Source: Candidatus Latescibacterota bacterium
GTDB taxonomy: Bacteria; Latescibacterota; UBA2968
Direction of reading: 5' to 3'
DNA: 64,000 nucleotides
Assembly: GCA_965222605.1 (NCBI GenBank)
Contig: OZ244960.1
Span: 4,256,001 to 4,320,000 of the forward strand
In this document: in pieces, positions 1 through 64,000 of the stretch
Layout of the letters: every line of letters starts with the position of its first letter
Position numbering within the stretch: position 1 is the stretch's first letter
The notes under the pieces: model-generated
Told to the model about the DNA's origin: nothing
Database searches by the model: none
What the model saw: only the letters and a program-made list of their open reading frames with translations
Translations under genes and position numbers: made by a program

Positions 1-739
1 GTCGTCTGTTTCGCGTTGCTTGGGCTTCGCCGATGTCGGCCTCTGACTCGGCTGCGGCGACCTCCCGACGGCGATCGCGTGCGCGTTCGGCTACACCAAC
101 CTGACCATGCCTATCTTGTTCGGCCACGTCAATGGATGCCTGGTTGATGGCTTCGGCTGCTGCTTTTTGGCCGATGGCTTTGATGTAGCCGCTTTCGTCG
201 TCGATGTCTTTGATGTTGACGTTGATAACAGAGAGGCCAATTTTTTCCATTTCGGTGGAGACGGCTTCATTTACTTTGGCCATAAATGCCTGCCGGTCCT
301 GGTTGATTTCTTCAATTTTCATGGTTGCAATGACTGCGCGCATCTGGCCGAGGATGATGTCTTGTGCCTGGCTTTGAACTTTTTCGCGGGATAGGCCCAG
401 GAGGCGGATGGCCGCGTTGTGCATGATGCCGGGTTGATTGGAGATGGCTGCTGTGACTGTGGTGGGCACGGATACGCGGATGTTTTCCTGTGAAAGCGCG
501 TTGTCCAGGTCGATGGGCACGACAAAGGGTTCGAGGTCGAGGTACTCGTAGTCCTGCAATAGGGGCAGGACAAAAGCTGCGCCACCGTGTACACATTTTG
601 CGGCTGTGCCACCTCCTGTTTTGCCGTAGATGACGAGAATTTTGTTAGATGGGCAGCGCTTGTAACGCGAGATGAATGTGAGGAATAGCAGAAGTACGAC
701 GGCTGCCAGGATGACGGTGAGAATGAATTCGGTGGGCAT
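1..739 (-). CDS. Flotillin/SPFH (band 7) family protein, runs off the window edge
   Basis: Not in the ORF track; translated by hand: MPTEFILTVILAAVVLLLFLTFISRYKRCPSNKILVIYGKTG...ALSQENIRVSVP...INVNIKDIDD. N-terminal TM plus SPFH signature, AGGAGG RBS at 744-749, directly downstream of an NfeD-like gene. Confidence 0.9.
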   Translation of the reverse strand, partial: MPTEFILTVILAAVVLLLFLTFISRYKRCPSNKILVIYGKTGGGTAAKCVHGGAAFVLPLLQDYEYLDLEPFVVPIDLDNALSQENIRVSVPTTVTAAISNQPGIMHNAAIRLLGLSREKVQSQAQDIILGQMRAVIATMKIEEINQDRQAFMAKVNEAVSTEMEKIGLSVINVNIKDIDDESGYIKAIGQKAAAEAINQASIDVAEQDRHGQVGVAERARDRRREVAAAESEADIGEAQATRNRR

Positions 740-755
740 TGTGCCTCCTTTAAGT

Positions 756-1361
756 TCAGGATTGAATGGGTTCGACTTCAACGGTGGTTATGTCGAGTGT
801 TCGCAGCACGCGAACCGGTGTCTTATTCTGGACGGGCTGCCCGTCTTTGCTGCGCGCAGAGATGTAGTTAACAGCACCACTTTCCATCACGCGGATTTGA
901 CCGGCGCCATTTTCGGGGATGTCCATATAGACTTCGCCTTCATTGCCAATACAGGACGATAGGTTTCGGTTATGCGATTCGGAGAGTTGCTGCACTTTGT
1001 AGAAGAAGTAGGCAACCAGGACCATCCCCGCGCCGCCCCATACGAGACCGCGAAGAACCGACTCTTCGATTGAGAGACCCAGGTCGAGGTAGAGTGCGCT
1101 GGCCCATCCAAAGAGCATGCCAAAGGCTATTACAGAACGCAGTGAGAGCAGTTGAAAGGTGGCGGCACCGTGATCATAAGGACTATTATCGACATCTGGT
1201 CCTGCATCGTTGGCATTGAAGTCGTCGGCAAGGCCATCTGCGGAATCACCCAGGCCGATGAGTGTCGTGATAAATTGCCAGAGAAACAAAAGGGTGAAGA
1301 AGACTGCACAGCCATAGAATGCCTGAGTGAGAGGCGCGAGTTCTGACCACCATGCCTGCAT
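756..1361 (-). CDS. NfeD-like membrane protein (flotillin partner)
   Basis: Three TM segments and a C-terminal OB-fold (IGNEGEVYMDIP...GQIRV); canonical position upstream of a flotillin gene. Confidence 0.85.
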   Translation of the reverse strand: MQAWWSELAPLTQAFYGCAVFFTLLFLWQFITTLIGLGDSADGLADDFNANDAGPDVDNSPYDHGAATFQLLSLRSVIAFGMLFGWASALYLDLGLSIEESVLRGLVWGGAGMVLVAYFFYKVQQLSESHNRNLSSCIGNEGEVYMDIPENGAGQIRVMESGAVNYISARSKDGQPVQNKTPVRVLRTLDITTVEVEPIQS

Positions 1362-1461
1362 ATTAACCTCCAGAAATCGGACCGAAAGTTGCGCGTTCTA
1401 TCAACGACCTTTATGTTCCTACAATTTGTCTATGCAAAGAGCGAAAAGCAAGGGTTATTTC

Positions 1462-2052
1462 TTACCCGGGCTGTAAACCGAGTTTGCGAAATTCATTTTT
1501 GAGTTGGCGGCGGGCGCGGCACAGCCAGGTTTTCACGGTTCCAAGCGGAACGCGAAGCGCCTGTGTGATTTCTTCGTAGGACCAGTCCATGACGTAGCGC
1601 AGCCACATGGCTTTGCGATAGCGTTCGGGTAAGTTTTGAATGCTTTTGTGGACCAATTGTATGCGTTCGCGTTTTTCGACTATTTGGTCTGGTAGCGTGC
1701 CGGGTATGAGGTCGCGGATGACGTTGTGTACGACTTCGGGGTCTTCGGTTTGACGGACCCAGTTTTGCCGAACTTGCTGCGAACGCAGGTGCGAGCGATA
1801 GACGTTGAGGGCAATTTGTGTGAGCCAGGTCGAAAATGCTGCTTTGCCTTTGAATGTGTGGAGCGAGCGATAGGCGCGAAAAAATGTGTCTTGCATCAGG
1901 TCGTCAATGGTGTCGCGGTCTGACATGCGCTGCGCGAGGGTGCCGTAGATTTGATTCTGGTATTTGTGGTAGAGTTTGTCAAAGGCTCGGCTGTCGCCCG
2001 AGAGGGATGCGCGAATCAGGTTTTGATCCTGTGTTTTCACTTTTTTCTCCAT
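1462..2052 (-). CDS. ECF RNA polymerase sigma factor (RpoE/SigW-like)
   Basis: Region 2 (DDLMQDTFFRAYRSL, FSTWLTQIALN) and region 4 (LPERYR...SYEEI...GTVKTWLCRAR). Confidence 0.93.
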   Translation of the reverse strand: MEKKVKTQDQNLIRASLSGDSRAFDKLYHKYQNQIYGTLAQRMSDRDTIDDLMQDTFFRAYRSLHTFKGKAAFSTWLTQIALNVYRSHLRSQQVRQNWVRQTEDPEVVHNVIRDLIPGTLPDQIVEKRERIQLVHKSIQNLPERYRKAMWLRYVMDWSYEEITQALRVPLGTVKTWLCRARRQLKNEFRKLGLQPG

Positions 2053-2110
2053 TCGTTAAGATGATTTGTTTATTACTATTCTTTGGCTTGTGACAAGACG
2101 GATTTTTCCG

Positions 2111-2284
2111 TCAGTCTTCTCTTTTGATCAAGCGATAACCGATCCCAATACATATAACGGCGATGGCGAGTTTGACCAGGAGAAAGATTAGCCCAAATAG
2201 AGAGCCGATGAGCGGGAAGAGAATCTGGATGGCGAAAATGCCGCCGATGACGATGAGTACGATGCCGATGAGTTTGGCCAACAT
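2111..2284 (-). CDS. 57-aa two-TM small membrane protein
   Basis: Below the ORF-track cutoff: MLAKLIGIVLIVIGGIFAIQILFPLIGSLFGLIFLLVKLAIAVICIGIGYRLIKRED, with AAGGA RBS, in the operon direction. Confidence 0.7.
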   Translation of the reverse strand: MLAKLIGIVLIVIGGIFAIQILFPLIGSLFGLIFLLVKLAIAVICIGIGYRLIKRED

Positions 2285-2322
2285 GGGATGTCCTTTTTAT
2301 TTCTGAGGTGTGAGGTTGTCCG

Positions 2323-2685
2323 TCAATCCGAGATGGTCGGCGGAGGTGAAGATGACTTAACGGGTGAGCGGCCTTCGAGACGCTCAAGTTTGTCATCGTT
2401 GGTGATGACGATGTCTTGAAGGTCGGTGAGGCGGCTTTCAAGTTCTTTCACGCGTTTTGAAAGTTTTTCAGACAGGTTGTTGTTTTTTGTCGATCTGTTT
2501 CTTTTTTCTTGTTCTGATCCAAATGTGAATGTGATGGCAAAAAAGGTAATGAACGCCATAGCACCCCAGGCTGCTGCAAGGACGAGGCCTCCTCCAAATG
2601 TTGGGTCATGGAGAATATAGGCGACTGTACCGCTTGCAAGAGTCATCAAGCTAATACCAACTACGATTGTGAGAAAGATGCGCAT
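2323..2685 (-). CDS. Two-TM membrane protein with a PspB-like C-terminal coiled coil
   Basis: Start moved to MRIFLT (GGGAGG RBS); C-terminal RLTDLQDIVITNDDKL is shared with the two upstream paralogs. Confidence 0.75.
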   Translation of the reverse strand: MRIFLTIVVGISLMTLASGTVAYILHDPTFGGGLVLAAAWGAMAFITFFAITFTFGSEQEKRNRSTKNNNLSEKLSKRVKELESRLTDLQDIVITNDDKLERLEGRSPVKSSSPPPTISD

Positions 2686-2707
2686 GGTGCCCTCCCGATA
2701 GTTTAAG

Positions 2708-2929
2708 TTAGCGCGCAATAGGCGATCGGTTGAGTTTGTCGTCAATAGCAATTATGACGTCCTGAATGTCCGTGAGCCTGCGATCGAGTTCGTCCATTCT
2801 TGCATTCAAGCGTTCTTCCGCATTGCTGGGGATGGAGCCTTTGGTGCGGCGATCAATAAATTTGTGTACCGCTGATACAATGGCCCCTACAATGATGATC
2901 ATCAATATGCCGCCAATAACATCAGTCAT
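2708..2929 (-). CDS. Small single-TM coiled-coil protein (PspB-like), paralog 2
   Basis: TM plus EERLNARMDELDRRLTDIQDVIIAIDDKL; GGAGG RBS. Confidence 0.75.
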   Translation of the reverse strand: MTDVIGGILMIIIVGAIVSAVHKFIDRRTKGSIPSNAEERLNARMDELDRRLTDIQDVIIAIDDKLNRSPIAR

Positions 2930-2941
2930 GGTATCCCTCCC

Positions 2942-3139
2942 TTATCTTCTGCTGAGTTTTTCGTCAATGGTGATCATGACGTCTTGAATGTCCGTGAGCC
3001 TGCGGTCGAGTTCGTCCATTCTGGCGTTTATGCGTTCTTCTGCATCGCTGGGGATGGATCCTCGGGTGCGGCGTTCGATGTATTTGTATGCCGCTGATGC
3101 GAGAATGATTATCGCAACCATGATTCCAATTTCAAACAT
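2942..3139 (-). CDS. Small single-TM coiled-coil protein (PspB-like), paralog 1
   Basis: Start MFEIGIM with GGAGGG RBS; C-terminal half nearly identical to 2708-2929. Confidence 0.75.
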   Translation of the reverse strand: MFEIGIMVAIIILASAAYKYIERRTRGSIPSDAEERINARMDELDRRLTDIQDVMITIDEKLSRR

Positions 3140-3160
3140 TATTTTTCCCTCCCACACATA

Positions 3161-3817
3161 TTAAAGTTCATCCACGGGTCTCGCGCGGTATTTTTCATCC
3201 CAGCGTTCGATTTCCGGAAAATGGTAAACGACCATTCCCGAATCTGAGATTCGCATTTCCGCATGACCACTTATGGTTAATTCTCGCAGGATTTCTTCGG
3301 TTTTTTCAACTGTTATTCTAGTGTCTGTCGCGGCTTCTATCACGGTGAGACTGCCCCCTTTTTCCCGGGCGAGACGGAGGATGCGGTGCTGATTTTTGGC
3401 ATGTGCTTTTTCGTCTCCCGATCTTTTGACCCGGCGACCTGCCCACCATATAATCTGAGAGATGATGATTAGCACGAGACCACCACTGAGTTTTTCAAGC
3501 ATTGTACTATTGCCCGAGGGGGTATATTCTACCAGTGCAATGAGTACGAGCATGAGGCCGCAAAATCCCATAAGTGCAGCCATTCCTATTAAACCATAAG
3601 CGAAGAGATAACGCATGGCACAACTCCCATCGGTGGCGAGATCAGAGAGGCGGTCGGGCACTCGCTTGAATGAATTGATTTGGAAATCGCTGCTCGCGCT
3701 GTGAACGCGCGCCTCCCAATTCCCCTTCCATTTCTTTTTTATTTTTCGCTCTGCGTCGTTGACCGCGCGGTCAATTTTGCTGGCGATTTCATCGGCGAGT
3801 TTTTCCAGGTCACGCAT
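3161..3817 (-). CDS. Two-TM membrane protein with a C-terminal winged-helix-like domain
   Basis: Overlaps the pspA stop; two TMs, then ILRLAREKGGSLTVIEAA...SDSGMVVYHFPE. Confidence 0.75.
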   Translation of the reverse strand: MRDLEKLADEIASKIDRAVNDAERKIKKKWKGNWEARVHSASSDFQINSFKRVPDRLSDLATDGSCAMRYLFAYGLIGMAALMGFCGLMLVLIALVEYTPSGNSTMLEKLSGGLVLIIISQIIWWAGRRVKRSGDEKAHAKNQHRILRLAREKGGSLTVIEAATDTRITVEKTEEILRELTISGHAEMRISDSGMVVYHFPEIERWDEKYRARPVDEL

Positions 3818-4487
3818 CTTTTTGTCCCATTTTCTGTTTCAGCGCATTGAGTTCGTCTTCTACTGTGCTTTTGCGCTCGAGTTTGGAAAATTCTTCTTCT
3901 AAAGAGGGGTCACCACTCGCCATCTCTTGATGGGCTTCGGCTTCGGCTTCTTCGGTTTCGATGCGCTGGCGGAACCGCTCAAAGCTCGAAAATGCGTCGT
4001 CACCCACCCCTGAGAGACCCCTGGCGATTTGCTTGCGGGCTTCGGCTGCACGGCGGCGTGCAATCAGGGTGCCCTGGCGGGTGCGAGCTTCGTCGAGTTT
4101 GACTTTGAGTTGGGTGAGTTGTTGCTTGAGTTGGGACGAGGTTTTACGGCTTTCTTCGAGGGCTATTTCAAGGTCGCGCGTGGCTTCCTGGGTTGCAGCT
4201 TTGCGCTCGAGGGCGCGGCGAGCAAGGTCGTCCTCGCCTGCTTCAACAGCCAATTCGGCTTTTTTTTGCCAGGCCTCGATCTGATCTTGTTTTTCGAGAT
4301 ATTGTCTTTCCAGACGTTTTTCATTGGCAACAGCCGTGCCGACCGAGGCGGTGGCTTTGTTGACGGCTTCTTCCATTTCCAGAATCATCTGGTGGATCAT
4401 TTTTTCGGGGTCTTCTGCGCGGGTAATCAGGTCGTTGACGTTGGCTTTGACGATGTCGGCCATTCTGTAAAAAATTCCGCGTGCCAT
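3810..4487 (-). CDS. pspA: PspA/IM30 family protein
   Basis: GIFYRMADIVKANVNDLI..AEDPEKM, GEDDLARRAL, VEDELNALK motifs; long coiled coil. Confidence 0.95.
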   Translation of the reverse strand: MARGIFYRMADIVKANVNDLITRAEDPEKMIHQMILEMEEAVNKATASVGTAVANEKRLERQYLEKQDQIEAWQKKAELAVEAGEDDLARRALERKAATQEATRDLEIALEESRKTSSQLKQQLTQLKVKLDEARTRQGTLIARRRAAEARKQIARGLSGVGDDAFSSFERFRQRIETEEAEAEAHQEMASGDPSLEEEFSKLERKSTVEDELNALKQKMGQKDA

Positions 4488-4556
4488 GATCTACTCCTTT
4501 CACAAGGTGCTGCATTTATGGGGGATTCTGATGTTTTTTGCTGACGCACCCTTTTT

Positions 4557-4574
4557 ATGCAAAGTCTGTGCCAA
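4557..4574 (-). promoter_or_regulatory. Sigma54 -24/-12 promoter of the psp-like operon
   Basis: Minus strand reads TTGGCACAGACTTTGCAT, matching TGGCAC-N5-TTGCA, about 70 bp upstream of pspA. Confidence 0.85.
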
Positions 4575-4649
4575 GAAGGGTATATGATATTAAATGTTGT
4601 TTTTCATATATATAGATGTTTTCGAGGAAATGGGATAGATCGATAAAGT

Positions 4650-4686
4650 TGGGAAAAATTACCATGTGTTCTGGCGAGATTAACCA
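4650..4686. promoter_or_regulatory. Tandem TGG-N9-CCA sites, putative PspF-like enhancer (UAS)
   Basis: TGGGAAAAATTACCA (4650-4664) and TGGCGAGATTAACCA (4672-4686), 22 bp apart, about 80-115 bp upstream of the sigma54 -24 element. Confidence 0.5.
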
Positions 4687-4836
4687 AGTGTCTGTCCCAA
4701 ATTTTCCATTTTTGATCGGATATTTTTAGAGGGTCCTATCTTGTCTTTTTCTTCTAAAAGGTCTATTATCTATCGGTTTGTCGCAAGTTGGTCTCAAATG
4801 ACATCACTTTTTCACCCTATATACTGAATTTTTATA

Positions 4837-6321
4837 ATGTTTCGATATATCCGAGTGTCTTTATTGGCCTGCTTCCTTTTGTCGTGTGCAGCACATGCGC
4901 CTGCTTTAACAGAGACTTATGTGGTGCAAAGAGGGGATTCTCTGTGGGAAATTGCCGATCAGTTTTCCATGAGTGTGACTGAACTCAAGCGGATCAATGG
5001 GTTGAGATCGCATCACATTTATCCCGGACAAAGGCTGCTCATTCGCTCACAGGGGCTTAGCATTCGCTCCTCCAGTGGAGTAGAATACGTGGTGAGAAGG
5101 GGGGATTCGCTCTCTAAAATCGCCGCGCGGTTTTCTATGAGTGTGACCGAGCTCAAGCGGATCAATGGGTTGAGATCGAATCAAATCTATCCCGGACAAA
5201 AGCTTCGCACTCGCGCTTATGTAGCGCAACAATCTCGCACTCGCACTTATACTGTGCAACAGCCTCGCACCCGTCCCTCTCTTAGCCATGTAGAAATGGA
5301 ATATGTGGTGAGAAGGGGGGATTCGCTTTCTAAAATTGCCGCGCAATATTCCATGGGCCTGACCGAACTCAAGCGGAGCAATGGCATCAGATCGGATCGC
5401 ATTTATGTGGGACAAAGGTTAAAGATACGGACTCGGCTGAAAAAGATCGCAATGGATAATGGACCGTATTATTTTTCTCGTCCCAAAGCCGCTGTGCAAC
5501 GCAGTCGGGGATATCGGGAAGTGCCCCCCAAAAAGCCGATTGAAGATTATAGGAATGCCCAAAATTTGATGGGCGTGTTTAATACAAATATTACTATGCG
5601 TCGAGATAGCAGATCACAGACGTTGAGAGGCTGGCGCATTGTGCTTGACCCTGGGCACGGGGGACGCGACCCGGGTGCTATTGTTTCCAATTTAGATGGT
5701 AACAACAGTTCGGTTTATGTGGTTGAAGACGAATTTGTTTACGATATTGCGTTGCGTTTGTACCAAAAGCTGAGGCTTGCAGGTGCCGAGGTGGAGATGA
5801 CGGTGATTAGTCCAAATCATCTCATTCGAGAAAATAATCCGCCGACGAGGACGTTTGTACACGAGCAAAATGAAGTCTATAACGATGCAAGTGTCAACAG
5901 AAGAAATAGTCTTTCGGTGCGTCCAGGGCTTCACAATATTGCGCAACGGGTGAAAATTGCCAACCGATTCTTTGCAAGGCGCGGGAAGACTCTATTTATA
6001 TCGCTGCATGCAGACAACAGTCCCAATCGCCCAAAAGGTCCGCTGGTTATTTATTGGAGCAGGCGGGGAAAGATTGATTCGCGGTCCCGGTCATTTGCGC
6101 GGATTATGGAAAGGGCACTTGATCTGCCAGATGTGCCGGCACAAATTGGTGGGCGCAATCTGGCGGTGTTGCGGGGCAATCTGGCGCAAGCAGAAATTCT
6201 GGTGGAGATACGCAATGTACACGATAAAGGCGAGGCCTGGGCGTTGCGATCTCACAAGATACGCGACTCCGACGCGGATCGAATTTTGCGCGGGATATTA
6301 AATTACGCGAAGAGGTATTAG
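4837..6321 (+). CDS. N-acetylmuramoyl-L-alanine amidase with three LysM domains
   Basis: Signal/lipoprotein-like N-terminus, three YVVxRGDSL LysM repeats, Amidase_3 motifs VLDPGHGG and ISLHAD. Confidence 0.92.
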   Translation: MFRYIRVSLLACFLLSCAAHAPALTETYVVQRGDSLWEIADQFSMSVTELKRINGLRSHHIYPGQRLLIRSQGLSIRSSSGVEYVVRRGDSLSKIAARFSMSVTELKRINGLRSNQIYPGQKLRTRAYVAQQSRTRTYTVQQPRTRPSLSHVEMEYVVRRGDSLSKIAAQYSMGLTELKRSNGIRSDRIYVGQRLKIRTRLKKIAMDNGPYYFSRPKAAVQRSRGYREVPPKKPIEDYRNAQNLMGVFNTNITMRRDSRSQTLRGWRIVLDPGHGGRDPGAIVSNLDGNNSSVYVVEDEFVYDIALRLYQKLRLAGAEVEMTVISPNHLIRENNPPTRTFVHEQNEVYNDASVNRRNSLSVRPGLHNIAQRVKIANRFFARRGKTLFISLHADNSPNRPKGPLVIYWSRRGKIDSRSRSFARIMERALDLPDVPAQIGGRNLAVLRGNLAQAEILVEIRNVHDKGEAWALRSHKIRDSDADRILRGILNYAKRY

Positions 6322-6325
6322 GATA

Positions 6326-8533
6326 TTACGGACAAAATCGTTTTAAACGCAGGGCATTGGTGACAACGGAGACAGAAGAGAGGGCCATAGCGGCTGCGGC
6401 GAGCATGGGACCACCCAGGGGATTGAGCAGACCCAGGGCAGCAATGGGAATGAGAAGGGTGTTGTAGGCAAATGCCCAGAAGAGATTTTGGCGAATGATG
6501 CGCATGGTTTGCCGCGATAGCCGAATAGATGTGGCTATGGCCGTCAGGTTGCCCGACATGAGAATCATGCCCGCGCTTTCTATGGCAATGTCTATGCCCG
6601 AATTCAGGGCGATGCCGACGTTGGCCTGGGCGAGTGCGGGGGCGTCGTTGATGCCGTCGCCAACCATGCCCACGTTCATGTTTTTGTTTTGGAGTTGCGC
6701 GATTTTTTTTGCTTTGTCCTGGGGCAGAACTTCGGCAAAGACCCGATCGATGTTGAGTTGTTGCCCCACTGCTTTGGCCGTGCGCGTGTTGTCGCCTGTC
6801 ACGAGAGAGACTTCAAGGCCCAGATGCTGGAGGTCTTGAACGGCTTGCGCGGCGTCGGCTTTCAGGTTGTCTGAGATGGCGATGAGGCCCGCGGGTTGAT
6901 CATTGACGGTGACAAATACGGCGGTTTTGCCCTCGGCTTCGAGTTTTTCTGCTGGATATTTTGCGCGATCAGATATACTGGCGTTGTGCTGCGCGTGTGC
7001 ATCTGAGTTGCCGAGCACGACGCGCTGTCCGTCAACTGTGGCGGCGATACCAACGCCGGGTCTGGCTTCAAAATCTGTGGTTGGATGCAGGGAGAGGTTG
7101 GCTTCTTGTGCGGCGCGAACAATGGCTTCGCCAAGGGGATGTTCCGATCCTTTTTCTGCCGAGGCTGCGAGTTTGAGTATTTGATCGCGGTGGTAATTTT
7201 CTATGGGGATAATATCGGTGACAGTGGGTTTGCCCTCTGTTAGCGTGCCCGTTTTGTCCAGGACAATGGCATTGAGGCGGTGTGCATTTTCGAGCGCATC
7301 GCCTCCTTTTATGAGGATGCCGAGTTGCGCGCCCCGTCCTGTGCCGACTGCGATGGCGGTGGGCGTGGCCAATCCCATTGCACAAGGGCATGCGATAATG
7401 AGAACGACTACGGCATTGATGAGGGCGGTTTCGATTCCAAAACCAAAAATCCACCACAGGGTGCAGGTCAGCAGGGCGATGGCGAAGATTGTCGGGACAA
7501 AGATGCGGGCGACGCGGTCGGCGAGGTGTTGTATGGGTGCTTTAGATCCTTGTGCCTGTCGCACGAGATCGATGATTTGAGACAAGACGGTATCGGCGCC
7601 GATCTGTGTTGCTTTGAAGATAAAACTGCCGGTTGTGTTGCGCGTGCCGCCTATGACTTTGTCGCCGAATTGTTTGTCAACAGGCATGGATTCGCCTGTG
7701 AGCATGGATTCGTCAATTGTGGATTGTCCGTTTTGTATGAGGCCATCGACCGGGATATTTTCACCGGGCCGTACGCGAATGTGATCACCAATCTGGATGT
7801 GTTCAATAGGTGTTTCAACATCCCGATCGTTGCGAACGATGCGGGCGGTTTTCGGGCGCAGGTCAAGGAGTTTTCGGATGGCTGACGATGTTTGACCTCT
7901 GGCGCGCGTTTCGAGCAGGCGACCGAGCAGGACAAGGGTAATGATCATGGCGGAGGTGTCGAAGTAGGTCTGGATATTCTGTGTGCCGAGTGAGGCAAAG
8001 GTTGCCGCAGTGCTGTAAAAATAAGCGGTGAGGGTTCCCGCGGCAATCAGGCTGTTCATGTCTGCTGTGCGATGGCGCAATGCCGTCCAGGCCCCTTTGA
8101 GAAAACGCCAGCCGCATAAGAATTGAACCGGTGTGGTCAATGCGAAGAGCAGGATGTGAATGTGATAGGGGGGGATGTTTGCGCCCCACAGGGTGCGGGT
8201 CATGCCCGTTGCCATGGTGAGCGCGGAGAGGATTGCGGCGACTGTGAATAGAAAACGCAATTTGCGATATTCGATGGTGCGTTCGATCTGTTCGGCGTCT
8301 TCCGAAGTGTGAGAAGAGGCTTCGTAACCGGCATTGGAGACGGCATTTACAAGCGTGTCTAATGGGACAGCTTTGTGATGAACGGTGGCCCGATGGGTGG
8401 CAAAGTTGACATGGACATCTGCGACGTCGGGAACGGTTTGGAGGGCATTTTCAACCCGTGCCACACACGCGGCACAACTCATGCCCTTGATTGAGAGCGT
8501 TAGGGTTTGCATGGGGTGTTTAGTTTTTGTCAT
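6326..8533 (-). CDS. copA: Copper-translocating P1B-type ATPase
   Basis: GMSCAAC HMA domain, [24 protein letters not shown] and MxxSS motifs. Confidence 0.95.
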
Positions 8534-8553
8534 GGGTAGTCGTGAAAGTTAGT

Positions 8554-9672
8554 TTACTTGAGGTTTTCGGGGTTTAACCCTTTGAGGTCCTCTACGACAA
8601 AATGTCCGTCTTTGCGAATGCATTCATCGTCGAAGTAGATTTCTCCACCGCCGTATTCGGGGGTTTGGATGAAGACCATGTCCCAGTGTACGGCAGAGCG
8701 GTTGCCGTTGTCGGCATCATCGGGATAGGCATTGCCGGGTGTAAAGTGGAATGATCCCGATATTTTTTCGTCGAAGAGAATATCGAGCATGGGCGATGTG
8801 ATATAGGGGTTGAATGCGATGGCAAATTCACCAATATAACGCGCGCCTTCATCTGTGTTGAGAATATCGTTGAGTTTGGTGGTATCGCTTGCGGTCGCGT
8901 CGATGATTTTTCCCGCTTGAAAGGTCAGTTTGATATCTGAAAACGTCGTGCCGCGATAGATGGTGGAAACGTTGAAAAGGATGTGACCGTTTACGGAGTC
9001 TTTAACCGGCGCGGTGAAACACTCGCCATCGGGGATGTTGCGAAGCCCCGTACACGGTCTGACCGGTATGTCTTTGATGCTAAAGGACAGATCGGTATCG
9101 ACTCCTGTGATACGCACGCGATCAGTTTGTTCCATGCGTTTTTTAAGGGGTGCGACTGCTTCGGCCATTTTGCCATAATCGAGCGTGCAGACGTCAAAAT
9201 AAAAATCTTCAAAAGCTTCAGTACTTTGTTGCGCCTGTTGTGCCATAGAAGGCGTGGGCCATCGCAAGACCACCCATTTGGTGTGCGGCACGCGGATGGC
9301 AAAATGCACGGGTTTGAGCCAGTGTTTTTCGTAGATATCCATCGCGGTACTGGATACATCTGATAATTCTGAGATATTGCGGCTGCCGCGCAGACCAATG
9401 TAGGCCTGTACGCGCTTCATTCGGTAGGCTTCATAATCGCCTGCTTGTTGCATGGTGGCGATATTGCCTGCATGGATGAGTTCGCGTTGGATGCGGTTGT
9501 TTTTAATGGATACCAGGGGAATACCGCCAACTTCGCGCACTTTGCGAATGAGTGCAATGATCATGTCTTCGGGCATGTCGTAGCCCTGAATGAGGACGGT
9601 TTCGCCCGCTTGTAACTTTGTGGAATGGCGAATTAAGACATCGGCGAGTTTTTCAAGGCGGGGATCTTGCAT
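8554..9672 (-). CDS. M29 family aminopeptidase
   Basis: Start moved to MQDPRLEKLADVL; NIPDGE, GEFAIAFN, LFDEKI, HFTPG and SAVHWD motifs. Confidence 0.9.
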   Translation of the reverse strand: MQDPRLEKLADVLIRHSTKLQAGETVLIQGYDMPEDMIIALIRKVREVGGIPLVSIKNNRIQRELIHAGNIATMQQAGDYEAYRMKRVQAYIGLRGSRNISELSDVSSTAMDIYEKHWLKPVHFAIRVPHTKWVVLRWPTPSMAQQAQQSTEAFEDFYFDVCTLDYGKMAEAVAPLKKRMEQTDRVRITGVDTDLSFSIKDIPVRPCTGLRNIPDGECFTAPVKDSVNGHILFNVSTIYRGTTFSDIKLTFQAGKIIDATASDTTKLNDILNTDEGARYIGEFAIAFNPYITSPMLDILFDEKISGSFHFTPGNAYPDDADNGNRSAVHWDMVFIQTPEYGGGEIYFDDECIRKDGHFVVEDLKGLNPENLK

Positions 9673-9757
9673 AAAGTTTCCTCGGGATGATCGCGGTTGA
9701 TGTTGATATAAAAATAACACATAATATGTTTGTAATCCATATTTTTTACAGAAAGTT

Positions 9758-9786
9758 GTAGGGGCGGTGCCCCTGTGCCCGCCCGT
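9758..9786 (+). repeat. GTAG-tagged REP-like palindrome
   Basis: GTAGGGGCGGTGCCCCTGTGCCCGCCCGT: GTAG tag followed by an imperfect GGGCGG...CCGCCC hairpin, intergenic. Confidence 0.6.
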
Positions 9787-9798
9787 AAGGTAGATCAC

Positions 9799-10563
9799 AT
9801 GAAATTTAGACCGTGTATTGATTTGAAAGATGGCCGGGTTGTACAAATCGTGGGGGGCACGTTGCGCGATGGGGATACCCAGCGCACGGTGACAAATTTT
9901 GAGACCGAGCGCTCTCCCGCGGATTATGCGCGGCTGTATCGCGAGGACGGATTTTGGGGAGGCCATGTGATTGCGCTTGGCCCGGGCAATGAAGCGGCGG
10001 CGTTGGATGCTCTTAAGGCATTTCCCGGGGGGTTGCACATGGGTGGGGGTATCACGCCGCACAATGCGGAAAAATTTTTGCGCGCGGGCGCGAGCCATGT
10101 GATTGTGACGTCTTATGTTTTTCGCGATGGGCAAATTGATATGACGCGATTGGATGAGATGATACGGGCTGTGGGTAGGGAGCGTTTGGTTCTGGATTTG
10201 AGTTGTCGAAAACGCGGTGATGACTATGTTGTTGTAACGGATCGCTGGCAAAGATTTACGAATGTGACTGTCGGCGAGGAGATATTGAGCGCGTTGGCCG
10301 GTTATTGTGCTGAGTTTTTGGTACACGGGGTTGATGTAGAGGGCAAACGCGCAGGTGTAGAAGAGCCTCTGGTGAAAATGCTGGGAAGATGGTCACCCGT
10401 GCCGGTAACTTATGCAGGTGGGGTGCGAGAGTTATCGGATTTGCACCGCGTCAATGTGCTGGGCCAGGGGCGGGTAGATCTGACTATTGGCAGTGCGCTG
10501 GATATTTTTTGGGGCGATGTGGCATATCGAGATGTTGTGGCATGGGCGAGGGGAGAAGTGTGA
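9799..10563 (+). CDS. hisA: ProFAR isomerase, eukaryote/His6-type
   Basis: MKFRPCIDLKDGRVVQIVGGTL, GASHVIVTSYVF, LVLDLSCR, EFLVHGVDVEG, DLTIGSALDIF. Confidence 0.92.
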   Translation: MKFRPCIDLKDGRVVQIVGGTLRDGDTQRTVTNFETERSPADYARLYREDGFWGGHVIALGPGNEAAALDALKAFPGGLHMGGGITPHNAEKFLRAGASHVIVTSYVFRDGQIDMTRLDEMIRAVGRERLVLDLSCRKRGDDYVVVTDRWQRFTNVTVGEEILSALAGYCAEFLVHGVDVEGKRAGVEEPLVKMLGRWSPVPVTYAGGVRELSDLHRVNVLGQGRVDLTIGSALDIFWGDVAYRDVVAWARGEV

Positions 10564-10573
10564 AGTGTGGGAT

Positions 10574-10618
10574 GGTGTACAACTGGTCGCAGTCCAGACC
10601 AGTTCACGGAGAAGTGAG
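10574..10618 (+). repeat. GG(T/G)GTAC-tagged hairpin repeat, copy A
   Basis: GGTGTAC-AACTGGTC-GCAGTCCA-GACCAGTT-C, followed by a second small hairpin TCAC-GGAGAA-GTGA, between hisA and thiL. Confidence 0.65.
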
Positions 10619-11629
10619 ATGGATCGTTTTAAGGATATCGGAGAGTTCGGTTTTATTGATCGCATTGCCGCGCACGCACAGCGCAATCGGGTTCTGTGTG
10701 GGATTGGAGATGATTGTGCTGTTATGGCAGCCGGGCAGGAGCGCGTGCGATTGGTGACGGTTGATGCGATGGTTGAGGGCATCCACTTTGTGCCGCATGC
10801 ACCGCCAGAAGGCGTGGGGTACAAATTACTGGCTGCGAGTTTGTCCGATATGGCCGCTATGGGTGGGAAACCGACGGATGCTGTTGTGGCGGTTAGCGTG
10901 TCGGGTGATTGTGATGCGGGTTATGTCGAGCGGATTTACAACGGGCTTTTTGTCTGTGCAGATCGGTTTGATGTGGCTGTTGTGGGTGGTGATACAACGC
11001 GCACGTCTGGTGCGCTGGTTTTGAGTTTGACGCTTACAGGTGAGATGGCGCAAGATCAGGTGTGTTATCGGTCTGGCGCGCAAGTGGGTGATGCCGTCTA
11101 TGTATCGGGCACGTTGGGCGATGCTGCGGGTGGTTTGGGGGTGGTATTGAGTGATGTCGATCTGCCGGGCAAGATGCGAACCGCGTTGTTACAAAGGCAT
11201 TATCGACCTGAGCCTCGGTTGGATTTGGGACTGGCGTTGGCGGAAACAGGGGCAGTGACAGCGATGATCGATGTGTCGGATGGGTTGGCTTCGGATTTGA
11301 GCCATATTTGCCAGCAAAGTGGTGTGTCGGCTGTGATTCGAGCAGCGGCGATTCCCATGTCGCGAGCGTTTATAAAATTTTGTGAAGTGAGTGGTGAAGA
11401 GAAATTGGATCTTGCACTCACTGGAGGGGAAGATTTCGAGTTGCTATTTTCTGTGTGTCTCACACAGGTCAATAAGGTGGAGGCATTGGCAGAGGCGTAT
11501 TCGATTTGTCGCATTGGCGAGATTGTGGCTGGCGATGGCTGTGTGATGATAGAAGGTGAGGATGGAAAGCGCGTGCCATTGGAACAGTTGGGTTATGATC
11601 ATTTTGGAGGGGAGTCGCCAGGGGGCTGA
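10619..11629 (+). CDS. thiL: Thiamine-monophosphate kinase
   Basis: Start MDRFKDIGEFGFI; GIGDDCA, SDMAAMGG, GGDT, DVSDGL and GGEDFEL motifs. Confidence 0.95.
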   Translation: MDRFKDIGEFGFIDRIAAHAQRNRVLCGIGDDCAVMAAGQERVRLVTVDAMVEGIHFVPHAPPEGVGYKLLAASLSDMAAMGGKPTDAVVAVSVSGDCDAGYVERIYNGLFVCADRFDVAVVGGDTTRTSGALVLSLTLTGEMAQDQVCYRSGAQVGDAVYVSGTLGDAAGGLGVVLSDVDLPGKMRTALLQRHYRPEPRLDLGLALAETGAVTAMIDVSDGLASDLSHICQQSGVSAVIRAAAIPMSRAFIKFCEVSGEEKLDLALTGGEDFELLFSVCLTQVNKVEALAEAYSICRIGEIVAGDGCVMIEGEDGKRVPLEQLGYDHFGGESPGG

Positions 11630-11632
11630 CCG

Positions 11633-11977
11633 CTAATTGCTGAACGCTGTACGTTGTCGCTGGCGTTTTTTTTCTGAGCGCTGGCGTTTTTTTTCAAGGC
11701 GTTTTTCGATTGAAGATCGGTTGGGGCGGGTTTTAATGCGCGGTTTGCGCTTTTTGTCGCGCTCTTTCAGGCGGTTTTGCAAACGCTCGAGGGCGAGTTG
11801 TTTGTTGCGGTGTTGTGAGCGGTGTTCTGTGGCGATGACTGTAATACCCGTGGGTATGTGGATCGCACGTACGGCGGTTTCAACTTTGTTGCGATGTTGG
11901 CCGCCGGGGCCAGACCCGCGCATGGTTTGAAATCGGACATCCTTCAGGAGCGCGTTGTTGTCGGTGTTTTTAGACAT
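11633..11977 (-). CDS. Peptide chain release factor-like protein (ArfB/YaeJ-like, GGQ)
   Basis: GSGPGGQHRNKVETAVR, RSQHRNK and a highly basic C-terminal tail. Confidence 0.88.
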   Translation of the reverse strand: MSKNTDNNALLKDVRFQTMRGSGPGGQHRNKVETAVRAIHIPTGITVIATEHRSQHRNKQLALERLQNRLKERDKKRKPRIKTRPNRSSIEKRLEKKRQRSEKKRQRQRTAFSN

Positions 11978-11993
11978 TTTGACATAAAAAATA

Positions 11994-12043
11994 AGCGGTC
12001 AGTTTTTAACGATCACCCAACGAGTGGCGCAAAACTGACCGCT
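11994..12043. terminator. Stem-loop downstream of the S1-domain gene
   Basis: Inverted repeat AGCGGTCAGTTTT ... AAAACTGACCGCT. Confidence 0.5.
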
Positions 12044-12060
12044 GAATTTTAACAGTTTAC

Positions 12061-13338
12061 TCAGGCCAGTCCTGCACGGCGAAGGGCGTCTGTCATGGCA
12101 TTATCGCTTTGAGACTCTTGCGTTTGCTTGGACTTAAATGCGGCCATGTCCTCAACTTCGGCGGTTTGCCTATCTTGTTCTTCAACGGCACGCATGGAGA
12201 GTGAGATGCGTTTTTTTCTCGAATCGATTTCGCGGATCAAGGTTTTGACTTCTTGGCCGACTGAAACGACTTCGCTGGGGTTTGAGATGCGTTTTCCCGA
12301 AACGAACTGCGAGATGTGGATCAGCCCCTCAATACCGGGTTCAATTTCGACAAAGGCACCGAAATTTTGGATTGAAACGACTTTGCCCGTGATGACGCTG
12401 CCTTCTCGGTAGCGCTCTGCTACCGTATCCCATGGATCTTTTTCCAGTGCTTTGATGGAGAGCGATATGCGCTCATTTTTTTTGCCCAGATTTTTGAGGC
12501 CGATTATTTTGACGCGCACTTCTTCGCCTTTTTTTAAGACACTGCGCGGATTTTCTACGCGGGTGTGGCTGATTTCTGAGACGTGTACCAGGCCTTCAAC
12601 ACCTCCCAAGTCAACAAAAGAGCCAAAGCGTTCTATGCGTGTAATAGTTCCCGTTCTTTCTTCACCTTCTGAGAGTTGTTGGCGCATCTCGTCGGCTTTT
12701 TTGCGATTTTCTTCTTCCAGATAAGCGCGGCGTGAAACAACGACATTGTTGCGTCCCCGCAGTTCAACAATTTTGAAGTTGTGGGTCTGGCCCGCATACG
12801 AAGCCGGGTCATTGCAATATCCCGTGTCAATTTGCGACATGGGGCAAAATGCGCGAAGGCCGCCGATATTCACCACGAGGCCTCCGGTATTGAAGCCGGT
12901 GACTTTGCCAGCGATGGGCATGTCGTTTTGATGTGCGTGACGCAGGAGTTGACGGCTGGAAACGCGCAACGAAAATGTCAGGCGTATTTCGCTATCAGTG
13001 CTGGCGACAAAGGCTTCGATGGTATCGCCAGTCTTGTATTTTAATTCGCCCGATTTGTCGCGCAGTTCTTGGATGTCTATTGATGCTTCACTGCGGCCAC
13101 CAAAGTCGATAAATGCTGTGGATTCACCAATTTCGCGGAGGGTTCCAGAGACTTTTTCGCCGGTAGAGACTTCGCGATAACTCCGCTTATCGCTTTCTTC
13201 GAGCAGTGTAGCAAATTCGGCATTAGGTGTGTCTTCGGCGTATTTTTTGTCGAGTTCTTCGACAGTGGGCGCGTCGTCTGAAGGGGCTTGGGCTGGTGTA
13301 TCGCCAGCCGTTTTGCCTGTTTTTTCGAGGGTGCTCAT
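12061..13338 (-). CDS. Ribosomal protein S1-like protein (four S1 domains)
   Basis: Start MSTLEK; repeated S1 motifs (FGSFVDLGGVEGLVHVSEIS, FGAFVEIEPGIEGLIHISQ). Confidence 0.88.
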   Translation of the reverse strand: MSTLEKTGKTAGDTPAQAPSDDAPTVEELDKKYAEDTPNAEFATLLEESDKRSYREVSTGEKVSGTLREIGESTAFIDFGGRSEASIDIQELRDKSGELKYKTGDTIEAFVASTDSEIRLTFSLRVSSRQLLRHAHQNDMPIAGKVTGFNTGGLVVNIGGLRAFCPMSQIDTGYCNDPASYAGQTHNFKIVELRGRNNVVVSRRAYLEEENRKKADEMRQQLSEGEERTGTITRIERFGSFVDLGGVEGLVHVSEISHTRVENPRSVLKKGEEVRVKIIGLKNLGKKNERISLSIKALEKDPWDTVAERYREGSVITGKVVSIQNFGAFVEIEPGIEGLIHISQFVSGKRISNPSEVVSVGQEVKTLIREIDSRKKRISLSMRAVEEQDRQTAEVEDMAAFKSKQTQESQSDNAMTDALRRAGLA

Positions 13339-13536
13339 AGTTTGTGACCTGTGGAATCGTTTTTGAGGGATGGGGGCTGTTAGATAGACTAAAGAATCTA
13401 TAAAGGATACCGAAAATAAGCAACCAAATTTTTCCTTCTCAGGTATAAATTTAGTGCCTACTCCGATCATGTGCTTAAAAAAAAGTGACAGTTTGACGTG
13501 TGTGATGTGTTATAAAAATAAAGCGATGAGTTGTCT

Positions 13537-13809
13537 ATGAATGTCGAAATATTATATGAAAAATACGGCCCCATGGTGTTGCGGCGCTGTCGGCGGTTAC
13601 TACGAGATGAAGATCGCGCCATGGATGCCATGCAGGATGTGTTTGTGCGGGTATTGCAACGCCGGGATCGTCTAAAAGCGACCTATCCGTCGAGTTTGCT
13701 GTATCGCATTGCGACCAGTGTGTGTTTGAATCGCATTCGCGATCAGCGGCTCGTTCTGCCGGGCGATGACGTGTTGATGCATATTGCAGGGGTGAAAGAC
13801 AAGGTGTAA
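13537..13809 (+). pseudogene. Truncated ECF sigma factor (region 2 only)
   Basis: LYEKYGPMVLRRC...AMDAMQDVF...LLYRIATSVCLN; stops at about 90 aa with no region 4. Confidence 0.8.
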
Positions 13810-14207
13810 AGCCGGACTTGTTGCTGTATCGAAAAAGAGCGTCTGAGATTGAACAATTGGCGGATAGCAGTGTGGCTTATGCGGGCGATTTGATTCAAGT
13901 TTTTTATCGCGCGGCGGGCAAGCCTTTTGGGGTGATTTTGTCTGTGGATGGGCGCGGTACTGTGACGCGGCATTTGCCCGCATCGGGAACAAGAGCCGTG
14001 CGTTTGATACAGGGCGATCCCGTGCCTCTGGATTATTCTTATGAATTGGATGATGCCCCAAAGTGGGAACGTTTTTATTTTTTAACAGCAAGTACGTCTT
14101 TTGACATGCGCGATGTGACACAAGCGGCAAAGGACGGTCTCGATTCATTGCGGGTGGGAAGAGAATTTGAGCAGTTTGCCATTACGCTTTATAAGGGAGG
14201 TGAGTGA
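13800..14207 (+). pseudogene. C-terminal fragment of a putative anti-sigma (ActD-like) protein
   Basis: Frame reads (Q)GVKPDLLLYRK...GDLIQVFY...VILSVDGRGTVTRHLP...SYELDDAPKWERF; no RBS, N-terminus or TM segment. Confidence 0.65.
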
Positions 14208-15784
14208 TGTTGCGTCAATGGAGAGTGCTGTTGGTGTTCGGTTTGCTGTTATGTGCCCAGGGAATTGAGGCAACTCAAGTTGTGCGGCGTTTTGTGCTGG
14301 CGGTGGGTGCAAATTTTGGTGGAGAGAAACGCACGCCTCTGCGTTATGCCGTATCGGATGCAAAACATTTTGCTCGTGTTTTAGAGATGATGGGTGGCGT
14401 TGACTCTGAGGATCAATTTTTGTTGGCTGAGCCGAGTTTGGGAAATTTTAAACGGGTTTTGACTAATTTGGAGGCCCGGGTCATAAAAGCATCCCAGTCG
14501 TCAAGTCGCATCGAAGTTGTCCTATATTATTCCGGGCACGCCGATGAGAATGGATTGCTGTTGGGAGAAGATCGGCTGACCTATCGCGCTTTGCGCGATG
14601 CAATGAATAGCGTTCAGGCGGATGTGCATATTACTGTGCTCGATGCGTGTGCTTCGGGCGCTATTACGCGTCTGAAAGGCGGGCAAAGGCAAAAAGCCTT
14701 TATGGTCGATGCGTCGTCGGATATGCGGGGGTATGCGTTTTTGACTTCGAGTTCCGAAAATGAAGCTGCACAAGAATCGGATCGCATTCGCGGGTCGTTT
14801 TTTACGCATTATCTGGTGTCGGGTCTGCGAGGTGCAGCAGATGTGACTGGGGATGGCAAGGTGACACTCAGCGAAGCTTATGCGTTTGCATTTCGCAATA
14901 CGTTGAAGCGAACGGAAAAAACCCAGGGAGGGGCACAGCATCCGGCTTATGATATTAAAATGACGGGTACAGGTGATGTGGTGATGACCGATATGAGAGA
15001 GACCTCGGCGAGTTTGATTCTGTCAGATGAGTTAAATGGTCGATTTTTTGTGCGCAATTCGCAGGAGCAACTGGTGGCAGAGTTGGATAAGACTGCCGGG
15101 CAAACACTCGAGTTGGGATTAGAACCCGAGGTTTATGACATTCATTTTGAACAGCGAACACAATTGTTGCATTCAAAGGTCGCGTTGCAAAAGGGTGAGC
15201 GGTTTTTGCTTGAAAATCGGCATTTTCGCTCTCAAGTGCGCGAAAAAACCACGAGCCGAGGGCCTGCGTTGAAGAAACCAGCAGCCGGGAAATCTGTTCG
15301 ACCTCGCTATCCGCACAAGCTATCGGGAAAAGGGCGTATTGAACGCAGCAGGGGCGTATGGAACTTGGGAGATGATAGCAAAGCCTGGATTTTTGGATTC
15401 TGGCCCACAGAACATGTTGCGATCAACTATTCTCGTTCGGGATTTTCGTTTGCTGACTTGGCCGACGACGCAAAAACAGGTGTGTCATCGGAACTGGTCA
15501 GCCTGCGTATTTATATGCCTTTGACTGTGTTGCGCTCACCTCTGCGCCCTTATGCCGAAGGGGGCGTTGGTCGGTACACGGGTAAAGTATTGGATGTGGA
15601 TGTCGATGAGGTGAATGGATTGTATTGGGGGGGTGGACTGGATGTGCCGTTTATGAAGTTTTTTGTTCTGGGTGGACGCATAGGCTATAATCGGTTTTTC
15701 GAGCCTTTTGCTGTGCCGGTGAATGGGCAAACGGATTATAGCGGGATGGAGTACAGCGTGGGGTTGGGTTTGCTGTTATTCTGA
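14204..15784 (+). CDS. Secreted caspase-like (peptidase C14) protein with a C-terminal outer-membrane beta-barrel-like domain
   Basis: Signal peptide; YYSGHA and LDACASG catalytic dyad; amphipathic beta-strands ending YSVGLGLLLF. Confidence 0.85.
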   Translation: MMLRQWRVLLVFGLLLCAQGIEATQVVRRFVLAVGANFGGEKRTPLRYAVSDAKHFARVLEMMGGVDSEDQFLLAEPSLGNFKRVLTNLEARVIKASQSSSRIEVVLYYSGHADENGLLLGEDRLTYRALRDAMNSVQADVHITVLDACASGAITRLKGGQRQKAFMVDASSDMRGYAFLTSSSENEAAQESDRIRGSFFTHYLVSGLRGAADVTGDGKVTLSEAYAFAFRNTLKRTEKTQGGAQHPAYDIKMTGTGDVVMTDMRETSASLILSDELNGRFFVRNSQEQLVAELDKTAGQTLELGLEPEVYDIHFEQRTQLLHSKVALQKGERFLLENRHFRSQVREKTTSRGPALKKPAAGKSVRPRYPHKLSGKGRIERSRGVWNLGDDSKAWIFGFWPTEHVAINYSRSGFSFADLADDAKTGVSSELVSLRIYMPLTVLRSPLRPYAEGGVGRYTGKVLDVDVDEVNGLYWGGGLDVPFMKFFVLGGRIGYNRFFEPFAVPVNGQTDYSGMEYSVGLGLLLF

Positions 15785-15796
15785 TCGGAGGGGAAT

Positions 15797-17473
15797 ATGT
15801 ACCGAATGATTTTGTACGCGATTGTAATTTGTTTTTTTATTTCTGAAATCGCGAATGCACAACAAGATATTACCAATCATTTGGGTTATGTGGAGGTTGA
15901 GGCACTGGATGTGTTCGAGTCCAAAGATGTCAATGTGGATGTGTCTATTGGACAATTGATGTTGAAGCAGGTCGCTGAAAGGGTCAGAAGTAAAAATAAA
16001 AAAGTTGGTGAAGTCTTATCAGATCTGAAGCTGGTGCGCGTGCATGTTCTGTCGGTTGATGCGATTGCAATGCGTATGGACAAAATTGCGCGATATTTAG
16101 ATGAGATGGGTTGGGAGATAACCGTTCAGTCATGGAAAAAACGCGAGCGCGTATCGGTGTATTTGCAGAAGGAAGCGGATGATATTATTGGTCTGTTTGC
16201 AATGGTCTATGATCGCAAGGCTGGCACTTTAACGCTGGTCAATGTGGTAGGCGTTGTTAAAATTGATAAAATAGGAACTGTTGGTCGAGAATTAGAGGTG
16301 GAGGCGTTTGATCGCATTGCCCGTTTATTGCCCGGATATAAACCGTCTGTCTCTAACGTACACCACCGCCTGGGTTCCCGGAAGGCGCGTATCGCTCCAT
16401 TTTCGAATATTTGGCGCATAGATCATGAGGATTTTTTGGTGCGTTACAATCGAGTGGCTGGCGTTTTTGTTGGCTGGCGCTTGCCATTGAAATATCGCAC
16501 CTCGCGCGGCGTGGTTCACTATGGCGAAGTGGGGTATGGATTTGGGAGTAATCAATGGGATTATCAGGCTGGTGCAGAGTTTTTTACTTTTTCTGGTGCA
16601 TCAAAGGGCAACATAGCTGCGCTGGGTTTTGAACTGCACGGGTTGACAAATACGCAGGATAATTGGCGAATTGATGAGATAGAAAATTCGATTTTTGCCT
16701 TTTTGTTGCGACGCGATTTTAGAGACTATTATCGTCGGGAGGGCGTCAGCACTTATATTTTTCGGGATTTTGACCGCATGGTAGAGGTTCGGGCACAAGT
16801 AGGTGTAGATGTTTTCGAATCGATGCCCAATAGTGTTTCCTGGAATCTGTTTGGCGATCGATGGGGCAGTCGAATGGATTTTCGACCCAATCCTGAGATT
16901 GAAGCCGGGCAAATGCGCGGTGTAATGGGCACACTACAGTTGGATAGCCGTGCAGGCCGACGGTCTCGGCAGGGCTGGCTTTTAATGGCACAGGCAGAGA
17001 AAGCAGGCAGTGTTTTGGGAGGCGATTTTGATTTTGAAAGGTTTATCCTGGATGTGCGCCGCTATCAGTATGCGGGGCGTGGAACCCAATTGAATTTGCG
17101 TATTCGCGCGGGCACTGGACGAGGACAGGTTCCCGTGCAATTTTTCTATCGTCTCGGAGGCCCTTCTTCGCTTAGAGGTTATGAACTGAATGCTTATGAG
17201 GGAGATCGCATGGTGTTGTTTAATGCGATTTATTGGGTTGATGGCGAAGCCCATTTTAGGGATGACTGGCCCCTGAATGATGTTGGCATTGGTGTATTTT
17301 TTGATGCAGGTAAGGCGTGGTTTGCAGAAAGAGAGCCTGTTGGAACACGGGTTGTAACGAGTGCGGGATTTGGTTTAAAGACCGATAATTTGCGCGTGTT
17401 TTTTGCCCGGTCACTGGATGCGAATGATCCTGTCGATTGGCGGGTGTGGGTGCGGTTGCGCCGGGCATTTTAG
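15797..17473 (+). CDS. DUF4252-like domain fused to an Omp85/BamA-TamA-type beta-barrel
   Basis: Signal peptide, RYNRVAG, LGGPSSLRGY, FFDAGKAW and a terminal Phe. Confidence 0.7.
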   Translation: MYRMILYAIVICFFISEIANAQQDITNHLGYVEVEALDVFESKDVNVDVSIGQLMLKQVAERVRSKNKKVGEVLSDLKLVRVHVLSVDAIAMRMDKIARYLDEMGWEITVQSWKKRERVSVYLQKEADDIIGLFAMVYDRKAGTLTLVNVVGVVKIDKIGTVGRELEVEAFDRIARLLPGYKPSVSNVHHRLGSRKARIAPFSNIWRIDHEDFLVRYNRVAGVFVGWRLPLKYRTSRGVVHYGEVGYGFGSNQWDYQAGAEFFTFSGASKGNIAALGFELHGLTNTQDNWRIDEIENSIFAFLLRRDFRDYYRREGVSTYIFRDFDRMVEVRAQVGVDVFESMPNSVSWNLFGDRWGSRMDFRPNPEIEAGQMRGVMGTLQLDSRAGRRSRQGWLLMAQAEKAGSVLGGDFDFERFILDVRRYQYAGRGTQLNLRIRAGTGRGQVPVQFFYRLGGPSSLRGYELNAYEGDRMVLFNAIYWVDGEAHFRDDWPLNDVGIGVFFDAGKAWFAEREPVGTRVVTSAGFGLKTDNLRVFFARSLDANDPVDWRVWVRLRRAF

Positions 17474-17519
17474 ATCACGGCACAGATGAGGAGAGAGATC
17501 TAAAGGAAGGAGAATCGCA

Positions 17520-18374
17520 ATGATCTATCGCGTTTTGGTTTTTTTTGTCATTTTTTTTATAACGGGATGTCATATTGATATCGATATAAGTGATAGCAAT
17601 CCAACGCTGTCTTCAAGAGAGCGATATACTGAAAATTTGACACGGATAGTGGATGGCATTGGCGTTGATCGGGTTGTTGCAGAGACGAGCAATGGTAATA
17701 TTGGCGTGGCTGGGACGAGCGATGGAGTTGTGCGCGTTCAGATTCGAAAGGTTGTCAGAGCGCCGAGTTTGTCAGAGGCAGAGGACTATGCTCGAGATGT
17801 ACAGGTATTTGTCGAAAGAAAGGGAAGTATGATCCACATTCACAACGAGCATCCGCGTTTTCCCAGAGATGTTCAGGTGGAAGTGAGTTACGATATTTTA
17901 TGCCCGGCTCGGTTGGATATAAATCTCAGGACATCAAATGGCAATATCGAGATTCAAGATGTGGAAGCGGTTGCGCTGGTGAAGACAACAAATGGCAATG
18001 TGCAATTTCGGGGCAATCCCGGATATCTTGAAATCAAGACCTCAAATGGGAATATTCGGGCATCTGTGATTCAGTTGCGCGATGTGGCGCAATTTGAGAC
18101 CACAAATGGAATGGTCGCCGTGGTTGTGCATAGTGGCATTGCTCCTATTTCAGCTGTTACGACCAATGGCTCTATTGACGTGACGCTACCAGCTGATTTT
18201 TCGGGAAAATTGGAGGCGCGTACAGTAAATGGTCGAGCGCGATCTGCTTTTGACATTCCACGGTCCGCGGGTAGCCGTCAAAATAGGCTTTCTGGTACTC
18301 TGGGTTCAGGCGGCGATACACTTGTGCAACTGCGTGCGGTAAATGGAAATGTGAGCGTGTGGAAATTGCAGTAA
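17520..18374 (+). CDS. DUF4097 beta-strand repeat lipoprotein
   Basis: Lipobox ITGC; repeated TSNG/TTNG motifs. Confidence 0.85.
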   Translation: MIYRVLVFFVIFFITGCHIDIDISDSNPTLSSRERYTENLTRIVDGIGVDRVVAETSNGNIGVAGTSDGVVRVQIRKVVRAPSLSEAEDYARDVQVFVERKGSMIHIHNEHPRFPRDVQVEVSYDILCPARLDINLRTSNGNIEIQDVEAVALVKTTNGNVQFRGNPGYLEIKTSNGNIRASVIQLRDVAQFETTNGMVAVVVHSGIAPISAVTTNGSIDVTLPADFSGKLEARTVNGRARSAFDIPRSAGSRQNRLSGTLGSGGDTLVQLRAVNGNVSVWKLQ

Positions 18375-18620
18375 AGGCGGGGTGACGATATGTTATTAGC
18401 GCATACCGGCATTAACGCTAATAAGCATCATTCTTGTTTTCAAATGTGAAAATGAGAGGGCGCAGGGGATAATCTATCAATTGCGCGATGCAATTAGAGG
18501 GTTAAAAGCAGGTTGCTGGCACTCGTTTCTTGCGTTTTTATATGGTCTAATTTAGATTTTACGCATAAGTTTTAATAAATGTGCGGCTTATTAAGTTATG
18601 CTTAACAAGGATGCTTCTCT

Positions 18621-19781
18621 ATGAAACGCGGCGAGACCGGACGATACGAAACTACGACCATTGTTGGTGAGACAGTACGAGCTTTTGTACCCGCCCGCCT
18701 GCCGCCCAAGCCCGCGCTGGATTTGGCAGTCCTACAAAGCCCCCTGGAGAAGGCGTTGCTGGCACTGGGTCGTTTGGATAGCCTTGCCGTATTGCTGCCC
18801 GACACCCACCTTTTTCTTTATACCTATATCCGCAAGGAAGCCGTGCTGTCCTCTCAAATTGAGGGCACCCTGTCTTCGTTATCGGATTTTTTATTGTCCG
18901 AGTTAAAAGAGTTGCCAGGCACACCGCTTGACGATGTCATTGAGGTCTCGAATTATGTGGCGGCACTGGAGCACGGATTACACCGAATGCGCGAAGGGTT
19001 CCCGCTTTGCAATCGCCTCATCCGCGAAATCCATGCCGAGTTACTCTCACAGGGACGCGGCAGCGACAAAACACCGGGTGAGTTTCGGCACTCGCAAAAC
19101 TGGATAGGCGGCAGTCGTCCCGGAACCGCACGCTTCGTACCCCCCCCAGCACACGCCGTTCCCGATTGTATGTCGGATTTGGAGCGTTTTATCCATACAC
19201 GGGATTTAGGGGTGTCTGCGCTCCTGCGGGCGGGACTCGCTCATGTCCAATTCGAGACCATCCACCCTTTTCTCGACGGCAATGGACGGGTCGGCCGCCT
19301 GCTGATCACGTTCATGCTGTGTCACGACGGGGTACTGCGCGAGCCGTTGCTGTATTTGAGTCTCTATTTCAAACAATATCGAGAGAGCTATTACGCGCTC
19401 CTGAATGATGTGCGGCAAAACGGCGACTGGGAAGCGTGGCTATCGTTCTTTCTCGATGGCGTGACCCAAACCGCAGAGGGGGCTGTTCAGACCGCGCAGC
19501 GGTTGCTATCCCTGTTCCAGGAAGATCAGGCGAGATTACAACAGACGGGCCGTGCGGCGGGTTCGGCATTGCGCGTTCACCAGGTGTTGCAGGAGCGCCC
19601 AATAGCATCACTCCAAGAGCTTGCCAATCGTGCGGAACTTTCGTTTCCTGCGGTTACCGCTGGGATGCAGATACTCGAAAAACTCGGCGTGGCACGCGAA
19701 TTGACGAACAAAAAGCGGAATCGGCTTTTCGGCTATGATCAATACCTCGCCATTCTCGGTGAGGGCACCGAAGTGCCGTGA
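18621..19781 (+). CDS. Fic family protein
   Basis: EAVLSSQIEG and the canonical HPFLDGNGRVGR motif; C-terminal HTH-like region. Confidence 0.95.
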   Translation: MKRGETGRYETTTIVGETVRAFVPARLPPKPALDLAVLQSPLEKALLALGRLDSLAVLLPDTHLFLYTYIRKEAVLSSQIEGTLSSLSDFLLSELKELPGTPLDDVIEVSNYVAALEHGLHRMREGFPLCNRLIREIHAELLSQGRGSDKTPGEFRHSQNWIGGSRPGTARFVPPPAHAVPDCMSDLERFIHTRDLGVSALLRAGLAHVQFETIHPFLDGNGRVGRLLITFMLCHDGVLREPLLYLSLYFKQYRESYYALLNDVRQNGDWEAWLSFFLDGVTQTAEGAVQTAQRLLSLFQEDQARLQQTGRAAGSALRVHQVLQERPIASLQELANRAELSFPAVTAGMQILEKLGVARELTNKKRNRLFGYDQYLAILGEGTEVP

Positions 19782-19874
19782 ACATGGTGATTTCCGCACG
19801 CGCTTTTGAAGACGCTATTGAGGTGGTTTGCTTTGACTGCTGGGACCGGGCGAGATGGAGAAGGTGCGGGGGTT

Positions 19875-20990
19875 TTAATGTGATGAATTGTTAATCAGAC
19901 GGCGGACGACTTCGGCGGGGTCGCCAGTGAGGGCAAGGAGGTCCATCTGCCGTTGCGCCCAGGTGGGTTGGTGAGCCATGTCGAGGACGTGTTTGAGAAA
20001 AGGTACGCAATTGAGCTGTTCGGCCATGGGAAGCAGGGCTTCGACGAGTTCCTCGGTCATTTGCGGGACGGATTTGAGGTCGTGAGAGGTGGAATCGACC
20101 AGTTTTGCTTCGATGCCGTAGCGCGAGGCGTGCCATTTGTTTTGACGGATGAGCATGGGGTGGCTGTCGTGTTGATAGATTCCCTGGTCGATTTGGTCGG
20201 ACAGGTTGCAAATTAAACACTGAATTAGTGCGGTTAACCCCAATGTGTCTTCGAGAGTGCCGGGAATGTCGCAAATGCGGACTTCAACGGTGCCAAATGC
20301 ATGGTGGGGACGCACGTCCCACCAGATTTCGCGGATGGATTCGATATAGCCGGTGTCGATGAGGTGGTTGATTAACCAGACATATTCACTCCAGTTGCGC
20401 ATTAAGGGGGGCAGCCCAGCGGTGGGGAGGCCCTCCATTACTTTTGACCGCCACGAGTGCAAGCCCGTGACCCGACCCTCCCAGAATGGACTGTTGCAAG
20501 AAAGAGCCAGTAAGACGGGTAAATAGCGCAGAATCCGGTCGCAGATCATGATGGCTTTGTCGCCGCTGTTGACGCCCACGTGTACGTGGAGGCCAAATGT
20601 GACCAGTTGTCGGGCGGTGTCCTGGAGAAGGTTGACGAGGCCCATATATCGGTCATTGGGTGTGATTTTTTGTTCGCGCCAGGTAGAAAATGGGTGTGTG
20701 CCCGACCAGTAGAGTTGGACATTTTCAGCAGTCGCTGCGCTGGATAACACCTGAAGTTTGGGCTTGAGGTCGGCTTCTACATCGCTGACACCTTCGCATA
20801 CGTCGGTGTTGATTTCAACATAACACTGCATCAATTCAGGCTTGATTTTGTCGGCATATTCGCCGGGAATGCGATTGAGAATCGCGGCATTTTTGCTGCA
20901 CAAAGCCATGGTGTTGGCATCGACTAAAGCCAGTTCTATTTCCACGCCGACGGTAGGTTGAACACTGGGATTAAATTCAAGTCGGGTCAT
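19875..20990 (-). CDS. YbdK family carboxylate-amine ligase (GCS2)
   Basis: TVGVEIELALVD, FGLHVHVG, LALSCNSPF, IWWDVRP and TVEVRICD motifs. Confidence 0.92.
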   Translation of the reverse strand: MTRLEFNPSVQPTVGVEIELALVDANTMALCSKNAAILNRIPGEYADKIKPELMQCYVEINTDVCEGVSDVEADLKPKLQVLSSAATAENVQLYWSGTHPFSTWREQKITPNDRYMGLVNLLQDTARQLVTFGLHVHVGVNSGDKAIMICDRILRYLPVLLALSCNSPFWEGRVTGLHSWRSKVMEGLPTAGLPPLMRNWSEYVWLINHLIDTGYIESIREIWWDVRPHHAFGTVEVRICDIPGTLEDTLGLTALIQCLICNLSDQIDQGIYQHDSHPMLIRQNKWHASRYGIEAKLVDSTSHDLKSVPQMTEELVEALLPMAEQLNCVPFLKHVLDMAHQPTWAQRQMDLLALTGDPAEVVRRLINNSSH

Positions 20991-22200
20991 GGCAATCTCC
21001 GTTTTTTTTTTGCGCTGGATCGAAATAGTTGACGACGCTGCGCGCGAGTATTTTGGCACCTATGACCAGGGCGCGTTCATCAATGTCGAAGTCGGGTGCA
21101 TGCAAAGGCGGGGCACTTCCCCGGGCGGGCATGCACCCCAGGCGAAACAGACTGCCGGGCACATGGTCGAGATAATTGGCAAAGTCCTCGCCACCCATAC
21201 TCGGTTTGGCAATGGACTGAACGTGTGTTTGGCCCAATAAATCGGTGGCATTTTGGCGGATCAGTTTTGTGAGTGTGGGGTCGTTATTGACCGATGGGGG
21301 GCCAGTGAGAAAATGAACATCAATTTGCGTGTCGGTGAGATTGGCTATGCTATTGGCAATCTTGAGTATGTGATCCATGGCATGGGCCTGGGATCTGTCA
21401 CTGAGGGTGCGAAGCGTGCCGCGGAGCGCGGCCTGGTCGGGTATGACGTTGGGATTTTCGCCCGCAGAGATATGCCCAATTGATATGACAACCGGGTCGT
21501 ATGTATCCACATTGCGAGGCAATGATTGATAAAGCGCAATGATGACCTGGGCAGCAGCGGCGATGGGGTCTCGCGTTTCCCGGGGGCGTGCGGCATGTCC
21601 GCCCCGCCCCTGGATGCAAATTTTTATTTCGGCACAATTGGCTGTGAGCACGCCCTTGCGTATGCCCACAGTACCTGCTGGACGCGAGGGATCGAGGTGA
21701 AGACTGAGGAGGCCACAGACATTTTTGAGGGCACCAAAGGCGATCATATCCTTAGCGCCGCGGTTGGTTTCTTCAGCAGGTTGAAAGATGGCGCGCCAGT
21801 GTACAGGCCACGGCAATACCTGATCGCATTCCAAAAGGCCCAAAACAGCACCGAGTACTGTGGCTGTATGACCATCGTGTCCGCAGGCGTGCATCACATC
21901 TGGTACGCGGCTGCGATAGGGCACGTTTTTTTTTGTATCTTGTATGCGCAGCGCGTCGATGTCGGCTCGCAGGCCTATACGCGTGTTTTCCAATGTATTG
22001 TCGGCGATAACGCCACAACCTCTGGGACCTATCTGTACATGGCATCTGGTCTGTTGTAATAATTTGACGAGATAACGCGTGGTTTTCACTTCGCGACCGC
22101 TGGGTTCGGGATACATGTGCAGATCGCGGCGGACGCGTACAATTTTTTGCCGTTGAGCGTCAATGGCACGGTCGAGTTTTTGCATCCATGTGTTGGGCAT
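20977..22200 (-). CDS. M20 family amidohydrolase
   Basis: LRADIDAL, MHACGHDGH, FQPAEE, GGHAARP and SMGGEDF; exact start uncertain. Confidence 0.92.
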   Translation of the reverse strand: MPNTWMQKLDRAIDAQRQKIVRVRRDLHMYPEPSGREVKTTRYLVKLLQQTRCHVQIGPRGCGVIADNTLENTRIGLRADIDALRIQDTKKNVPYRSRVPDVMHACGHDGHTATVLGAVLGLLECDQVLPWPVHWRAIFQPAEETNRGAKDMIAFGALKNVCGLLSLHLDPSRPAGTVGIRKGVLTANCAEIKICIQGRGGHAARPRETRDPIAAAAQVIIALYQSLPRNVDTYDPVVISIGHISAGENPNVIPDQAALRGTLRTLSDRSQAHAMDHILKIANSIANLTDTQIDVHFLTGPPSVNNDPTLTKLIRQNATDLLGQTHVQSIAKPSMGGEDFANYLDHVPGSLFRLGCMPARGSAPPLHAPDFDIDERALVIGAKILARSVVNYFDPAQKKNGDCHDPT

Positions 22201-22393
22201 GTATTTAAAATAAGTATAATTTTTTTTTCTGCTATAAATTGTTTCAAGCGGTTCGCACGCTTGTGCGCGATTTGGCAGGTCCAATACTTGAATGCCTATT
22301 TTAGCTTGACTTCGCGTCGTGGATGGCTGAAATTAGACTGTCATTTTTGTAACGATAGATAAACCGAGATATTTCTTTTCTAAGGAGTGTGTT

Positions 22394-22630
22394 ATGTGGC
22401 GACGACAAGAAGTACATCGCGATTTTTTTTGGATTGGGGTTGTTGCTGGCTTTGCCATCGTTGGCCTCGCCACTGTGGGATTTTTGTTGGGAACGGAAAT
22501 GGGGCGAAATACGCGCACGCGATTGGGACAGGCCGTTCAACGTGTGCGTAGCCGCATCAATGGAGCAGCAAAATCCAATGGTTCAACAGAATCTCAGGAA
22601 TCATCCGCTGAAGCAGAATATATAGATTAG
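22394..22630 (+). CDS. Small single-TM protein (YtxH-like)
   Basis: TAAGGAG RBS; Gly-rich TM followed by GRNTRTRL. Confidence 0.65.
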   Translation: MWRRQEVHRDFFWIGVVAGFAIVGLATVGFLLGTEMGRNTRTRLGQAVQRVRSRINGAAKSNGSTESQESSAEAEYID

Positions 22631-22702
22631 AAAGAATCCCGGGTGTGTTTCTGGATTGAACTACCCGAGTGGTTAACCGAATCGCAGTTTTTAAGAGATG
22701 AG

Positions 22703-22746
22703 ACGCGAGAAGTAAAACGCGAGAGCGTTTTACTTCTTGCGTTTTT
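22703..22746 (+). terminator. Intrinsic terminator
   Basis: ACGCGAGAAGTAAAACGC-GAGA-GCGTTTTACTTCTTGCGT followed by a T tract. Confidence 0.75.
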
Positions 22747-22753
22747 GTATGTG

Positions 22754-23257
22754 ATGAATTTGCTTTCCAAACCCGATGGATATCCCATTTATGCTGTTGT
22801 GGAAAATGTTCGTTCCCTGTTTAATGTGGGCGCGATTTTTCGCTCGGCAGATGGGATCAATGCATCGGGGGTTTATTTAACGGGGTTTACGGGATGTCCC
22901 CCGCGCAAGGAAATCAGTCGCGTGGCGTTGGGCGCAGAAGAGACCGTGCCCTGGCATTACGAACGGGATACAGAAGAGGTAATTGGCGGTTTGCGCTCAC
23001 AAGGTGTGCAGGTGGTTGCATTAGAGCAAACGCCAGATAGTGTCGATTTTCGAACCTTTTGCTATCGCTGGCCGGTGGCTGTGATTTTGGGCCATGAGGT
23101 GACGGGCGTGCGTCCTGAGACACTGTGTTTGTGCGACGGCGTTGTACATATTCCAATGTTGGGAACAAAAGTGTCTCTAAATGTGTCTGTAGCTACAGGG
23201 GTTATGCTTTATGAATTGTTGTCCGTTTTTGAGGGGCAACGAGATAGGGAGTGGTAA
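22754..23257 (+). CDS. TrmH/SpoU family RNA methyltransferase
   Basis: NVRSLFNVGAIFRSAD, LGHEVTG, IPMLGTKVSLNVSVA. Confidence 0.92.
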   Translation: MNLLSKPDGYPIYAVVENVRSLFNVGAIFRSADGINASGVYLTGFTGCPPRKEISRVALGAEETVPWHYERDTEEVIGGLRSQGVQVVALEQTPDSVDFRTFCYRWPVAVILGHEVTGVRPETLCLCDGVVHIPMLGTKVSLNVSVATGVMLYELLSVFEGQRDREW

Positions 23258-23281
23258 ATTGCTCACACAAAGACACGGAAC

Positions 23282-23357
23282 GGTGTACAACTGCGACGGT
23301 GAACGAGCCTCAGGCTCGTTGTACCCCACTCACCAGCAGTTCCACACACAAAGGGGG
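23282..23357 (+). repeat. GG(T/G)GTAC-tagged hairpin repeat, copy B, with a nested inverted family member (23301-23327)
   Basis: Near-identical to the reverse complement of 63126-63169 except for an inserted GAACGAGCCTCAGGCTCGTTGTACCCC. Confidence 0.8.
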
Positions 23358-23443
23358 CGGGGACTGGTTGGGTTGAGCAGTTGGGGCTGACCGCTGACTA
23401 CTGACTGCTTGTTTTGCTGACGACTGAGAAAGGACGTATCCCG

Positions 23444-24646
23444 ATGAATTTACGCTTTTGCGCTGTGCTGTGTATGCTTATGGTCCTGAATGGAGGGGAA
23501 CTGCGGGCTGAAACGAGCGTGTTTTGGGTGGCTAACGGCCCTATGGCATCAGATTTTGATGGCGATGGCAAGGTGACGTTTACCGATTTTTTGCACTTTG
23601 TCAATAATTTTAATGTGAATTCAGAGGATGAGAGCTATGATCCCCGCACGGATTTGAATGAGGATGGGGTCACAAATTTTAACGATTTTTTGGCATTTAG
23701 TTCTTTTTATGGTCAAACGGAGACCTCTGTTGAACTGAGTGGGGATCGATATATTATTTATGTGGCAGATTCAGATGACAGTTCGGTTATGGCACTGGAT
23801 TTTGACTCACATCTGATACTGGATTATATGCCCTATCGCGGTCCGGGTGGGGTAACGGTGTCTGCGGATCAGCAGTCGATTTATGTGACGGAGATATTTG
23901 GATTTTTTAAGATGGACACGCGCCATCAGGTGCAGTTTAGCGTGCCTGTTGAATCGCGGGGCAAAGCGGTGCTGAGTCTGGATCAGACGCGGGCTTATGT
24001 GACCGATCAGGTACAGGATCTGGTTCGGGTGGTGGATGTGGTGAATGGCGTTACCACAGATTCTATCCTGGTGGGCAATCGCCCATTTGATGTCGTGCTC
24101 TCTCCCGATGGTACAACGTTGTATGTGGCAAATCTAACCGATCAAAATGTGGTCGTTGTCGATCTGGCGACGATGACGGTTACGGCGAGGATAATTATCG
24201 GTGATTTTCCGGGGGAGATATCAATTACGCAGGATGGTGCGCGTGCTTATGTGACAAATTTGACGCGTGGTGTGATTTCTGTTTTAGATCTCAATACCAA
24301 TCAGGTGGTGGGCGCGATTCAGATTGATCAGGGGTCTTCATTTGGTGCAGAGTTTTCGCCCGATAGGAGTTTGTTGTACGTGGGCGCGGAGGGCGTGTTG
24401 TTGGAAATTGATGTGGAGCACAATTTGATTGTTCGCACATTGCGGTTGGGGGATGATTCGACGGTGCTCGGGGTTTCGCCCGATGGCTCTCGGGCTTATG
24501 TCACAACGCTTGTGCGACAGGCTGGGGGACCGGGACTTACGGTAGTGGATTTGAATGAGTGGAAGATTCTCGGGCGATTACGGGGGTTCTTTTACCCGAG
24601 GGAAATCGCGTTTCGGACTGTGCCGAGGAGCACGGAATCTCAGTGA
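23444..24646 (+). CDS. Secreted YncE/YVTN beta-propeller protein with an N-terminal dockerin/EF-hand-like domain
   Basis: Signal peptide; DFDGDGKVTFTDF and DLNEDGVTNFNDF; SPDG/AYVT repeats. Confidence 0.85.
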   Translation: MNLRFCAVLCMLMVLNGGELRAETSVFWVANGPMASDFDGDGKVTFTDFLHFVNNFNVNSEDESYDPRTDLNEDGVTNFNDFLAFSSFYGQTETSVELSGDRYIIYVADSDDSSVMALDFDSHLILDYMPYRGPGGVTVSADQQSIYVTEIFGFFKMDTRHQVQFSVPVESRGKAVLSLDQTRAYVTDQVQDLVRVVDVVNGVTTDSILVGNRPFDVVLSPDGTTLYVANLTDQNVVVVDLATMTVTARIIIGDFPGEISITQDGARAYVTNLTRGVISVLDLNTNQVVGAIQIDQGSSFGAEFSPDRSLLYVGAEGVLLEIDVEHNLIVRTLRLGDDSTVLGVSPDGSRAYVTTLVRQAGGPGLTVVDLNEWKILGRLRGFFYPREIAFRTVPRSTESQ

Positions 24647-24682
24647 GGCGAGCGTGTGATTTGATCTATGAAGAAAGCGACC

Positions 24683-25399
24683 TTAATGGTCGCTTTTTTT
24701 ATTTGGTAGAAATAGGTCGAGACATTCCGCCATGAGGATATTGATGTGTTCAAACTCGTGTTGATCTGTCAGTATTTCGTGTGCGGACTGAATATAGGGC
24801 GCATCGACGATTTCGTGCCCACAGTTATCGATCAATGCCTGGGCGGCGTTGCGCGTTGTTTCCAGGTGGAATTGCAATGCGAGGATCTGAGCGCCTACCG
24901 AGAATGCCTGATTCTTACAGACAGGGCTTTTGGCAAGGTGCGTTGCTTCAGGGGGGAGGTCAAATGTGTCGCCGTGCCAGTGAAAAACTTCGCCGGCATT
25001 GGAGAATACTTTTCCGATTGAACTGCTGAAGCTGTTGTACGCCGCTCGCACGCCCTCAATGGGGAACCAGCCGATTTCTTTGTGATCATTTGGATAGACC
25101 CTGGCACCGAGCACTTCGGCAATGAGTTGGGCACCCAGGCAAACGCCCAGTATTTGCGTACCGGAAGCTATCGCCTGTTTCAAAAATTTCTTTTCTTTCA
25201 CGAGCCAGGGGTACTCGCGCTCGTCATAGACGCCCATGGGTCCCCCCATGACCACCAACAGGTCAATTTCATCGGCTGATGGCAATGTCTCACCCGCAAA
25301 GAGGCGCGTGCGTGAGATTTGAGCGCGACGCGCTTTTGCCCAGGACGCAATGCTGCCCAGACCTTCAAAAGGCACATGCTGGAGATAGTGCAGTTTCAT
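24683..25399 (-). CDS. Type 1 glutamine amidotransferase
   Basis: LQHVPFE, GVCLGAQL, HWHGD and QFHLE motifs. Confidence 0.92.
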   Translation of the reverse strand: MKLHYLQHVPFEGLGSIASWAKARRAQISRTRLFAGETLPSADEIDLLVVMGGPMGVYDEREYPWLVKEKKFLKQAIASGTQILGVCLGAQLIAEVLGARVYPNDHKEIGWFPIEGVRAAYNSFSSSIGKVFSNAGEVFHWHGDTFDLPPEATHLAKSPVCKNQAFSVGAQILALQFHLETTRNAAQALIDNCGHEIVDAPYIQSAHEILTDQHEFEHINILMAECLDLFLPNKKSDH

Positions 25400-25403
25400 G
25401 ATT

Positions 25404-26402
25404 TCAAGAAATGTCAACGGGTTGTTGTGTTCTCATGGACTCGTAGATGGCGTCCATTGTTTTCATATTGCCGATGCTGTTTTCCGGTGGGATGCGGTGC
25501 GGTTGCCCGGTGTCGAGGCAATCGCACAGATGGTGGAGTTGGTTCAGGAATTGAAAAATGGGTTCAAATTCATGGGTTTTAATGCCGTCGCGGGTGTGGA
25601 CCTCAAGGGTCGTGGGCTGGTTTTCGTTGTTCCAGGCGCGTTCTGTTCGCAACATGCCATCGGTGCCGGAGATTTCAAAATATTGTGAGGAGGCCATTTT
25701 GAAGCTAAAGGTGAGTTGTGCAGTGACATGATTGGGAAATTCGTAGATGGCTATAATTGTTTCATCCACTTCGCGACCAAATTCTCCTGTGGCATAGACG
25801 CGGATGGGGTCGGCGTTGGCTATGAAGCGAGCGTGATGGGTATTGTAACAACCCAGATCATAGACTGCGCCACCGCCTTTTTCTTTGTTGAAACGCCAGT
25901 TGAGTTCGGGTTTTCGGCGGTCGTCTGAAACGCCTGTGCAAAAGGTGCTGCGAATGTTACTCAGGGTTCCGATTTGTCCACTGTCGAGAATTTCTTTGGT
26001 TTTGAGATGTAAGGGGTGATGGCGAAATTTGAAGGCTTCGGCGAGGAGGATATTGTTGGCTTTGGCGCATGCAACCATTTCTCGGCATTCGGCAGCGGTT
26101 TGTGTGATGGGTTTTTCGCAGAGGATGGCGCGAACTTTTTGCGATTTCGCGATTTGATTGCTCAGGCTGGCGTGAAAGCGGCCCCAGGTGCAGATGATGG
26201 CGATGTCGAGGTTTTCATTGTCGAGCATCTGGTCGAGATCTGTATAACCTTTTCGGACGTCAAATTCGCCGCGATATCTCTCAACTGCTTCGGGCAAGAC
26301 ATCGCAGACTGCAACGATTTCTGCGCGGTCAGATTGTGCAGTAGCCCGACCGTGAGCACGCGAGATACCACCAGCACCAACAATTCCAATGCGATAAGAC
26401 AT
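25404..26402 (-). CDS. Gfo/Idh/MocA family oxidoreductase
   Basis: GIVGAGGI, CEKP and GGGAVYDLGCY motifs. Confidence 0.92.
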   Translation of the reverse strand: MSYRIGIVGAGGISRAHGRATAQSDRAEIVAVCDVLPEAVERYRGEFDVRKGYTDLDQMLDNENLDIAIICTWGRFHASLSNQIAKSQKVRAILCEKPITQTAAECREMVACAKANNILLAEAFKFRHHPLHLKTKEILDSGQIGTLSNIRSTFCTGVSDDRRKPELNWRFNKEKGGGAVYDLGCYNTHHARFIANADPIRVYATGEFGREVDETIIAIYEFPNHVTAQLTFSFKMASSQYFEISGTDGMLRTERAWNNENQPTTLEVHTRDGIKTHEFEPIFQFLNQLHHLCDCLDTGQPHRIPPENSIGNMKTMDAIYESMRTQQPVDIS

Positions 26403-26426
26403 GTAAAAACTCCTGAAAAAAAGACC

Positions 26427-27044
26427 TCAGTCCAACACATCCAAAATATGTCGCGCAACAGATTCAGCCAGTATGGCAGAGCCTTCTTTTGAAAAATGCA
26501 CATTGGCGGGGAGTTGTATATCGTCAAGGCGTTCTATAGCATATCCATAGAGGTCGTTTGTGGGAATGCCGTGTGCATCCATGACTTTTTGTGCGATGGC
26601 GTTGTATTCAATTTCGTCGCCGGGTTTGCGGAGGGACGCGCCTTCGGGAACTGGTGTGGTGGCGCACCAGATTAATTTGGCACCGGTTTGTTTGAGGCGT
26701 TTGACCAGGGTGTCGAGGTTTTGTTCGTATTGGTCGGCACGCACTTGATGTTGGCCCTGCGGTGGATTGACGCGTTCTCCGTTTTCTTTCATGTGAACGA
26801 TGTCGTGTAAGCCCCAGTTGAAGTGAATGACATCCCAGGAACCGTCGCCGAGCCAGTTTTCAATTTCTTCTACGCCGCGCTTTGTCGGCCCGCAGTTGGT
26901 AAGCGGGCGGTGGAGGTTGGCTTTGAGCAATTTGCGCACGGGCAGGGTATAACCAATGGAGATGGAGTCCCCAATGATCAGTACGCGCGGCAGACCAGGT
27001 TCATCTTTAATGGGTTCAAATGCTGGATTATTGTTGGGGGGCAT
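26427..27044 (-). CDS. SGNH/GDSL hydrolase
   Basis: IGDSIS, FNWGLHD and NVHF motifs. Confidence 0.9.
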
Positions 27045-27065
27045 GAGGTTCTCCTTTTATAAATC

Positions 27066-28724
27066 TCAGGCGTTGTGCCAGGCGTCTTCCCAGGGCGTGC
27101 CTTCGAGCGATTCTGCGGCGATATCTCGGGGACCGCGTTTGAGCACTTGTTCTTTATATTTTTTGATGCTCAATTTGTCGGGGGATAAGGTGGTTTCTTT
27201 ACTGATGGCGCGGGTAAATGCTTCGGCGAAGGTTTCGATACTGTCTTTTTTATTTTCCGGCAAGCGCTTGGGCCATGGACCGTCGTTGAGGTTGACTGTG
27301 CGGCATTCTTCTTCTGTAGGAATGCTGTCTGGACCGGGATACGAGCGCAGCCTATCGCCGTCAAAGGAATCATTCAGGCCGTGCTGTCGTTCCCAGGCGA
27401 TGATTTGATTGCGAAATTTTGACGCCAATGCGGGGTGTTCGGCGATGAGGTTGTGCTGTTCGTGTGGATCGTTTTCAAGGTCGTAGAGTTCTTTGATGCC
27501 GCCGTGGGCAAAAAAGGCGTATTTGTATTTTTGGTTGCGCGCTGAAATCCAGCGTCCTGCGCCCTTGCCGTAGTCTATAATCGCGGATTCTCGAGGCTCT
27601 GCCAGGCCTCCACCTGTTGCGCCCAGGAGGTTCGCCCCCGGCAATGGGCCGTGTTCTTCTGGATACTGGAGGTCGAGTTCTTCAATGAGGGTGGGAAAGA
27701 AGTCGAGCAGGCTGACGAGGTCATCGCATTGCCGCCCCGCCTGTGTTTTGCCGGGCCAGCGGAGGAGATATGGAATGCGCACGGAGGATTCATAAGGGCA
27801 GTTTTTTTGCGAAAGGCCGTGTTCGCCCATCATTTCACCGTGGTCTGAGACAAAGAGGACGATAGTGTTATCGGATAGACCGAGGGTTTCGAGTTCATTC
27901 AAAATGCGACCGATGCCGTCGTCAACATGAGTGATGAGACCATAGTAAAGGGCGCGCAGGCGGCGCAGGCGGTCGGGGTCGCGGTGGGCACCGTCCAGAC
28001 GTCCTCGACTGCCGTAAAAATTGGGCGGCAGGGTTTTGATAGGGCGGTCGGCAAAGGGTGGGAGGGGCATATCGGCGGGGTCGTACATGTCGTCGTACGG
28101 TTCGCAGGGCGCAAAGGGCGGGTGCGGTGATATCCAGGAACTCCAAAGAAAAAAGGGTTGATTTGGGCGGTAGCGGGTGTGTTCGCGGAGAAAGTCAATA
28201 GACTGGTCGGCGACCCAGGTATTTTTGTGGTGTTCAACGGGTATGCCACAGGTTTGGGGCTGGAAGAAGAGCAGATCGCGGATGCCTTTGGGAAAACGGG
28301 TGCGAACGCCGTTTTCCCGCAGATAGCGAAGGTAGTCATCATCGACCCAGTGATTGATGCATTCTTCCATTGTGAGGAGGTTTCGGAAGCCGTAGTGCCG
28401 ACCGTGAAAGTGCATTTTTCCAATGCCCTGCGTCCAGTATCTGGCGCGCAGAAGGAGGGTCATGATGGTGGGAAGTTCGGGTAAGGGGCCAGGTAGCGCA
28501 CTGTTGTCTGTCCAGTGGTGTCGGGACATTCTGTGACCCGTGATGAAACTCATGCGCGCTGCAACGCAGACGGGGGTGGGCGTGATGGCCTGTGTAAAGC
28601 GTACACCTGAATTGGCAAGCGCGTCGAGGTTGGGTGTGCGGATTGTTGTATTTCCAGCGCAGCCCATGGCATCTGCGCGTTGCTGGTCGGTCATGAGAAC
28701 GAGAATATTGGGGCGATCTGGCAT
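27066..28724 (-). CDS. Sulfatase (formylglycine-dependent)
   Basis: PNILVLMTDQQR, CVAAR, GKMH and SDHG motifs. Confidence 0.93.
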   Translation of the reverse strand: MPDRPNILVLMTDQQRADAMGCAGNTTIRTPNLDALANSGVRFTQAITPTPVCVAARMSFITGHRMSRHHWTDNSALPGPLPELPTIMTLLLRARYWTQGIGKMHFHGRHYGFRNLLTMEECINHWVDDDYLRYLRENGVRTRFPKGIRDLLFFQPQTCGIPVEHHKNTWVADQSIDFLREHTRYRPNQPFFLWSSWISPHPPFAPCEPYDDMYDPADMPLPPFADRPIKTLPPNFYGSRGRLDGAHRDPDRLRRLRALYYGLITHVDDGIGRILNELETLGLSDNTIVLFVSDHGEMMGEHGLSQKNCPYESSVRIPYLLRWPGKTQAGRQCDDLVSLLDFFPTLIEELDLQYPEEHGPLPGANLLGATGGGLAEPRESAIIDYGKGAGRWISARNQKYKYAFFAHGGIKELYDLENDPHEQHNLIAEHPALASKFRNQIIAWERQHGLNDSFDGDRLRSYPGPDSIPTEEECRTVNLNDGPWPKRLPENKKDSIETFAEAFTRAISKETTLSPDKLSIKKYKEQVLKRGPRDIAAESLEGTPWEDAWHNA

Positions 28725-28767
28725 AGTGTTTCCCTCAGCGCTTATGGCAATTCATGACATTCGGTAT

Positions 28768-30264
<1,497 letters not shown>

Positions 30265-30319
30265 CTATAGAAAGTCGAGAAAGTAGATGAGGATTATTTT
30301 CCCTCTTTGGATCGAATAC

Positions 30320-30354
30320 AAAAATCCCCTTGACGCAGACACATCAAGGGGATT
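30320..30354 (-). terminator. Intrinsic terminator in the guaB leader
   Basis: Minus strand: AATCCCCTTGATG...CGTCAAGGGGATTTTT, about 70 bp upstream of the guaB start. Confidence 0.75.
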
Positions 30355-30455
30355 CAGGCGACAGGCACAGTTACACACTCCGCTCTGAGACCTGGCGGAG
30401 GTGTAAACCGCCGTTTTTTCCGGCAACAATAATAAGTGTAAAACCTCTGGTGCAT
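30354..30455 (-). CDS. Putative 33-aa leader peptide upstream of guaB
   Basis: GGAG RBS, MHQRFYTYYCCRKKRRFTPPPGLRAECVTVPVA; the stop codon abuts the terminator stem. Confidence 0.45.
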   Translation of the reverse strand: MHQRFYTYYCCRKKRRFTPPPGLRAECVTVPVA

Positions 30456-30487
30456 GATGGTTCTCCAAATCGCGATTAGATTTGCCA

Positions 30488-30516
30488 AATATACCGCTTC
30501 TCTTTTGTTCTGTCAA
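30488..30516 (-). promoter_or_regulatory. Sigma70-type promoter for the guaB leader
   Basis: TTGACA-N17-TATATT on the minus strand. Confidence 0.7.
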
Positions 30517-30756
30517 TATGTGTGAAATAGAATTTTGTTTACAAAGGTCTCTGGAAAAGGGGTTGACATCGATCTTTATGGCTTATATTTTTTATTTTTT
30601 ATTAACTCAAACTCCTAATACCGTTCTTGATTAATTAGCCATCTTAAATTTTTAAGACTGGGATAATTAACATTTTTCATAAAACATTGTTGCAGAGTTG
30701 GATATACCGGGAACTCTACTGATTTGTATTTCGTTTAATCTGAAGCAGATTTTGGC

Positions 30757-30785
30757 TTGACAGGGTTTTTTTCATTCATTAGATT
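30757..30785 (+). promoter_or_regulatory. Sigma70-type promoter for the TPR-exbBD-tonB operon
   Basis: TTGACA-N17-TAGATT. Confidence 0.55.
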
Positions 30786-30928
30786 CTTCAGCCCTGATAC
30801 CTGTTATCGCATTTATTTTTTGCTGTGGGTCGTATATTATTAATTGTATATTATTAAAGGGAAGCGGCCTGTCTAAGCTATGTGTCGTTTTCTATGAATT
30901 TTCATCCACAATAGTATGGAGATTGGAT

Positions 30929-32113
30929 ATGAAATTCCGATCTGGTTTGCTAACCTTGTTGTGCGGTTTTTTTGTTTTGGGTACAGCGTCTTTTTGTTTT
31001 GCCGAAGAAGGCGAAACCGAGATGACACAGGCGGATTCTATTAAGAAAGCCGGCCAACACCTGTCTTTTGGTGTTCGATATCTCAAGAGTAAGCAATATG
31101 AAGACGCCGAAACACAATTTTTGAAATCTTTTGGTTTTAATCCCAAAAGAGCACGCACGGCCCGAGAATTGGGCAAGTTGTACGAAGAAATTGAAGAATA
31201 CGAGGATGCTATTCAGTGGTTTCAAAAAGCTGTTGAACTTGACCCCAAAAGCAAATACACGAAGATAGCACACATCGCATTGGCCCGTATCTATATTATG
31301 CAGGAACAGCCCGAAAAAGTCATTGGAAGTTATGAAACATTGCTGGAATTTAACCTCGAGTCAGAGGAAAAAATTAAATATTATCACGCGCTGGTCAGTT
31401 TGAATGTTGAAACTAAAGAGTATGAAAAAGCCTTGGAGTATGCCAAAAAGTGGGGTGAATTGGCTCCCGATGAGCCCGAAGTGCGGGATATGATTGGTAA
31501 ATTACATCTACAAACAGGTGGCGAGGACGAGGCTCTGGCCGAAATGGAAAAAGTGCTGGAGATAAATCCCGATGATTATGCTACGCTGGAAAAATTGGCG
31601 GGTATGTATGAGCGACGAGGCGATGATGATAAAGCCTTTGATGCCTTTGAAAAATTGTATCAAAATGATATCTCGAGTGTTTTCTTTTTGGAAGAGACCA
31701 TTAAATTGGGCAAGAAGGTGGGGAAATCCAAAAGCTGGATCGTCAATCGGCTTGAAAAATTATACGCCATGCAGCCTGACAATTTGGCGGTGATTGAAGA
31801 ACTGGCCGAGTTGACCGAGAAACTCAAGTGGGTCAATAAAGGTCTGGAACAAGACCCTAAAAATGGTAGGTACCCCTATATGAAGGGCGATCATTATTTT
31901 CATAGGTGGGAAAATTCAAGCACAAAACAGGATTCGATCAATGCCTTGACATGGTATAGAAGGGCGTTGAAAGACCCGCAGTGGAGGGGCAATGCCAATG
32001 CAATGATCCAGACACTTGATCCACCGCTAACAAAAGAAGAAAAGAAGCGTCGAGAATTTTTTGAAGGTAGCAAACAGAAAAAAGAGGAGGTGGAAACGGA
32101 AGGTAAGAAGTAG
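30929..32113 (+). CDS. Secreted TPR repeat protein
   Basis: Signal peptide and multiple TPR repeats (AIQWFQKAVELDP, EKVLEINP). Confidence 0.85.
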   Translation: MKFRSGLLTLLCGFFVLGTASFCFAEEGETEMTQADSIKKAGQHLSFGVRYLKSKQYEDAETQFLKSFGFNPKRARTARELGKLYEEIEEYEDAIQWFQKAVELDPKSKYTKIAHIALARIYIMQEQPEKVIGSYETLLEFNLESEEKIKYYHALVSLNVETKEYEKALEYAKKWGELAPDEPEVRDMIGKLHLQTGGEDEALAEMEKVLEINPDDYATLEKLAGMYERRGDDDKAFDAFEKLYQNDISSVFFLEETIKLGKKVGKSKSWIVNRLEKLYAMQPDNLAVIEELAELTEKLKWVNKGLEQDPKNGRYPYMKGDHYFHRWENSSTKQDSINALTWYRRALKDPQWRGNANAMIQTLDPPLTKEEKKRREFFEGSKQKKEEVETEGKK

Positions 32114-32184
32114 AAGGGCTGTATGTTGTTAATCCATTTTTTCGAATTCACACGCAATTCATAACCTAACCTGGGAGATGTGGC

Positions 32185-32805
32185 ATGGTTGATCTTTTTA
32201 TTAAAGGCGGAAACTTTATGTATCCGTTGCTCGTGATGTTGTTTTTTGGTGTTGTGGTGATGATTGAGCGCTTTTACACGCTTTTTAAGGCACACATCAA
32301 TGCCAAAGAGTTTATGGTAGAGCTTCAGGATGCCCTCAAGCAAAATGGTCCAGAAGGTGCTGCCGAGTTGTGTTCCAATACGCGTGGCCCGGTCGCTACG
32401 GTGCTGCATGCAGGGCTGTTGCGTTTAGACCGCGGTATTGAGCATGTGGAAAAATCGATTGAGGAATCCGGTGCTATCGAAATGGCTTTTCTCGAGCGTG
32501 GTCTCGTGTGGCTTTCCACGGTCGCAAATCTGGCACCTCTTGTCGGTTTTCTGGGCACAGTGTCGGGTATGATCCGAGCTTTTAACGATATTGCCGCTGC
32601 TGGCGATGTTGATCCCAGTGTTGTGGCTGGCGGTATTTCTGAAGCTTTGATTACAACAGCTTCGGGCCTGGTGGTTGCTATTCCAGTGCAGGCTGCCTAC
32701 AACTTCTTCCTGTCAAAAATTGACAAGATCATCATCGATCTCCAGGAAAGCTCCAATCAATTTGTCGATGACCTGATTCAGTTGGGCTACGGCAAGGAGG
32801 ACTAA
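32185..32805 (+). CDS. exbB: MotA/TolQ/ExbB proton channel protein
   Basis: APLVGFLGTVSGMI and GGISEALITTASGL motifs. Confidence 0.92.
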   Translation: MVDLFIKGGNFMYPLLVMLFFGVVVMIERFYTLFKAHINAKEFMVELQDALKQNGPEGAAELCSNTRGPVATVLHAGLLRLDRGIEHVEKSIEESGAIEMAFLERGLVWLSTVANLAPLVGFLGTVSGMIRAFNDIAAAGDVDPSVVAGGISEALITTASGLVVAIPVQAAYNFFLSKIDKIIIDLQESSNQFVDDLIQLGYGKED

Positions 32806-32808
32806 AAC

Positions 32809-33213
32809 ATGGCCCTTCAGCGACGCGAAAAATCTTCACCTGAAATCCCCACTGGATCTATGGCAGATATCGTGTTTTTGTTGCTGGTGTTTTTTCTGGT
32901 GACCACCACGATGAACCAGGATAAGGGTATTGGTATGCACTTGCCGCCGGCAGGCGAGACCAAGAAAATCCAGAAGAAAAATATTTGCAACGTCTGGGTC
33001 AATGTCAACGGGGATATTCTCATCAATTTGGAACAACGTGTACCGCTGAATCTGCTTCGAGCAGATATTGAGCAGCGATTGGCACAAAATGAGAAGCTGA
33101 TCGTTTCATTAAAGGCTGACGAAGAAACGCCCTATGAGAAATTTATCGATGTGCTCGACGAGATTAAATTGTCAGGGGCAGATAAAATTTCGCTCGCCTC
33201 GCCCAGTGAGTGA
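32809..33213 (+). CDS. exbD: ExbD/TolR family protein
   Basis: SMADIVFLLLVFFLV and LKAD motifs. Confidence 0.9.
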   Translation: MALQRREKSSPEIPTGSMADIVFLLLVFFLVTTTMNQDKGIGMHLPPAGETKKIQKKNICNVWVNVNGDILINLEQRVPLNLLRADIEQRLAQNEKLIVSLKADEETPYEKFIDVLDEIKLSGADKISLASPSE

Positions 33214-33228
33214 GTTCAGGAGGTTTTC

Positions 33229-33636
33229 ATGAATTTTAGGAAAAAAGGTGGTGTCTCACACAGCATTCCCACCGGGTCTATGGCCGACATTACTTTTTTG
33301 CTGCTCATTTTCTTTATGGTATCTACGGTTTTTGTCCGCTTCCGCGTGTCGGGCATTATTATGCCCAAGGCCGAAAAAGTCGAAGAGCTTAAGAAACGTC
33401 GTCACATCAACTATTTATGGGTTTCTGCTGATCGCAAAATCTATATTGACGACAAGTTGGCGAATCTCGATCAAATAGCCGGGATTTTTTATGATCGCCG
33501 CGTCAAAGATCCCCGCATGGTCGTGTCACTCAAATGTGACTACCGCGCGCCTTATGGATTGATCAGCCGTGTGATGGAACAATTGCGCGAGGCCGATGCG
33601 CTGCGTATCAACTTTGCGACCAACCGAGAGGGGTAA
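33229..33636 (+). CDS. exbD: ExbD/TolR family protein, second copy
   Basis: SMADITFLLLIFFMV motif. Confidence 0.9.
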   Translation: MNFRKKGGVSHSIPTGSMADITFLLLIFFMVSTVFVRFRVSGIIMPKAEKVEELKKRRHINYLWVSADRKIYIDDKLANLDQIAGIFYDRRVKDPRMVVSLKCDYRAPYGLISRVMEQLREADALRINFATNREG

Positions 33637-33639
33637 GCT

Positions 33640-34287
33640 ATGGCAATGGTTCGAGGAAAAGCACCAGAAGCCGATTTGCGGCGCTCTTATAACAAGGTTC
33701 TTGGATATTGCACATTGATCACGTTTGTCGTGCACACCGCCGTGGCTGTGATTTTTCCAACTTTTGAAGCCTCTGCGGGTAATCGCCAGAAGAAGCAGAT
33801 CATTATTGAAAATGTGGATATTCCAGAAACCCAACAGATCAAGCGTCCGCCGCCGCCGCCGCGGCCTGCTGTGCCAATTGAAACAGAGAGCGACGATGTG
33901 CCCGACGATGTGACCATTGAGAGCACAGATCTCGATTTTGACGATGCAATGGTCGATATGCCGCCGCCACCGCCGCCGGGTTCAGGAGAGGAAGAAGAAG
34001 AAATCCTCGAGTTTTATATGGTTGAGCAAAAACCCAAAGTCATAAAACAGGTAAACCCGGTCTATCCCGAAATCGCTCGCAAAGCCGGGTTGACTGGAAA
34101 AGTGTTTTTGAAGTTTTTGGTTGATAAAGCAGGTCGGGTAAGCAATGTGACCGTTCTTAGAGGTCAAGAAATTTTTCGGCAAGCGGCGATTGATGCTGTT
34201 CTGCAATTCAGGTTTGAACCAGCCCAACAAAATGACAAACCGGTTTCTGTTTGGATGACACAACCGATGTCTTTCCGCTTGAACTGA
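33640..34287 (+). CDS. tonB: Energy transducer TonB
   Basis: TM with His, Pro-rich linker, C-terminal YPEIARKAG...FEPAQQ domain. Confidence 0.92.
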   Translation: MAMVRGKAPEADLRRSYNKVLGYCTLITFVVHTAVAVIFPTFEASAGNRQKKQIIIENVDIPETQQIKRPPPPPRPAVPIETESDDVPDDVTIESTDLDFDDAMVDMPPPPPPGSGEEEEEILEFYMVEQKPKVIKQVNPVYPEIARKAGLTGKVFLKFLVDKAGRVSNVTVLRGQEIFRQAAIDAVLQFRFEPAQQNDKPVSVWMTQPMSFRLN

Positions 34288-34306
34288 GGTGGTAGTTTTG
34301 TTTGCA

Positions 34307-34342
34307 AAAGGCCATTGTGCAGCGCGTACAATGGTCTTTTTT
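34307..34342 (+). terminator. Intrinsic terminator after tonB
   Basis: AAAAGGCCATTGTGC...GTACAATGGTCTTTTTT. Confidence 0.65.
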
Positions 34343-34450
34343 GTGTAAATATGTAAACAATACTTGACATATACGCCAAAATTTTACAATATATATTGCC
34401 TAATCCGAATTTTAAGTCTTTGTAAAGGTTCAAAATAGAGGAGATTTCCC

Positions 34451-35647
34451 ATGCTCATGCGTTCCTTCCTTGCGATGCTTTCACTGTCTGTGCTAATGGC
34501 CGGCTCTGCCCTTGCGCAGGTTGTGAGTCCCGAATCGGCTGAAAAATACAATGCCGGACAGGAGTTATTCAAAAAGCGACAGTTTCAAAAAGCACTCGTA
34601 GCCTTTGAAGATGCTGTAAAGATCGATGGCAAAAACGCGCAAGCATATCGCGCGATGGGCACGACATACAAAAAGCTTCGCAATTACAAAAAGGCCATTG
34701 AAGCTTATCAAATGGCGACTTCAATTAAGTCGGATTACGCAGCCGCTTATTTTGAAATGGGCGAATTGCAATTTCAGACCAAAGACTATACAGGTGCCCA
34801 GGCGAGCATGCAAAAAGTACTGGGAATTGATCACAATTTTGCCGAAGGCAAAGCACGCGGCAGGTTGAAGGTAGCTTATATTCAAGAGGGCAACACGTTG
34901 TTCGGGCGGCGCAATTACAAGGCTGCTGCGGATCAGTATGAAAGCGCTACGCAAGTCGATCCTTCAGATGCGACCGTATTTTATAATTTGGGATTGGCAC
35001 ATAGAAGTGCACGCAGTGTAAATGCCGCGCGCGAAGCGCTTGAAACCGCTATTGAATTGGATCCGAACTATGGCAAAGCCCATCGCGGTTTAGGAGATCT
35101 CTTCAGGGCGACCGGCAAAAATAGCAGTGCAGCAAGATCGTATTTAAAGGCGATTCAAGCCGATGCAAAAGATACAAGGTCTCGCTTGAGTCTGGCAGCG
35201 GTCTATAAGGCGATGAAGCAAAATAGCAAAGCGATTTCCGTGCTTAAAAAAGCGGCACGGGTTGATCCCAAAAATGCAACGGTTCACACAGCACTTGGCA
35301 AGGCTTATGCAGATGGCAGACAGTACACAAATGCTGTTGCTTCCTACAAAAGGGCACTGGGCATTAAGAGTACCTCCGAGGTGAACTATCGGATAGCCGT
35401 GCCTTATTTTGAACTCAAGCAATACCGCAATGCCATTAGGCACGCCAATAAAGCCGTGTCTTCGTCTAAATGGAGAGTGCCCGCCAATGTCATTTTGGGC
35501 GATTGTTATCGAGAGCTTGGTCAAAAAGAAAAAGCGATTGCACGCTACAAAGAAGGTGCTAAAGACCGTCGATACAAGAAATATTGCGAAGACCAGATTG
35601 ATCGCATCCTCAATCCAATGGGCGGTGGAGAAGAAGAGGCGCAGTAA
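34451..35647 (+). CDS. Secreted TPR repeat protein
   Basis: Signal peptide and about 9-10 TPR-like repeats. Confidence 0.88.
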   Translation: MLMRSFLAMLSLSVLMAGSALAQVVSPESAEKYNAGQELFKKRQFQKALVAFEDAVKIDGKNAQAYRAMGTTYKKLRNYKKAIEAYQMATSIKSDYAAAYFEMGELQFQTKDYTGAQASMQKVLGIDHNFAEGKARGRLKVAYIQEGNTLFGRRNYKAAADQYESATQVDPSDATVFYNLGLAHRSARSVNAAREALETAIELDPNYGKAHRGLGDLFRATGKNSSAARSYLKAIQADAKDTRSRLSLAAVYKAMKQNSKAISVLKKAARVDPKNATVHTALGKAYADGRQYTNAVASYKRALGIKSTSEVNYRIAVPYFELKQYRNAIRHANKAVSSSKWRVPANVILGDCYRELGQKEKAIARYKEGAKDRRYKKYCEDQIDRILNPMGGGEEEAQ

Positions 35648-35665
35648 GTAGCGCGGTGATTTTTT

Positions 35666-35701
35666 AAAAAAAAGGGACTCTTTTTGAGTCCCTTTTTTTT
35701 T
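35666..35701. terminator. Bidirectional intrinsic terminator
   Basis: A tract, GGGACTC-TTTTT-GAGTCCC, T tract. Confidence 0.8.
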
Positions 35702-35718
35702 AGGAGACTTCTCATTTT

Positions 35719-36870
35719 GTGAAAAAAGACACTTTTTTGTATATCAGTGCTTTTTTAATGGATAGTTGTTTTGCCATTGTGGGCGTTTGCGTTCCATTAT
35801 ACGCCCTGCAATTCGGTGCGACTTATGACGATCTCGGCTGGATAAATACCTGCGGTGCATTGGCTTATTCTCTGACCAGTCTCGTGTCGGGCCGTCTTGC
35901 AGATCGTATGGGGTACCGCCCGGTGATGACTATTGGATGTGTTTTTCTCGCGCTTTCATTTGTGGGATATCTCGGTGTCAATCGCATCTGGCACTTTGTT
36001 TTGCTTTCTGTGCTTGTTGGTGTTGCCATTGCACATTATTGGCCCCCGATGCAAGCCTGGCTTGGGCGTGGGAAATCGCGAGATAGGCTGTTACCCGCGT
36101 TGGGGCGATTCAATGTGGCGTGGACATTGGGTGTGTGTATTGGCCCAGCCGCAGGTGGTGAGTTGTTTGAATTTCATCCTTTTAGCGGATTTATTTTGGG
36201 TGGTTTTTTGGTTGTTTTGTTATTTGCCGGTTTGCTTGTTGTTCCGATTTTGGAATCGGAATCCGGTCCTGTGGTTAAACGATCGGTTGCCGCAACGTCG
36301 GGCCATTTTTTGCCGCTCGCATTGCTGGCTAATTTTGCAACTTTTTTTTCTATTGGGCTTGTGCGCGCGCTGTTTCCAAAGTTGGCGACAGATCTCGGCT
36401 TCTCACCGAGTTTGCTGGGGTATTTGCTCGCGCTGATCGCGGTGACCCAACTTGCGGTTTTTTATTTTATGTCGCGGACAGATCGATGGCAATTTCGCAT
36501 GGCACCCATTATTTTTGCTCAGCTTCTGGCAGCTTTTGGCCTCGGTTTGATCGGTATAGGTACACAGCCGATTGTTTTTGCATGTGGCTTTTTGCTGTTG
36601 GGCGGGCTTATTGGGGTGACGTTTACGGCGAGTATTTTTTACAGTTTGTACGCCGAAGGGCCTGGAGGCCGTCGCACGGGTATTCACGAAGCGATTGTGG
36701 GCAGTGGATTTTTATTTGGTCCTCTTCTCGGCGGTCTTGTTGCCGAGCATTTCAATGCGCGATTGCCCTATTTGATGGGTAGTATGGTTATTCTGGTGAC
36801 GATTGGTTTTCAGTTATTGATCCACAAAATGAATGCTCCCATGGAGGATGAATTTGAAAAAGCGTTTTAG
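35719..36870 (+). CDS. MFS transporter
   Basis: Motif A GRLADRMGYR; about 12 hydrophobic segments. Confidence 0.9.
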   Translation: MKKDTFLYISAFLMDSCFAIVGVCVPLYALQFGATYDDLGWINTCGALAYSLTSLVSGRLADRMGYRPVMTIGCVFLALSFVGYLGVNRIWHFVLLSVLVGVAIAHYWPPMQAWLGRGKSRDRLLPALGRFNVAWTLGVCIGPAAGGELFEFHPFSGFILGGFLVVLLFAGLLVVPILESESGPVVKRSVAATSGHFLPLALLANFATFFSIGLVRALFPKLATDLGFSPSLLGYLLALIAVTQLAVFYFMSRTDRWQFRMAPIIFAQLLAAFGLGLIGIGTQPIVFACGFLLLGGLIGVTFTASIFYSLYAEGPGGRRTGIHEAIVGSGFLFGPLLGGLVAEHFNARLPYLMGSMVILVTIGFQLLIHKMNAPMEDEFEKAF

Positions 36871-37498
36871 TAAAGCCGAAAAAGCCGAAAGGATTGCCGA
36901 GATTCTGGATGAGTTGTATCCCAATCCCGAAGCGTCGCTAAAACACGGGAGTGCCTATACCCTGTTGGTTGCTGTGTTGTTGTCGGCGCAATGTACCGAT
37001 GTGCGGGTCAATCAGGTGACGCCGATTCTGTTTGCAAAAGCAGATACGCCAGAGAAAATGGTTGCACTGTCGGTTGAAGAAATCGAAGGTGTTATCCGTC
37101 CGTGCGGGTTGGCGCCTCGCAAAGCACAGGCGATTTTCGGTTTGTCCCGTATTTTGTTGGATAAACACGATGGCGAGGTGCCCCAATCTTATGAGGATTT
37201 GGAAGCATTGCCCGGTGTGGGACACAAGACGGCGTCGGTGGTGATGGCTCAGGCTTTTGACGTGTCGGCATTTCCCGTGGATACGCATATTCACCGTCTC
37301 GCCTATCGCTGGGGGTTGTCCAATGGCAAAAATGTGGTGCAGACCGAGCGCGATTTGAAACGCATTTTTCCCGCAGAAATTTGGAATAAGTTGCATTTGC
37401 AGATTATATTTTTTGGCCGAGAATATTGTCCGGCGAGGGGGCATGATCCCCATCAATGCCGCATTTGCAGTGTGTATGGACGCAGGAGTTTGTTTTGA
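36848..37498 (+). CDS. nth: Endonuclease III
   Basis: LLSAQCTD, HhH LPGVGHKTA and VDTH motifs; start uncertain (36848 or 36854). Confidence 0.93.
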   Translation: MNLKKRFSKAEKAERIAEILDELYPNPEASLKHGSAYTLLVAVLLSAQCTDVRVNQVTPILFAKADTPEKMVALSVEEIEGVIRPCGLAPRKAQAIFGLSRILLDKHDGEVPQSYEDLEALPGVGHKTASVVMAQAFDVSAFPVDTHIHRLAYRWGLSNGKNVVQTERDLKRIFPAEIWNKLHLQIIFFGREYCPARGHDPHQCRICSVYGRRSLF

Positions 37499-37508
37499 GA
37501 GATAGGAG

Positions 37509-38654
37509 GTGGAAGTGAAGATTCGAGCGATTGCGATTTCGGTTTTTGAATTGCCTGCTAATACGGGGCGGTTTCGGATGGAACAAGCCGGTCGTGGTGC
37601 CCGCAAGCGATGGGAAAATCGGGGAGCGGGTAAGTCGGCAGAGCAGATACACGTTTTGCATGTGAAAACCGATGAGGGTATCGAAGGGGTATGTACAGTG
37701 GGGGATGCGCGGTACACGACGATGCGTCTTGAAGACCTGGAGCAATTGCGGTTGTTAACGGTTGGCGAAGATCCATTTGATCGCGAACGACTCACTCAAA
37801 AATTACACAAAGCAACGCGCAGCATGTTCACACGCCCTGGATGGTTTGGCGCTTTTGACAATTGTTTGTGGGATATTGCTGGCAAGGTTGCGGGACTGCC
37901 CGTTCACAGTTTGATTGGTCGAGCGCGGTCTTCCTGTGCGGCTTATTACAATTTTAGAAGTGGGTCACAAGAGGAGGCTGTAGCCGATGCAACACAGGCA
38001 GTGAAACGGGGATTTTTGGCTGTAAAGGATCACTTCAGGGGTACGGCAGATGAAAATATCGCGTGTTTTCACGCTGTGCGCGATGCGGTTGGGAGTGATG
38101 TCGATATTTTGCACGATGCCGCAGGGTGTGATTACACGTTGCAAGATGCGATTCGGGTGGGTAAGACTCTGGAGGCGTTGCGGTTTGGGTGGTTTGAAGA
38201 ACCTTTGACAGATCGGGATCAAAAAAATTTGCAGCGTTTGTGTGCCGCGCTGGACATTCCCATTTTGGCGCCTGAGACTTTGATGCACGATGTAGATTTG
38301 AGCGCGCAATGGATTATTTCCGGGGCAACCGATGCCCTGCGTGCCAATGCGCGGCTGGGTACAACTCCGACGTTGAAACTGGCACATTTGGTGGAGATGC
38401 ACGGTGCAAATATTGAATTCAATGGACCGGGTGGGTTGTTTGGGCTGGTGCATGCACATCTGGTTTGTGCCATATCGAATACGAGTTATTACGAGTTTTT
38501 CCCCGGAGGCTCCCGGGATGTGCGCGGTCGTGAGATTGGATTGCTAAATCCTCCTCTGCCCGAGAATGGCCATATTACACCGCCCAATAGTCCCGGATGG
38601 GGTGCCGAATGGGATTGGGAGTTTTTTGAGAAGAAGCGGATAGGAGAGTTATAA
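37509..38654 (+). CDS. Mandelate racemase/muconate lactonizing (enolase superfamily) enzyme
   Basis: DNCLWDIAGK..GLPV..L.G, ILHDA and WFEEP motifs. Confidence 0.88.
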   Translation: MEVKIRAIAISVFELPANTGRFRMEQAGRGARKRWENRGAGKSAEQIHVLHVKTDEGIEGVCTVGDARYTTMRLEDLEQLRLLTVGEDPFDRERLTQKLHKATRSMFTRPGWFGAFDNCLWDIAGKVAGLPVHSLIGRARSSCAAYYNFRSGSQEEAVADATQAVKRGFLAVKDHFRGTADENIACFHAVRDAVGSDVDILHDAAGCDYTLQDAIRVGKTLEALRFGWFEEPLTDRDQKNLQRLCAALDIPILAPETLMHDVDLSAQWIISGATDALRANARLGTTPTLKLAHLVEMHGANIEFNGPGGLFGLVHAHLVCAISNTSYYEFFPGGSRDVRGREIGLLNPPLPENGHITPPNSPGWGAEWDWEFFEKKRIGEL

Positions 38655-38659
38655 AAAGC

Positions 38660-38688
38660 AACCACAGATGGACGCAGATGAACGCAGA
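38660..38688 (+). repeat. Short degenerate tandem repeat (10-bp period)
   Basis: ACCACAGATG GACGCAGATG AACGCAGA. Confidence 0.55.
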
Positions 38689-38708
38689 AAAAAAAGAGGG
38701 CTGGTTTT

Positions 38709-38760
38709 GTACGGGCAGGTTGAACTGCTGTCGCAGTTGTACCCCGTTCGAAACCTGCCC
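38709..38760. repeat. REP-like palindrome interrupted by a 24-bp GGGGTAC-tagged hairpin repeat (copy C, minus strand)
   Basis: GTACGGGCAG-GTT-[GAACTGCTGTCGCAGTTGTACCCC]-GTT-CGAAACCTGCCC. Confidence 0.75.
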
Positions 38761-38787
38761 CTTCGCTGACAACTGAAAGGAGATTTT

Positions 38788-40032
38788 ATGGCTTCTGATA
38801 AACCAAATATTATTCTGATTCTGTCCGATGATTTGGGATATGAATGCCTGGGGTGTTATGGAGGTGAATCATATCAAACGCCCGTGCTGGATGGTTTGAG
38901 CAAAGAGGGTATGCGTTTTGACCATGCATATGCCCTGCCGTTGTGTACGCCGACGCGGTTACAGTTGATGACGGGTAAATACAATTTTCGAAATTGGAGA
39001 GCTTTTGGGGTGATGGATCCCCATGAGCGCACTTTTGGGCATCTGATGAAAGCGGCTGGCTATAAGACGTGTATTTCGGGCAAATGGCAAATGTATAGCT
39101 ATAATCCGCCGGATTTTGAACCCGAGTGGCGCGGCAAAGGGCAACTGGCGGAAGATTCGGGTTTTGATGAGTATTGCTTGTGGCATACGGAACACACGGA
39201 GGATAAGGGATCGCGGTATGCCGATCCAGTAATTCAACAAAATGGGAAGTATTTGGAGGATACAGAGGGCAAGTACGGTCCGGATATTTATACGGCTTAT
39301 ATTTGCGATTATATCGAGCGACATAAGGACGATCCGTTTTTTGTGTATTACCCAATGGCGCTGACACACGGTCCGTTTGAACCGACGCCCCATAGCGAAA
39401 TATGGTCTGAAAACCGGCACGATAGCGGTGTGAAGTATTTTGTGGATATGGTTGAGTATATGGATGTGGTGATTGGGCGAATTGTGGATAAATTGGATGA
39501 ACTCGGTCTGAGAGAGAATACTCTGCTTCTGTTTATAGGCGATAATGGATCGCCCCGTCAGGTGACTTCTATTATCAATGGTCGCGAGTTCCAGGGGGGG
39601 AAGGGTCTTTCGACGGATGCGGGTACGCGGGTGCCACTTATTGCGAGTTGGTCGGGTACGATCCCACCGGGGTCTGTGTGTGATGATTTGATCGATTGCA
39701 GCGATTTTTTGCCGTTGATGATGGATATGGCTGGCACTTCTTTGCCCGAGGACGATGTGTTTGATGGGGTGTCATTTTTGCCTCAGTTAAAGGGCGAGAC
39801 GGGAACGCCGCGCGAGTGGATTTTTGCCCATCACGATCCTCTGCCCGGATGGGGTAAGGTGGGCTACTACTTAAAGCGATGGGCACAGGATAAACGTTGG
39901 AAGCTCTACGATACGGGCGATTTGTATGATGTTGTAGTAGATGAGTTGGAAGAACACCCAATCGTCGATGGAGGTGCAGAAGCAGAGGCAGCGCGACAAA
40001 AATTACAGCCCGTGCTGGATCGGATGAAGTGA
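38788..40032 (+). CDS. Sulfatase (arylsulfatase-like)
   Basis: PNIILILSDDLG, LCTPTR, GKW and GDNG motifs. Confidence 0.93.
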   Translation: MASDKPNIILILSDDLGYECLGCYGGESYQTPVLDGLSKEGMRFDHAYALPLCTPTRLQLMTGKYNFRNWRAFGVMDPHERTFGHLMKAAGYKTCISGKWQMYSYNPPDFEPEWRGKGQLAEDSGFDEYCLWHTEHTEDKGSRYADPVIQQNGKYLEDTEGKYGPDIYTAYICDYIERHKDDPFFVYYPMALTHGPFEPTPHSEIWSENRHDSGVKYFVDMVEYMDVVIGRIVDKLDELGLRENTLLLFIGDNGSPRQVTSIINGREFQGGKGLSTDAGTRVPLIASWSGTIPPGSVCDDLIDCSDFLPLMMDMAGTSLPEDDVFDGVSFLPQLKGETGTPREWIFAHHDPLPGWGKVGYYLKRWAQDKRWKLYDTGDLYDVVVDELEEHPIVDGGAEAEAARQKLQPVLDRMK

Positions 40033-40062
40033 GGCGGCGTTTATCTCGCCGATATTTCCAAC

Positions 40063-40091
40063 TTGACACAGTTTGTGTACAGCAATAAAAT
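40063..40091 (+). promoter_or_regulatory. Sigma70-type promoter of the ATPase/helicase cassette, with an internal inverted repeat
   Basis: TTGACA-N17-TAAAAT; ACACA-GTT-TGTGT overlaps the -35 element and spacer. Confidence 0.7.
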
Positions 40092-40138
40092 TACACGCGA
40101 GCAGAAATCACTTACACTCAAAGCAGAAGGTAATCCAA

Positions 40139-40972
40139 ATGGCAGATCGAGAAGAATTTCTTGAGCAAATGCAAGAGAGATTGACGGATGTGGTCAAGCC
40201 CTATCAACTACAGCAGAACCGCCGTCAAAGAATGGCCGATTTTGTGAAACAATGTGTCCGCTGTGCCGGGCGGAATGACTTTTTTCAACTCGACGAATTG
40301 CTGAAGTCTAAAATGGCACGCAATGTGCAAGAAGAAGTGGGGCTAAAGGAAGGTGCAGAATTTCTATATCAATTGCGTACTTATGCAGATGAACAGGTGG
40401 AGCGATACCGAATCCAATTTATAGAAGACCTGACGACATTAGCCAATGAAGCAAAACTTCCAATAGAGATCGATTTCCCGCGCATTGGAGTACTCAAGGG
40501 CATAGAGGGAGAAGTTGACTTTGCTCAGCGGAAAACTGTAATTAACAAAAAAGCCTTGAAATCCGTAGATCCAAAGCGTATTATTACCGCCCTGCGAAGG
40601 GTAAAGCAGCAACTCTATGATCGCCCTTATGATCCACAGGCATTTATTGACAAACTATATGACGTATATGCGGAAATTCTCAAAAAAGAAAAGCGAGAGA
40701 TGGGGCATCCCGTTGCAATGCAGCAATTATATCTGGAATATGTGTTATCTCTTCAGAGTCGGGCATTTTTTCAGGACATGGACAAGGGAAAGTTTCGAGG
40801 GTATAGCCTGGATCAATTTGCCGTAGATATTTGGCGTTATTTTCAGGCCGGTACTGGGGGCACGTCAAATGGCTATGCTGTGCAGCTAAGACCGGGGCGG
40901 AATAGGGCACTTTGGTTGATTGACAGCGATGGAGAACGGCGGCAGATTACCACCATTGCTTTTCAAACCTAA
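40139..40972 (+). CDS. Hypothetical cytoplasmic protein, first gene of the putative defence cassette
   Basis: 277-aa ORF starting MADREEF; no motif recognised; 15 bp upstream of the first ATPase. Confidence 0.8.
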   Translation: MADREEFLEQMQERLTDVVKPYQLQQNRRQRMADFVKQCVRCAGRNDFFQLDELLKSKMARNVQEEVGLKEGAEFLYQLRTYADEQVERYRIQFIEDLTTLANEAKLPIEIDFPRIGVLKGIEGEVDFAQRKTVINKKALKSVDPKRIITALRRVKQQLYDRPYDPQAFIDKLYDVYAEILKKEKREMGHPVAMQQLYLEYVLSLQSRAFFQDMDKGKFRGYSLDQFAVDIWRYFQAGTGGTSNGYAVQLRPGRNRALWLIDSDGERRQITTIAFQT

Positions 40973-40987
40973 AAAAGGACATGACGC

Positions 40988-42283
40988 ATGACACAAAAAG
41001 ATTTGGAGCAACTCAAACCCTTTGAGGCGCGGGCAATTATTGAAGATCTCCGAAAAGGTAGCGTGCCGATTGAGTATGTGCCCTTTTTTACTGTGGGTCG
41101 CCAGAACTGGTTGAAGTTTATCGAAGAAGACCTGGATAACTACATCGCAGAGGGGGGCGCGAAGGTTCGCTTTGTCAATGGTGACTACGGCGATGGCAAA
41201 ACGCATTTTATGTCGGTTATCAAGCACCTCGCGCTTCAAAAAAAATTCGCCGTGTCTTTTGTGGTGCTCACGCGCGAAGTGCCCATACACAAATTTGAGA
41301 TTGTCTATCAAATTATTGTGCGGCAACTTTGCGGTTCTTTTGAGGGCGTTGGTATCCGACAACTCGTTGATGCGTGGGTCGAAAATCTGAAAACCGATCT
41401 GACAGATGACGCACCCCTTGAAGAACAACTTTTTTTTGTGGGCGAAAGCCTGCGTGCCCTTTCTGGGATGGATCTCAACTTTGCCAACGCTCTGATTGGG
41501 TTGGCAGACAATCGTCTCAGACCTCTCGAGGTAGGTGAAGACGAAGAGGCGCGTGCATATCAGCGGGAGATTCTCTACCAGTGGTTTGAAGGCGCGCGGG
41601 TGAGCAAGCGAGAACTCAAACCGTTCCAGATTTTTGAAGCCCTTGATAAGACCAATAGCAAGCGATTTCTGACCTCGCTCATTGTCTTTTTGCGGCATCT
41701 CAACTACAAGGGCCTCGTGCTGTTGATGGACGAATTGGAAACCGTGATCGCCCAATCGACAACCATTCGCAATGCGTCATACGAAAATGTCCGCTTGCTG
41801 ATCGACAATGCCGAGCAGGCATCTTATTTGCATATTTTTATGTCCATCATTCCCGATGTGACGCTCTCAGAAAAGGGATTTAAGTCCTATGACGCCCTGT
41901 GGAGTCGCGTGCGTTCCATTGGGGAAAGCAAAAGACTGAATTACCGCAGCGTGTTGGTAGATCTTCACAGGACGCCTTTGGAAACGAGCGAGTTGGTCAA
42001 TCTGGGACTTTGCCTGAAACGCATTCACGAACTGTCCTACCGATGGGATGCCCAGGAACAGGTTGATGAAGCGTTGCTTAAAAAGATGTGTGCAGCGCAA
42101 AAGCGCATGGGGCTTTTAAGTGAGGTTCGGCTCTATATCAAGCAAGTCATCCGCATACTCGACATGGCCGAGCAAGGTGTGCCGCCAGACGAAGATATGG
42201 ATATGGCCGAGCAACTCGTGGTCAGCCAGCGGGAAATGGATCAAGAAAAAGTTGAGCAACTTCAACCGACGTGGGATGCCTGA
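40988..42283 (+). CDS. BrxD/DUF2791-like P-loop ATPase 1
   Basis: ARAIIEDLRKGSVP...TVGR, Walker A GDYGDGKTH, Walker B LLMDELE, G.KSYDALWSR. Confidence 0.85.
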   Translation: MTQKDLEQLKPFEARAIIEDLRKGSVPIEYVPFFTVGRQNWLKFIEEDLDNYIAEGGAKVRFVNGDYGDGKTHFMSVIKHLALQKKFAVSFVVLTREVPIHKFEIVYQIIVRQLCGSFEGVGIRQLVDAWVENLKTDLTDDAPLEEQLFFVGESLRALSGMDLNFANALIGLADNRLRPLEVGEDEEARAYQREILYQWFEGARVSKRELKPFQIFEALDKTNSKRFLTSLIVFLRHLNYKGLVLLMDELETVIAQSTTIRNASYENVRLLIDNAEQASYLHIFMSIIPDVTLSEKGFKSYDALWSRVRSIGESKRLNYRSVLVDLHRTPLETSELVNLGLCLKRIHELSYRWDAQEQVDEALLKKMCAAQKRMGLLSEVRLYIKQVIRILDMAEQGVPPDEDMDMAEQLVVSQREMDQEKVEQLQPTWDA

Positions 42284-43500
42284 TGACCGACTTTCACACC
42301 CCATCCAATGAAACGGAATTCCACCTGCGGCGTGCAACAGAACGCCTGCGGGAGGGGCTTTTTGATCCGGTTGCGGTTCGCTTGCTCACAGCCCGCGAAA
42401 GCCGCCTGAACAAAATCATTGACCGCGACTTTCAAAAACTCGATCAAAATAAGGCGACCCACCTGTGCATCTGTGGGGCTTATGGACAGGGTAAATCGCA
42501 CAGTTTGAACTATATCCAGGACAGGGCCCTGCGCGAAAATTTTGTGACCAGCCTGATCAATTTGGACCCTCGAGAAATTCCCTTTCACGATATGCGACGG
42601 GTCTATCATGCCCTGGTCGCCTCTATGAGATTTCCAGACACAGACACCTCATGGGCAGCGCGATGGCGCGTTTTTGCCGCTGGCCTGCCGCACGAAGACT
42701 TTGAAGACCGGGTCGCCCCGCTTTTACACCGTGAAATGCCACACCTGTTCCGATCTGTCCTGACCGCGATGGCTCAAAAAACAATCTCCCTTTCAAAGCG
42801 ACAGCGCGGCACCAAAAAACACGCCTCATACCGCCCTCGTGAATTTCCCTACCTGCTTTCCCGCGCGCTTACAGGCGATGTGGTTCCGGTCTATCGCCTG
42901 CGCCATGCCCTCAAGTACCGACAGGTTGATTTTTACAAAGATGAATCACTTACCTGTAAAGGTGCAGAGCCTTATCTTCAAATGATTCGCGGATTGGGGC
43001 AGCTTTTCCAGATGATGGGCTACCGGGGATGGGTGTTGTTGTTTGACGAAGGAGAATCGATTTCTCAAGTGCGCGTGACCAGCCGCAGCCGCAGTTACCA
43101 GATTCTGGATCAGATGCTTTTCCCTGAAGTTCCGTCCGCATCTGTTTATCCGGTTTTTGCCTTTACAGACGACTTTTTTTACAAAGTAGATGAAGAAGAA
43201 TACGACCGCGTGCGAATCCGCAACGAAGAGGAAATTCCCTATTTTGAGAAAAATTACGCCCGTGCATGGACGGGTCTGAAACGCTATCCCCTTCAGGATT
43301 TGTCTGCCAAAGAGTGGCACGCGTTGATCGAAAAATTGATGCACTTGCATGCCAGAGCTTATCAGTGGCAGCCCGATGCCGATGTGCAGCGCGACATGAC
43401 CCGACGATTATCGCACATGCAAGGGCAGGAGACGCGCTATCGGCTCAAAGGTCTGGTCGATGAATTGGACCTCGCACATCAAGCCCAAATACTGATTTAA
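42283..43500 (+). CDS. BrxD/DUF2791-like P-loop ATPase 2
   Basis: TGATG coupling to ATPase 1; RRATERLREG, Walker A GAYGQGKSH, Walker B GWVLLFDEGE. Confidence 0.8.
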   Translation: MTDFHTPSNETEFHLRRATERLREGLFDPVAVRLLTARESRLNKIIDRDFQKLDQNKATHLCICGAYGQGKSHSLNYIQDRALRENFVTSLINLDPREIPFHDMRRVYHALVASMRFPDTDTSWAARWRVFAAGLPHEDFEDRVAPLLHREMPHLFRSVLTAMAQKTISLSKRQRGTKKHASYRPREFPYLLSRALTGDVVPVYRLRHALKYRQVDFYKDESLTCKGAEPYLQMIRGLGQLFQMMGYRGWVLLFDEGESISQVRVTSRSRSYQILDQMLFPEVPSASVYPVFAFTDDFFYKVDEEEYDRVRIRNEEEIPYFEKNYARAWTGLKRYPLQDLSAKEWHALIEKLMHLHARAYQWQPDADVQRDMTRRLSHMQGQETRYRLKGLVDELDLAHQAQILI

Positions 43501-43529
43501 ACCCTATCAGCACATGTTTTGTAACCACC

Positions 43530-46500
43530 ATGTCTGAACCTATCTCGCCTCTGCTTCAACTGCCCAATACCTGCCGCGCATTCTACGGCTCTTTTCCCCA
43601 TCTCTATCCCTTTCAAAAGCAAGCGATTGAACCGCTCTTGCAGGGCAAAGATCTGATCTTACAATCGGCAACCGGCTCTGGCAAAACCGAAGCCGTGCTG
43701 GCGCCGTGTATCGAGCGCGTGATTCAATCGGGGCGGCGACAAACCGCGCTTTATGTGGTGCCCACCCGCGCCCTGGCCGTGGATTTGGAACGCCGTTTGA
43801 CGCCTGTCTTAAAGGACAGACTCGGCCTGCAAATTGGAATACGCACGGGCGATTTCAAACGGGCGGGCGGGGCATTGCCCGATTTGTTATTGACAACGCC
43901 CGAATCTTTTGATGTGCTCATGGGCAGTCCAAATGCAGATTTAAAACAGTTTGTACAGCGCATTCGCACGGTCATTATCGATGAAGCACATCCTTTTATT
44001 CATCAGTATCGCGGGCGGCAATTATCCTATTTGCTCACGCGCTTGCAACGCCGCATCGCCCATCCCGTGCAAAAGATCGCCCTTTCCGCCACGCTTTCCG
44101 ATGTCGAGGAGGTCGCCCGTTTTTTTGGCTTCCGAACCGATACCGTTTTCCTGACCGAATCTGTCCAACGCGATATTGTCCCCCATCTGATCCATCTCAA
44201 AAACGATGAGGTCGAACTCGTCGCGCTCCTAAACGATCTCTACGAAACCTACGAGTATCGCAAAATTTTGTTATTCGCCAACAGCCGGGGGTGTTGCGAC
44301 CGGCTGTTTTCTCTTTTGTCGCGTCAGGGTGCGTTTCAAGGTGTTACTGACCTCCACTACTCCAACCTCAATGCCAGCACGCGCCGCGCCGTGGAATACC
44401 GATTTCGCCGCCGCGAACACGCCCTTTGCATTGCCACCAGCACCCTTGAACTCGGCATAGATATCGGCGATGTGGATAGCGTCTTGCTCTACGAACCGCC
44501 GGATTCCATATCGGCCTTTCTCCAGCGCATTGGTCGCTCCAACCGGCGAGAGGGGCGTACGCACTTTTGGGGAATATGCCGCGGCGCAGATGCACAGGCG
44601 CAATTGCTCAGATTTTTGGGAATGCTCAACAGGGCGCGCCGCGGCCATATTGAAACACCGCAACCCAAAACTCTGCCCAGCGTTCTCGTCCAGCAAATGC
44701 TCTCCTGCCTCTACGAAAAGAAAACTATCACGCAGTCTGCTCTTTGCGATTTGTTTCCAGACCAGCGAGATATGATCGCACCGTTGTTTGAGGCCATGGC
44801 GCGGCAACAGTGGCTGCAAAAAGATCGCGTCACGGGCCTTTTTAAGGGTGGATGGTGCTATCGCGATTGTTTTTTAGAACGGCGTATTTGGAGCAATTTT
44901 CCCGACATGGAAGAGGATTATGTGCTGGAATATGCGGGCGAAGCCATTGCAGACTTGCCCAAATTCATCGTTCGGCAATTGGAACTCGGCGACCGCGTGC
45001 AACTGACGGGCAAACGATTGCGCGTTTTGAATATTGAAACGGGTGAACGCAAAAGAGTTATTGCCCAACCCACCGATCAAATAGAAACCAAAGAGCTTTT
45101 CTGGCTGGGTGCGGGGTTTCGGGTTTCTTATGAAGTCGCACAATCGGTTCGAGATGTACTTCAGACAGATGTGCAACAAAGCGCGTCTGGCTTATTTTCC
45201 CGCACGCGAAAATTGTTCAACGATGCGGCAAAAAGGCTAAAGCGCGTGGTCGTTTTGCACAATGGCATCGAAGTTGAGCGCAGCTTGAACAACTTGTATC
45301 GCTATCGCACCTATCTCGGTTCTGTAGGCAATCTCGTGCTTCAGTGGATTATTGAACGCGATTACGGCGATCTCAAAGATTTTATGGTGACTTCCGATAG
45401 TATCGGTATCGATTGTTCTCATTGGATTGATTTTCAAACGCTCCACCTCCCACAAGACCGCGAAGATTTTGTCCAATGGGTGGCAAATCATCTCGAATCC
45501 CTGTATAGCCTGTTTCAGCTCAATGCCTTTTGCGAGGCATTGCCCGGCGCCTTGTTGGTGCAAGAAGTGACAGATTTCCTCTTTGACCCGCGCGTTGCCA
45601 AAACCTTCCAGCACTACCTGAAACACCCTTCGGAAATCGCATCTGGCGATCCTGGCCTGCTCACGGAAGATATCCATGTGACCGAATCTCACCCCATTTT
45701 TTTGGATACAAAAATACAAACCGATCTGCTCACCAGGGAAAAACAGCGGTGGCATGCGGATCGACACGCGGAACAGCCATCTGACCTACAGTATCGCCCG
45801 CGGTCACTCACGGGCACAATGGTGGGCGCGTATTTTTTGCACCATCAATGTGAACGGTGGTTGGCCCTCAATTTTGTTCCAGCTAAACAAAGGCGGTGGC
45901 GAGATAGCGATACAGATTTGGACACTCTTCGGATGGAACGGGGAAACCTGCACGAAAAACAGGTGCTGAATCGCATTCGGAATGTCTTGCACGAAGTGCC
46001 GGCCTTTGATACCAACGGCACGCGACTTTCTCTCAAATCGCGATTTGAAACAACCCGAACGCTGTTGAAAGATCTGGCACGCGACGCAACCTCCAATCAA
46101 TCTACATTTTTGTTTCAAGCTGTCCTGATCCAACCATCTGTTTTGGGACAACAAGACCACTGGGTGAGCGAGGTAGATGGCATCGGTATTCCCGATCTCA
46201 TCCGCATTTCAAAAGAAGACCGCGGCGTTGTGTTGCAAGTGGGCGATATCAAAGACAGTCGCAGGCCCTACGAGACACAAAAGTGGCAGGTTGCATTTTA
46301 CGCCTATATGCTCGACAGCTTGATCGCACAGCACGAGTTGCCCATGCGCGTGGCGTCTTCGGGATTTTTGATGCTGCGTCCCGCACAGGAAAACGAAGCC
46401 CCCGAACCGCATTTTTTTGATCTCGAACCCTACCTGGCGGCACTTCCTATGCTGTTTCGAAATATGGGCAACGTATTGCAACGCGCACCTGCCCGCGCGC

Positions 46501-49211
46501 GTTATCACCTCCAAACCCACTGTACGGGGTGCCCCAATTTTGAGGCGTGTTATCGGGAAGCACTTCAGACAGAGGATATTCACCTTTTGCCGCATCTGAG
46601 CGCGGGGACGTTGCAAAAGTTTCGCCAATGCGGTCTCAAAACTATGGCATCTGCCCATGCGTGGTTTGAATCTGCGTCCGCTTCAGAAGGCGATCTTTTC
46701 AGCCCACATCAAAAAACACAACTTTCGGGTCAACTCGCCGCGCTTCAGGCAAATAAAATTGGTCTAAAGAAAGAAAAAACGCGGTTTTATCCGAGCAATC
46801 TGTCCACCGCCATTTTCATATATGTCGTCGAAGATCCCCTTTCTGGGCTCCCACGCGCGATAGGTTGGCGCGCTGTGCAGGGGGCAACGGTGGTCGAGAA
46901 CCATATCTGGCATGTCGCATCGGAGCGCGAGTTATCAGAGGCATTGCAGGACTTCACAGCGCGTTTTTTGTCCGTCTGGAATCAGAGCATCAAAGGCGGA
47001 CGGGGACCGCATATCTTTCATTTTGGAGCGCGTTGCTGGCAAACTTTTGAAGAATGGTGCGAGTCATCAGAAGACCTGTCTTTTTTGTTTTTGCCCCATC
47101 GCAACCACCGAACAGATTTGCAAAAGCTGATCGCGTCGCACTTCGACTTTCCAATGCCGGGAAATCCGACGCTTTTTGCCCTCAATCGCCTGTTGGGTCT
47201 CAATGCCGAACTTCCCGAACCGCAAAGTCTGTTTCATTTTGATGACGACGAATGGATACAAAATGAAGACGAAAAAAAAATGGTTGACTATCTCAACGCG
47301 GTATTGAGCCTGAAAATATCGCTGTGGCAATGGACATCATCGCACTTGACGAGCGATTGGGAACAAGACGAATGGAAAGATGAGGAACACAGCCCGCAAA
47401 CGGCCTATTTAAATTTTCTATCAGAGGAGCAGCGGCTCCGCGAAGAAGATGTGCTCGCCTTGCAAGCCCTGCCACTGTCAGAACGCGTTGAACGCTTTCG
47501 CGCGATTGGTCCCATCCGTTTTCGGAAAACGACGCTTGACGACGAAGGCCGCTTCCTCTACGAATTTCAAACAGAAGCGGGCCTCTCAAAATTTCGCGCG
47601 GGCGATTTTCTCAAACTTGCACCTGTTGGCCTGTTAGATGTGCAAAACGGTTTGTCCGTCATCCTGACAGATCACAGCTCGGAACGCCTGTGGGTGCAGT
47701 CTCGGCAGGGACGATTGGCCTTAAACGAGAGACTTTTGTATTCTCTGGAAGAGGACCTGACCGATTGGAATGGCCCTCGCCTGGTTCACGCTGTTCAGGC
47801 TGTTTTTTTCGAAGATCATTTCCACCTCCTATCCAAGCTATTTTCTGGCACCTGGCGCACGGCAAGAGAACCCGACGCGCTGAGATGGGTGCATAATTGG
47901 ATGCGCGGATTTGGCGCGATATCCGGACTCAATGCAATGCAACAACAGGCACTATCATTGCCTTTTAAGCATCGCTTGAGCCTGATTGAAGGGCCGCCAG
48001 GAACGGGTAAAACACACTTATTGGGCTGGATATTGGTTGCATTGATTCTGCATGCTCAAGAGCAGGGCAGACCGCTGCGTATTGCCGTCAGCGCGTTGAC
48101 GCATCAGGCCATTGACCAGGTGCTGAAAAAAGTGGTCGCGCTCGTCAAACAACACGGCTTGCAGGGCTTTCCCGCCCGATGCTTCAAATTGGGACGGTGG
48201 GATTTGACAGAGCGCGGGGTAGAACCCTTAGAGGATGTGGAAACACTCGCAGAATCTCCTTATGCAATTGTAGGTGCCACGGGATTTGGTCTCTATCAGC
48301 TACTCGAAGGTCGCAAAGGGACTTTCCCGCAGGTATTTGATTGGGTTGTGTTTGATGAGGCATCTCAAATGCTCATTCCCCAGGCCCTGTTGAGCCTGCT
48401 CTATGGCAAGGGAAATTTTCTGTTTGCCGGAGATACAAAACAATTACCGCCCATTGTCCTGGGAGATTACAAAGGGAAGGAAATGAGCATACATCATTCC
48501 GCGCTGTCCCATCTTATCAATCAATACGATCCCTCGCACCGCGTTCGATTGGATCGCACGTATCGGATGAACGAAGACCTGTGTTCTTTTCCCAGTCACA
48601 TGTGGTATGACCGCGATCTTCGCGCCCACGCTGGCAATGCACAAAACCGACTCGTGCTGCAACATACCGACCACCGCGATCTTTTAGACCGCGTTCTCGA
48701 TCTCAAAAAACCAGTTGTACTCCTCATCGTAGATCACCAGGGCCACCACCAGAAATCCGATGAGGAAATTGAGATTACAACCCAACTCGCTCATCGCCTG
48801 ATTGCCGAACACGGTTTGGATCCCGATCAAATCGCGCTGATTTCTCCCCACCGCGCACAAAACAACGCCACTGCGGACCGCCTCACACAGCGACTTGGAG
48901 ATGCCAACGCCAAACTGCCCTTAATCGATACGGTAGAACGCGTGCAAGGCGCAGAGCGCGATGTGATTTTGTATGCGTTCACCACCTCCGATCCCGACTA
49001 TGTCTCCAGCCCATTTTTGAACAACCCAAATCGCTTTAATGTGGCAATCACACGCGCCCGACAAAAGCTGATTGTGGTGGGCAGCAAAGCATTTTTCTCT
49101 GCCATTCCACAAACAGAGGACGCCTTAAAAGCCAACCGCTGTTTTAAGGCGTTTTACGAATTTTGTCGAGAACGAGATAGCCTCTTTTTTTTGGGTGGAA
49201 CTAACTCCTAA
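43530..49211 (+). CDS. 1893-aa fusion: Lhr-like SF2 helicase, PD-(D/E)XK RecB-like nuclease and Upf1/DNA2-like SF1 helicase
   Basis: SF2: ATGSGKT, PTRAL, DEAH, SAT, QRIGRSNR. Nuclease: GIPDL...GDIK...QVAFY with a C...CxxCxxxxxC pattern. SF1: GPPGTGKT, DEASQ, GDTKQLPP, YRM, QGAERD, RFNVAITRAR. Confidence 0.9.
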   Translation: MSEPISPLLQLPNTCRAFYGSFPHLYPFQKQAIEPLLQGKDLILQSATGSGKTEAVLAPCIERVIQSGRRQTALYVVPTRALAVDLERRLTPVLKDRLGLQIGIRTGDFKRAGGALPDLLLTTPESFDVLMGSPNADLKQFVQRIRTVIIDEAHPFIHQYRGRQLSYLLTRLQRRIAHPVQKIALSATLSDVEEVARFFGFRTDTVFLTESVQRDIVPHLIHLKNDEVELVALLNDLYETYEYRKILLFANSRGCCDRLFSLLSRQGAFQGVTDLHYSNLNASTRRAVEYRFRRREHALCIATSTLELGIDIGDVDSVLLYEPPDSISAFLQRIGRSNRREGRTHFWGICRGADAQAQLLRFLGMLNRARRGHIETPQPKTLPSVLVQQMLSCLYEKKTITQSALCDLFPDQRDMIAPLFEAMARQQWLQKDRVTGLFKGGWCYRDCFLERRIWSNFPDMEEDYVLEYAGEAIADLPKFIVRQLELGDRVQLTGKRLRVLNIETGERKRVIAQPTDQIETKELFWLGAGFRVSYEVAQSVRDVLQTDVQQSASGLFSRTRKLFNDAAKRLKRVVVLHNGIEVERSLNNLYRYRTYLGSVGNLVLQWIIERDYGDLKDFMVTSDSIGIDCSHWIDFQTLHLPQDREDFVQWVANHLESLYSLFQLNAFCEALPGALLVQEVTDFLFDPRVAKTFQHYLKHPSEIASGDPGLLTEDIHVTESHPIFLDTKIQTDLLTREKQRWHADRHAEQPSDLQYRPRSLTGTMVGAYFLHHQCERWLALNFVPAKQRRWRDSDTDLDTLRMERGNLHEKQVLNRIRNVLHEVPAFDTNGTRLSLKSRFETTRTLLKDLARDATSNQSTFLFQAVLIQPSVLGQQDHWVSEVDGIGIPDLIRISKEDRGVVLQVGDIKDSRRPYETQKWQVAFYAYMLDSLIAQHELPMRVASSGFLMLRPAQENEAPEPHFFDLEPYLAALPMLFRNMGNVLQRAPARARYHLQTHCTGCPNFEACYREALQTEDIHLLPHLSAGTLQKFRQCGLKTMASAHAWFESASASEGDLFSPHQKTQLSGQLAALQANKIGLKKEKTRFYPSNLSTAIFIYVVEDPLSGLPRAIGWRAVQGATVVENHIWHVASERELSEALQDFTARFLSVWNQSIKGGRGPHIFHFGARCWQTFEEWCESSEDLSFLFLPHRNHRTDLQKLIASHFDFPMPGNPTLFALNRLLGLNAELPEPQSLFHFDDDEWIQNEDEKKMVDYLNAVLSLKISLWQWTSSHLTSDWEQDEWKDEEHSPQTAYLNFLSEEQRLREEDVLALQALPLSERVERFRAIGPIRFRKTTLDDEGRFLYEFQTEAGLSKFRAGDFLKLAPVGLLDVQNGLSVILTDHSSERLWVQSRQGRLALNERLLYSLEEDLTDWNGPRLVHAVQAVFFEDHFHLLSKLFSGTWRTAREPDALRWVHNWMRGFGAISGLNAMQQQALSLPFKHRLSLIEGPPGTGKTHLLGWILVALILHAQEQGRPLRIAVSALTHQAIDQVLKKVVALVKQHGLQGFPARCFKLGRWDLTERGVEPLEDVETLAESPYAIVGATGFGLYQLLEGRKGTFPQVFDWVVFDEASQMLIPQALLSLLYGKGNFLFAGDTKQLPPIVLGDYKGKEMSIHHSALSHLINQYDPSHRVRLDRTYRMNEDLCSFPSHMWYDRDLRAHAGNAQNRLVLQHTDHRDLLDRVLDLKKPVVLLIVDHQGHHQKSDEEIEITTQLAHRLIAEHGLDPDQIALISPHRAQNNATADRLTQRLGDANAKLPLIDTVERVQGAERDVILYAFTTSDPDYVSSPFLNNPNRFNVAITRARQKLIVVGSKAFFSAIPQTEDALKANRCFKAFYEFCRERDSLFFLGGTNS

Positions 49212-49326
49212 CCCCTAACACTTTGTTCCATCCGAGATGGCTATTGTGAACATATCGTTCAATACATGTTTGCTTTGATGTGGTGTAATTTTTTTTATAA
49301 CAATAAGTTATTGCTCCGGACGGTTC

Positions 49327-49341
49327 TGGCATAATCCTTGC
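49327..49341 (+). promoter_or_regulatory. Putative sigma54 promoter upstream of comM
   Basis: TGGCATAATCCTTGC (GG-N10-GC) about 50 bp upstream of the start; IHF-like TAACAATAAGTTA just upstream. Confidence 0.6.
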
Positions 49342-49391
49342 CTGATTGTAGTGCTTCTTTCAGTTGGTTCCTTTCAGGCAAGGAGGTTTTG

Positions 49392-50930
49392 ATGACTGCG
49401 CGTGTGTTGAGTTGTGCAACACTGGGTATTGATGCGTATATCGTGCATATTGAGGCGGATATTTCGCGTCGGCTTCCCTCGTTTTCAGTGGTGGGTTTGC
49501 CCGATAGTGCTGTGAAGGAAAGCCGGGACCGGGTGATGGCTGCGATTAAAAATGCCGGGCGAACATTTCCAAATAATCGGATTACGGTGAATTTGGCACC
49601 GGCAGATATCCGAAAAGAAGGCTCGGCATTTGATTTGCCGATTGCCATAGGCATTATTGCCGCAATGAGCGGTTCAATTTCACCCGAGAAGCTGTCGCAA
49701 TATCTCATTTTGGGCGAGTTGGCTTTAGATGGCAGGGTGCGTCCTGTGCGCGGTGCGCTGTCAATGGCTGTGGAAGCCAAAAAGGCGGGCTTAAAAGGGT
49801 TGCTCATTCCTGTGGAAAATGCGCGGGAGGCGGCGATTACCGGCGATTTGAATGTTTTGCCGGTGCGCGATTTGGGTGAGGCACTGGATTTTTTGGAGGA
49901 CTACTGCGATATTATGCCCTTTGAAGTCAATAGCAAAGCGATTTTCCGGCAGGCGCGGACCCATCGGGTGGATTTTAAGGATGTGCGCGGACAAGAACAT
50001 GCAAAGCGCGCGCTGGAGGTGGCGGCGGCGGGCGCGCATAACGCGATTCTTATGGGGCCACCCGGGTCGGGGAAGACGATGCTCGCCAGAAGATTGCCGA
50101 CCATTTTACCCGATCTGACCCTGGACGAGGCACTGCAGACGACAAAAATTCACTCGGTGGCGGGGTTGCTGCCACCCGATACGGCAGTGGTGGCGATAAG
50201 GCCCTTTCGGTCGCCGCATCACACGATTTCAGATGCGGGATTGATCGGCGGTGGTCCCTATCCCCGACCGGGAGAAGTGTCGATGGCACATCACGGGGTG
50301 CTGTTTTTGGATGAGCTTCCCGAATTTAAGAAACAGGTTTTGGAGTCCCTGCGCCAACCTATTGAGGACAGTTTTGTGACGATTGCACGGGCGGCGATAT
50401 CGCTTTCATATCCCGCGCAGTTTATGCTCGTTTGCGCTATGAATCCGTGTCCATGCGGGTATTTGGGCGATCCACACCACGAGTGTATTTGCTCGCCACC
50501 TGTGATCCAACGCTATATCAATCGAATCTCGGGACCGTTGATGGATCGCATTGATATTCACGTAGAAGCCCCGGCTGTGCAGTATGAAGAACTGGTCAAT
50601 GAACCCGCTGGCGAGTCTTCCGCAGAGGTTCGCAAGCGCGTGCAAGCCGCCCGGCAAATGCAATTGGAACGGTTTGGGGATTATACAGATTTGTTTAGCA
50701 ACGCGCACATGGGGCCGCGAGAGATTCGGTTGTTTTGTAAAATAGATGATAAGAGCCAGGAGTTGCTGCGGATGGCGATTACGCGATTGGGGCTGTCGGC
50801 GCGGGCTTATGATCGAATCCTGAAGGCGAGCCGCACGATAGCAGACCTGGAGGGTGAAGAGGATATCCAGTCGCGCCATGTTGCCGAGGCGATTCAATAT
50901 CGCAGTCTGGACAGGAGATTGTGGGAGTGA
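49392..50930 (+). CDS. comM: YifB/ComM Mg-chelatase-like AAA+ ATPase
   Basis: VGLPDSAVKESRDRV, GPPGSGKTMLA, RPFRSPHH, LFLDELPEF and MNPCPCG motifs; AGGAGG RBS. Confidence 0.93.
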   Translation: MTARVLSCATLGIDAYIVHIEADISRRLPSFSVVGLPDSAVKESRDRVMAAIKNAGRTFPNNRITVNLAPADIRKEGSAFDLPIAIGIIAAMSGSISPEKLSQYLILGELALDGRVRPVRGALSMAVEAKKAGLKGLLIPVENAREAAITGDLNVLPVRDLGEALDFLEDYCDIMPFEVNSKAIFRQARTHRVDFKDVRGQEHAKRALEVAAAGAHNAILMGPPGSGKTMLARRLPTILPDLTLDEALQTTKIHSVAGLLPPDTAVVAIRPFRSPHHTISDAGLIGGGPYPRPGEVSMAHHGVLFLDELPEFKKQVLESLRQPIEDSFVTIARAAISLSYPAQFMLVCAMNPCPCGYLGDPHHECICSPPVIQRYINRISGPLMDRIDIHVEAPAVQYEELVNEPAGESSAEVRKRVQAARQMQLERFGDYTDLFSNAHMGPREIRLFCKIDDKSQELLRMAITRLGLSARAYDRILKASRTIADLEGEEDIQSRHVAEAIQYRSLDRRLWE

Positions 50931-50967
50931 GATCACAATTGTAAAACTATGTCCAGGACGGTATATT

Positions 50968-51288
50968 ATGACATTCCTCGAAACATCTGTATTTACACGT
51001 TGCGTTCAAAATGTACTGACCGACGATAGTTATCACCGCTTGCAACTTCTGTTGATACATCGCCCCGATACGGGTGTTGTTATTCCCGGTAGCGGTGGTA
51101 TAAGAAAGATGCGGTGGTCTCCACCGGGACACGGCAAGCGCGGTGGCGTTCGCATCATTTACTATTGGGCAGTGAAGAAGCAGCAAATTTTGATGCTTTT
51201 GATGTATTCAAAAAGTGAGCGAGATGATCTAACGTCAGCACAGCTCAGAATTTTAAGACGCGTTGTTGAGCAGGAGTATCCAAAATGA
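50968..51288 (+). CDS. Type II TA toxin, RelE/HigB-like
   Basis: FLETSVF...IPGSGGIRKMRW...GKRGGVRIIYY...YSKSERDDL. Confidence 0.88.
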   Translation: MTFLETSVFTRCVQNVLTDDSYHRLQLLLIHRPDTGVVIPGSGGIRKMRWSPPGHGKRGGVRIIYYWAVKKQQILMLLMYSKSERDDLTSAQLRILRRVVEQEYPK

Positions 51289-51626
51289 AAAAAGAACTGT
51301 TTGATGATTTACTCCAAAGTGTGCGTGAGGGAGGTGCTATTATGCGCGGTGAGATGGCACCGAGTCGCGTATTTGATTTTACGCCTTTGGATGTCAAAGC
51401 CATTCGCGAAAAGCTCAATAAGTCTCAACATGAATTTGCACTCATGATCGGTGTGAGTACGTCAACGCTACAAGATTGGGAAAAAGAGTGTTGCATTCCC
51501 CAGAGGGTTGCCCGTGCAGTATTAAAAATTGTGGAAAAGAATCCTCAAGAGTTTGCCGAGGTATTAGAGGTGTGCAAAAAATCTCTTGTAGGGAAGCCAC
51601 AGATTTCGTCCCGTCAACAGGATTAA
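51285..51626 (+). CDS. HigA-like XRE-HTH antitoxin
   Basis: ATGA overlap with the toxin; DVKAIREKLNKSQHEFALMIGVSTSTLQDWE. Confidence 0.85.
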   Translation: MKKELFDDLLQSVREGGAIMRGEMAPSRVFDFTPLDVKAIREKLNKSQHEFALMIGVSTSTLQDWEKECCIPQRVARAVLKIVEKNPQEFAEVLEVCKKSLVGKPQISSRQQD

Positions 51627-51708
51627 GTTCATCCTGAGCTATGACAAGCGAATCTTAAAACAAAAAGCGGAGCATTGACAAGTGCTTCGCTTTTTTTAGG
51701 CTTGCAAT

Positions 51709-53886
51709 ATGAAACGCGATGCAAAAAAAATTATAATACGAGGTGTAAAGGGAGAGGTGTGCATTCAGCGGATGGCGCATGGGTTTCCGCATATTACGGC
51801 GCAGGATGAGGGGGATCGGTATTACGGTTTGGGTTATGCACATGGCCGGGACCGACAGATGCACATGTGGTTGCTCAAGCTCATCGGGCGTGGGAATGCG
51901 TCGGAATATCTGAAAGCGGATGAGAATTTGATTGAGGTAGATCGGTTTATGCGCTGGCTCAATATAGCTGGTGATGCGGATCGGGAAGCGCGGCATTTGT
52001 CACCTGAAGTGCAAGCGGTTCTGGATGCGTATTGCCAGGGGGTGAACCAGGCGGTTCGCGCAACGGGAACGCCTTTTGAATTTAAGATGATGGGATATCG
52101 ACCGGATGATTGGACGCCGGCAGATGCCTTGCTGATGGTTAAGCTGATCGGTTTTGTGGGGCTTTCCCAAATGCAGGGCGATATGGAAAAGTTGATTGTT
52201 CAGTTGATTCAAAAGGGCGTGGATACCGAGCGGTTAAAGGAGCTTTTTCCTGCGATTCGGGATGATATATCAGAAGAGTACATCGATCTAATAAAGAAGG
52301 TGCAGATAGTGCGTCCGATGATTCCGGGATCTGTGGTATGGCGCGATTTGTTGCCCAATTTTTCTGCGAGCAATAACTGGGCTGTTCGTCCGTCAAAGAC
52401 GGCATCTGGATGGGCGATGTTGTGCGGGGATCCACATCTGCAATTGCAATTGCCTTCGGTGTGGTATCTGGCGGTTCTGTCCGGGGGGCAGGACTATTTG
52501 ATGGGTGCGACTCTGCCGGGATTGCCCTTTGTGGCAATGGGACGGTCACCCCACTTGTCGTGGGCAGCGACCTATGGTACTGCCGATGTGTGTGATTATT
52601 TTGTCGAGGAAGTGAAAGATGGAAAGTACAGATGCGGGGATAAATGGATGCCTCTGCGTGTGCGAGAAGAGGTTATCCGACTCAAAAAGGGGGATCCAAT
52701 AAGGTTGCGCGTTTGCGAGACAGAACGCGGTTTGTTGGAAGGGGAGGTCAATGAGGATGGGTATTACCTGTGTTACGCGTGGACGGGCAAGCAGCAAAAA
52801 GGGACGGGTGCGGATTCGCTGGATTGTGTTTTGCGAATTACAAAGGCGGAGGGCGTCGAAGAGGCACGGGATTATTTTGCGGGGTTGACGTTTGCTCCGT
52901 TTAATTGGGTGTTTGCAGATCGGGCGGGAAATATTGGCTATCAACTCGGCGGGCTGGTGCCCAAACAACCCGAAGGTTCATCGGGTTTGCTTCCGTATTT
53001 GGGTTGGGATGAGAAACAGAATTGGGGCGGGATGGTCGATCCGATATTGTATCCGCGCGCGGTCAATCCTGATTTTATTGTGACGGCAAATCAGGATCTC
53101 AATTTTATGGGGCAGTTCGCGCCAATGAAATTGTCTATCTCGTCTTATCGCGCGGATCGAATCTGTGAGATATTGCGGGAAAAGGATGATTTAACAGTAG
53201 AAGATATGAAGCGGATTCACTACGATCTTTACGCGCTTCAGGCCAGGGATTTTATGGCGATTATACGTCCGTTATTACCCGAATCGGAGAACGGGGGTAT
53301 ATTGGGGGAATGGGATTTGTGTTATGATGCGGATTCTCTGGGTGCGACGCTTTTTGAGCGCGTTTATCGCGAGCTCGTTTTTCTCGTTTTTGGGGATAAT
53401 GGCCTGGGGCGCGAGATGATGGTGCATTTGCTGGATGGAACGACGCTGTTCAGTGTTCTGCACGGCTATTTTGATCGCATTCTTTTGAGCGAGGCATCAA
53501 TCTGGTTTGGAGACCAGCCGCGCGAAGCCCTGTATCAAATGGCGATTGAACGCGGGTTAAAAGAAAAAGCCGTGCCGCACGGTGAAGCGAGTAAAGTTTA
53601 TATTGAGCATATTTTTTTTAAGGGGAAGTTGCCGCGGTTTTTGGGATTTGATTATTCGTTTGCAAATATTGGCAGCCGGTCAACGGTTTCTCAGGCCGGC
53701 TTGTTCAAAGGCGGCGCGCTTGCGCCAACTTTTCGAATGATTTGCGATTTTGGGGAGGATGTGCTACACGCGAATGTTGCAGGGGGTGCTTCAGATCGAC
53801 GTTTTTCCAAATTCTATACGTCGGGGTTGGATGCGTGGGGAAGGGGGGATTACGAGGTTTTAGACCCGTTGGGGAATGACTGCTAA
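51709..53886 (+). CDS. Penicillin acylase family (Ntn-hydrolase) protein
   Basis: GFPHI, GLGYAHGRDR, SNNWAV, DPHL and TANQ motifs. Confidence 0.92.
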   Translation: MKRDAKKIIIRGVKGEVCIQRMAHGFPHITAQDEGDRYYGLGYAHGRDRQMHMWLLKLIGRGNASEYLKADENLIEVDRFMRWLNIAGDADREARHLSPEVQAVLDAYCQGVNQAVRATGTPFEFKMMGYRPDDWTPADALLMVKLIGFVGLSQMQGDMEKLIVQLIQKGVDTERLKELFPAIRDDISEEYIDLIKKVQIVRPMIPGSVVWRDLLPNFSASNNWAVRPSKTASGWAMLCGDPHLQLQLPSVWYLAVLSGGQDYLMGATLPGLPFVAMGRSPHLSWAATYGTADVCDYFVEEVKDGKYRCGDKWMPLRVREEVIRLKKGDPIRLRVCETERGLLEGEVNEDGYYLCYAWTGKQQKGTGADSLDCVLRITKAEGVEEARDYFAGLTFAPFNWVFADRAGNIGYQLGGLVPKQPEGSSGLLPYLGWDEKQNWGGMVDPILYPRAVNPDFIVTANQDLNFMGQFAPMKLSISSYRADRICEILREKDDLTVEDMKRIHYDLYALQARDFMAIIRPLLPESENGGILGEWDLCYDADSLGATLFERVYRELVFLVFGDNGLGREMMVHLLDGTTLFSVLHGYFDRILLSEASIWFGDQPREALYQMAIERGLKEKAVPHGEASKVYIEHIFFKGKLPRFLGFDYSFANIGSRSTVSQAGLFKGGALAPTFRMICDFGEDVLHANVAGGASDRRFSKFYTSGLDAWGRGDYEVLDPLGNDC

Positions 53887-55256
53887 AAGCTGGTCGCTCT
53901 GCCAATGCCTTTGAGTTTTTGATTTTTTTTGGCGCGCTGGTCAATTTTTTCAGGGGCGACGATGTTGTGGAGGTCGGCGCGAAGGTCGGAGAGGATGTCG
54001 GCACAGGTGGGGTTGTCGGCGCGATTCTCAATTTCGTCGGGGTCGTTAGCGACGTTGAATAATTGATCGGGAAGGCCGACGTAGTGGATGTATTTCCAGT
54101 CGCCTTTTTTGATCATAAAGCCGCCAGTTAGAGCACCGAGGGCGTGGTATTCGCTAAAGATGGGGCGGTCGGGGAAGGCGTGACCGCTGATGGCGGGTAG
54201 AAGGCTGCTACCGGGCAGTGGCGCGGGGTCCTGTTCGGCGAGGTCGAGAAGGGTGGGGAGGATGTCGATGAGGTTGGCTCCTGCGGCGATGCGCTGGTTG
54301 CCCGCGGCATTCGGGTGGCGAATGATCATGGGGACGCGAACGGCGCGTTCGTAGAAGCATTGTTTTTGCCATATACCGTGGTGCCCGCCCATTTCGCCGT
54401 GGTCGCTGACGTAGATGACAACGGTGTTGTCGCGCAGGGATGAGTTATCGACAATATCGAGCAGGCGACCAATGAGGTAATCGGTGAAAGAGATGAGGCC
54501 GTAGTAAGCAGCGGTTGCAGTGGTGGAGATGGCGTCGTCTAAGGGTTCTTCATTGCGCAGCCAGTAGCGGAGTTGCTGTATAGAGGGGTGTTGGGTGTCG
54601 CAGGGTTCGGTTCTCGTGTGTGGCAAGATGACGCGGTCGGGATAGTAACGGTCGAAGTATTCCCGCGGGCACAGGAGGGGGAAGTGGGGGTTTATGAAGC
54701 CGGTGTAGAGGAGAAAGGGACGGTCGGCGTGCGCGCGGGATTTGAGGAAGCGTTCGGAGAGGTCGGCGGCTGTGTGGTCGTAGTCGTTTTGCCAGTTTTC
54801 GTCGGAGCCGCATTCGGTGACGTGGCTGTTGCTGGCGCGCCGGGCGTCGGGTGTGCGCGAGGGGGCACTCATATTCCAGTGTTTCCATTTTTCGGCGTCG
54901 TCCATGAGTCGCTTGCCAAAGCCGTGCAGGCGTTCGGGACCTATGAAATGGGAGCGACCGCAAATTGCGGTTTCATAGCCGGCGGCTTCGAGGTAGCTGC
55001 CCATTGTGGGGATTGAACTCGCGAGGGGCGAGCCGTTGTCCCAGGTGCCGATCTGGTGGACGTATTGCCCGGTCATAAAGGACATGCGCGCCGGTACGCA
55101 TATCGGGCAGGCGGTATAGGCATTGTCAAAGGTGGTGCCTTCGGATGCGAGGCGATTCAGGTGTGGTGTTTCGATATAAGGATGGCCGTAACAGCCGGTG
55201 ACTGCGGGGTCGTGTTCATCGCTCATGATGAGCAAGATGTTGGGACGCTGGCTCAT
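53883..55256 (-). CDS. Sulfatase (choline-sulfatase-like)
   Basis: PNILLIMSDEH, CPICVPAR, SDHGEM and SEYHA motifs. Confidence 0.92.
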   Translation of the reverse strand: MSQRPNILLIMSDEHDPAVTGCYGHPYIETPHLNRLASEGTTFDNAYTACPICVPARMSFMTGQYVHQIGTWDNGSPLASSIPTMGSYLEAAGYETAICGRSHFIGPERLHGFGKRLMDDAEKWKHWNMSAPSRTPDARRASNSHVTECGSDENWQNDYDHTAADLSERFLKSRAHADRPFLLYTGFINPHFPLLCPREYFDRYYPDRVILPHTRTEPCDTQHPSIQQLRYWLRNEEPLDDAISTTATAAYYGLISFTDYLIGRLLDIVDNSSLRDNTVVIYVSDHGEMGGHHGIWQKQCFYERAVRVPMIIRHPNAAGNQRIAAGANLIDILPTLLDLAEQDPAPLPGSSLLPAISGHAFPDRPIFSEYHALGALTGGFMIKKGDWKYIHYVGLPDQLFNVANDPDEIENRADNPTCADILSDLRADLHNIVAPEKIDQRAKKNQKLKGIGRATSF

Positions 55257-55272
55257 GCTAATATCTCCTGAT
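55245..55272 (+). repeat. 28-bp direct repeat, left copy
   Basis: ACGCTGGCTCATGCTAATATCTCCTGAT; 25/28 identical to 56064-56091. Confidence 0.8.
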
Positions 55273-55277
55273 CCGGG

Positions 55278-56045
55278 TCAGGCCTGGTACAGATTCTCTG
55301 TTGGGATGTCGGTGATCATTGCGTGGCCAGGGGTGTAGGATATCATGAACGGGAGCTTGGCCTGCTCGGCGACAATGCGGGGTGTGATGCCGCAAGCCCA
55401 ATACAAGCGGTCCGTTCCTTCGGGTACATCAAACGGGTGACCGTTCATGTTGACGTTCAGCTCTTCGATGCCAAGTTCGTCCGCATTGTTTCTTCCGATT
55501 GGGGCGCCGTGACACCCGGGGAAGTGGCTGGTGAATTCCCATACATCGTCGATCACGGCCGGATCGAATGAGCGGATGGTGACGGCCATGTTGCCTGAGA
55601 AGGGTCCGACTGTTTCGCACGGGAGCGACGTGAGTTGGATGGTCGGTCCGAATGCGGCGGGGTAGCCTTTCTCGGTCAAGAGGCCGTCGAAGGAGACGCT
55701 CGATCCGATCAGGAAGGTAACGGTTCGGTCGTCGAACAAGTCCACGATGTCCTGTCGGAGTTCGGTGACTTCGCCATCGCGTACGATGTCGTATGAACCC
55801 AGGTCGGTTCGGATGTCGAGGGCGCGTGCATACTCGGGGCAGTCTGTTTGGCCGGGTTCCATTTTAGCGATCAGCGGGCAGGGTTTCGGGTTGGCGCGAC
55901 AGAATGCCTCGAAATCGTCGGCGTAGTCTATGTCCAGAAAGGCGACGTTGACGCACAGGTAGCCGGGAAGGGCTTGGGATGCGAAGCCTTCGAGTTCGTT
56001 GGCCCTACAAGCGATTCTGACGTCTAACGGTGTTTTGAATTTCAT
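55278..56045 (-). CDS. DUF1445 / D-glutamate cyclase-like putative hydro-lyase
   Basis: Start MKFKTP (GGAG RBS); FCRANPKPCPL, DIRTD, HGAP, WACGITP and TPGHAMITD motifs. Confidence 0.85.
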   Translation of the reverse strand: MKFKTPLDVRIACRANELEGFASQALPGYLCVNVAFLDIDYADDFEAFCRANPKPCPLIAKMEPGQTDCPEYARALDIRTDLGSYDIVRDGEVTELRQDIVDLFDDRTVTFLIGSSVSFDGLLTEKGYPAAFGPTIQLTSLPCETVGPFSGNMAVTIRSFDPAVIDDVWEFTSHFPGCHGAPIGRNNADELGIEELNVNMNGHPFDVPEGTDRLYWACGITPRIVAEQAKLPFMISYTPGHAMITDIPTENLYQA

Positions 56046-56063
56046 GTTGCGCTCTCCATTGAA

Positions 56064-56091
56064 ACGCTGACTCGTGCTAATATCTCCCGAT
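56064..56091 (+). repeat. 28-bp direct repeat, right copy
   Basis: ACGCTGACTCGTGCTAATATCTCCCGAT. Confidence 0.8.
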
Positions 56092-57507
56092 GCGCTGGGG
56101 ACCGGGATCAGCGCATATAACGGTGTGGTCAAAATTTTGTTTGATGAGTTGGTATTTCAGATCTGTGTGGGATGGGTCTTCCCAGAGGTTGTGAAATTCA
56201 TCGGGGTCTTCTCGAAGATCGTAGAGTTCGCCATAGTCTTCGTTGTGGTAAACGACGAGTTTGTAGTGGTCGTTGCGCAACATGGTTGCCCAACAGGGTT
56301 TGTGTTTTTCCGAGGTATTAGGGGCGAATTTATCGACGACATCGTAGTATTCACAGCGCACAAAGTCGTGGTGCGCGTGCCCGGGGTGTTCGCCCGTGAG
56401 AATGGGGATGAGAGATTTGCCGTGTGTCCATTCGAGAGAGATGCGGGCGAGGTCGGCGAGGGTGGGTGCAATGTCTAAGAGCGCGGTGAGGCCGTCTGCG
56501 CGGTGACCCTGCAGAAAAGTGCCGGGCCACGAGATAATGAGGGGAACCCGCACGAGGGCTTCGTAGAAGCGGCAACTTTTGCCGGTGAGGCCGTGATCGC
56601 CGAGCATTTCACCGTGGTCGCTCGTGAAGATGACGACGGTGTTTTCGCGCTGACCCGTGCGCTCAAGTGCATCGAGCATGCGACCGACGTTTTCGTCAAT
56701 GAGGGCGATCATGCCGTAGTAAGACGCTTTGTTGTGCTGTTCGCGGTCGCCGGGTGGGTTGCCTCCTTGCCCTGCAAAAAAGCGTTTGAGTCGCGAATGG
56801 ATTTGCAGGTCGCTTTCACAAAAAAGCGGTGGTGGCAGGTCGGCGGGATTGTATTTGTGCGTGTCGGGTGCGTCAAAAGGTCCGTGCGGGTCAAAGGGAT
56901 TGACGCTCATGAGCCAGGGGCTGTCGTGAGGGGATTCGATAAATTCAATGGCGCGGTCCGCACACCAGGTGGTCTGGTGATATTGGGGATTCATGTCGGG
57001 ACGGTAGTTGCCATATGTGCCGTCTTTTTTTGTTTGGAAGACATCGCCGAGGTCTATGCCCTGTTCGGTGAGCCAGTCGGTGTACTGGTTGCCTCTTCCG
57101 ATGCCTTGATTGTGTGAGTGGCTATACCAGAATTTGCGATACCCATCGTCAACGCGTTGTTCTTCGCCGTTCCAGGCAGAGGCGAGGTGGAGTTTGCCCG
57201 ATAAGCCGCAATCGTATCCGGCATCTGCGAGGCGTTTGGTGATGAGTTGTACGCGTTCATTTGCCGGGAAATAGGCATTGCCATTGCGATTGCCGTGTAC
57301 GGTACTGGAATAAAGCCCGGTGAGAAAGCTGGAACGACTGGGCGTGCATATCGCGCTTTGGCAGTGAGCGTGTGTAAATGCTACGCCCTCGGCGCAGAGG
57401 CGGTTGAGGTTGGGCGTTTGGATGTGTTCATTGCCGAGGGCGTGAATGGTGTCGTAGCGTTGTTGATCGGTGCAGATCCAGAGGATGTTGGGGCGTTTTG
57501 ATGCCAA
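56077..57507 (-). CDS. Sulfatase
   Basis: PNILWICTDQQR, CTPSR, GKLH and SDHGEM motifs. Confidence 0.93.
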   Translation of the reverse strand: MASKRPNILWICTDQQRYDTIHALGNEHIQTPNLNRLCAEGVAFTHAHCQSAICTPSRSSFLTGLYSSTVHGNRNGNAYFPANERVQLITKRLADAGYDCGLSGKLHLASAWNGEEQRVDDGYRKFWYSHSHNQGIGRGNQYTDWLTEQGIDLGDVFQTKKDGTYGNYRPDMNPQYHQTTWCADRAIEFIESPHDSPWLMSVNPFDPHGPFDAPDTHKYNPADLPPPLFCESDLQIHSRLKRFFAGQGGNPPGDREQHNKASYYGMIALIDENVGRMLDALERTGQRENTVVIFTSDHGEMLGDHGLTGKSCRFYEALVRVPLIISWPGTFLQGHRADGLTALLDIAPTLADLARISLEWTHGKSLIPILTGEHPGHAHHDFVRCEYYDVVDKFAPNTSEKHKPCWATMLRNDHYKLVVYHNEDYGELYDLREDPDEFHNLWEDPSHTDLKYQLIKQNFDHTVICADPGPQRIGRY

Positions 57508-57533
57508 GGTGTGATCTCAAGGTTAGACACAGA

Positions 57534-58370
57534 TTACGCGCTTTCGTGTTCTGCCCGCATTGCGTTAAAGAAACGCACATCAATGCGCGCCAGATCAATT
57601 ACGGTTTCTATCGGTTCACCGCTGTATTCGCTGTGGAAACTCACGGGGCCTTCAAAGTCCAATCCATCCAGTGTTTTTACCACCGCGGGCCAATCGCCAA
57701 ATCCCTGCCCCAGGCGCATTGTTCCACCCGCGGGCGCGCCCTGTACGGTTCGTCCCAGAGGTCGCTGGCGAATTAAGTCTTTAAATGCCAGGACTGAGAG
57801 ATACTCGCTCACAATATCCAGTGCCATTTCAATTGGCTCGCCACATATTGACAGGTGCCCCGGGTCGGAAAATACGCCGATGTGCTCGGGGTTGAATCCT
57901 TTGACCACGTTCATGACGGCACACGAATTTAATCCCATCGATTTGCCCGAATGGTTGTGTACCACGGTTTTTACGCCATATTTTTCCGACAATTTCTCAA
58001 AGCCTTCCATCCAGCCACGGATTTCATCCAACTGATCCCAGTAGTGTTTCTGATCCGACCAGTGCCAGTAGCCCAATTTCACATGCGCCACACCGGCTTC
58101 GCCCAACGCGCCGTAATAACGCTCGACGTAATCGATATCCGGGCGACTGAAATCGCCGGGAGCTGTTACCAGCGGAATACACAGCCCCGCTGCTTCAAAC
58201 TGTTTGGCGGCTTCGGGTAGTGCTTTGTCGATATTATCTGGATTTACAGGATATCCCTCTCGCACACACAAATCCGCGCCTTGCACGCCTACAGATTGAA
58301 GTGACTCAATAATTGTGGGTATGTCCTGACCTTCGAGGTGTTTTGTGAACATGATGTACGTGAGCTTCAT
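57534..58370 (-). CDS. Sugar phosphate isomerase/epimerase (TIM barrel)
   Basis: Start MKLTYIMF; HNHSG, DPGH, FKD and SFHSEY motifs. Confidence 0.85.
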   Translation of the reverse strand: MKLTYIMFTKHLEGQDIPTIIESLQSVGVQGADLCVREGYPVNPDNIDKALPEAAKQFEAAGLCIPLVTAPGDFSRPDIDYVERYYGALGEAGVAHVKLGYWHWSDQKHYWDQLDEIRGWMEGFEKLSEKYGVKTVVHNHSGKSMGLNSCAVMNVVKGFNPEHIGVFSDPGHLSICGEPIEMALDIVSEYLSVLAFKDLIRQRPLGRTVQGAPAGGTMRLGQGFGDWPAVVKTLDGLDFEGPVSFHSEYSGEPIETVIDLARIDVRFFNAMRAEHESA

Positions 58371-58585
58371 TTTCTTTCCTTTCTCTGGTGTATTGTTCGC
58401 ATTTGTGAGCACTTCAGGATACGCAATTGTGCGTCTAAAATCAATGGTGATGCGAAGCGCAAATCTTGACAGGCTGTGAAAAATGTATATGATATAGTCA
58501 AATTGTTGTGAAAAATGACGATGTGGTAGTCAGATGACCAGGTTTTGCATATTTTAGCATCCCGGTGCAAATGTAGGAAAGGACC

Positions 58586-61500
58586 ATGAAACTCAGTCGT
58601 TTTGCCATTTTTAAGCCCATCAGCACGATGATGATCGCACTTAGTCTCGTGGTGATGGGTTTTATTTCCCTGTTCAAGTTGCCGCTTGAATATTTGCCCA
58701 GCGTGACGTTCCCGGTTCTTTTTGTCTCTATCCGGTATCCTTCTTCGTCTCCTGAGGAAATCGAACGGTTTATCACGCGGCCAATTGAAGAGATATTGGG
58801 CACCATGCCCGGTATTGAAAATATGGGTTCCACATCCAATGAGTCTTCTTCGACTATTCGCCTGGAATTTGCAATGGATGTGGATATGGACCTCGTTGGC
58901 ATTCATCTGCGCGACCGCCTCGATCAGGTTCGCGCAGATTTGCCCGAAGACGTGGACTACATTGGTATTAAAAGTTTCGATACCGAAGATATTCCGGCTC
59001 TCGAATATACTGTTTCGTGGCTGGGTGAAGATCCCGAGGATCTCATCGCGGTTTACAACCAGCGTCTGTTGCCGAGATTGCAGCGGCTCGACGGTGTGGC
59101 AAGTGTTGAATTGAGGGGTTTACAGCAGAAAGATCTCCTCGTCGAAGTCGATCAGCGAGCTATGACCGCGCACAAATTGGATTTTCGCACCATCAATCGC
59201 GCGCTTCGCAGAAATAATATCAATATCTCGGCGGGTTATGTCACCGATGGCGACAAGCGCTTCGCTGTGCGAAGTGTGGGCGAGTTTGAGACTATTGACC
59301 AGATTCGCAATCTGCCCATTCGCCCAAATCTGACGCTGTCCGATGTTGCATCGGTTACTTACGATTATCCCCCCGCTCGCCGTTTTGATCGCCTCGATGG
59401 CGTGCCCTCGCTTTATCTTTCTGTACAAAAATCTTCGACTGCAAATATGGTCGATGTTTGCAAGCGCGCCCGCGAAGAACTCGCCCGCATCAACGAGGAG
59501 GTTGGCAAAGATAAACTCCGAATGCTTCTCGTTCGAGACCAGTCAACTGCTGTTATTGCCAGCATAACCAGTCTTAGCCAATCGGCGATTATGGGCGGTC
59601 TTTTAGCAGTTATTGCCATTTTTATTTTTCTTCGCAACTTCCGCAGTACGCTCATTATTGGCTCCGCTATTCCAATTAGCGCGCTCACGGTGTTTCTCAT
59701 AATGTATTTTTTGCGGCAATCTGGTACTGATATCACCTTGAACTTGATTTCGATGATGGGGCTGATGGTCGCGATTGGGATGCTCGTGGATCCCGCTGTT
59801 GTGGCTTTGGAGAATATTTTCCGCAAATGTTTTGATGAAGGTCAGGGTGCCACACAGGCAGCTCTTGAAGGCAGTGAGGAAATTGGTCTCCCGGTTCTGG
59901 CTGCAACGCTTACTACTGTCTGTGTATTTGTTCCGGTCATTTTTGTGACTGATTCGGGCACTTCGCTCTTTATGCGACAATTCTCTGTGACAGTTGTGGT
60001 ATCTGTTATTGCGTCGTTTTGCGTCGCGCTTTCCCTGATCCCGTTGGCCGCATCCCGTGCCTTCAATGAAGGAGGGCAGACGCTTGATCGCATTCTCAAA
60101 AGTATTTTGGTGCTCGCGGCCATTGTCGGGGTTGTTGCGTATATATATTATACGGATTTCAGTAAAGTTGATTACGCGGCTCTGTGGGACAGGATTGCCA
60201 TTACTATCAGTGCGTTGCCTTTGTTTGCCAAAATTGGTTTTCCCGCGGCAATTGCACTGACGATTTTTCTCTACCTCCGTTACCGCGCCATTGGTGCCAA
60301 AGCCTTCTACGCGAGGGTGGTCGCCAATACTCTGCACTACCGCTGGGCAACGCTATCCGCTGCCTGCGTTCTTCTCTTTTTTGGCAATCACATATACAGT
60401 AAAATAGAACAAGAACCCTTCCGTTATCAACCCAGCCGCGCGATCAGGCTGACGGTTGAGATGCCGCGGACGTACGATTTGGAGCAGGCGAGCAAAACGT
60501 TCAAAATAGCTGAAGACATACTCATTCCACTGAAAGAGGAAATCGACATAGAAGCTATTGCGACAAAGTTCAATACGGGTAACCGTCAGGGAAAGAGAAA
60601 TGCTCGTTTGACTATTTATCTCACGCCTGCAGAAGAGAGCAAGTTGACGACAGACGAGGTCCAGCGCAAGATCATAGCGCTTCTTCCGAAGGATATTCCC
60701 GGTGTGCGTTTCAGATCTCGCGGGGGCAAGTCAGGTGGGACTACGGGGGTGGGCGTTGAACTCAAAGGGCGCAGGCAGGAAATTCTGGCGGTCCTGGCCG
60801 AGGATATTGAAGCGAGTATGCAGGGTATGTCTGGCGTTCACGAGGTCGAAACCAGCCTTGAGACGGGTATGGAAGAGATTCGCGTGATTGTAAATCGCGA
60901 ACGGGCGCAGCGGTATGGTATATCGCCGCGCGATATTGCCACTAATATCGCTTCGGCACTCGGGTCGCGAGGAGCTTCCAGGTTCAAAACACCAGAGGGT
61001 GAAATCGATATTACTGTTCAACTCCGCGAAGAAGACCGCGCCACCCTCGAGCAGCTTAAGATAACGGAGTTTGAAAGCGATAAGGGCGGGATGGTCACTT
61101 TTTCAAGTCTGGCGGATTTCAATCTCATACAAGGCCCCAATGCCATTTCCCGTGAAGATCGCATGCCCACGCTGACAGTTTTTGCCAATACAGAGCAAAA
61201 AGCAGTATTCCAGGTGGGGCAGATTATGAAAGCACGCATGGAAAGCGTGCCCCTGCCTAAGGGATATACGTATCAAATGGACCGCCGCTTCAAGTCTATG
61301 AATGCAGAACAGGCGCAAGATTTTGAGACGATGATTTTCGCGCTGATTCTCATTTATATTATCATGGCGTCACTCTTTGAATCCTATGTCCATCCGCTCA
61401 CCATTATGTTCTGCATTTTCTTTGCATTCATCGGCGTGGCACTCGGTCTCTATACTTTTAAGATCGCTATGGATAGCAATGCCAAGTACGGCCTTCTGGT

Positions 61501-61864
61501 GCTTTTTGGCATTGTGGTGAATAATGGTATTGTTCTGGTCGATCATATCAACAGATACCGAAAACAGGGGCTTGTTCGCCGCGAGGCTATTATCCGCGGT
61601 GGGCAAGACCGCCTGCGTCCGATTATGATGACGGCCACCACCACCGTTATTGGTCTGATGCCACTGGTCATTCCGATGCTTTTTGGTCATGCCGAAGGCA
61701 CAGCCCGCCGCTGGGGTCCTATCGGTCTGGTCGTTGTATCGGGGTTGTCTATTTCAACAATTCTGACACTTGTTCTCCTGCCCACAATGTATTCGCTTAT
61801 GGATGATCTCTCCCAATTTACCAAGCGCGTTGTCGCGGTGGGATCGCGGATGGTCACGGATTAA
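58586..61864 (+). CDS. RND efflux permease (AcrB/SwrC-like)
   Basis: ITRPIEE, IPIS, GMLVD, GIVVNNGIVLVD and RLRPIMMT motifs. Confidence 0.93.
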   Translation: MKLSRFAIFKPISTMMIALSLVVMGFISLFKLPLEYLPSVTFPVLFVSIRYPSSSPEEIERFITRPIEEILGTMPGIENMGSTSNESSSTIRLEFAMDVDMDLVGIHLRDRLDQVRADLPEDVDYIGIKSFDTEDIPALEYTVSWLGEDPEDLIAVYNQRLLPRLQRLDGVASVELRGLQQKDLLVEVDQRAMTAHKLDFRTINRALRRNNINISAGYVTDGDKRFAVRSVGEFETIDQIRNLPIRPNLTLSDVASVTYDYPPARRFDRLDGVPSLYLSVQKSSTANMVDVCKRAREELARINEEVGKDKLRMLLVRDQSTAVIASITSLSQSAIMGGLLAVIAIFIFLRNFRSTLIIGSAIPISALTVFLIMYFLRQSGTDITLNLISMMGLMVAIGMLVDPAVVALENIFRKCFDEGQGATQAALEGSEEIGLPVLAATLTTVCVFVPVIFVTDSGTSLFMRQFSVTVVVSVIASFCVALSLIPLAASRAFNEGGQTLDRILKSILVLAAIVGVVAYIYYTDFSKVDYAALWDRIAITISALPLFAKIGFPAAIALTIFLYLRYRAIGAKAFYARVVANTLHYRWATLSAACVLLFFGNHIYSKIEQEPFRYQPSRAIRLTVEMPRTYDLEQASKTFKIAEDILIPLKEEIDIEAIATKFNTGNRQGKRNARLTIYLTPAEESKLTTDEVQRKIIALLPKDIPGVRFRSRGGKSGGTTGVGVELKGRRQEILAVLAEDIEASMQGMSGVHEVETSLETGMEEIRVIVNRERAQRYGISPRDIATNIASALGSRGASRFKTPEGEIDITVQLREEDRATLEQLKITEFESDKGGMVTFSSLADFNLIQGPNAISREDRMPTLTVFANTEQKAVFQVGQIMKARMESVPLPKGYTYQMDRRFKSMNAEQAQDFETMIFALILIYIIMASLFESYVHPLTIMFCIFFAFIGVALGLYTFKIAMDSNAKYGLLVLFGIVVNNGIVLVDHINRYRKQGLVRREAIIRGGQDRLRPIMMTATTTVIGLMPLVIPMLFGHAEGTARRWGPIGLVVVSGLSISTILTLVLLPTMYSLMDDLSQFTKRVVAVGSRMVTD

Positions 61865-61894
61865 AAGATTTCGCGGATTAAAAAACTGTTTTGT

Positions 61895-62002
61895 CTAATA
61901 AATATCGCCGCGATTATCAATTTGAACAATGCGGATTAGCCGGTTGTCTCTGTCAACTCGGTAAATGAAACGAATATCTCCTATCCGATAGCGATAGAGT
62001 CC
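61895..62002 (-). pseudogene. C-terminal remnant of a RelE/ParE toxin
   Basis: Hand translation GLYRYRIGDIRFIYRVDRDNRLIRIVQIDNRGDIY*; the N-terminal half is absent. Confidence 0.8.
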
Positions 62003-62314
62003 TTGATCAGGGACCATGCCTTTCCTCCACCAGCATCCAATTCCCGTTCTGCCTCAGCAATGTCTTCTATGACTTCCGGCTCTAAATTGAGCAAAGCAGT
62101 TTCACGCCATTCGGCGGGAAAAGTCGAAAGTACCGCGGCATCTTTTTCCTTTTTTGATATCTGTGTTACCAGCGTGAGCAATTTCCCGAAAAACTCGACG
62201 AGTTCCTCGGTTTCCAACCACTTGAGCCAATCATAAGGACTTCGAAGTCGCAATAGATTTGACAAATAATTGGTCATTCATGAGGCGTCCAACGACAAGT
62301 TTGGGCTTTTTCAT
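61981..62314 (-). pseudogene. Frameshifted antitoxin-like gene
   Basis: GGAGG RBS and ATG at 62314. Removing one copy of ATGA from ATGAATGA joins MKKPKLVVGRL in frame to MTNYLS...EWRETALLNLEPEVIEDIAEAERE. Confidence 0.6.
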
Positions 62315-62462
62315 CTAAAACCTCCGTCATATCGCAGAATACGTTTCTTTTATTCATAACCCCATCCGGGGTCACATGCTGATAAGGTACCCATCAAAAC
62401 GGGTCAAGTCCATTTTGATCTTTGTCCAGGACTTTGGACAGTAAAGAAAGTCTCATTTTAAT

Positions 62463-62500
62463 AGAAAAGGGCTTGCGATTTGACCTTGCAAGCCCTTTCT
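62463..62500. terminator. Intrinsic terminator
   Basis: AGAAAAGGGCTTGCG...TGCAAGCCCTTTCT. Confidence 0.7.
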
Positions 62501-62548
62501 GTCTAATGTAGATGCCAACATCTCACCAGTCGTGTGTGAACCAACATC

Positions 62549-62701
62549 TTACCCACTTGTGGTTTTACCGAAGTTTTCAACCAATATGAGGAAATCAGCA
62601 ACATCAACATCGCCATCGTTATCGAGGTCGCCACGCAAGCCTGACGTACCGCCGACATTCGCGTTTTCACTTGACCAGATCAGCGTATTCCCACTGCATA
62701 A
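62549..62701 (-). pseudogene. 3' remnant of a dockerin/EF-hand-tailed secreted protein gene
   Basis: ...GLRGDLDNDGDVDVADFLILVENFGKTTSG*; no start codon, and an in-frame stop lies immediately upstream. Confidence 0.7.
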
Positions 62702-62720
62702 CTAATTGTTCTAAATAAAA

Positions 62721-62927
62721 TTATCCGAGCTTGAACAGAATGAGAGTTCCGAGAGTCAACAAGGTTGTGATTTGAATGCCGATAACCCAACGAATATCGT
62801 TTCTCAAATCACGCTGGCCTTGCTCAACGCTTGTCAAGCGCGTGTTCATCTGTTCATTAATGCCTTCAATGCGAGACAAGCGGGCATCAAACTCTGCCAA
62901 CTTGTCTTGAGGTGTCGGAATCTGCAT
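62721..62927 (-). CDS. Small coiled-coil protein with a C-terminal TM anchor
   Basis: MQIPTPQDK...RLSRIEG...DIRWVIGIQITTLLTLGTLILFKLG; AAGGA RBS. Confidence 0.65.
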   Translation of the reverse strand: MQIPTPQDKLAEFDARLSRIEGINEQMNTRLTSVEQGQRDLRNDIRWVIGIQITTLLTLGTLILFKLG

Positions 62928-63125
62928 TGTGTTTTTCCTTTGGGGGTGGTTATTCCGAGTTGTCGCGTGGTGGTCTCCCCTTTTGGGATGCGTTATAGAA
63001 ATTTTCAGCAAATTCATGAATTATTCAGATTATAAGAAATATAGTCACTGATTGCGGGGATTCCAAGGATTTTTAGAAATATCCCTTGCTATTTCCTATG
63101 TCTAAATTTAAACTCTGCTCCACGT

Positions 63126-63169
63126 CCCCTTTGTGCGTGGAACTGCTGGTGAGGCGTCGCAGTTGTACA
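63126..63169 (-). repeat. GTAC-tagged hairpin repeat, copy D (IS insertion target, 5' part replaced by the IS)
   Basis: Minus strand TGTACAACTGCGACGCCTCACCAGCAGTTCCACGCACAAAGGGG, matching copy B at 23284-23356. Confidence 0.8.
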
Positions 63170-63199
63170 GGTATAAGAAAGTCAAGTAGAAAAAGTGCC

Positions 63200-63384
63200 A
63201 AATTCGAGCGCGAGCAGGTATTCCTGCCAGATATATCTCAGGGCTTTACACAGGTATGTCATTCAGGGTCAGTGCCCTTAAATTGCTTCATTCAAGCTCC
63301 TGAGAAGGCAGGCGAATAGGTCACCGCTTCAGGGTCAAAGCCCGTATGTACAACTTCGTTCTATCCTGCTCATCCCAGGAGCTT
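63200..63384 (-). ncRNA. Putative bridge/seek RNA
   Basis: Nested stems (GCTCCTGGGA/TCTCAGGAGC, GCAGG/CCTGC, ATAG/CTAT) enclose a loop containing AGTTGTACA, complementary to the flanking target; motif GGGCNNNGACCCTGAA occurs twice. Ends are approximate. Confidence 0.65.
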
Positions 63385-64000
63385 AAGCTGCTTTTTTTAC
63401 TTGAGATACTACCTTTTCCTTTTTGGTGTTGCAGTTTATGTTGAAAGTTTCTTGTTTATTGACCAGCGCGAAGAGGATGCGTAAGAGTTTAGAGCAAAGG
63501 GCAATAATGGCTTTTTGTGTGGGTTTTCCTGCCCCTTTAAATCGGTGATAGGCCTCCTTGAAGATGGGATTATGGAAGATGAGAGGAAAGACCGCTGTAT
63601 AGAGGATGCGTCTAAGTCTTGCGCGTCCCCTTTTGGCGATTCTTCGTGTGCCCTTTTTATATCCTGAAGAGATTTCAAAGAGGTTTAAGCCAGCCAGTTT
63701 GATGAGTTGTTCAGGTGCTTGATAAGCCTCAAAGGGGCCTGTTTCGCCGAGTATAGATGCCACACTGATTGGTCCCAGTCCAGGGATTGAGCACATATAT
63801 CCTGCTTGGGGTATATGTTGTAGGTGTTCGTTCATTTGGGTTTCGATTTCTTGCAGTTGGGTTTTAAGCAGATCCATTAAGCAGAGGGTTTGCATCAGTT
63901 CGAGGCAGATACTGTCTATGGCCTGGTTCACGCCAATGGAGGTGGAAGCCGCTTCAAGGACGGCCTGTGCTTTGGCTTTGGAGAGGCGACGATTTGATGC
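63383..64000 (-). CDS. IS110 family transposase/recombinase, C-terminal part (5' end outside the window)
   Basis: SIPGLGPISVASILGE, LAGLNLFEISSG, IAKRGRARLRRILY and AIIALCSKLLRILFAL motifs. Confidence 0.93.
   Translation of the reverse strand, partial: ASNRRLSKAKAQAVLEAASTSIGVNQAIDSICLELMQTLCLMDLLKTQLQEIETQMNEHLQHIPQAGYMCSIPGLGPISVASILGETGPFEAYQAPEQLIKLAGLNLFEISSGYKKGTRRIAKRGRARLRRILYTAVFPLIFHNPIFKEAYHRFKGAGKPTQKAIIALCSKLLRILFALVNKQETFNINCNTKKEKVVSQVKKAA

Follow-up and report, generated by a model that had tools for sequence, protein, structure and literature searches.

Organization of the four-gene cassette

The window, which is the whole 64,000-nucleotide stretch of DNA that was analyzed, contains a tight block of four co-oriented genes, g1-g2-g3-g4, on the plus strand at positions 40063–49211. 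The block, its genes, and the domains of the largest product are:

40033..49219, +, whole inserted block, a presence/absence variant between the stop codon of the sulfatase gene and the spacer upstream of comM (empty-site alignment)
40063..40091, +, promoter-like site TTGACA-N17-TAAAAT, 11 of 12 consensus positions
40139..40972, +, g1, 277 aa, without a known family (ORF)
40988..42283, +, g2, BrxD/SngB-like ORC/Cdc6-type AAA+ ATPase, 431 aa (ORF, PF10923)
42283..43500, +, g3, 405 aa, diverged paralogue of g2 (ORF, PF10923)
43530..49211, +, g4, 1893-aa fusion protein, presumed effector (ORF, domain matches)
43593..45608, +, g4 residues 22–693, SF2 helicase of the BrxHI/Lhr type, including its C-terminal domains (PADLOC BrxHI, SngC)
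45807..46559, +, g4 residues about 760–1010, PD-(D/E)xK nuclease of the Cas4/AddB/Dna2 type, four cysteines conserved (motifs, Pfam)
46557..47789, +, g4 residues about 1010–1420, conserved linker, possibly an RNase H-like fold and a barrel (ESM Atlas lead)
47928..49169, +, g4 residues 1467–1880, SF1B helicase of the Dna2/Upf1 type (AAA_11/AAA_12)

The spacing of the genes, read directly from the sequence, is that of the original prediction: g1 and g2 are separated by 15 bp, the stop codon of g2 and the start codon of g3 (ATG at 42283) overlap in TGATG, and 29 bp lie between g3 and g4. A mechanical call from a TTG codon gives g1 the coordinates 40073..40972; the ATG at 40139 is the likelier start. 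The element proposed to be the promoter of the cassette is present and is the best promoter match within positions 39900–49450. The same interval contains nine promoter-like sites, compared to 7.5 ± 2.9 in shuffled sequences. Since this number is not above chance, it is the quality and position of the site, and not the count, that speak for a promoter. Two sponge metatranscriptome runs contain four short contigs (154–446 nt, 97.9–100% identical) that cover the g1/g2 junction, g3, and the N-terminus of g4, and none that cover the flanks; the uncovered flanks carry no meaning. The runs were selected by words of the cassette itself, so that the contigs are at most a weak hint of transcription of the cassette, and may originate from carried-over DNA.

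Profile matches place the block between a sulfatase and comM, as had been claimed. The upstream neighbor is sulfatase-like (arylsulfatase model, E = 5.5e-35, under its cut-off), and the downstream one is comM/YifB (TIGR00368, E = 1.1e-195, over its cut-off). The flanks within the window are formed by metabolic genes, encoding a sulfatase, a dehydratase, an MFS transporter, and ComM.

Two divergent BrxD-like ATPases

Both g2 and g3 belong to the PF10923 family, with scores of 189 bits (E = 1.6e-55) and 80 bits (E = 1.9e-22), respectively, against a cut-off of 22.2 bits. The PADLOC models of BrxD and SngB match g2 with E-values of 1.4e-43 and 2.1e-33, and g3 with 2.3e-18 and 2.3e-10. The NCBIfam BrxD equivalog NF033438 gives 146.4 bits for g2 and 65.1 bits for g3, both under its cut-off of 350 bits. 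The two proteins share 23% identity across the full length of g3 (E = 2e-13), which bears out the proposed duplication of the ATPase into divergent paralogues, and a search of the genome found no further strong PF10923 copy. A BREX survey classes BrxD in the ORC/Cdc6 clade of AAA+ ATPases (PMC12839542). The Walker A motif GDYGDGKTH and the Walker B residues D248-E249 of g2 are invariant across 20 homologues, as are the Walker A G65..G68-Q-G-K71 and Walker B D255-E256 of g3 across 19. Judged by these residues, the ATP-binding and hydrolysis motifs of both ATPases are intact. The mean column identity of g2 is 72% (20 homologues), and such protein conservation is unusually high for a defense system.

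A helicase-nuclease-helicase fusion protein

The N-terminal helicase of g4 matches the PADLOC model of BrxHI with an E-value of 2.9e-87 (model positions 22–687 of 698), and residues 22–618 match SngC with 3e-73 (model positions 22–641 of 720). Its closest solved relative is mycobacterial Lhr (PDB 5v9x, 6.7e-35), and its top NCBIfam match, the ligase-associated DNA-damage-response DEXH helicase, reaches 1.7e-60 but stays well short of the cut-off of 850. The C-terminal helicase matches AAA_11 (2e-22), AAA_12 (6.6e-30), and the PADLOC models of DpdJ (1.5e-45) and MkoA (4.2e-45); its closest solved relative is mouse DNA2 (PDB 5eax, 5.6e-24). The catalytic motifs of both helicases are conserved.

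Between the helicases, g4 contains the Cas4/AddB/Dna2-type signature D...(D/E)xK...QxxxY together with one N-terminal and three C-terminal cysteines. The residues C774, D889, (D/E)906-I-K908, Q920, Y924, and C998-x2-C1001-x5-C1007 are kept in 21 aligned homologues, and the CxxCx5C motif was found in all 33 loci with a full g4. The Pfam family Cas_Cas4 (PF01930) matches 19 of the 21 homologues (best E = 1e-6) and PDDEXK_1 (PF12705) matches 12. The copy in the window lies just under the cut-offs for PDDEXK_1 (21.9 bits, E = 1.9e-4; cut-off 22) and under that for Cas_Cas4 (15.2 bits; cut-off 22.7). By its conserved motifs, the fused nuclease domain is genuine, and its four cysteines form a predicted iron-sulfur site. 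The originally described helicase with a fused nuclease and a second helicase is confirmed.

About 400 residues intervene between the nuclease and the SF1B helicase. This middle region has no Pfam match and no significant sequence match in the PDB, searched with the single sequence and with a profile. The nearest ESM Atlas clusters to residues 1010–1420 carry PF13482 (RNase_H_2), with scores of 0.88 and 0.87, under the 0.9 mark, and an RNase H-like fold with a barrel is a lead only. The nearest named clusters are the uncharacterized TM0106-type RecB-like nucleases, mainly from Actinomycetota, that combine RNase_H_2 and AAA_11; the cluster members carry RNase_H_2, and some of them PDDEXK_1, Cas_Cas4, or AAA_11. 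In contrast to g4, these proteins lack, according to the cluster labels, an Lhr-type half and ATPase partners, and their scores of 0.75–0.88 make them leads only.

As in Dna2 (PDB 5eax), a PD-(D/E)xK nuclease that has the four cysteines of Cas4 precedes an SF1B helicase. However, the nuclease part of g4 has no significant sequence match to Dna2, the 400-residue and possibly RNase H-like insert is additional, and in g4 an Lhr-type helicase comes first in the same chain, with ATPases as gene partners. RecBCD, AddAB, and AdnAB combine two motors of opposite polarity with a RecB/AddB-type nuclease, which in AddB has an iron-sulfur staple. g4 resembles these machines in the combination of its parts, with homology at the level of the nuclease superfamily and the SF1B core. 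Unlike them, g4 is one polypeptide with one SF2 rather than SF1A motor, and it is accessory rather than core.

The g1 protein

The first gene has no match in Pfam, PADLOC, or NCBIfam (Pfam and PADLOC at E-values up to 0.01), and its profile found nothing below E = 0.075 among PDB sequences. When 30 members of the g1 family were compared to Pfam, 15 families each matched one member (best E = 3.9e-4) and none recurred. The family comprises 366 clusters at 50% identity, none of them annotated, and its conserved positions are all hydrophobic or aromatic. g1 is probably a non-enzymatic protein.

The AF2 model of g1 (pLDDT 88.7) begins with a long helical hairpin and continues through a small beta unit to a winged-helix-like C-terminal part, which reached pLDDT 80.4 when modeled alone. 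The whole fold had no Foldseek match in the PDB at E-values up to 0.001, and a wide VIA search returned only generic helical-hairpin matches with Z-scores up to 8.4. For the C-terminal model, the top VIA matches (best Z-score 6.0; Cdc6, ORC1, Cdt1, and others) are for the most part winged-helix domains, and the best Foldseek E-value is 0.24. These scores are under the trust level of the tools, and the modeled C-terminal part bears a weak resemblance to winged-helix domains. The predicted complex of g1 and g2 scored 0.00 against a mark of 0.32, which speaks neither for nor against binding.

Distribution of the cassette

The cassette is a clean 9.2-kb presence/absence variant, and four empty sites could be aligned with both junctions. 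In seven of ten cassette-less genomes of the genus that were examined, sulfatase and comM are 135 bp apart. The tree of the flanks requires at least four gains or losses. The same cassette occurs in Thermodesulfobacteriota, Nitrospirota, SAR324, and Chlamydiota, where g1 and g2 remain 50–70% identical. The copies from Latescibacterota form one clade, and copies group by lineage in general, which is compatible with long vertical residence as well as with transfer.

Gene order was evaluated in 80 loci kept out of 105 that encode a relative of g1. Where there was room, g2 follows g1 in 73 of 73 loci, g3 is next in 59 of 63, and a full-length g4 lies downstream with short gaps in 30 of 40; in two more loci g4 is upstream.

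An accessory machine for DNA repair or recombination is an alternative reading of the cassette. According to this alternative, g4 performs end resection or fork processing by its Lhr and Dna2 parts, comparable to AddAB, AdnAB, or RecBCD, while the ATPases and g1 recruit it to damage, without a role in immunity. The DNA-damage-response helicase as the top, sub-cut-off NCBIfam match of the g4 N-terminus, Lhr and DNA2 as the best solved relatives of its motors, the high conservation and grouping of copies by lineage, and the housekeeping-type neighborhoods, with comM adjoining in this genus, all fit such a machine. However, the cassette is dispensable, since it is missing from 16 of the 21 genomes of the genus and from 158 of the 168 of the phylum Latescibacterota, leaving five and ten carriers, respectively. 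The comM neighborhood is limited to this genus, and the flanks differ in other taxa. Furthermore, g2 and g3 are significant only against BREX and Shango ATPase models in the libraries searched, and a plasmid copy lies beside a toxin-antitoxin pair. We therefore consider a repair machine unlikely, and the universal syntenic conservation expected of a housekeeping locus was not seen.

Short forms of the cassette lack the nuclease half of g4. One of them is located on the Desulfomonile plasmid pDESTI.01, where it adjoins an AbiE toxin-antitoxin pair and is preceded by ParA and an HTH protein. The position after ParA and an HTH protein, and the combination of ORC/Cdc6-type ATPases, a winged-helix-like protein, and a helicase, which recalls initiator and loader sets, could indicate a module of mobile elements, serving replication and maintenance or acting as a weapon against competitor elements, with the chromosomal copies as remnants. 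Against this, the block in the window has no integrase, relaxase, or partition gene, and no direct repeats or att-like sites were seen at the junctions in the empty-site alignment. Most copies are chromosomal, intact, and constrained across many lineages. Neither the 50,697 phage records searched nor IMG/VR contained a relative of g1, and only one of 72,556 plasmid records contained a distant relative. A mobile-element module is thus improbable.

In split forms, g4 is encoded elsewhere in the genome, as in Electrothrix YB6, where it is 2.1 Mb from g1-g3; Eth-SRB1 has two copies of g4. The g1-g3 genes and g4 are therefore separable modules. Single-gene defense of the nuclease-helicase type is exemplified by Nhi. 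The separate location of g4 and the short forms could accordingly reflect two independent systems that happen to lie side by side, an ATPase module of g1-g2-g3 and a Nhi- or Dna2-like single-gene defense. The short and split forms, however, still keep a BrxHI-type helicase with g1-g3 or in the same genome, and the fused g4 follows directly downstream in three quarters of the loci with room. In addition, the BrxHI part of g4 is the known partner of BrxD-type ATPases, as stated in the BREX survey (PMC12839542). Two unconnected systems are likewise improbable.

Relation to known defense systems

Shango consists of the TerB-like protein SngA, the ATPase SngB, and the DEAD/DEAH helicase SngC, and it gives protection against phages (PMC10250203; Millman et al. 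10.1101/2022.05.11.491447). The cassette resembles it as a stand-alone operon without a methyltransferase that has a small first gene, a PF10923 BrxD-family ATPase of the SngB type, and an Lhr-like helicase of the SngC type. In contrast to Shango, the cassette has no TerB/SngA protein; g1, with its helical hairpin and winged-helix-like domain, is found instead. The ATPase is present as two paralogues, and the SngC-like helicase is fused to a further 1200 residues containing the nuclease and the second helicase. The absence of a recognizable TerB gene, noted originally for the locus, extends to the genome, which is 98.68% complete and gave no matches to PF05099, while control genomes responded.

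The cassette scores higher with models of BREX type 2 (Pgl) than with those of Shango: g2 and g3 score best with BrxD, and the N-terminus of g4 with BrxHI. As in BREX type 2, the genes for the ATPase and the helicase lie close together. Unlike BREX type 2, the cassette has no PglZ, PglX, BrxC, or PglW nearby, and it adds g1, another ATPase, and the Dna2-like half. The original statement that pglX and pglZ are missing from the locus holds, as the block is bounded by the sulfatase and comM, and the only PglZ-domain ORF of the genome (G000:C1:4418670) is about 113 kb from the cassette.

None of the defined system models was matched in full, and PADLOC 2.0.0 has no model that matches g1. Our search of the literature found no paper describing the cassette. 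The locus contains no modification enzyme or other evident device for distinguishing self from non-self. Points that speak for defense are that three of the four proteins match defense models best (BrxD, SngB, BrxHI, and SngC), that the four genes travel together, and that the cassette has an accessory, multi-phylum distribution with a plasmid copy near AbiE. The conserved catalytic motifs, the separable modules, Lhr and DNA2 as the nearest solved structures, and the phage protection by Shango, which shares the ATPase-helicase pair, also count in its favor. Besides the high conservation and the missing modification enzyme, the points against it are that no clear defense-island context was seen, the lack of phage and IMG/VR matches, the clustering by lineage, and the short forms without a nuclease. 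Tallies of PADLOC and Pfam matches for 105 flanking ORFs of 22 related loci, and ten ORFs inspected singly, gave no clear defense-island signal. The PADLOC matches (mad2 seven, mad8 five, mad3 three, and one SspH-like) were scattered and mostly generic, and Pfam found four PIN and three AAA_21 domains; the tallies have no computed baseline and are therefore not evidence that defense islands are absent. Of the predicted stand-alone anti-phage or anti-plasmid system, the architecture and the lack of a full system match stand, while the term defense is drawn from homology of three of the four proteins to parts of BREX type 2 and Shango and from the patchy, indel-like distribution. The cassette is probably an undescribed anti-virus system.

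Proposed mechanism

Based on the domain composition and distribution of the cassette, a mechanism can be proposed. We consider it reasonably likely that the cassette acts on its own against phages or plasmids, uses a BrxD-BrxHI (SngB-SngC) engine, and has been spread horizontally and often lost. The g1, g2, and g3 proteins would form a sensing or loading module, which recognizes a feature of incoming DNA and loads or licenses g4, a RecBCD-like helicase-nuclease. The BREX survey independently suggests that BrxD loads or activates BrxHI (PMC12839542). The presumed effector g4 has in one chain an Lhr-type motor, a nuclease of the Dna2/AddB type, and a Dna2-type motor; from the respective families, the first motor is presumed to move 3'-to-5' and the second 5'-to-3'. 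It may travel on both strands from a DNA end and degrade them, as RecBCD or AddAB do. Both the formation of a complex and its target are conjectural. Because the short forms lack the nuclease, degradation cannot be the general mechanism of the family.

More tentatively, and with considerable doubt, we speculate that the cassette represents a new immune family, in which a heterodimeric ORC-like ATPase and the winged-helix adaptor g1 load a helicase onto foreign DNA by the logic of origin licensing. In the present branch, the loaded enzyme would be a RecBCD-like helicase-nuclease, bipolar and made of a single chain, and the DNA would be destroyed by it. The sensor of the wider BrxD-BrxHI engine would be exchangeable and encoded by the first gene: g1 in this cassette, TerB in Shango, and PglW with the BREX core in Pgl.

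Neither BREX type 2 nor Shango has a known mechanism, and in both of them the BrxD-BrxHI (SngB-SngC) pair is the part that is least understood. The cassette presents the pair without the BREX core or TerB and with a new conserved partner, g1, and in this branch the obvious effector, a nuclease with a second motor, is fused to the helicase. It therefore offers a simpler system for asking what the ATPases sense and how the helicase is controlled. Since the g1 family is large and has no annotation, establishing the function of one member would give a name to many genes. Among the cultured carriers of the cassette are Desulfobacter curvatus DSM 3379, D. vibrioformis DSM 8776, D. latus AcRS2, and Desulforhabdus sp. 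TSK.

Organization of the gene block

The cassette is flanked by a sulfatase-like gene on one side and comM/YifB on the other, and its four genes are closely packed. The original prediction was accurate with respect to these flanks, the presence of four open reading frames and their spacing, which was read from the sequence: 15 bp separate g1 from g2, a TGATG overlap joins g2 to g3, and 29 bp lie between g3 and g4.

Features of the cassette in the window
40063–40091, plus strand: promoter-like site TTGACA-N17-TAAAAT, top match in the region
40139–40972, plus strand: g1, 277 aa with the first ATG as start (the mechanical ORF opens at TTG 40073)
40988–42283, plus strand: g2, 431 aa
42283–43500, plus strand: g3, 405 aa
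43530–49211, plus strand: g4, 1893 aa

The proposal that the block has its own promoter is upheld in part: the site at 40063–40091 is the best-matching one, and the number of such sites (9) is no higher than in shuffled sequences (7.5 ± 2.9). A mechanical ORF of 289 aa on the minus strand (40886–41755) spans the g1/g2 junction; it falls wholly inside genes with good support and is most likely a spurious frame. One contig of DNA run X1 links position 49177 to 49324, skipping 146 bases that comprise the final g4 codons and part of the pre-comM spacer. The depth is 18.3, compared with about 53–86, and the contig probably represents a variant of a co-occurring strain.

The paired ATPases and the g1 protein

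Pfam BrxC_BrxD matches both g2 (1.6e-55) and g3 (1.9e-22), and PADLOC ranks its BrxD model first and SngB second for each protein. As had been proposed, the ATPase is duplicated into two divergent paralogues, which are 23% identical across their whole length. The Walker A and Walker B residues are invariant in 20 homologues of g2 and in 19 of g3.

The g1 protein has no match in Pfam, PADLOC (2.0.0) or NCBIfam. With an E-value limit of 0.001, its superfamily comprises 366 clusters, and nearly all of the full-length members are stand-alone proteins of 260–300 aa. The predicted structure (pLDDT 88.7) begins with a long helical hairpin (residues 2–104), followed by an alpha/beta part. When the C-terminal part was modelled alone (pLDDT 80.4), the top matches included Cdc6, ORC1 and Cdt1 and were largely winged-helix domains, with low scores (Z up to 6.0, Foldseek E 0.24). 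Only hydrophobic and aromatic positions persist across 30 diverse members, a pattern that speaks for g1 as a structural or binding protein rather than an enzyme.

The helicase-nuclease-helicase fusion

Residues 22–693 of g4 span the entire PADLOC BrxHI model (2.9e-87), and the closest solved structure to this N-terminal helicase is mycobacterial Lhr. The region of residues ~760–1010 is a predicted PD-(D/E)xK nuclease with the cysteine pattern of Cas4, AddB and Dna2. Residues C774, D889, (D/E)906-x-K908, Q920, Y924 and C998-x2-C1001-x5-C1007 are kept in 21 homologues, the nuclease parts of which match Pfam Cas_Cas4 (19/21) and PDDEXK_1 (12/21); PADLOC 2.0.0 contains no model for this region, nor for g1. 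Residues 1010–1420 are conserved, and the ESM Atlas gives a weak pointer to RNase_H_2-bearing clusters (0.88), to be taken as a lead only. Residues 1467–1880 form an SF1B helicase, the closest solved structure of which is mouse DNA2 (5.6e-24). The fused nuclease and second helicase described in the original prediction are thus present. Helicase and nuclease motifs are retained in nearly all of the 33 loci with full g4. Where the first helicase motif seems to be lost, a GSGKS variant takes its place; the misses in L023 are due to the contig end, the g4 frame of L063 is interrupted, and a few other motif misses remain.

Gene order across genomes and forms lacking the fusion

A scan of one genome per species gave 105 stretches that encode a relative of g1, and gene order was determined by tblastn in the 80 best loci. 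Desulfobacter curvatus DSM 3379 is one of the cultured carriers. Among these best 80 of 105 and counting loci with room, g2 follows g1 in 73/73, and g3 is next in 59/63, with one more partial. Full fused g4 is located downstream in 30 of 40 loci. The BrxHI-like part alone is present in four of the 40, one of them cut by the locus end, and the remaining six (four Electrothrix, two Eth-SRB1) contain no g4 downstream. In another two loci, g4 precedes g1.

In the cable bacterium Electrothrix sp. YB6, a g4 homologue with an open frame of 2026 aa (L127) is located about 2.1 Mb from g1–g3 on the same chromosome. The g3 homologue of this organism (L027 12127–13371) is split into two ORFs, 12127..12711 and 12757..13371. 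The genome of Eth-SRB1 (Desulfobacteraceae, L047) encodes two full-length g4 homologues (L126 and L129), with 49–50% identity across the nuclease and SF1B half; they are on different contigs, and neither adjoins g1–g3. No Dna2-like half was found at E up to 1e-20 in the genomes behind loci L035 and L083.

More remote relatives of the cassette, the short forms, encode a g1-like protein, a pair of BrxD-like ATPases and a nuclease-free helicase of ~670–700 aa. One is carried by the 26.9-kb plasmid pDESTI.01 of Desulfomonile tiedjei (L124, NC_018026.1 10215–15641), where a 279-aa hypothetical protein, 28% identical to g1, is accompanied by two proteins annotated as "BREX system ATP-binding domain" and by a DEAD/DEAH helicase of 701 aa that lacks the nuclease. 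ParA and an HTH protein are encoded upstream of this short form, and an AbiEi/AbiEii pair is close by. In another Latescibacterota genome, the short form is followed by unrelated biosynthetic genes. What all these forms share, and hence the invariant core, is g1 with both ATPases and the BrxHI-type helicase; the nuclease and second helicase are an addition in the branch of this cassette.

A 3.9-kb contig labelled Promethearchaeota archaeon (L030) carries g1–g3 that are almost the same as in a bin of Thermodesulfobacteriota (L031). The two are sister rows in the tree, with branch lengths of about 0.01, and for L030 the mis-binning of bacterial DNA is a likelier explanation than an archaeal copy.

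Distribution and history of the cassette

Universal synteny, which would have spoken for a housekeeping repair locus, is not seen. Within the genus, 5 of 21 genomes (G000 among them) contain g1, and within the phylum 10 of 168 do; the block is located directly upstream of comM in all five genus carriers. The region upstream of comM was taken from 10 of the 16 non-carriers, and none of these contains cassette genes there. The sulfatase-comM distance is 135 bp in seven of them; in two, the genes are adjacent with spacers of 276 and 646 bp, and one has no sulfatase within 12 kb of comM. The cassette is accessory, not housekeeping. One junction directly follows the stop codon of the sulfatase and the other is at ~49219, with no evident repeats at either. 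At the empty site of one non-carrier (G015, L118 1726–2963), the sulfatase matches as two abutting pieces, residues 1–102 and 104–414, a pattern suggestive of a frameshift or an error in sequencing.

A flank tree was calculated from comM and downstream DNA of 19 genomes, leaving out G012 (truncated) and G016 (no comM match). Carriers are scattered in it and require at least four changes, which is no better than with shuffled carrier labels (220/500 as low). For the five carriers, the cassette tree does not conflict with the flank tree, and therefore repeated loss is indistinguishable from exchange through flanking homology. In the cross-phylum tree, in which some NCBI labels are unreliable (for example, "Myxococcota" for old Deltaproteobacteria bins), copies group largely by lineage, and those of Latescibacterota form one clade (support 99).

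Relation to BREX and Shango

The cassette shares its ATPase-helicase engine with BREX and Shango. Unlike BREX, its locus contains neither PglZ nor PglX, and its ATPases score below the BrxD equivalog cut-off; unlike Shango, it occurs in a genome without TerB. The cassette is therefore neither of the two systems, and the absences noted originally hold. A single ORF in the genome has a PglZ domain (G000:C1:4418670-4419245); this 534-aa frame, scoring 64.6 bits, is located about 113 kb downstream of the cassette, outside the window. The part of the main-text literature on the BrxD, BrxHI, Shango and PF10923 families that was covered contains no description of the cassette, in agreement with the earlier view of its architecture.

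Proposed mechanism and function

The BREX survey PMC12839542 places BrxD in the ORC/Cdc6 clade of AAA+ ATPases, describes it as lacking DNA-binding domains and proposes it as a loader or activator of BrxHI. The duplication of the ATPase suggests that g2 and g3 may form a heterodimer, like archaeal Orc1 pairs. In every case g1 accompanies the duplicated ATPase, and the winged-helix-like domain of g1, indicated by weak fold matches, could provide DNA or partner binding. Lhr-type helicases move 3'-to-5' and Dna2/Upf1-type helicases 5'-to-3'. Since the family polarities are opposite and the nuclease lies between the motors, we propose that g4 places two opposite motors around an AddB/Dna2-type nuclease and would act on a DNA end in a manner similar to RecBCD or AddAB.

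Beside the preferred reading of stand-alone defence, we retain a role in DNA repair, which we consider improbable, and roles in mobile elements as rival explanations. They are kept because the flanks in the window and the neighbourhoods of related loci contain no recognisable defence island, the strong conservation of the cassette proteins counts against defence, no copy was found in phage records or IMG/VR, and no self/non-self device is evident in the cassette. Among the few defence-like neighbours seen is a 773-aa ORF (L034 1973–4294) that precedes the cassette in a bin of Desulfobulbaceae and matches the C-terminal part of PADLOC SspH (1.5e-58).

Follow-up and report, generated by a model that had tools for sequence, protein, structure and literature searches.

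Described Systems Related to the Locus

Several described systems share components with the locus considered here. BrxD and BrxHI of type 2 BREX (Pgl) are a tightly linked pair, where BrxD is proposed to load or activate the helicase (PMC12839542). In Hachiman and Druantia, DNA is degraded after sensing of DNA structures or damage, and the Hachiman paper places SngC, BrxHI, DruE and DpdJ in one defense-associated SF2 clade (PMC12278908 and 10.64898/2026.05.13.724313). Bad from Geobacillus is a bacterial Dna2-like enzyme with an Fe-S cluster; it cuts ssDNA endonucleolytically and works as a 5'-3' translocase/helicase.

The locus was analyzed in a window of 64,000 nt (the whole stretch of DNA studied, positions 4,256,001 to 4,320,000 of contig OZ244960.1 from a Candidatus Latescibacterota bacterium). 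It comprises the following features, with gene 4 closing the cassette in the order 277-aa protein, BrxD-like, BrxD-like, fusion:

40031..49217, +, four-gene accessory cassette of 9,187 bp, delimited by presence/absence comparison within the genus
40063..40091, +, sigma-70-like promoter candidate TTGACA-17-TAAAAT (11/12) in the cassette leader
40139..40972, +, gene 1, conserved 277-aa protein of unassigned family, with homologs upstream of distant cassettes
40988..42283, +, gene 2, BrxD-like ORC/Cdc6-type AAA+ ATPase, 431 aa (PF10923, 1.6e-55)
42271..43500, +, gene 3, second, more divergent BrxD-like ATPase, 409 aa (PF10923, 2e-22)
43530..49211, +, gene 4, 1,893-aa fusion of an SF2 helicase, a putative Fe-S nuclease and an SF1B helicase

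The likeness to type 2 BREX lies in gene 4, which matches the whole BrxHI profile (PADLOC PDLC02503, 2.9e-87, protein residues 22–693 against profile positions 22–687 of 698), and in the adjacent AAA+ genes of the BrxD family. Unlike BREX, which has one BrxD, the cassette contains two paralogs, scoring 146 and 65 bits with the BrxD NCBIfam model NF033438, both below its cut-off of 350; its helicase bears a 1,190-residue Dna2-like extension, and a 277-aa protein is added. PglZ, PglX, BrxC and PglW are not among the cassette neighbors, and the only PglZ-domain ORF of the genome is located at 4,418,670, approximately 113 kb from gene 4. Shango resembles the cassette in being small, in its small first gene, in its ATPase (SngB matches gene 2 at 2.1e-33 in PADLOC) and in its helicase (SngC matches gene 4 at 3e-73 over residues 22–618). 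However, gene 1 has no SngA or TerB match in PADLOC and Pfam, the ATPases are two, and the BrxD and BrxHI models outscore SngB and SngC. To our knowledge, Shango has no nuclease-SF1B extension.

The C-terminal half is closest to Dna2 and Bad, sharing with them a 4-Cys PD-(D/E)XK nuclease of Fe-S type, a stalk with a barrel, and an SF1B motor, in that order; Dna2 is its best match both by sequence (5ean, 9.3e-23) and by fold (4.2e-7). The differences are an RNase-H-like domain between the nuclease and the helicase, the fusion of the module behind an SF2 helicase, its encoding together with AAA+ ATPases, and a poor overall superposition on Dna2 (TM 0.14, rmsd 26 Å). With RecBCD, AddAB and AdnAB, gene 4 has in common a RecB-family nuclease (which in AddB has an Fe-S staple) and two motors thought to be of opposite polarity, but it consists of a single chain where those enzymes have two or three subunits, and its motors are SF2 and SF1B, whereas theirs are SF1A together with SF1B or with an inactive motor. 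Gene 4 has a single nuclease, preceding the SF1B motor, and neither an SF1A motor of the RecB/AddA type carrying a nuclease nor a known Chi-recognition element; moreover, it is accessory and not near-universal. The TM0106 family of RecB-like nucleases (TIGR03491) likewise places an RNase-H-like domain behind a Cas4-like nuclease; the window protein, however, scores 15.6 bits with TIGR03491 against a cut-off of 97.45, its own sequence gives no PF13482 match, and our literature search found no paper joining TM0106 with a helicase. In Hachiman (HamAB) and Druantia (DruE-DruH) an SF2 helicase is likewise coupled to a nuclease, the nuclease families and partners being unlike those of the cassette. 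We know of no second, SF1B motor in the same chain of either system.

The Fusion Is Genuine

Positions 43530 to 49211 of the forward strand form one ORF with zero internal stops across 1,893 aa, so the single polypeptide described in the first-pass annotation is indeed encoded, and each SF2, nuclease, Cys and SF1 motif listed there is found in its place. The annotation had also proposed a search for full-length homologs and a check of coverage across 45700–45800, the suspected junction of the two halves, and both speak for the fusion. In 118 of the 120 homologs among the matches listed, both motors are present, as the DEAD and AAA_11/12 domains together; these 120 proteins are 1,882–2,174 aa long, with identity down to 42%, and their source names include Gemmatimonadetes, Latescibacteria, SAR324, Desulfobacula and Electrothrix. 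When residues 700–1893 served as the query (HMMER, 1.84 billion representatives), the top matches were approximately 1,850–2,200 aa long and aligned from residue ~704–737 on. The junction is spanned by contigs of three studies: a 7,263-nt contig of run X1 has 0 differences over 43000–46441, and contigs of two further studies cover 45582–46327 (X3) and 45519–46870 (X5).

Residue conservation was counted in 30 full-length homologs of 46–89% identity, and the catalytic residues of the complete SF2 and SF1 motif sets, as well as of the 4-Cys nuclease they flank, are kept, in line with the original reading. On the sequence data, a long ORF produced by chimeric assembly, or a decaying pseudogene, has a negligible probability: many independent full-length homologs exist, contigs from X1, X3 and X5 bridge the junction, and the catalytic residues are conserved. 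The fusion is genuine and widespread, not a chimera, and the three catalytic centers are conserved in the gene 4 family. As judged from the motifs, both motors are apparently active; they belong to different superfamilies and lie on either side of a 4-Cys nuclease of Cas4/Dna2/AddB type in the same polypeptide.

An RNA library (X21) yielded two short contigs (44685–45124, depth ~3), too sparse to claim expression.

Domain Organization of the Fusion Protein

The following domains and motifs have been assigned in gene 4:

43530..44729, +, residues 1–400, SF2 DExH helicase core (RecA1 and RecA2), by Pfam, Lhr structures 5v9x/7lhl and motifs in 30/30 homologs; Walker A GSGKT (K52 = nt 43683), DEAH (151–154), SAT (186–188), QRxGRxxR (332–339, last nt 44546)
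44730..45608, +, residues 401–693, BrxHI/Lhr-type accessory domains, by BrxHI profile match
45804..46586, +, residues ~759–1019, Cas4/Dna2/EXO5-type PD-(D/E)XK nuclease with four Cys, by profile, fold and conservation; HHQC (C774 = nt 45849), GIPD (886–889, from nt 46185), GDIK (905–908), QVAFY (920–924), CTGCPNFEAC (998–1007 = nt 46521–46550)
46800..47339, +, residues ~1091–1270, RNase-H-like (DnaQ/PF13482-like) domain, by predicted model, fold search and Pfam matches of homologs
47394..47927, +, residues ~1289–1466, helical stalk and beta-barrel (1B-like), by predicted model and fold search
47928..49208, +, residues 1467–1893, SF1B (Upf1/Dna2-like) helicase core, by Pfam, solved relatives and conservation; GPPGTGKT (1488–1495, from nt 47991), DEASQ (1609–1613)

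In the SF2 part, Pfam matches are DEAD (4.4e-38, residues 27–194) and Helicase_C (8.3e-16, residues 232–339), and K52, D151 and E152 are present in 30/30 homologs. The best solved relative of the N-terminus by sequence is Lhr (5v9x, 2.7e-33; also 7lhl); still, the curated cut-offs of the Lhr family are far from being reached (TIGR04121, 204.7 bits against 850; NF010338, 159.1 against 849; NF007284, 82.8 against 1496). The initial assignment of this half to Lhr thus stands as far as the SF2 DExH motifs and the nearest structures are concerned, but the type is that of BrxHI/SngC rather than canonical Lhr, given the TIGR04121 score. Taken together, the N-terminal ~700 residues form a complete BrxHI/SngC-type (Lhr-like) SF2 DNA helicase, which would move 3'-5', as judged from family membership only. 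The names of its accessory domains (winged helix, beta-barrel, Lhr-CTD-like) follow the description of BrxHI in PMC12839542.

Sequence alone identifies the nuclease only weakly (PDDEXK_1, E 1.2e-4; 22.6 bits, with the cut-off at 22), but its fold is clear in the predicted structure covering the C-terminal half of the gene 4 product (pLDDT 86.4, pTM 0.79). A Foldseek search with this model retrieved, for the nuclease, Dna2 at 4.2e-7, Cas4 at 1.4e-4 (8d3l, TM to target 0.55) and EXO5 at 7.3e-4; the fold also matches MGME1, AdnAB, RecE and lambda exonuclease, with the nuclease domains of AdnAB and AddAB at ranks 13–14 and 36–37. The 1+3 Cys pattern (C774, then C998-x2-C1001-x5-C1007) is retained at each position in 30/30 homologs, as are, with few exceptions, D889 (29/30), K908 (29/30), Q920 (29/30) and Y924 (26/30) of the QxxxY motif, and the acidic position 906 (D in 28/30, E in 2/30). 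The 4-Cys PD-(D/E)XK nuclease of the first-pass annotation is thereby corroborated by motifs, cysteines and the fold matches to Dna2, Cas4 and EXO5. The four Cys presumably bind an iron-sulfur cluster.

The RNase-H-like domain shows beta-beta-beta-alpha-beta-alpha topology in the predicted model and matches ERI3 in the fold search (7lpz, TM to target 0.47). RNase_H_2 (PF13482) is matched by two homologs, the split form in L044 (4.3e-14) and the free form P0155 (1.1e-4). Among the acidic positions, D1102 and D1196 are each conserved in 27/30 homologs, the E at the ExoI position in 10/30, and no conserved ExoII aspartate is seen among the 30, the placement of motifs on the model being our own in each case. 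The domain is apparently degenerate and probably non-catalytic, a conserved full acidic set not being seen in the alignment.

The stalk and the 1B barrel are predicted N-terminal to domain 1A, as in Upf1/Dna2-like SF1B helicases, and resemble those of Upf1, Ighmbp2 and Dna2 (Ighmbp2 4b3f, 157 columns, rmsd 3.4 Å, E 1.4e-4). The SF1B core matches AAA_11 (2e-22) and AAA_12 (6.6e-30) above the Pfam cut-offs. Its nearest solved structures are Dna2 (5ean, residues 1464–1860) and Upf1 (1.1e-20), along with Ighmbp2 and Sen1; UvrD-helicase matches are marginal (2.2e-7, no single stretch passing alone). K1494, D1609, E1610 and R1842 are found in 30/30 homologs and all SF1B motifs (Q and I–VI) in 29–30/30; the expected polarity, again drawn only from family membership, would be 5'-3'. 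The C-terminal ~1,190 residues constitute one Dna2/Bad-like module with an inserted RNase-H-like domain, joined to the SF2 half by a flexible linker at about residues 694–722, with pLDDT of approximately 40 for residues 700–719. No curated model of the whole fusion family is present in the profile libraries searched.

Upstream Genes of the Cassette

The ORF of gene 1 is listed from TTG 40073; its homologs begin at ATG 40139. The promoter candidate, 48 nt before this ATG, is the best of 9 sites, with the total number of sites no higher than in shuffled sequences (7.5 ± 2.9), and its position is suggestive only. The model of gene 1 (pLDDT 89.8) has a long N-terminal helical hairpin and a C-terminal alpha/beta domain. 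No match was found in Pfam or PADLOC (E ≤ 0.001) or in NCBIfam, only unnamed clusters in the Atlas, and only generic helical-hairpin matches in a wide VIA-align fold search (best Z 8.3 over 70 residues), which is not proof of a new fold. Homologs of gene 1 upstream of distant cassettes are 49–62% identical, and those in short-type and split cassettes (see below), 19–27%.

Both ATPases have intact Walker motifs: GDYGDGKT and LMDE in gene 2, where G65–T72, D248 and E249 are invariant in 13/13 sequences, and GAYGQGKS and LFDE in gene 3, with the Walker residues also invariant in 13/13. The PADLOC BrxD model matches gene 2 at 1.4e-43 and gene 3 at 2.3e-18; the latter would be 405 aa long if started from ATG 42283, which overlaps the gene 2 stop. 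Modeling supports binding of the two products, BrxD1 and BrxD2, to each other: the predicted complex has ipSAE 0.72, compared to 0.00 for the best of 3 controls, a mark that 58 of 80 solved complexes attain, as do 2 of 110 mismatched pairs; model runs share at least 82% of contacts, with partner pLDDT of at least 81.

Distribution, Mobility and Split Forms

Of 168 genomes of the phylum, only 9 encode a full-length ortholog of gene 4; within the genus, 4 of the 20 other genomes do so. Complete same-genus genomes differ by the presence or absence of precisely the 9,187 bp of the cassette: in G083 and G080, the end of the sulfatase gene (40030) is joined to 49218 via ~14 bp of other sequence, and in G072 ~5 bp separate the two. 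A search of the cassette ends for terminal repeats, direct or inverted, gave none, and no integrase or transposase gene is present inside. The cassette is a self-contained, accessory and horizontally mobile operon. Full-length copies (at least 80% coverage) were found in none of 951 matching plasmid records, which give short-type or partial matches only, and in none of 5 phage records; viral contigs contain no full-length copy and one partial SF2 match.

DNA upstream of the fusion is available for 21 long-type metagenome loci. In 12 of these, the three upstream genes, or as many of them as the contig holds, lie directly upstream (40–65% protein identity), and a remnant of BrxD2 is found in 2 more. 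The same gene set is present in four related genomes, the only close relatives reached by the single-protein scan of genome contigs. In the remaining seven loci (L005, L014, L016, L019, L020, L021, L026), BrxD is absent from the available 1.1–4.6 kb upstream, so that, locally at least, the fusion need not be encoded beside the ATPases.

Each half of the fusion is also found as a separate module. Helicases of ~700 aa behind two BrxD-like genes, here called short-type, are common, with no recognizable nuclease in these cassettes; one is carried by plasmid pDESTI.01 and adjoins an AbiEi gene. In the split form (L044), a 284-aa protein, two BrxD and a 709-aa helicase are followed, in this order, by a gene of its own for the 1,172-aa protein that contains PDDEXK, RNase_H_2 and AAA_11/12 domains; the split form adjoins DUF499/DUF3780. 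The Dna2/Bad-like module is thus encoded as a separate neighboring gene and also free-standing, in PDDEXK and SF1B proteins of 1,236–1,410 aa. For 80 helicase cores, a quick tree with SH-aLRT as its only support places all 26 long-type rows in a single clade (SH-aLRT 100) that is nested within the short-type ones, which points to one origin of the fusion.

The cassette is flanked in the window by the sulfatase gene and a ComM/ChlI-like gene; further neighbors are a racemase, a RelE/HTH pair and a penicillin amidase. Genes beside the cassette are in general largely metabolic or housekeeping, ten large flanking ORFs being mainly metabolic. When 41 ORFs flanking 10 loci were compared with PADLOC, 25 models matched, each in one ORF, namely DpdF/PsyrT-type helicase models, DUF499, DUF3780, HmaC, mad2 and RmrA, and no enrichment in defense islands is clearly shown in this set.

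Proposed Function

The gene 4 cassette is most likely an undescribed DNA-surveillance machine, probably directed against phages or plasmids. We found no description of an Lhr/BrxHI, Cas4-like and SF1B fusion, or of such a cassette, in the literature, though loci of this kind may be listed in the supplementary tables of PMC12839542 and the YprA preprint. In the mechanism that we propose, the two BrxD-type ATPases would act as a hetero-oligomer controlling the BrxHI-type helicase or loading it on DNA, a role proposed for BrxD with BrxHI in type 2 BREX (PMC12839542); once engaged, the Dna2-like half would move 5'-3' on single-stranded DNA, cutting it, with degradation of foreign (phage or plasmid) DNA as the outcome. 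Substrate, ATPase role and defense function are our inferences. An accessory nucleic-acid defense module related to BrxD-BrxHI and Shango, with a Dna2-like effector and with its function deduced in this way, is a reading to which we give slightly better than an even chance. In its favor, three of the four genes find their best PADLOC matches in models from validated defense systems (BrxD, BrxHI, SngB, SngC). Counted against defense are the mostly metabolic flanks, the lack of a full-length copy in the plasmid, phage and viral-contig records searched, the nuclease-free short-type cassettes and the seven of 21 loci with no nearby BrxD. Further, DNA repair is the best-known context of both the Lhr and the Dna2 family.

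An alternative, which is that of the first-pass annotation, is a single-chain analog of RecBCD, AddAB and AdnAB, with the SF2 motor moving 3'-5' and the SF1B motor 5'-3' on opposite strands of a duplex end, both thus traveling the same way with one nuclease; it is compatible with either a defense or a repair role. The ATPase and translocation motifs of both motors are kept in 30/30 homologs (29/30 at few positions), the nearest solved relatives are the 3'-5' Lhr family (5v9x/7lhl) and the 5'-3' Dna2, Upf1 and Ighmbp2, the nuclease fold matches that of AdnAB and AddAB, and retention of a one-origin fusion across several phyla argues that the halves act together. Yet the halves also exist independently, as short-type, split and free Dna2-like forms, to which a sensor-plus-effector arrangement fits at least as well, a poorly predicted linker parts them, and RecBCD-type machines use SF1A with SF1B and need no AAA+ partners. 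The BrxHI-type helicase, the separable Dna2/Bad-like module and the BrxD cassette together suggest regulated surveillance, in which one half may sense or load and the other degrade, and argue against a stand-alone RecBCD analog; we rate the single-chain RecBCD-like model as less likely than not. Repair of the host genome or processing of its forks (end resection, removal of flaps or R-loops), as opposed to immunity, seems unlikely: the cassette occurs in few genomes of the phylum and is cleanly present or absent when complete genomes within the genus are compared, three of its four genes best match defense-system models, a short-type cassette resides on a plasmid beside AbiEi and the split form beside DUF499/DUF3780. 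What speaks for repair is the activity of Lhr-type helicases and Dna2/Bad enzymes in it, the mostly non-defense flanking genes, and the best NCBIfam match of the N-terminus, a ligase-associated DNA damage response DEXH helicase (TIGR04121), with a score far under the cut-off.

A still less probable target is RNA or RNA:DNA hybrids (phage transcripts, R-loops) in place of duplex DNA ends. The SF1B half does match Upf1, Ighmbp2, Sen1 and Mokosh MkoA models, an RNase-H-like domain is present, and Lhr is able to unwind RNA:DNA hybrids; but in this domain no full set of acidic residues is conserved, the nuclease belongs to the ssDNA type of Cas4/Dna2/EXO5, and Bad, the closest characterized full module, acts on DNA. 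Returning to the defense module with a Dna2-like effector, its boldest form would be a new class of immune effectors, the first chain with SF2 3'-5' and SF1B 5'-3' motors around one iron-sulfur nuclease, loaded onto invading DNA by a heteromeric ORC/Cdc6-like BrxD pair together with an adaptor of unseen fold. We consider this doubtful, if somewhat more credible than a host repair role; if true, it would be in effect a licensed one-chain RecBCD for defense.

In the cassette, the helicase-ATPase core known as BrxD-BrxHI in BREX and as SngB-SngC in Shango is tied directly to a recognizable Dna2-like nuclease-helicase effector, either fused or encoded by a neighboring gene, which gives a testable hypothesis for this core, namely, that it would license DNA degradation. 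A polypeptide with two intact motors of different superfamilies would also offer a compact system for learning how motors of opposite polarity are coordinated, and its family is widespread in uncultured environmental phyla.

Organization and Catalytic Motifs of the Fusion Protein

Gene 4, encoding an SF2 helicase/Fe-S nuclease/SF1B helicase fusion, is the last gene of a four-gene cassette:

40139–40972 (+), gene 1, 277-aa product
40988–42283 (+), gene 2, BrxD1
42271–43500 (+), gene 3, BrxD2
43530–49211 (+), gene 4, fusion protein, single uninterrupted ORF of 1,893 codons

The first-pass annotation had read gene 4 as a single chain carrying SF2, nuclease and SF1 motif sets, and each motif it named is found where it had placed it.

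Motifs of the fusion protein (residue numbers)
SF2 helicase: GSGKT with K52; DEAH, 151–154; SAT, 186–188; QRxGRxxR, 332–339
Nuclease: lone C774 in HHQC; GIPD, 886–889; GDIK, 905–908; QVAFY, 920–924
Cysteine triad of the nuclease: C998-x2-C1001-x5-C1007
SF1 helicase: from GPPGTGKT, 1488–1495, via DEASQ, 1609–1613, to the later motifs

The Pfam domains DEAD, Helicase_C, AAA_11 and AAA_12 score well over the cut-offs, and in sequence the N-terminus is closest to the solved structures of Lhr (5v9x, 7lhl) and the C-terminus to those of Dna2 (5ean), Upf1, Ighmbp2 and Sen1. The nuclease is marginal when judged from sequence only (PDDEXK_1, 22.6 bits vs. the cut-off of 22; Cas4 models, E from 1e-4 to 1e-3). 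In 30 full-length homologues with 46–89% identity, its four cysteines are kept throughout, and so is almost every catalytic residue of the three enzymatic centers.

The N-terminal third matches the PADLOC model of BrxHI end to end (2.9e-87; protein 22–693, profile 22–687 of 698) and the SngC model of Shango nearly end to end (3e-73), and the curated Lhr-type NCBIfam models score far under their cut-offs; on these profile matches, it is assigned to BrxHI/SngC-type helicases with accessory domains, not to canonical Lhr. For residues 700–1467, a fold model based on an alignment of 40 rows (pLDDT 86.4, pTM 0.79) was compared with PDB by Foldseek, and three units were recognized: a nuclease of the Cas4/Dna2/EXO5/MGME1/AdnAB type, an RNase-H-like domain (ERI3, TM to target 0.47), and an Ighmbp2/Upf1 stalk with the 1B barrel (157 columns, rmsd 3.4 A). 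Pfam RNase_H_2 matches in two relatives, the split homologue of metagenome locus L044 (4.3e-14) and a free-standing homologue (1.1e-4), support the RNase-H-like assignment. Of the aspartates in this domain, only two are conserved across the fused family, and the ExoI glutamate position is not conserved; the domain is probably non-catalytic. As modeled, the C-terminal 1,190 residues form a Dna2/Bad-like nuclease–helicase with an inserted domain. Bad, as outlined in PMC7430649, is a characterized bacterial Dna2-like enzyme with an Fe-S cluster held by four cysteines, acting as a single-stranded DNA endonuclease and a 5'–3' translocase.

The fastest-diverging part of the gene is at approximately 46900–48300 (residues ~1125–1590). 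The identity to the closest relative, metagenome locus L003, is 96.4% in the N-terminal, 77.6% in the middle and 89.5% in the C-terminal third, and contigs from the studies of sequencing runs X3 and X5 are fragmentary and of low depth over this region. Such divergence could reflect relaxed constraint on a degenerate RNase-H-like domain, or diversifying selection.

Homologues and Integrity of the Fusion

The first-pass annotation had warned of a possible chimeric assembly at 45700–45800. In a word-indexed collection of 5.8 billion proteins, the search gave 1,048 matches to the fusion among 7,999 scored candidates. Both motors, recognized as DEAD and AAA_11/12, are present in 118 of the 120 matches listed (1,882–2,174 aa, identity down to 42%), and the remaining two are N-terminally truncated. 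Source names among the matches listed are Gemmatimonadetes, Latescibacteria, SAR324, Desulfococcaceae, Desulfobacula and several Electrothrix. In an exhaustive HMMER scan with residues 700–1893 as a query, the top-ranked proteins are of ~1,850–2,200 aa and align from their own residue ~704–737 on. Among public assemblies, run X1 has a 7,263-nt contig spanning 43000–46441 with no differences, and the 45700–45800 interval is also bridged by X3 and X5 contigs from two other studies. On these sequence data, the full-length homologues together with the bridging contigs rule out a chimera.

No description of the fusion architecture or of the cassette was found in the main texts of the literature searched. 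In the Cas4 phylogenomics study (PMC5704561), the relevant passages describe UvrD–Cas4 fusions and a COG1205 helicase linked with a Cas4-like nuclease, but not the SF2/nuclease/SF1B fusion. Dna2-like proteins in defense contexts have precedent in the literature.

Genes Upstream of the Fusion

Genes 1–3 run in the same direction as the fusion gene, the successive spacings being 15, –13 (or –1) and 29 nt, and the leader of the cassette contains the region's best sigma-70-like site (11 of 12 positions), a promoter candidate. The gene 1 product has no match in Pfam, PADLOC or NCBIfam; its confident model (pLDDT 89.8) comprises a long helical hairpin and an alpha/beta domain, for which the structure search gave no specific relative. 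Genes 2 and 3 encode BrxC_BrxD-family AAA+ ATPases with intact Walker A and B motifs (PF10923, 1.6e-55 and 2e-22; PADLOC BrxD model, 1.4e-43 and 2.3e-18, respectively). Complex prediction for this pair yields 0.72, a mark attained by 58 of 80 solved complexes and two of 110 mismatched pairs, vs. 0.00 for the best of three controls, with contacts agreeing by at least 82% between runs and partner pLDDT of at least 81, which supports binding of the two ATPases to each other in the model.

Distribution and Insertion Site of the Cassette

A full-length orthologue of the fusion is present in nine of 168 genomes of the phylum: the genome studied here, four of 20 others of its genus, and four genomes across three other genera. 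Three complete same-genus genomes lacking the gene (G083, G080, G072) have collinear flanks of ~90% identity. In them, ~14 bp (G083, G080) or ~5 bp (G072) link the end of the sulfatase gene to the upstream region of a ComM/ChlI-like gene, in place of the 9,187 bp present in the window (40031–49217); in a fourth genome, G085, the same two genes are ~0.5 kb apart. A search for terminal repeats at the cassette ends and for recombinase genes found neither. The cassette is a mobile unit.

The gene whose upstream region serves as the insertion site (49338–50930) encodes a ComM/YifB-type Mg-chelatase-like AAA+ protein with ChlI, Mg_chelatase and Mg_chelatase_C domains, and a ComM-like gene fragment is likewise found downstream of the cassette in metagenome locus L007. 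Just 3' of this gene, 50854–51626 contains a RelE-like ORF (PF06296, 4.7e-5, under the cut-off) and an HTH_3 ORF, and the stretch ~50941–51656 is missing from G083 and G072, whose flanks abut there. This second, small accessory insertion may be a toxin–antitoxin pair. Upstream of the sulfatase gene, intergenic region 38654–38766 contains short repeated elements of ~30–45 nt, resembling REP or MITE elements, with 40 further partial copies in the same genome (79–100% identity) and many more in same-genus genomes.

The metagenome scan yielded 22 loci of the long type, that is, with the fused gene, some upstream DNA being available in 21. In 12 of these, the cassette's upstream genes immediately precede the fused gene (40–65% identity), two (L018, L024) retain a BrxD2 remnant parted from the helicase by inserted genes, and in seven neither ATPase is found within the available 1.1–4.6 kb. 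The neighbors of the cassette vary by locus and are mostly ordinary genes, with few PADLOC matches among 41 flanking ORFs.

Several loci are rearranged. In L024 (275–3888), the first 32 codons of the homologue lie at 275–370, the gene restarts at 2719, and between them is a 578-aa Schlafen AlbA_2/HATPase_c_4 ORF; in L018 (1–2603), other ORFs fill the ~2.4 kb between the BrxD2 remnant and the helicase. In both loci the intervening ORFs look like insertions into the cassette. In L005 (1098–7256) the homologue is in two ORFs (1,037 and 1,005 aa), via a stop or frameshift, preceded by an HRDC–HTH_40 protein in place of the BrxD genes.

Origin of the Fusion

Both halves also exist separately. Helicases of ~700 aa (short type) have 27–44% identity to the N-terminal part of the fusion, and two BrxD-like genes precede the helicase in 37 of 50 such loci (L027–L074, L083), five of these also containing a distant relative of gene 1. 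On plasmid pDESTI.01 of Desulfomonile tiedjei, one such four-gene set is annotated with an AbiEi gene as its neighbor. After the fused proteins, the C-terminal half is most closely related to free-standing PDDEXK+SF1B proteins of 1,236–1,410 aa. In L044, a short-type set is followed by a separate gene, adjoining a DUF499 gene, for a 1,172-aa protein with PDDEXK (weak), RNase_H_2 and AAA_11/12 domains and an HC-x2-C-x5-C motif.

A quick tree built on 80 helicase cores places the 26 long-type rows in a single clade (SH-aLRT support 100) nested within short-type rows, with L044 apart from it, which suggests that the fusion arose once and that the same two modules also came to lie side by side independently. 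The seven long-type loci with no ATPase in the available upstream DNA belong to two subclades, and can be read as two secondary separations from the ATPases.

Functional Interpretation

BrxD and BrxHI are presented in PMC12839542 as a tightly linked pair, in which BrxD is proposed to load or activate the helicase BrxHI. An identity as a BREX system is rejected for the cassette, as its neighborhood has no PglZ, PglX, BrxC or PglW gene, and the genome's only PglZ-domain match (G000:C1:4418670-4419245, outside the window; 64.6 bits, in a 534-aa open frame) is ~113 kb away. Canonical Shango is rejected as well, because no SngA or TerB match is found with Pfam and PADLOC.

The RecBCD-like bipolar mechanism of two motors in one chain that the first-pass annotation put forward may apply, and both motors being conserved agrees with it. 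That the two halves also exist independently fits a sensor-plus-effector arrangement at least as well. The patchy distribution and the clean indel make a role in repair less likely. The best-supported reading is that the cassette would be an accessory nucleic-acid surveillance system, kin of the BrxD–BrxHI dyad of type 2 BREX and of Shango, with the Dna2-like half of the fusion acting as a putative DNA-degrading effector.

Follow-up and report, generated by a model that had tools for sequence, protein, structure and literature searches.

The 64,000-nucleotide stretch of DNA analysed here (the window) ends inside an IS110-family insertion sequence that is very likely active, or was so until recently, with a recombinase that takes its guidance from an RNA of some 175 nt, specified just downstream of its gene. 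Bridge/seek RNAs are a class already known, and the element is a clear but ordinary addition to it. A sequence-only reading of the window had proposed a natural RNA-guided recombinase aimed at a lineage-specific repeat, and that reading is supported by what we find at the junctions, in the relatives and in the predicted RNA. The insertion site is the hairpin repeat AGCGG-TG-TACAACT. The element and its target are laid out in the window as follows.

63383..64000, minus strand: 3' part of the transposase gene; stop codon at 63383-63385, start codon at window position 64651, outside the window
63168..64000, minus strand: the part of the insertion sequence that lies inside the window, the element being cut by the window end
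63168..63169, minus strand: right copy of the TG core; the left copy is outside the window, at about 64758-64759
63141..63167, minus strand: right half of the target repeat, part of the flank and outside the insertion sequence, with the right target TACAACT at 63161-63167
63159-63164 and 63141-63146, minus strand: inverted arms of the repeat hairpin, AACTGC and GCAGTT
10572-10584: uninterrupted repeat copy, ATGGTGTACAACT
23280-23292: uninterrupted repeat copy, ACGGTGTACAACT

Counted with one copy of the core, the element is 1590 bp long and runs on the minus strand from window position 63168 to about 64757. Its genome holds four copies, 98.9-100% identical and with different outer flanks, and their comparison with empty sites, which read GAGCGG-TG-TACAACTGCGA, sets the end at 63168/63169. 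The sequence-only reading had treated the repeat as flanking DNA, and this stands because the end does not lie beyond 63126. Its guess of a TG core also proved right: TG is the sole sequence common to the left junction, the right junction and the empty sites. The core is found at both ends of the element, and target duplication is absent. A shared block of 1609 bp was rejected as the insertion sequence, its terminal 6 and 11 bases being target sequence. The locus is polymorphic, since a contig from a DNA run of another study (X3) carries it empty: exactly 1590 bp of the occupied locus (L127, 1283-2872) are skipped, with two ambiguous letters at the joint. A sister genome carries seven copies, at mostly different sites. 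The non-coding ends measure 215 nt on the right and 108 nt on the left. A perfect 12-bp inverted repeat spans positions 52-63 of the left end and 29-40 of the right end, and relatives at 77% identity keep it only in part; nearer the ends there is an imperfect inverted repeat of about 9 bp, with overlapping 7-bp matches between left positions 23-32 and right positions 21-29. The subterminal inverted repeats of IS1111 elements are shallower than these.

The full-length transposase has 422 aa, with the Pfam domains PF01548 (E = 1.4e-29) and PF02371 (E = 7.2e-20), and it scores 225.8 bits against NF033542, 'IS110 family RNA-guided transposase', for which the cut-off is 140. Residues D21, E74, D117, D120 and S328-S329-G330 vary little or not at all among 17 homologues, and the conserved DEDD and Ser-Gly transposase residues align to ISCro4 (chain 9t56). 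Besides the four copies, tblastn found no further IS110-family gene in the element's own genome. Across the phylum, 5 of 168 genomes matched at E <= 1e-60, G000 included, and all of them belong to genus g1. A search of genome contigs with an alignment of six proteins, which gave overly specific patterns, likewise recovered just these genus-level relatives. There are proteins at 52-62% identity, but the 80 metagenome loci returned do not include their contigs, and relatives of intermediate divergence (50-70%) with DNA context did not come out of these searches. A tblastn search of plasmids yielded no relative with an ISfinder name: its matches, at 34-39% identity and largely from Bacillaceae, are annotated simply as 'IS110 family transposase'.

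Empty copies of the target repeat read ...A GCGG TG TACAACTG[stem-loop]CAGTTCA. The genome contains 23 exact empty copies of the 13-mer GCGGTGTACAACT, where simple arithmetic predicts about 0.2, together with 37 copies that have one mismatch; allowing up to two mismatches, the window itself has eight against 0.76 expected. A perfect 6-nt inverted arm lies downstream of 42 of the 60 target-like sites and of 75 of 5000 random places. All insertions whose RNA has a GUUGUACA-type guide (13 of 13 rows: four in G000, seven in G004, and G013 and G019) sit in (G/A)CGG-TG-TACAA(C/A)T, as does a single truncated remnant at genome position 6101668, and so bear out the proposed preference for the matching repeat. 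Several natural sites (G000 copy C, G004_7, G019, G013_b and L042) have one mismatch to the guide. Copy C was rejected as an independent off-target event, because the same flanks occur in G004, which makes it one shared insertion. The IS1111-type element ISPa11 is REP-targeting.

The candidate guide RNA gene lies in the right non-coding end, and its guides can be assigned as follows.

63208..63382, minus strand: predicted bridge/seek RNA gene of about 175 nt, beginning directly after the stop codon and matched by covariance model R1
63347..63355, minus strand: right target guide AGUUGUACA, in the 5' arm of loop 1, complementary to top strand TG+TACAACT
63322..63328, minus strand: left target guide AGCGGUG, in the 3' arm of loop 1, identical to top strand AGCGG+TG and so pairing with the bottom strand
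63282..63287, minus strand: right donor guide AGCAAU, in the 5' arm of loop 2, complementary to ATTGCT
63251..63257, minus strand: left donor guide AUACCUG, in the 3' arm of loop 2, identical to the right end of the element, ATACC, plus the core TG

The motifs from which such an RNA was first proposed are all present. The 9-nt guide/junction complement is exact, with AGTTGTACA (63347-63355, minus strand) complementing TGTACAACT (63161-63169); GCGGTG lies at 63322-63327; the 64-kb window has two occurrences of GGGCNNNGACCCTGAA and no more (63262-63277 and 63328-63343), 100 shuffles giving an expectation of 0; and ATACCTG(T) at 63250-63257 is repeated at the end of the element. Reading ATACCTG as a donor guide was correct, given its identity to the right end plus core. 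On the other side of loop 2, ATTGCT is the six bases directly after the core at the left end, and the right donor guide has UU where CA would be expected opposite the core, which leaves one G:U and one mismatch and makes this pairing incomplete.

Model R1, which we built for this work, matches the genome here and at the other three copies only, where the RNA genes are near-identical, and thus finds no free-standing RNA copies beyond the four insertion sequences. In 79 metagenome loci there are 49 homologous RNA matches immediately downstream of the transposase gene. Against Rfam 15, positions 62900-64000 gave no family that fits at E up to 10, and one chance snoRNA match only. A metatranscriptome contig (X15) covers window positions 63173-63630 with 0 mismatches, although contigs cannot show strand, ends or level. 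This 458-nt contig stops 5 nt inside the end of the element and X15 contigs are absent over flank bins 1074-1221 of L127, which is uninformative on transcript ends. A contig of a second metatranscriptome study (X17) covers the RNA region as a related variant, in libraries of a kind in which DNA may be present. From the characterised family we infer that the RNA is made, is bound by the protein and guides strand exchange, and that the element forms a circle.

Covariation of guide and target was another expectation of the sequence-only reading, and homologues with changed guides do lie in correspondingly changed sites. In relatives at 77-84% protein identity, both arms of loop 1 have changed together with the flanks, giving the arms AUCUGUG and UGAUGAACA at the site ATCTG-TG-TTCATC. 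The right target guide becomes UGAUGAACA or AGAUAAACA where the right flanks are TG+TTCATC, TG+TTTATC and TG+TCTATCT, and the left target guide becomes AUCUGUG where the left flank is ATCTG+TG; the changed-guide rows are all in ATCTG-TG-T(T/C)(C/T)ATC sites (3 of 3). This comparison of close relatives covers 16 rows and just three guide variants, and the independent events behind it are few. Among more distant homologues, 23 distinct guides are available, and in about 17 of them the best complement of the loop-1 5' arm lies directly after the conserved end of the element; the mean longest match is 8.7 in cis versus 6.2 in trans. The donor guides covary with the element ends as well, over 20 loci. 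The right donor guide and the left end occur in three matching states, AGCAAU/ATTGCT here, AGCAUU/AATGCT in L045, L091, L057 and L100, and AGCAAC/GTTGCT in L065. The left donor guide has at least two, with AUACCUG/ATACCTG here and, in distant homologues, a loop sequence (U/A)ACCAG that goes with AAACCAG at the end of the element.

The conserved fold nests a target module and a donor module within an outer helix, P0, and its parts are given below together with a competing strand.

63365..63371, minus strand: 5' strand of outer helix P0, GAGCAGG, pairing with 63212-63218
63212..63218, minus strand: 3' strand of P0, CCUGCUC, pairing with 63365-63371
63316..63364, minus strand: target module, with closing stem 63361-63364/63316-63319, internal loop and inner hairpin GGGCUUUGACCC at 63332-63343
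63223..63312, minus strand: donor module, a composite stem plus inner hairpin GGGCACUGACCC at 63266-63277
63307-63312/63223-63228, 63299-63304/63237-63242 and 63294-63297/63243-63246, minus strand: composite stem of the donor module, with compensatory changes
63373..63382, minus strand: 5' strand of a 10-bp stem, pairing with 63296-63305 and so excluding the donor stem

Within P0 an A:U pair has become G:C in four of seven relatives, and 7 of 7 pairs covary in distant homologues. In the target-module closing stem, T20:A66 changes to C:G in relatives, with a U:G intermediate; this stem is only 4 bp long, and its fourth pair is broken in four of the seven sequences. The donor stem has two compensatory pairs in the G019 relative. 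Across the seven close relatives 97% of the cells of the nested fold are paired, and across 43 distinct distant homologues 93.7% are, with 30 of 33 pairs changed on both sides and slid controls at 36-60%; the distant alignment (A5) was fitted to the model, so these pair counts lean towards the model's structure. Folding of the single sequence gives an unremarkable minimum energy (z = -1.1), which 28 of 200 shuffles also attain.

The sequence-only reading had drawn a different structure, a long stem around the target loop, and it is possible that the functional RNA is of this form, a free-standing stem-loop with the donor loop in a separate hairpin downstream. The pairings in question do form here, 63373-63382 with 63296-63305, GCAGG with CCTGC and ATAG with CTAT, a stem of 10+5+4 bp that appears in both the centroid and the minimum-energy folds. 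It is invariant in the seven genus-level relatives, where one G:U to A:U change keeps the pairing, and as bare RNAs the two mutually exclusive folds are near-isoenergetic (-37.6 kcal/mol for the long stem, -37.1 for the nested fold). Yet in the same seven sequences the long-stem model has one pair changed on both sides, versus four for the nested model, and the downstream local hairpin that it needs is broken in four of them (74% paired). In the 43 distant homologues its 10-bp part is unconserved and at chance, 52% paired with slid controls at 41-52%, whereas the donor stem with which it competes shows changes on both sides in 15 of 16 pairs. We therefore consider the long-stem structure unlikely to be the functional one, and the stem that closes loop 1 is, as judged from these alignments, probably another. 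We can also imagine the 10-bp helix and the donor stem as alternative states of a lineage-specific conformational switch that couples guide maturation to transposase synthesis, a model that we regard as doubtful. In such a switch the helix would keep the donor module closed for as long as the guide forms the 3' tail of the transposase mRNA. The active three-way-junction fold would be freed when a ribosome terminates or when the first ~10 nt are lost, and for an RNA without these nucleotides the lowest-energy structure predicted is the nested one. Were the switch real, then together with the clade's mixed traits (a protein of IS110 length, an RNA placed and with its arms ordered as in IS1111, and an outer helix shared by the two modules) it would make the clade an undescribed architectural variant of bridge RNAs.

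Under the RNA-guided reading, a DEDD/serine recombinase would be steered by the ~175-nt RNA whose gene immediately follows the transposase stop codon. The internal loop of the target module would hold the two guides for the genomic target; in the loop of the donor module, AGCAAU would pair with ATTGCT of the left end and AUACCUG would match ATACC-TG of the right end. Exchange at the common TG would then insert the circularised 1590-bp element without target duplication, the insertion point being the 5' foot of the lineage-specific hairpin repeat. A promoter for this cycle might arise when the ends are joined. An outward -35-like TTGACT had been noticed near the end of the element, and it is there.

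63180..63185, minus strand: outward-facing -35 hexamer TTGACT, 12 nt from the end of the insertion sequence

Joining the ends through one TG gives, on paper, TTGACT-17 nt-TATAAT, the TATAAT coming from the left end. Such a joined-end promoter would transcribe the transposase gene and, as the 3' part of the transcript, the guide RNA; it would require sigma-70-like recognition in a phylum whose promoters are uncharacterised. Promoter scans gave 0 sigma-70-like sites in the integrated element, there were no terminator-like sites on the RNA strand, and a circle junction was not seen among the contigs of four runs.

The lack of a promoter-like site in the integrated state could also be that of a decayed fossil, whose complementarities record a past insertion preference and whose RNA and transposase no longer work. 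Only four copies are present despite at least 23 perfect empty targets, and one remnant is truncated. Against this, the open reading frames are intact in four of four copies and 99-100% identical, the RNA genes have hardly diverged, the locus is empty in DNA from another study, and the sister genome has its seven copies mostly elsewhere. A promoterless integrated state, moreover, is a known design of the family, described for ISPpu10 in the cited part of PMC12288879, and a junction promoter is known as well. A fossil is thus very unlikely. That the internal target-like and end-like copies instead act as DNA, as subterminal protein-binding or synapsis sites in a target choice made by protein-DNA or DNA-DNA contacts, seems to us scarcely credible: the RNA itself was not directly observed and the ends do carry inverted repeats (12 bp, and the imperfect ~9 bp), but the segments form the two sides of internal loops in a structure with abundant compensatory changes, as expected for RNA, the arms match opposite strands, each with the core, as in characterised bridge and seek RNAs, and RNA guidance has been experimentally shown for the protein family.

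What the element offers is a bridge/seek RNA and a 14-bp address, AGCGG-TG-TACAACT, that raw sequence from an uncultured phylum is enough to reveal. It adds another orthologue, with 422 aa, a TG core and a natural guide/target pair of sets for specificity studies, and leaves the picture of how IS110-family elements work unchanged. The class has already been mined at large scale (review PMC13604230), and, as far as the cited parts of the papers describe them, the element agrees in mechanism and guide strand rules with Durrant et al. 2024 (PMC11208160) and in guide order with the IS1111-type seekRNAs (Siddiquee et al. 2024, PMC11187229). With IS621, as presented in portions of PMC11208160 and PMC11208158, the element shares a DEDD and serine recombinase, one RNA with a target and a donor loop, the absence of target duplication and a circle-junction promoter, which here is predicted from sequence. 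It differs from IS621 as described there in that the RNA lies 3' rather than 5' of the gene, the arm order is reversed (right guide 5' of left guide), the core is TG where IS621 has CT, a common outer helix closes both modules, and the right donor guide pairs with the core incompletely. The solved IS621 chain has 328 aa versus 422 aa here, with only weak sequence similarity (E = 3.9e-7), and a search by eye recognised no IS621-like handshake guides in our RNA.

The sequence-only reading had spoken of an IS110/IS1111 element, and the IS1111 label is borne out in part. Like ISEc11, ISPa11 and ISKpn4, in the sections of PMC11187229 drawn on here, it has its non-coding region downstream of the transposase gene, and the guide order also fits; each IS1111-type seekRNA element there likewise has its own target, with a long RNA form of ~150-170 nt. 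The protein length does not fit, 422 aa versus 330-350 aa for IS1111-family transposases and within the 395-455 aa of the IS110 subgroup (PMC11187229, same sections), so that the label is not established. IS1111 elements have subterminal inverted repeats of 7-17 bp near their ends, and those of the present element lie 20-60 nt in.

The target is another example of one at the foot of a DNA hairpin. ISPpu10 (10.64898/2026.03.19.712850) and ISPpu9 (PMC12288879) of Pseudomonas putida also insert, according to the cited parts of these reports, into multi-copy intergenic palindromic repeats in which the target adjoins a stem-loop, and for ISPpu10 a hybrid promoter is described as arising in the minicircle (10.64898/2026.03.19.712850). 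Those elements belong to another phylum and use an unrelated repeat; the stem-loop overlaps the right target here, whereas the ISPpu10 report describes a 5' extension (10.64898/2026.03.19.712850), and there is no counterpart to ssr9-like free-standing RNA copies, of which we find 0 beyond the four insertion sequences. Finally, the genus provides a clean natural retargeting, in which the same element has switched its repeat family via both arms of one loop. A portion of PMC11187229 describes a similar case in ISMch6 and ISEc21, close relatives in which few guide bases have changed and the targets are altered to match; those two are 72% identical, compared with 77-84% here, and, unlike in that pair as described, both arms have changed together here, in three guide variants with several insertions per variant.

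The IS110-family element on the minus strand of the window is very probably an RNA-guided insertion sequence (IS), with the guide assignments listed among its features here.

Features of the element and its RNA (window coordinates)
63383-63385 (stop), running off the window, minus strand: transposase ORF, with its start at window position 64651 in the genome
63168/63169, minus strand: right IS end, from comparison with empty sites
63347-63355, minus strand: right target guide (RTG), 5' arm of the target loop (loop 1), AGUUGUACA, complement of TG+TACAACT
63322-63328, minus strand: left target guide (LTG), 3' arm of loop 1, AGCGGUG, identical to AGCGG+TG
63282-63287, minus strand: right donor guide, in the donor loop (loop 2), AGCAAU, complement of ATTGCT
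63251-63257, minus strand: left donor guide, in loop 2, AUACCUG, identical to the right IS end ATACC + TG
Right end, 12 nt from the tip, minus strand: -35 hexamer TTGACT
Left end, 5 nt past the core: TATAAT

The source genome (G000, the window being C1:4256001-4320000) holds four copies of the element (A to D), which are 98.9-100% identical, and a remnant of 106 bp (BLASTN); the block common to the copies is 1609 bp. Because the outer 6 and 11 bases of this block (GAGCGG..., ...TACAACTGCGA) occur joined, as GAGCGG-TG-TACAACTGCGA, at empty places, where the wider repeat context is the same as that of copies B and D, the element proper extends from TG-ATTGCTATAAT... to ...CTTATACC-TG. It measures 1590 bp counting one core copy, with TG at both junctions and without duplication. 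The sequence-only reading had treated the repeat as flank, with the IS-flank junction at 63161-63169; this agrees with the mapped end, and the stretch from 63167 down to 63126 is flank. As an independent check, a 1229-nt contig from a public DNA run (X3) is an empty allele of the same locus as the window element: it matches 283 nt of unique flank with 0 mismatches and jumps from 1282 to 2873 of DNA locus L127, skipping 1590 bp with 2 letters fitting either side. This evidence is good but imperfect, because only 30 letters lie past the joint. The remnant (genome 6101668-6101790, minus strand, outside the window) belongs to another subtype and is truncated; in sequence it is closer to the element of the genus relative G019 than to the four full copies. 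Its left target half GAACGG-TG abuts ACATACCTGTG..., the donor-loop 3' arm, after which only the terminal ~117 nt of the right end remain, closing in TG-TACAACTGCGA. Its -35 hexamer is TTTACT, and its deletion endpoint lies at an internal TG.

The transposase is 422 aa long in the full genome and contains both PF01548 (DEDD_Tnp_IS110) and PF02371. It scores 225.8 bits against NF033542, 'IS110 family RNA-guided transposase' (NCBIfam), for a cut-off of 140. When 17 homologues (identity down to 42%) are aligned, residues D21, E74, D117, D120 and S328-S329-G330 show little or no variation, and by alignment they match the equivalent motifs of the solved ISCro4 transposase chain. Repeated expansions of the IS110 family have taken place in this lineage: G010, G018, G016 and G058, from the same genus and class, have 51, 19, 7 and 11 matches, respectively, to unrelated transposases of the family that are no more than 28-31% identical to this one.

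The two loop 1 arms are separated by the hairpin GGGCUUUGACCC, and AGCGGUG, being identical to AGCGG+TG, is complementary to the bottom strand. The loop 2 arms flank the hairpin GGGCACUGACCC; ATTGCT is the left IS end, the first six bases past the core. This base-pairing scheme is that described for IS621, with left guides directed to the bottom strand and right guides to the top strand, core included (accessible text of PMC11208160). It departs from that scheme in that AGCAAU is followed by UU, where core pairing would need CA, and the IS621 right donor guide likewise pairs discontiguously (accessible text of PMC11208158).

The sequence GCGGTGTACAACT has 23 exact copies in the genome (about 0.2 calculated by chance) and 37 with one mismatch, and in the window the 13-mer with up to 2 mismatches gives 8 matches vs 0.76 expected. 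An A precedes it at no fewer than 60% of the 60 sites. At 42 of these 60, AACTNN has an exact inverted complement within 70 nt downstream; of 5000 random places, 75 do. The element thus inserts at the 5' foot of a repeat that can form a hairpin, with a stem that differs between copies by compensatory changes. The hairpin repeat sits inside a composite repeat of greater extent, TGTCATTCTGAGCG...GTCGAAG / target / TAGCAGTTCATCT ... CCTCAGCATGACA, whose ends are inverted, which suggests a nested, MITE-like repeat. Members of this composite repeat also house copies B and D as well as the remnant.

Composite-repeat members in the source genome (approximate positions)
~3805285
4211263
4859686
3342768
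6101790

Four further genomes of the genus have homologous elements, as does a single metagenome contig (L042), and guides and targets were compared in 16 rows. The RTG AGUUGUACA is present in 13 of the 16, with LTG GCGGUG (ACGGUG in G019), and all 13 sit in (G/A)CGG-TG-TACAA(C/A)T; two of the 13 (G000 copy C and G004_4) have flanks in common and thus represent a single insertion that was inherited. In two elements whose proteins are 77-78% identical, the guides are UGAUGAACA and AUCUGUG, and the sites are ATCTG-TG-TTCATC (G020) and ATCTG-TG-TTTATC (G013_b), while L042, an 84% relative, carries AGAUAAACA and AUCUGUG in ATCTG-TG-TCTATCT. Since changed guides sit in matching changed sites, both loop 1 arms have changed in step with both target halves, though the independent changes are few and five natural sites have one mismatch. 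In an alignment of seven right ends the variable columns cluster in these two arms. The flanks of retargeted relatives (L004, L022, L042) belong to another short repeat, rich in partly tandem GTTCATCTGC / TTTATCTG units; similar cgttcatctgcgtc units also occur in the source genome, which has no element aimed there.

The guide/target rule also holds in distant homologues (35-41% protein identity, 23 distinct loop sequences). The best 5'-arm complement falls directly past the conserved IS end in about 17 of 23, and the longest 5'-arm match averages 8.7 in cis vs 6.2 over 336 unrelated pairings. In a distant clade (L045 and several other loci) the left flank GAGGGGTCAG is the reverse complement of the right flank ACCTGACCCC, so the insertion point of these elements is the middle of a palindrome. 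Close relatives do not vary in their IS ends or loop 2, and the donor guides could therefore be compared only among distant homologues (20 loci). Right donor guide and left end combine as AGCAAU/ATTGCT in the present element, AGCAUU/AATGCT in L045, L091, L057 and L100, and AGCAAC/GTTGCT in L065. For the left donor guide and the right end, the combination is AUACCUG/ATACCTG in the present element and (U/A)ACCAG/AAACCAG in many homologues. The earlier proposals of an RNA-guided element with readable specificity, and of guides matching the target repeat and the IS end, are supported.

The fold proposed from sequence alone fared less well. Its long stem (RNA positions 1-10/78-87, with GCAGG/CCTGC and ATAG/CTAT; position 1 is the first base past the stop codon, position n being window 63383-n) is present and dominates single-sequence predictions, but positions 71-87 can alternatively pair downstream, in a nested fold whose outer helix encloses a target and a donor module.

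Helices of the nested fold (RNA positions)
12-18 with 165-171: outer helix P0
19-22 with 64-67: short target stem
71-76/155-160, 79-84/141-146, 86-89/137-140: composite donor stem

Across seven close relatives the nested fold has 97.0% of cells paired and 4 pairs changed on both sides (A16:U167 to G:C, G74:C157 to C:G, C75:G156 to G:U, U20:A66 to C:G), vs 92.9% and 1 pair for the long-stem structure, whose downstream local hairpin is broken in 4 of the 7. A covariance model built on the nested structure matched 49 times across 79 metagenome loci, and the majority of these matches are full length and begin at the stop codon. In 43 distinct distant rows, an alignment fitted to that model and so favouring it, 93.7% of cells are paired (36-60% in controls with partners slid 1-3 columns) and 30 of 33 pairs changed on both sides; the 10-bp stem reaches 52.2% against 41-52% in slid controls, which is chance. 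Bare energies are equal (-37.1 nested, -37.6 kcal/mol long stem), and once the first 10 nt are removed, the nested fold becomes the predicted minimum. The conserved and probably active fold is thus a three-way junction, and we think it likely that the nested fold is the functional one; the 10-bp stem either arose by chance or represents an alternative state specific to this lineage. A third AUACCUG copy (window 63206-63214, minus strand, GGAAUACCUGC) lies between the donor stem and the P0 3' strand; it is probably a mere by-product of the P0 sequence, because the 77-84% relatives have lost it (AACCGC, CACCCGC).

No promoter-like site was found in the integrated element and its near flanks. Joining the ends via one TG gives TTGACT-17 nt-TATAAT, a spacing that is the same in L045; distant-clade right ends also keep TTGACT 12 nt from the tip. 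The joined ends would form a promoter for the transposase transcript, and the guide RNA, lacking a promoter of its own, would be its 3' part. This putative junction promoter follows the design reported in the accessible texts for ISEc11 and ISEc21 (PMC11187229) and, in an abstract, for ISPpu10. RNA-library contigs from two studies cover the region, although strand, ends and transcription are not readable from contigs: one of 458 nt (X15) spans window 63173-63630 with 0 mismatches, and in X17 a ~95% variant includes a contig extending from the right end into another repeat copy.

Mechanistically, the element is a predicted bridge/seek-RNA insertion sequence, and all defining features that can be checked in silico are present. 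Its subgroup traits are mixed between IS110 and IS1111. The element resembles IS1111 in where its RNA lies and in its arm order, the top-strand match lying 5' of the bottom-strand match as in IS1111-type seekRNAs, whereas 422 aa falls within the IS110-subgroup range and outside the 330-350 aa of IS1111; a 3' non-coding region occurs in some IS110-type elements (accessible text of PMC11187229). The inverted repeats of the present element are set 20-60 nt in from its ends. In the literature, supplements aside, we found no description of this clade or phylum. From the available portions of the sources, most members of the family are predicted to have a bridge RNA, with more than six million candidate regions mined (2026 review, PMC13604230), as are 93.0% of IS1111s (Durrant et al., PMC11208160). 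Palindromic-repeat targeting (PMC12288879; ISPpu10 preprint) and natural retargeting (ISMch6, PMC11187229) are likewise already reported there, and for these reasons we regard the element as real, well read and of known mechanism.
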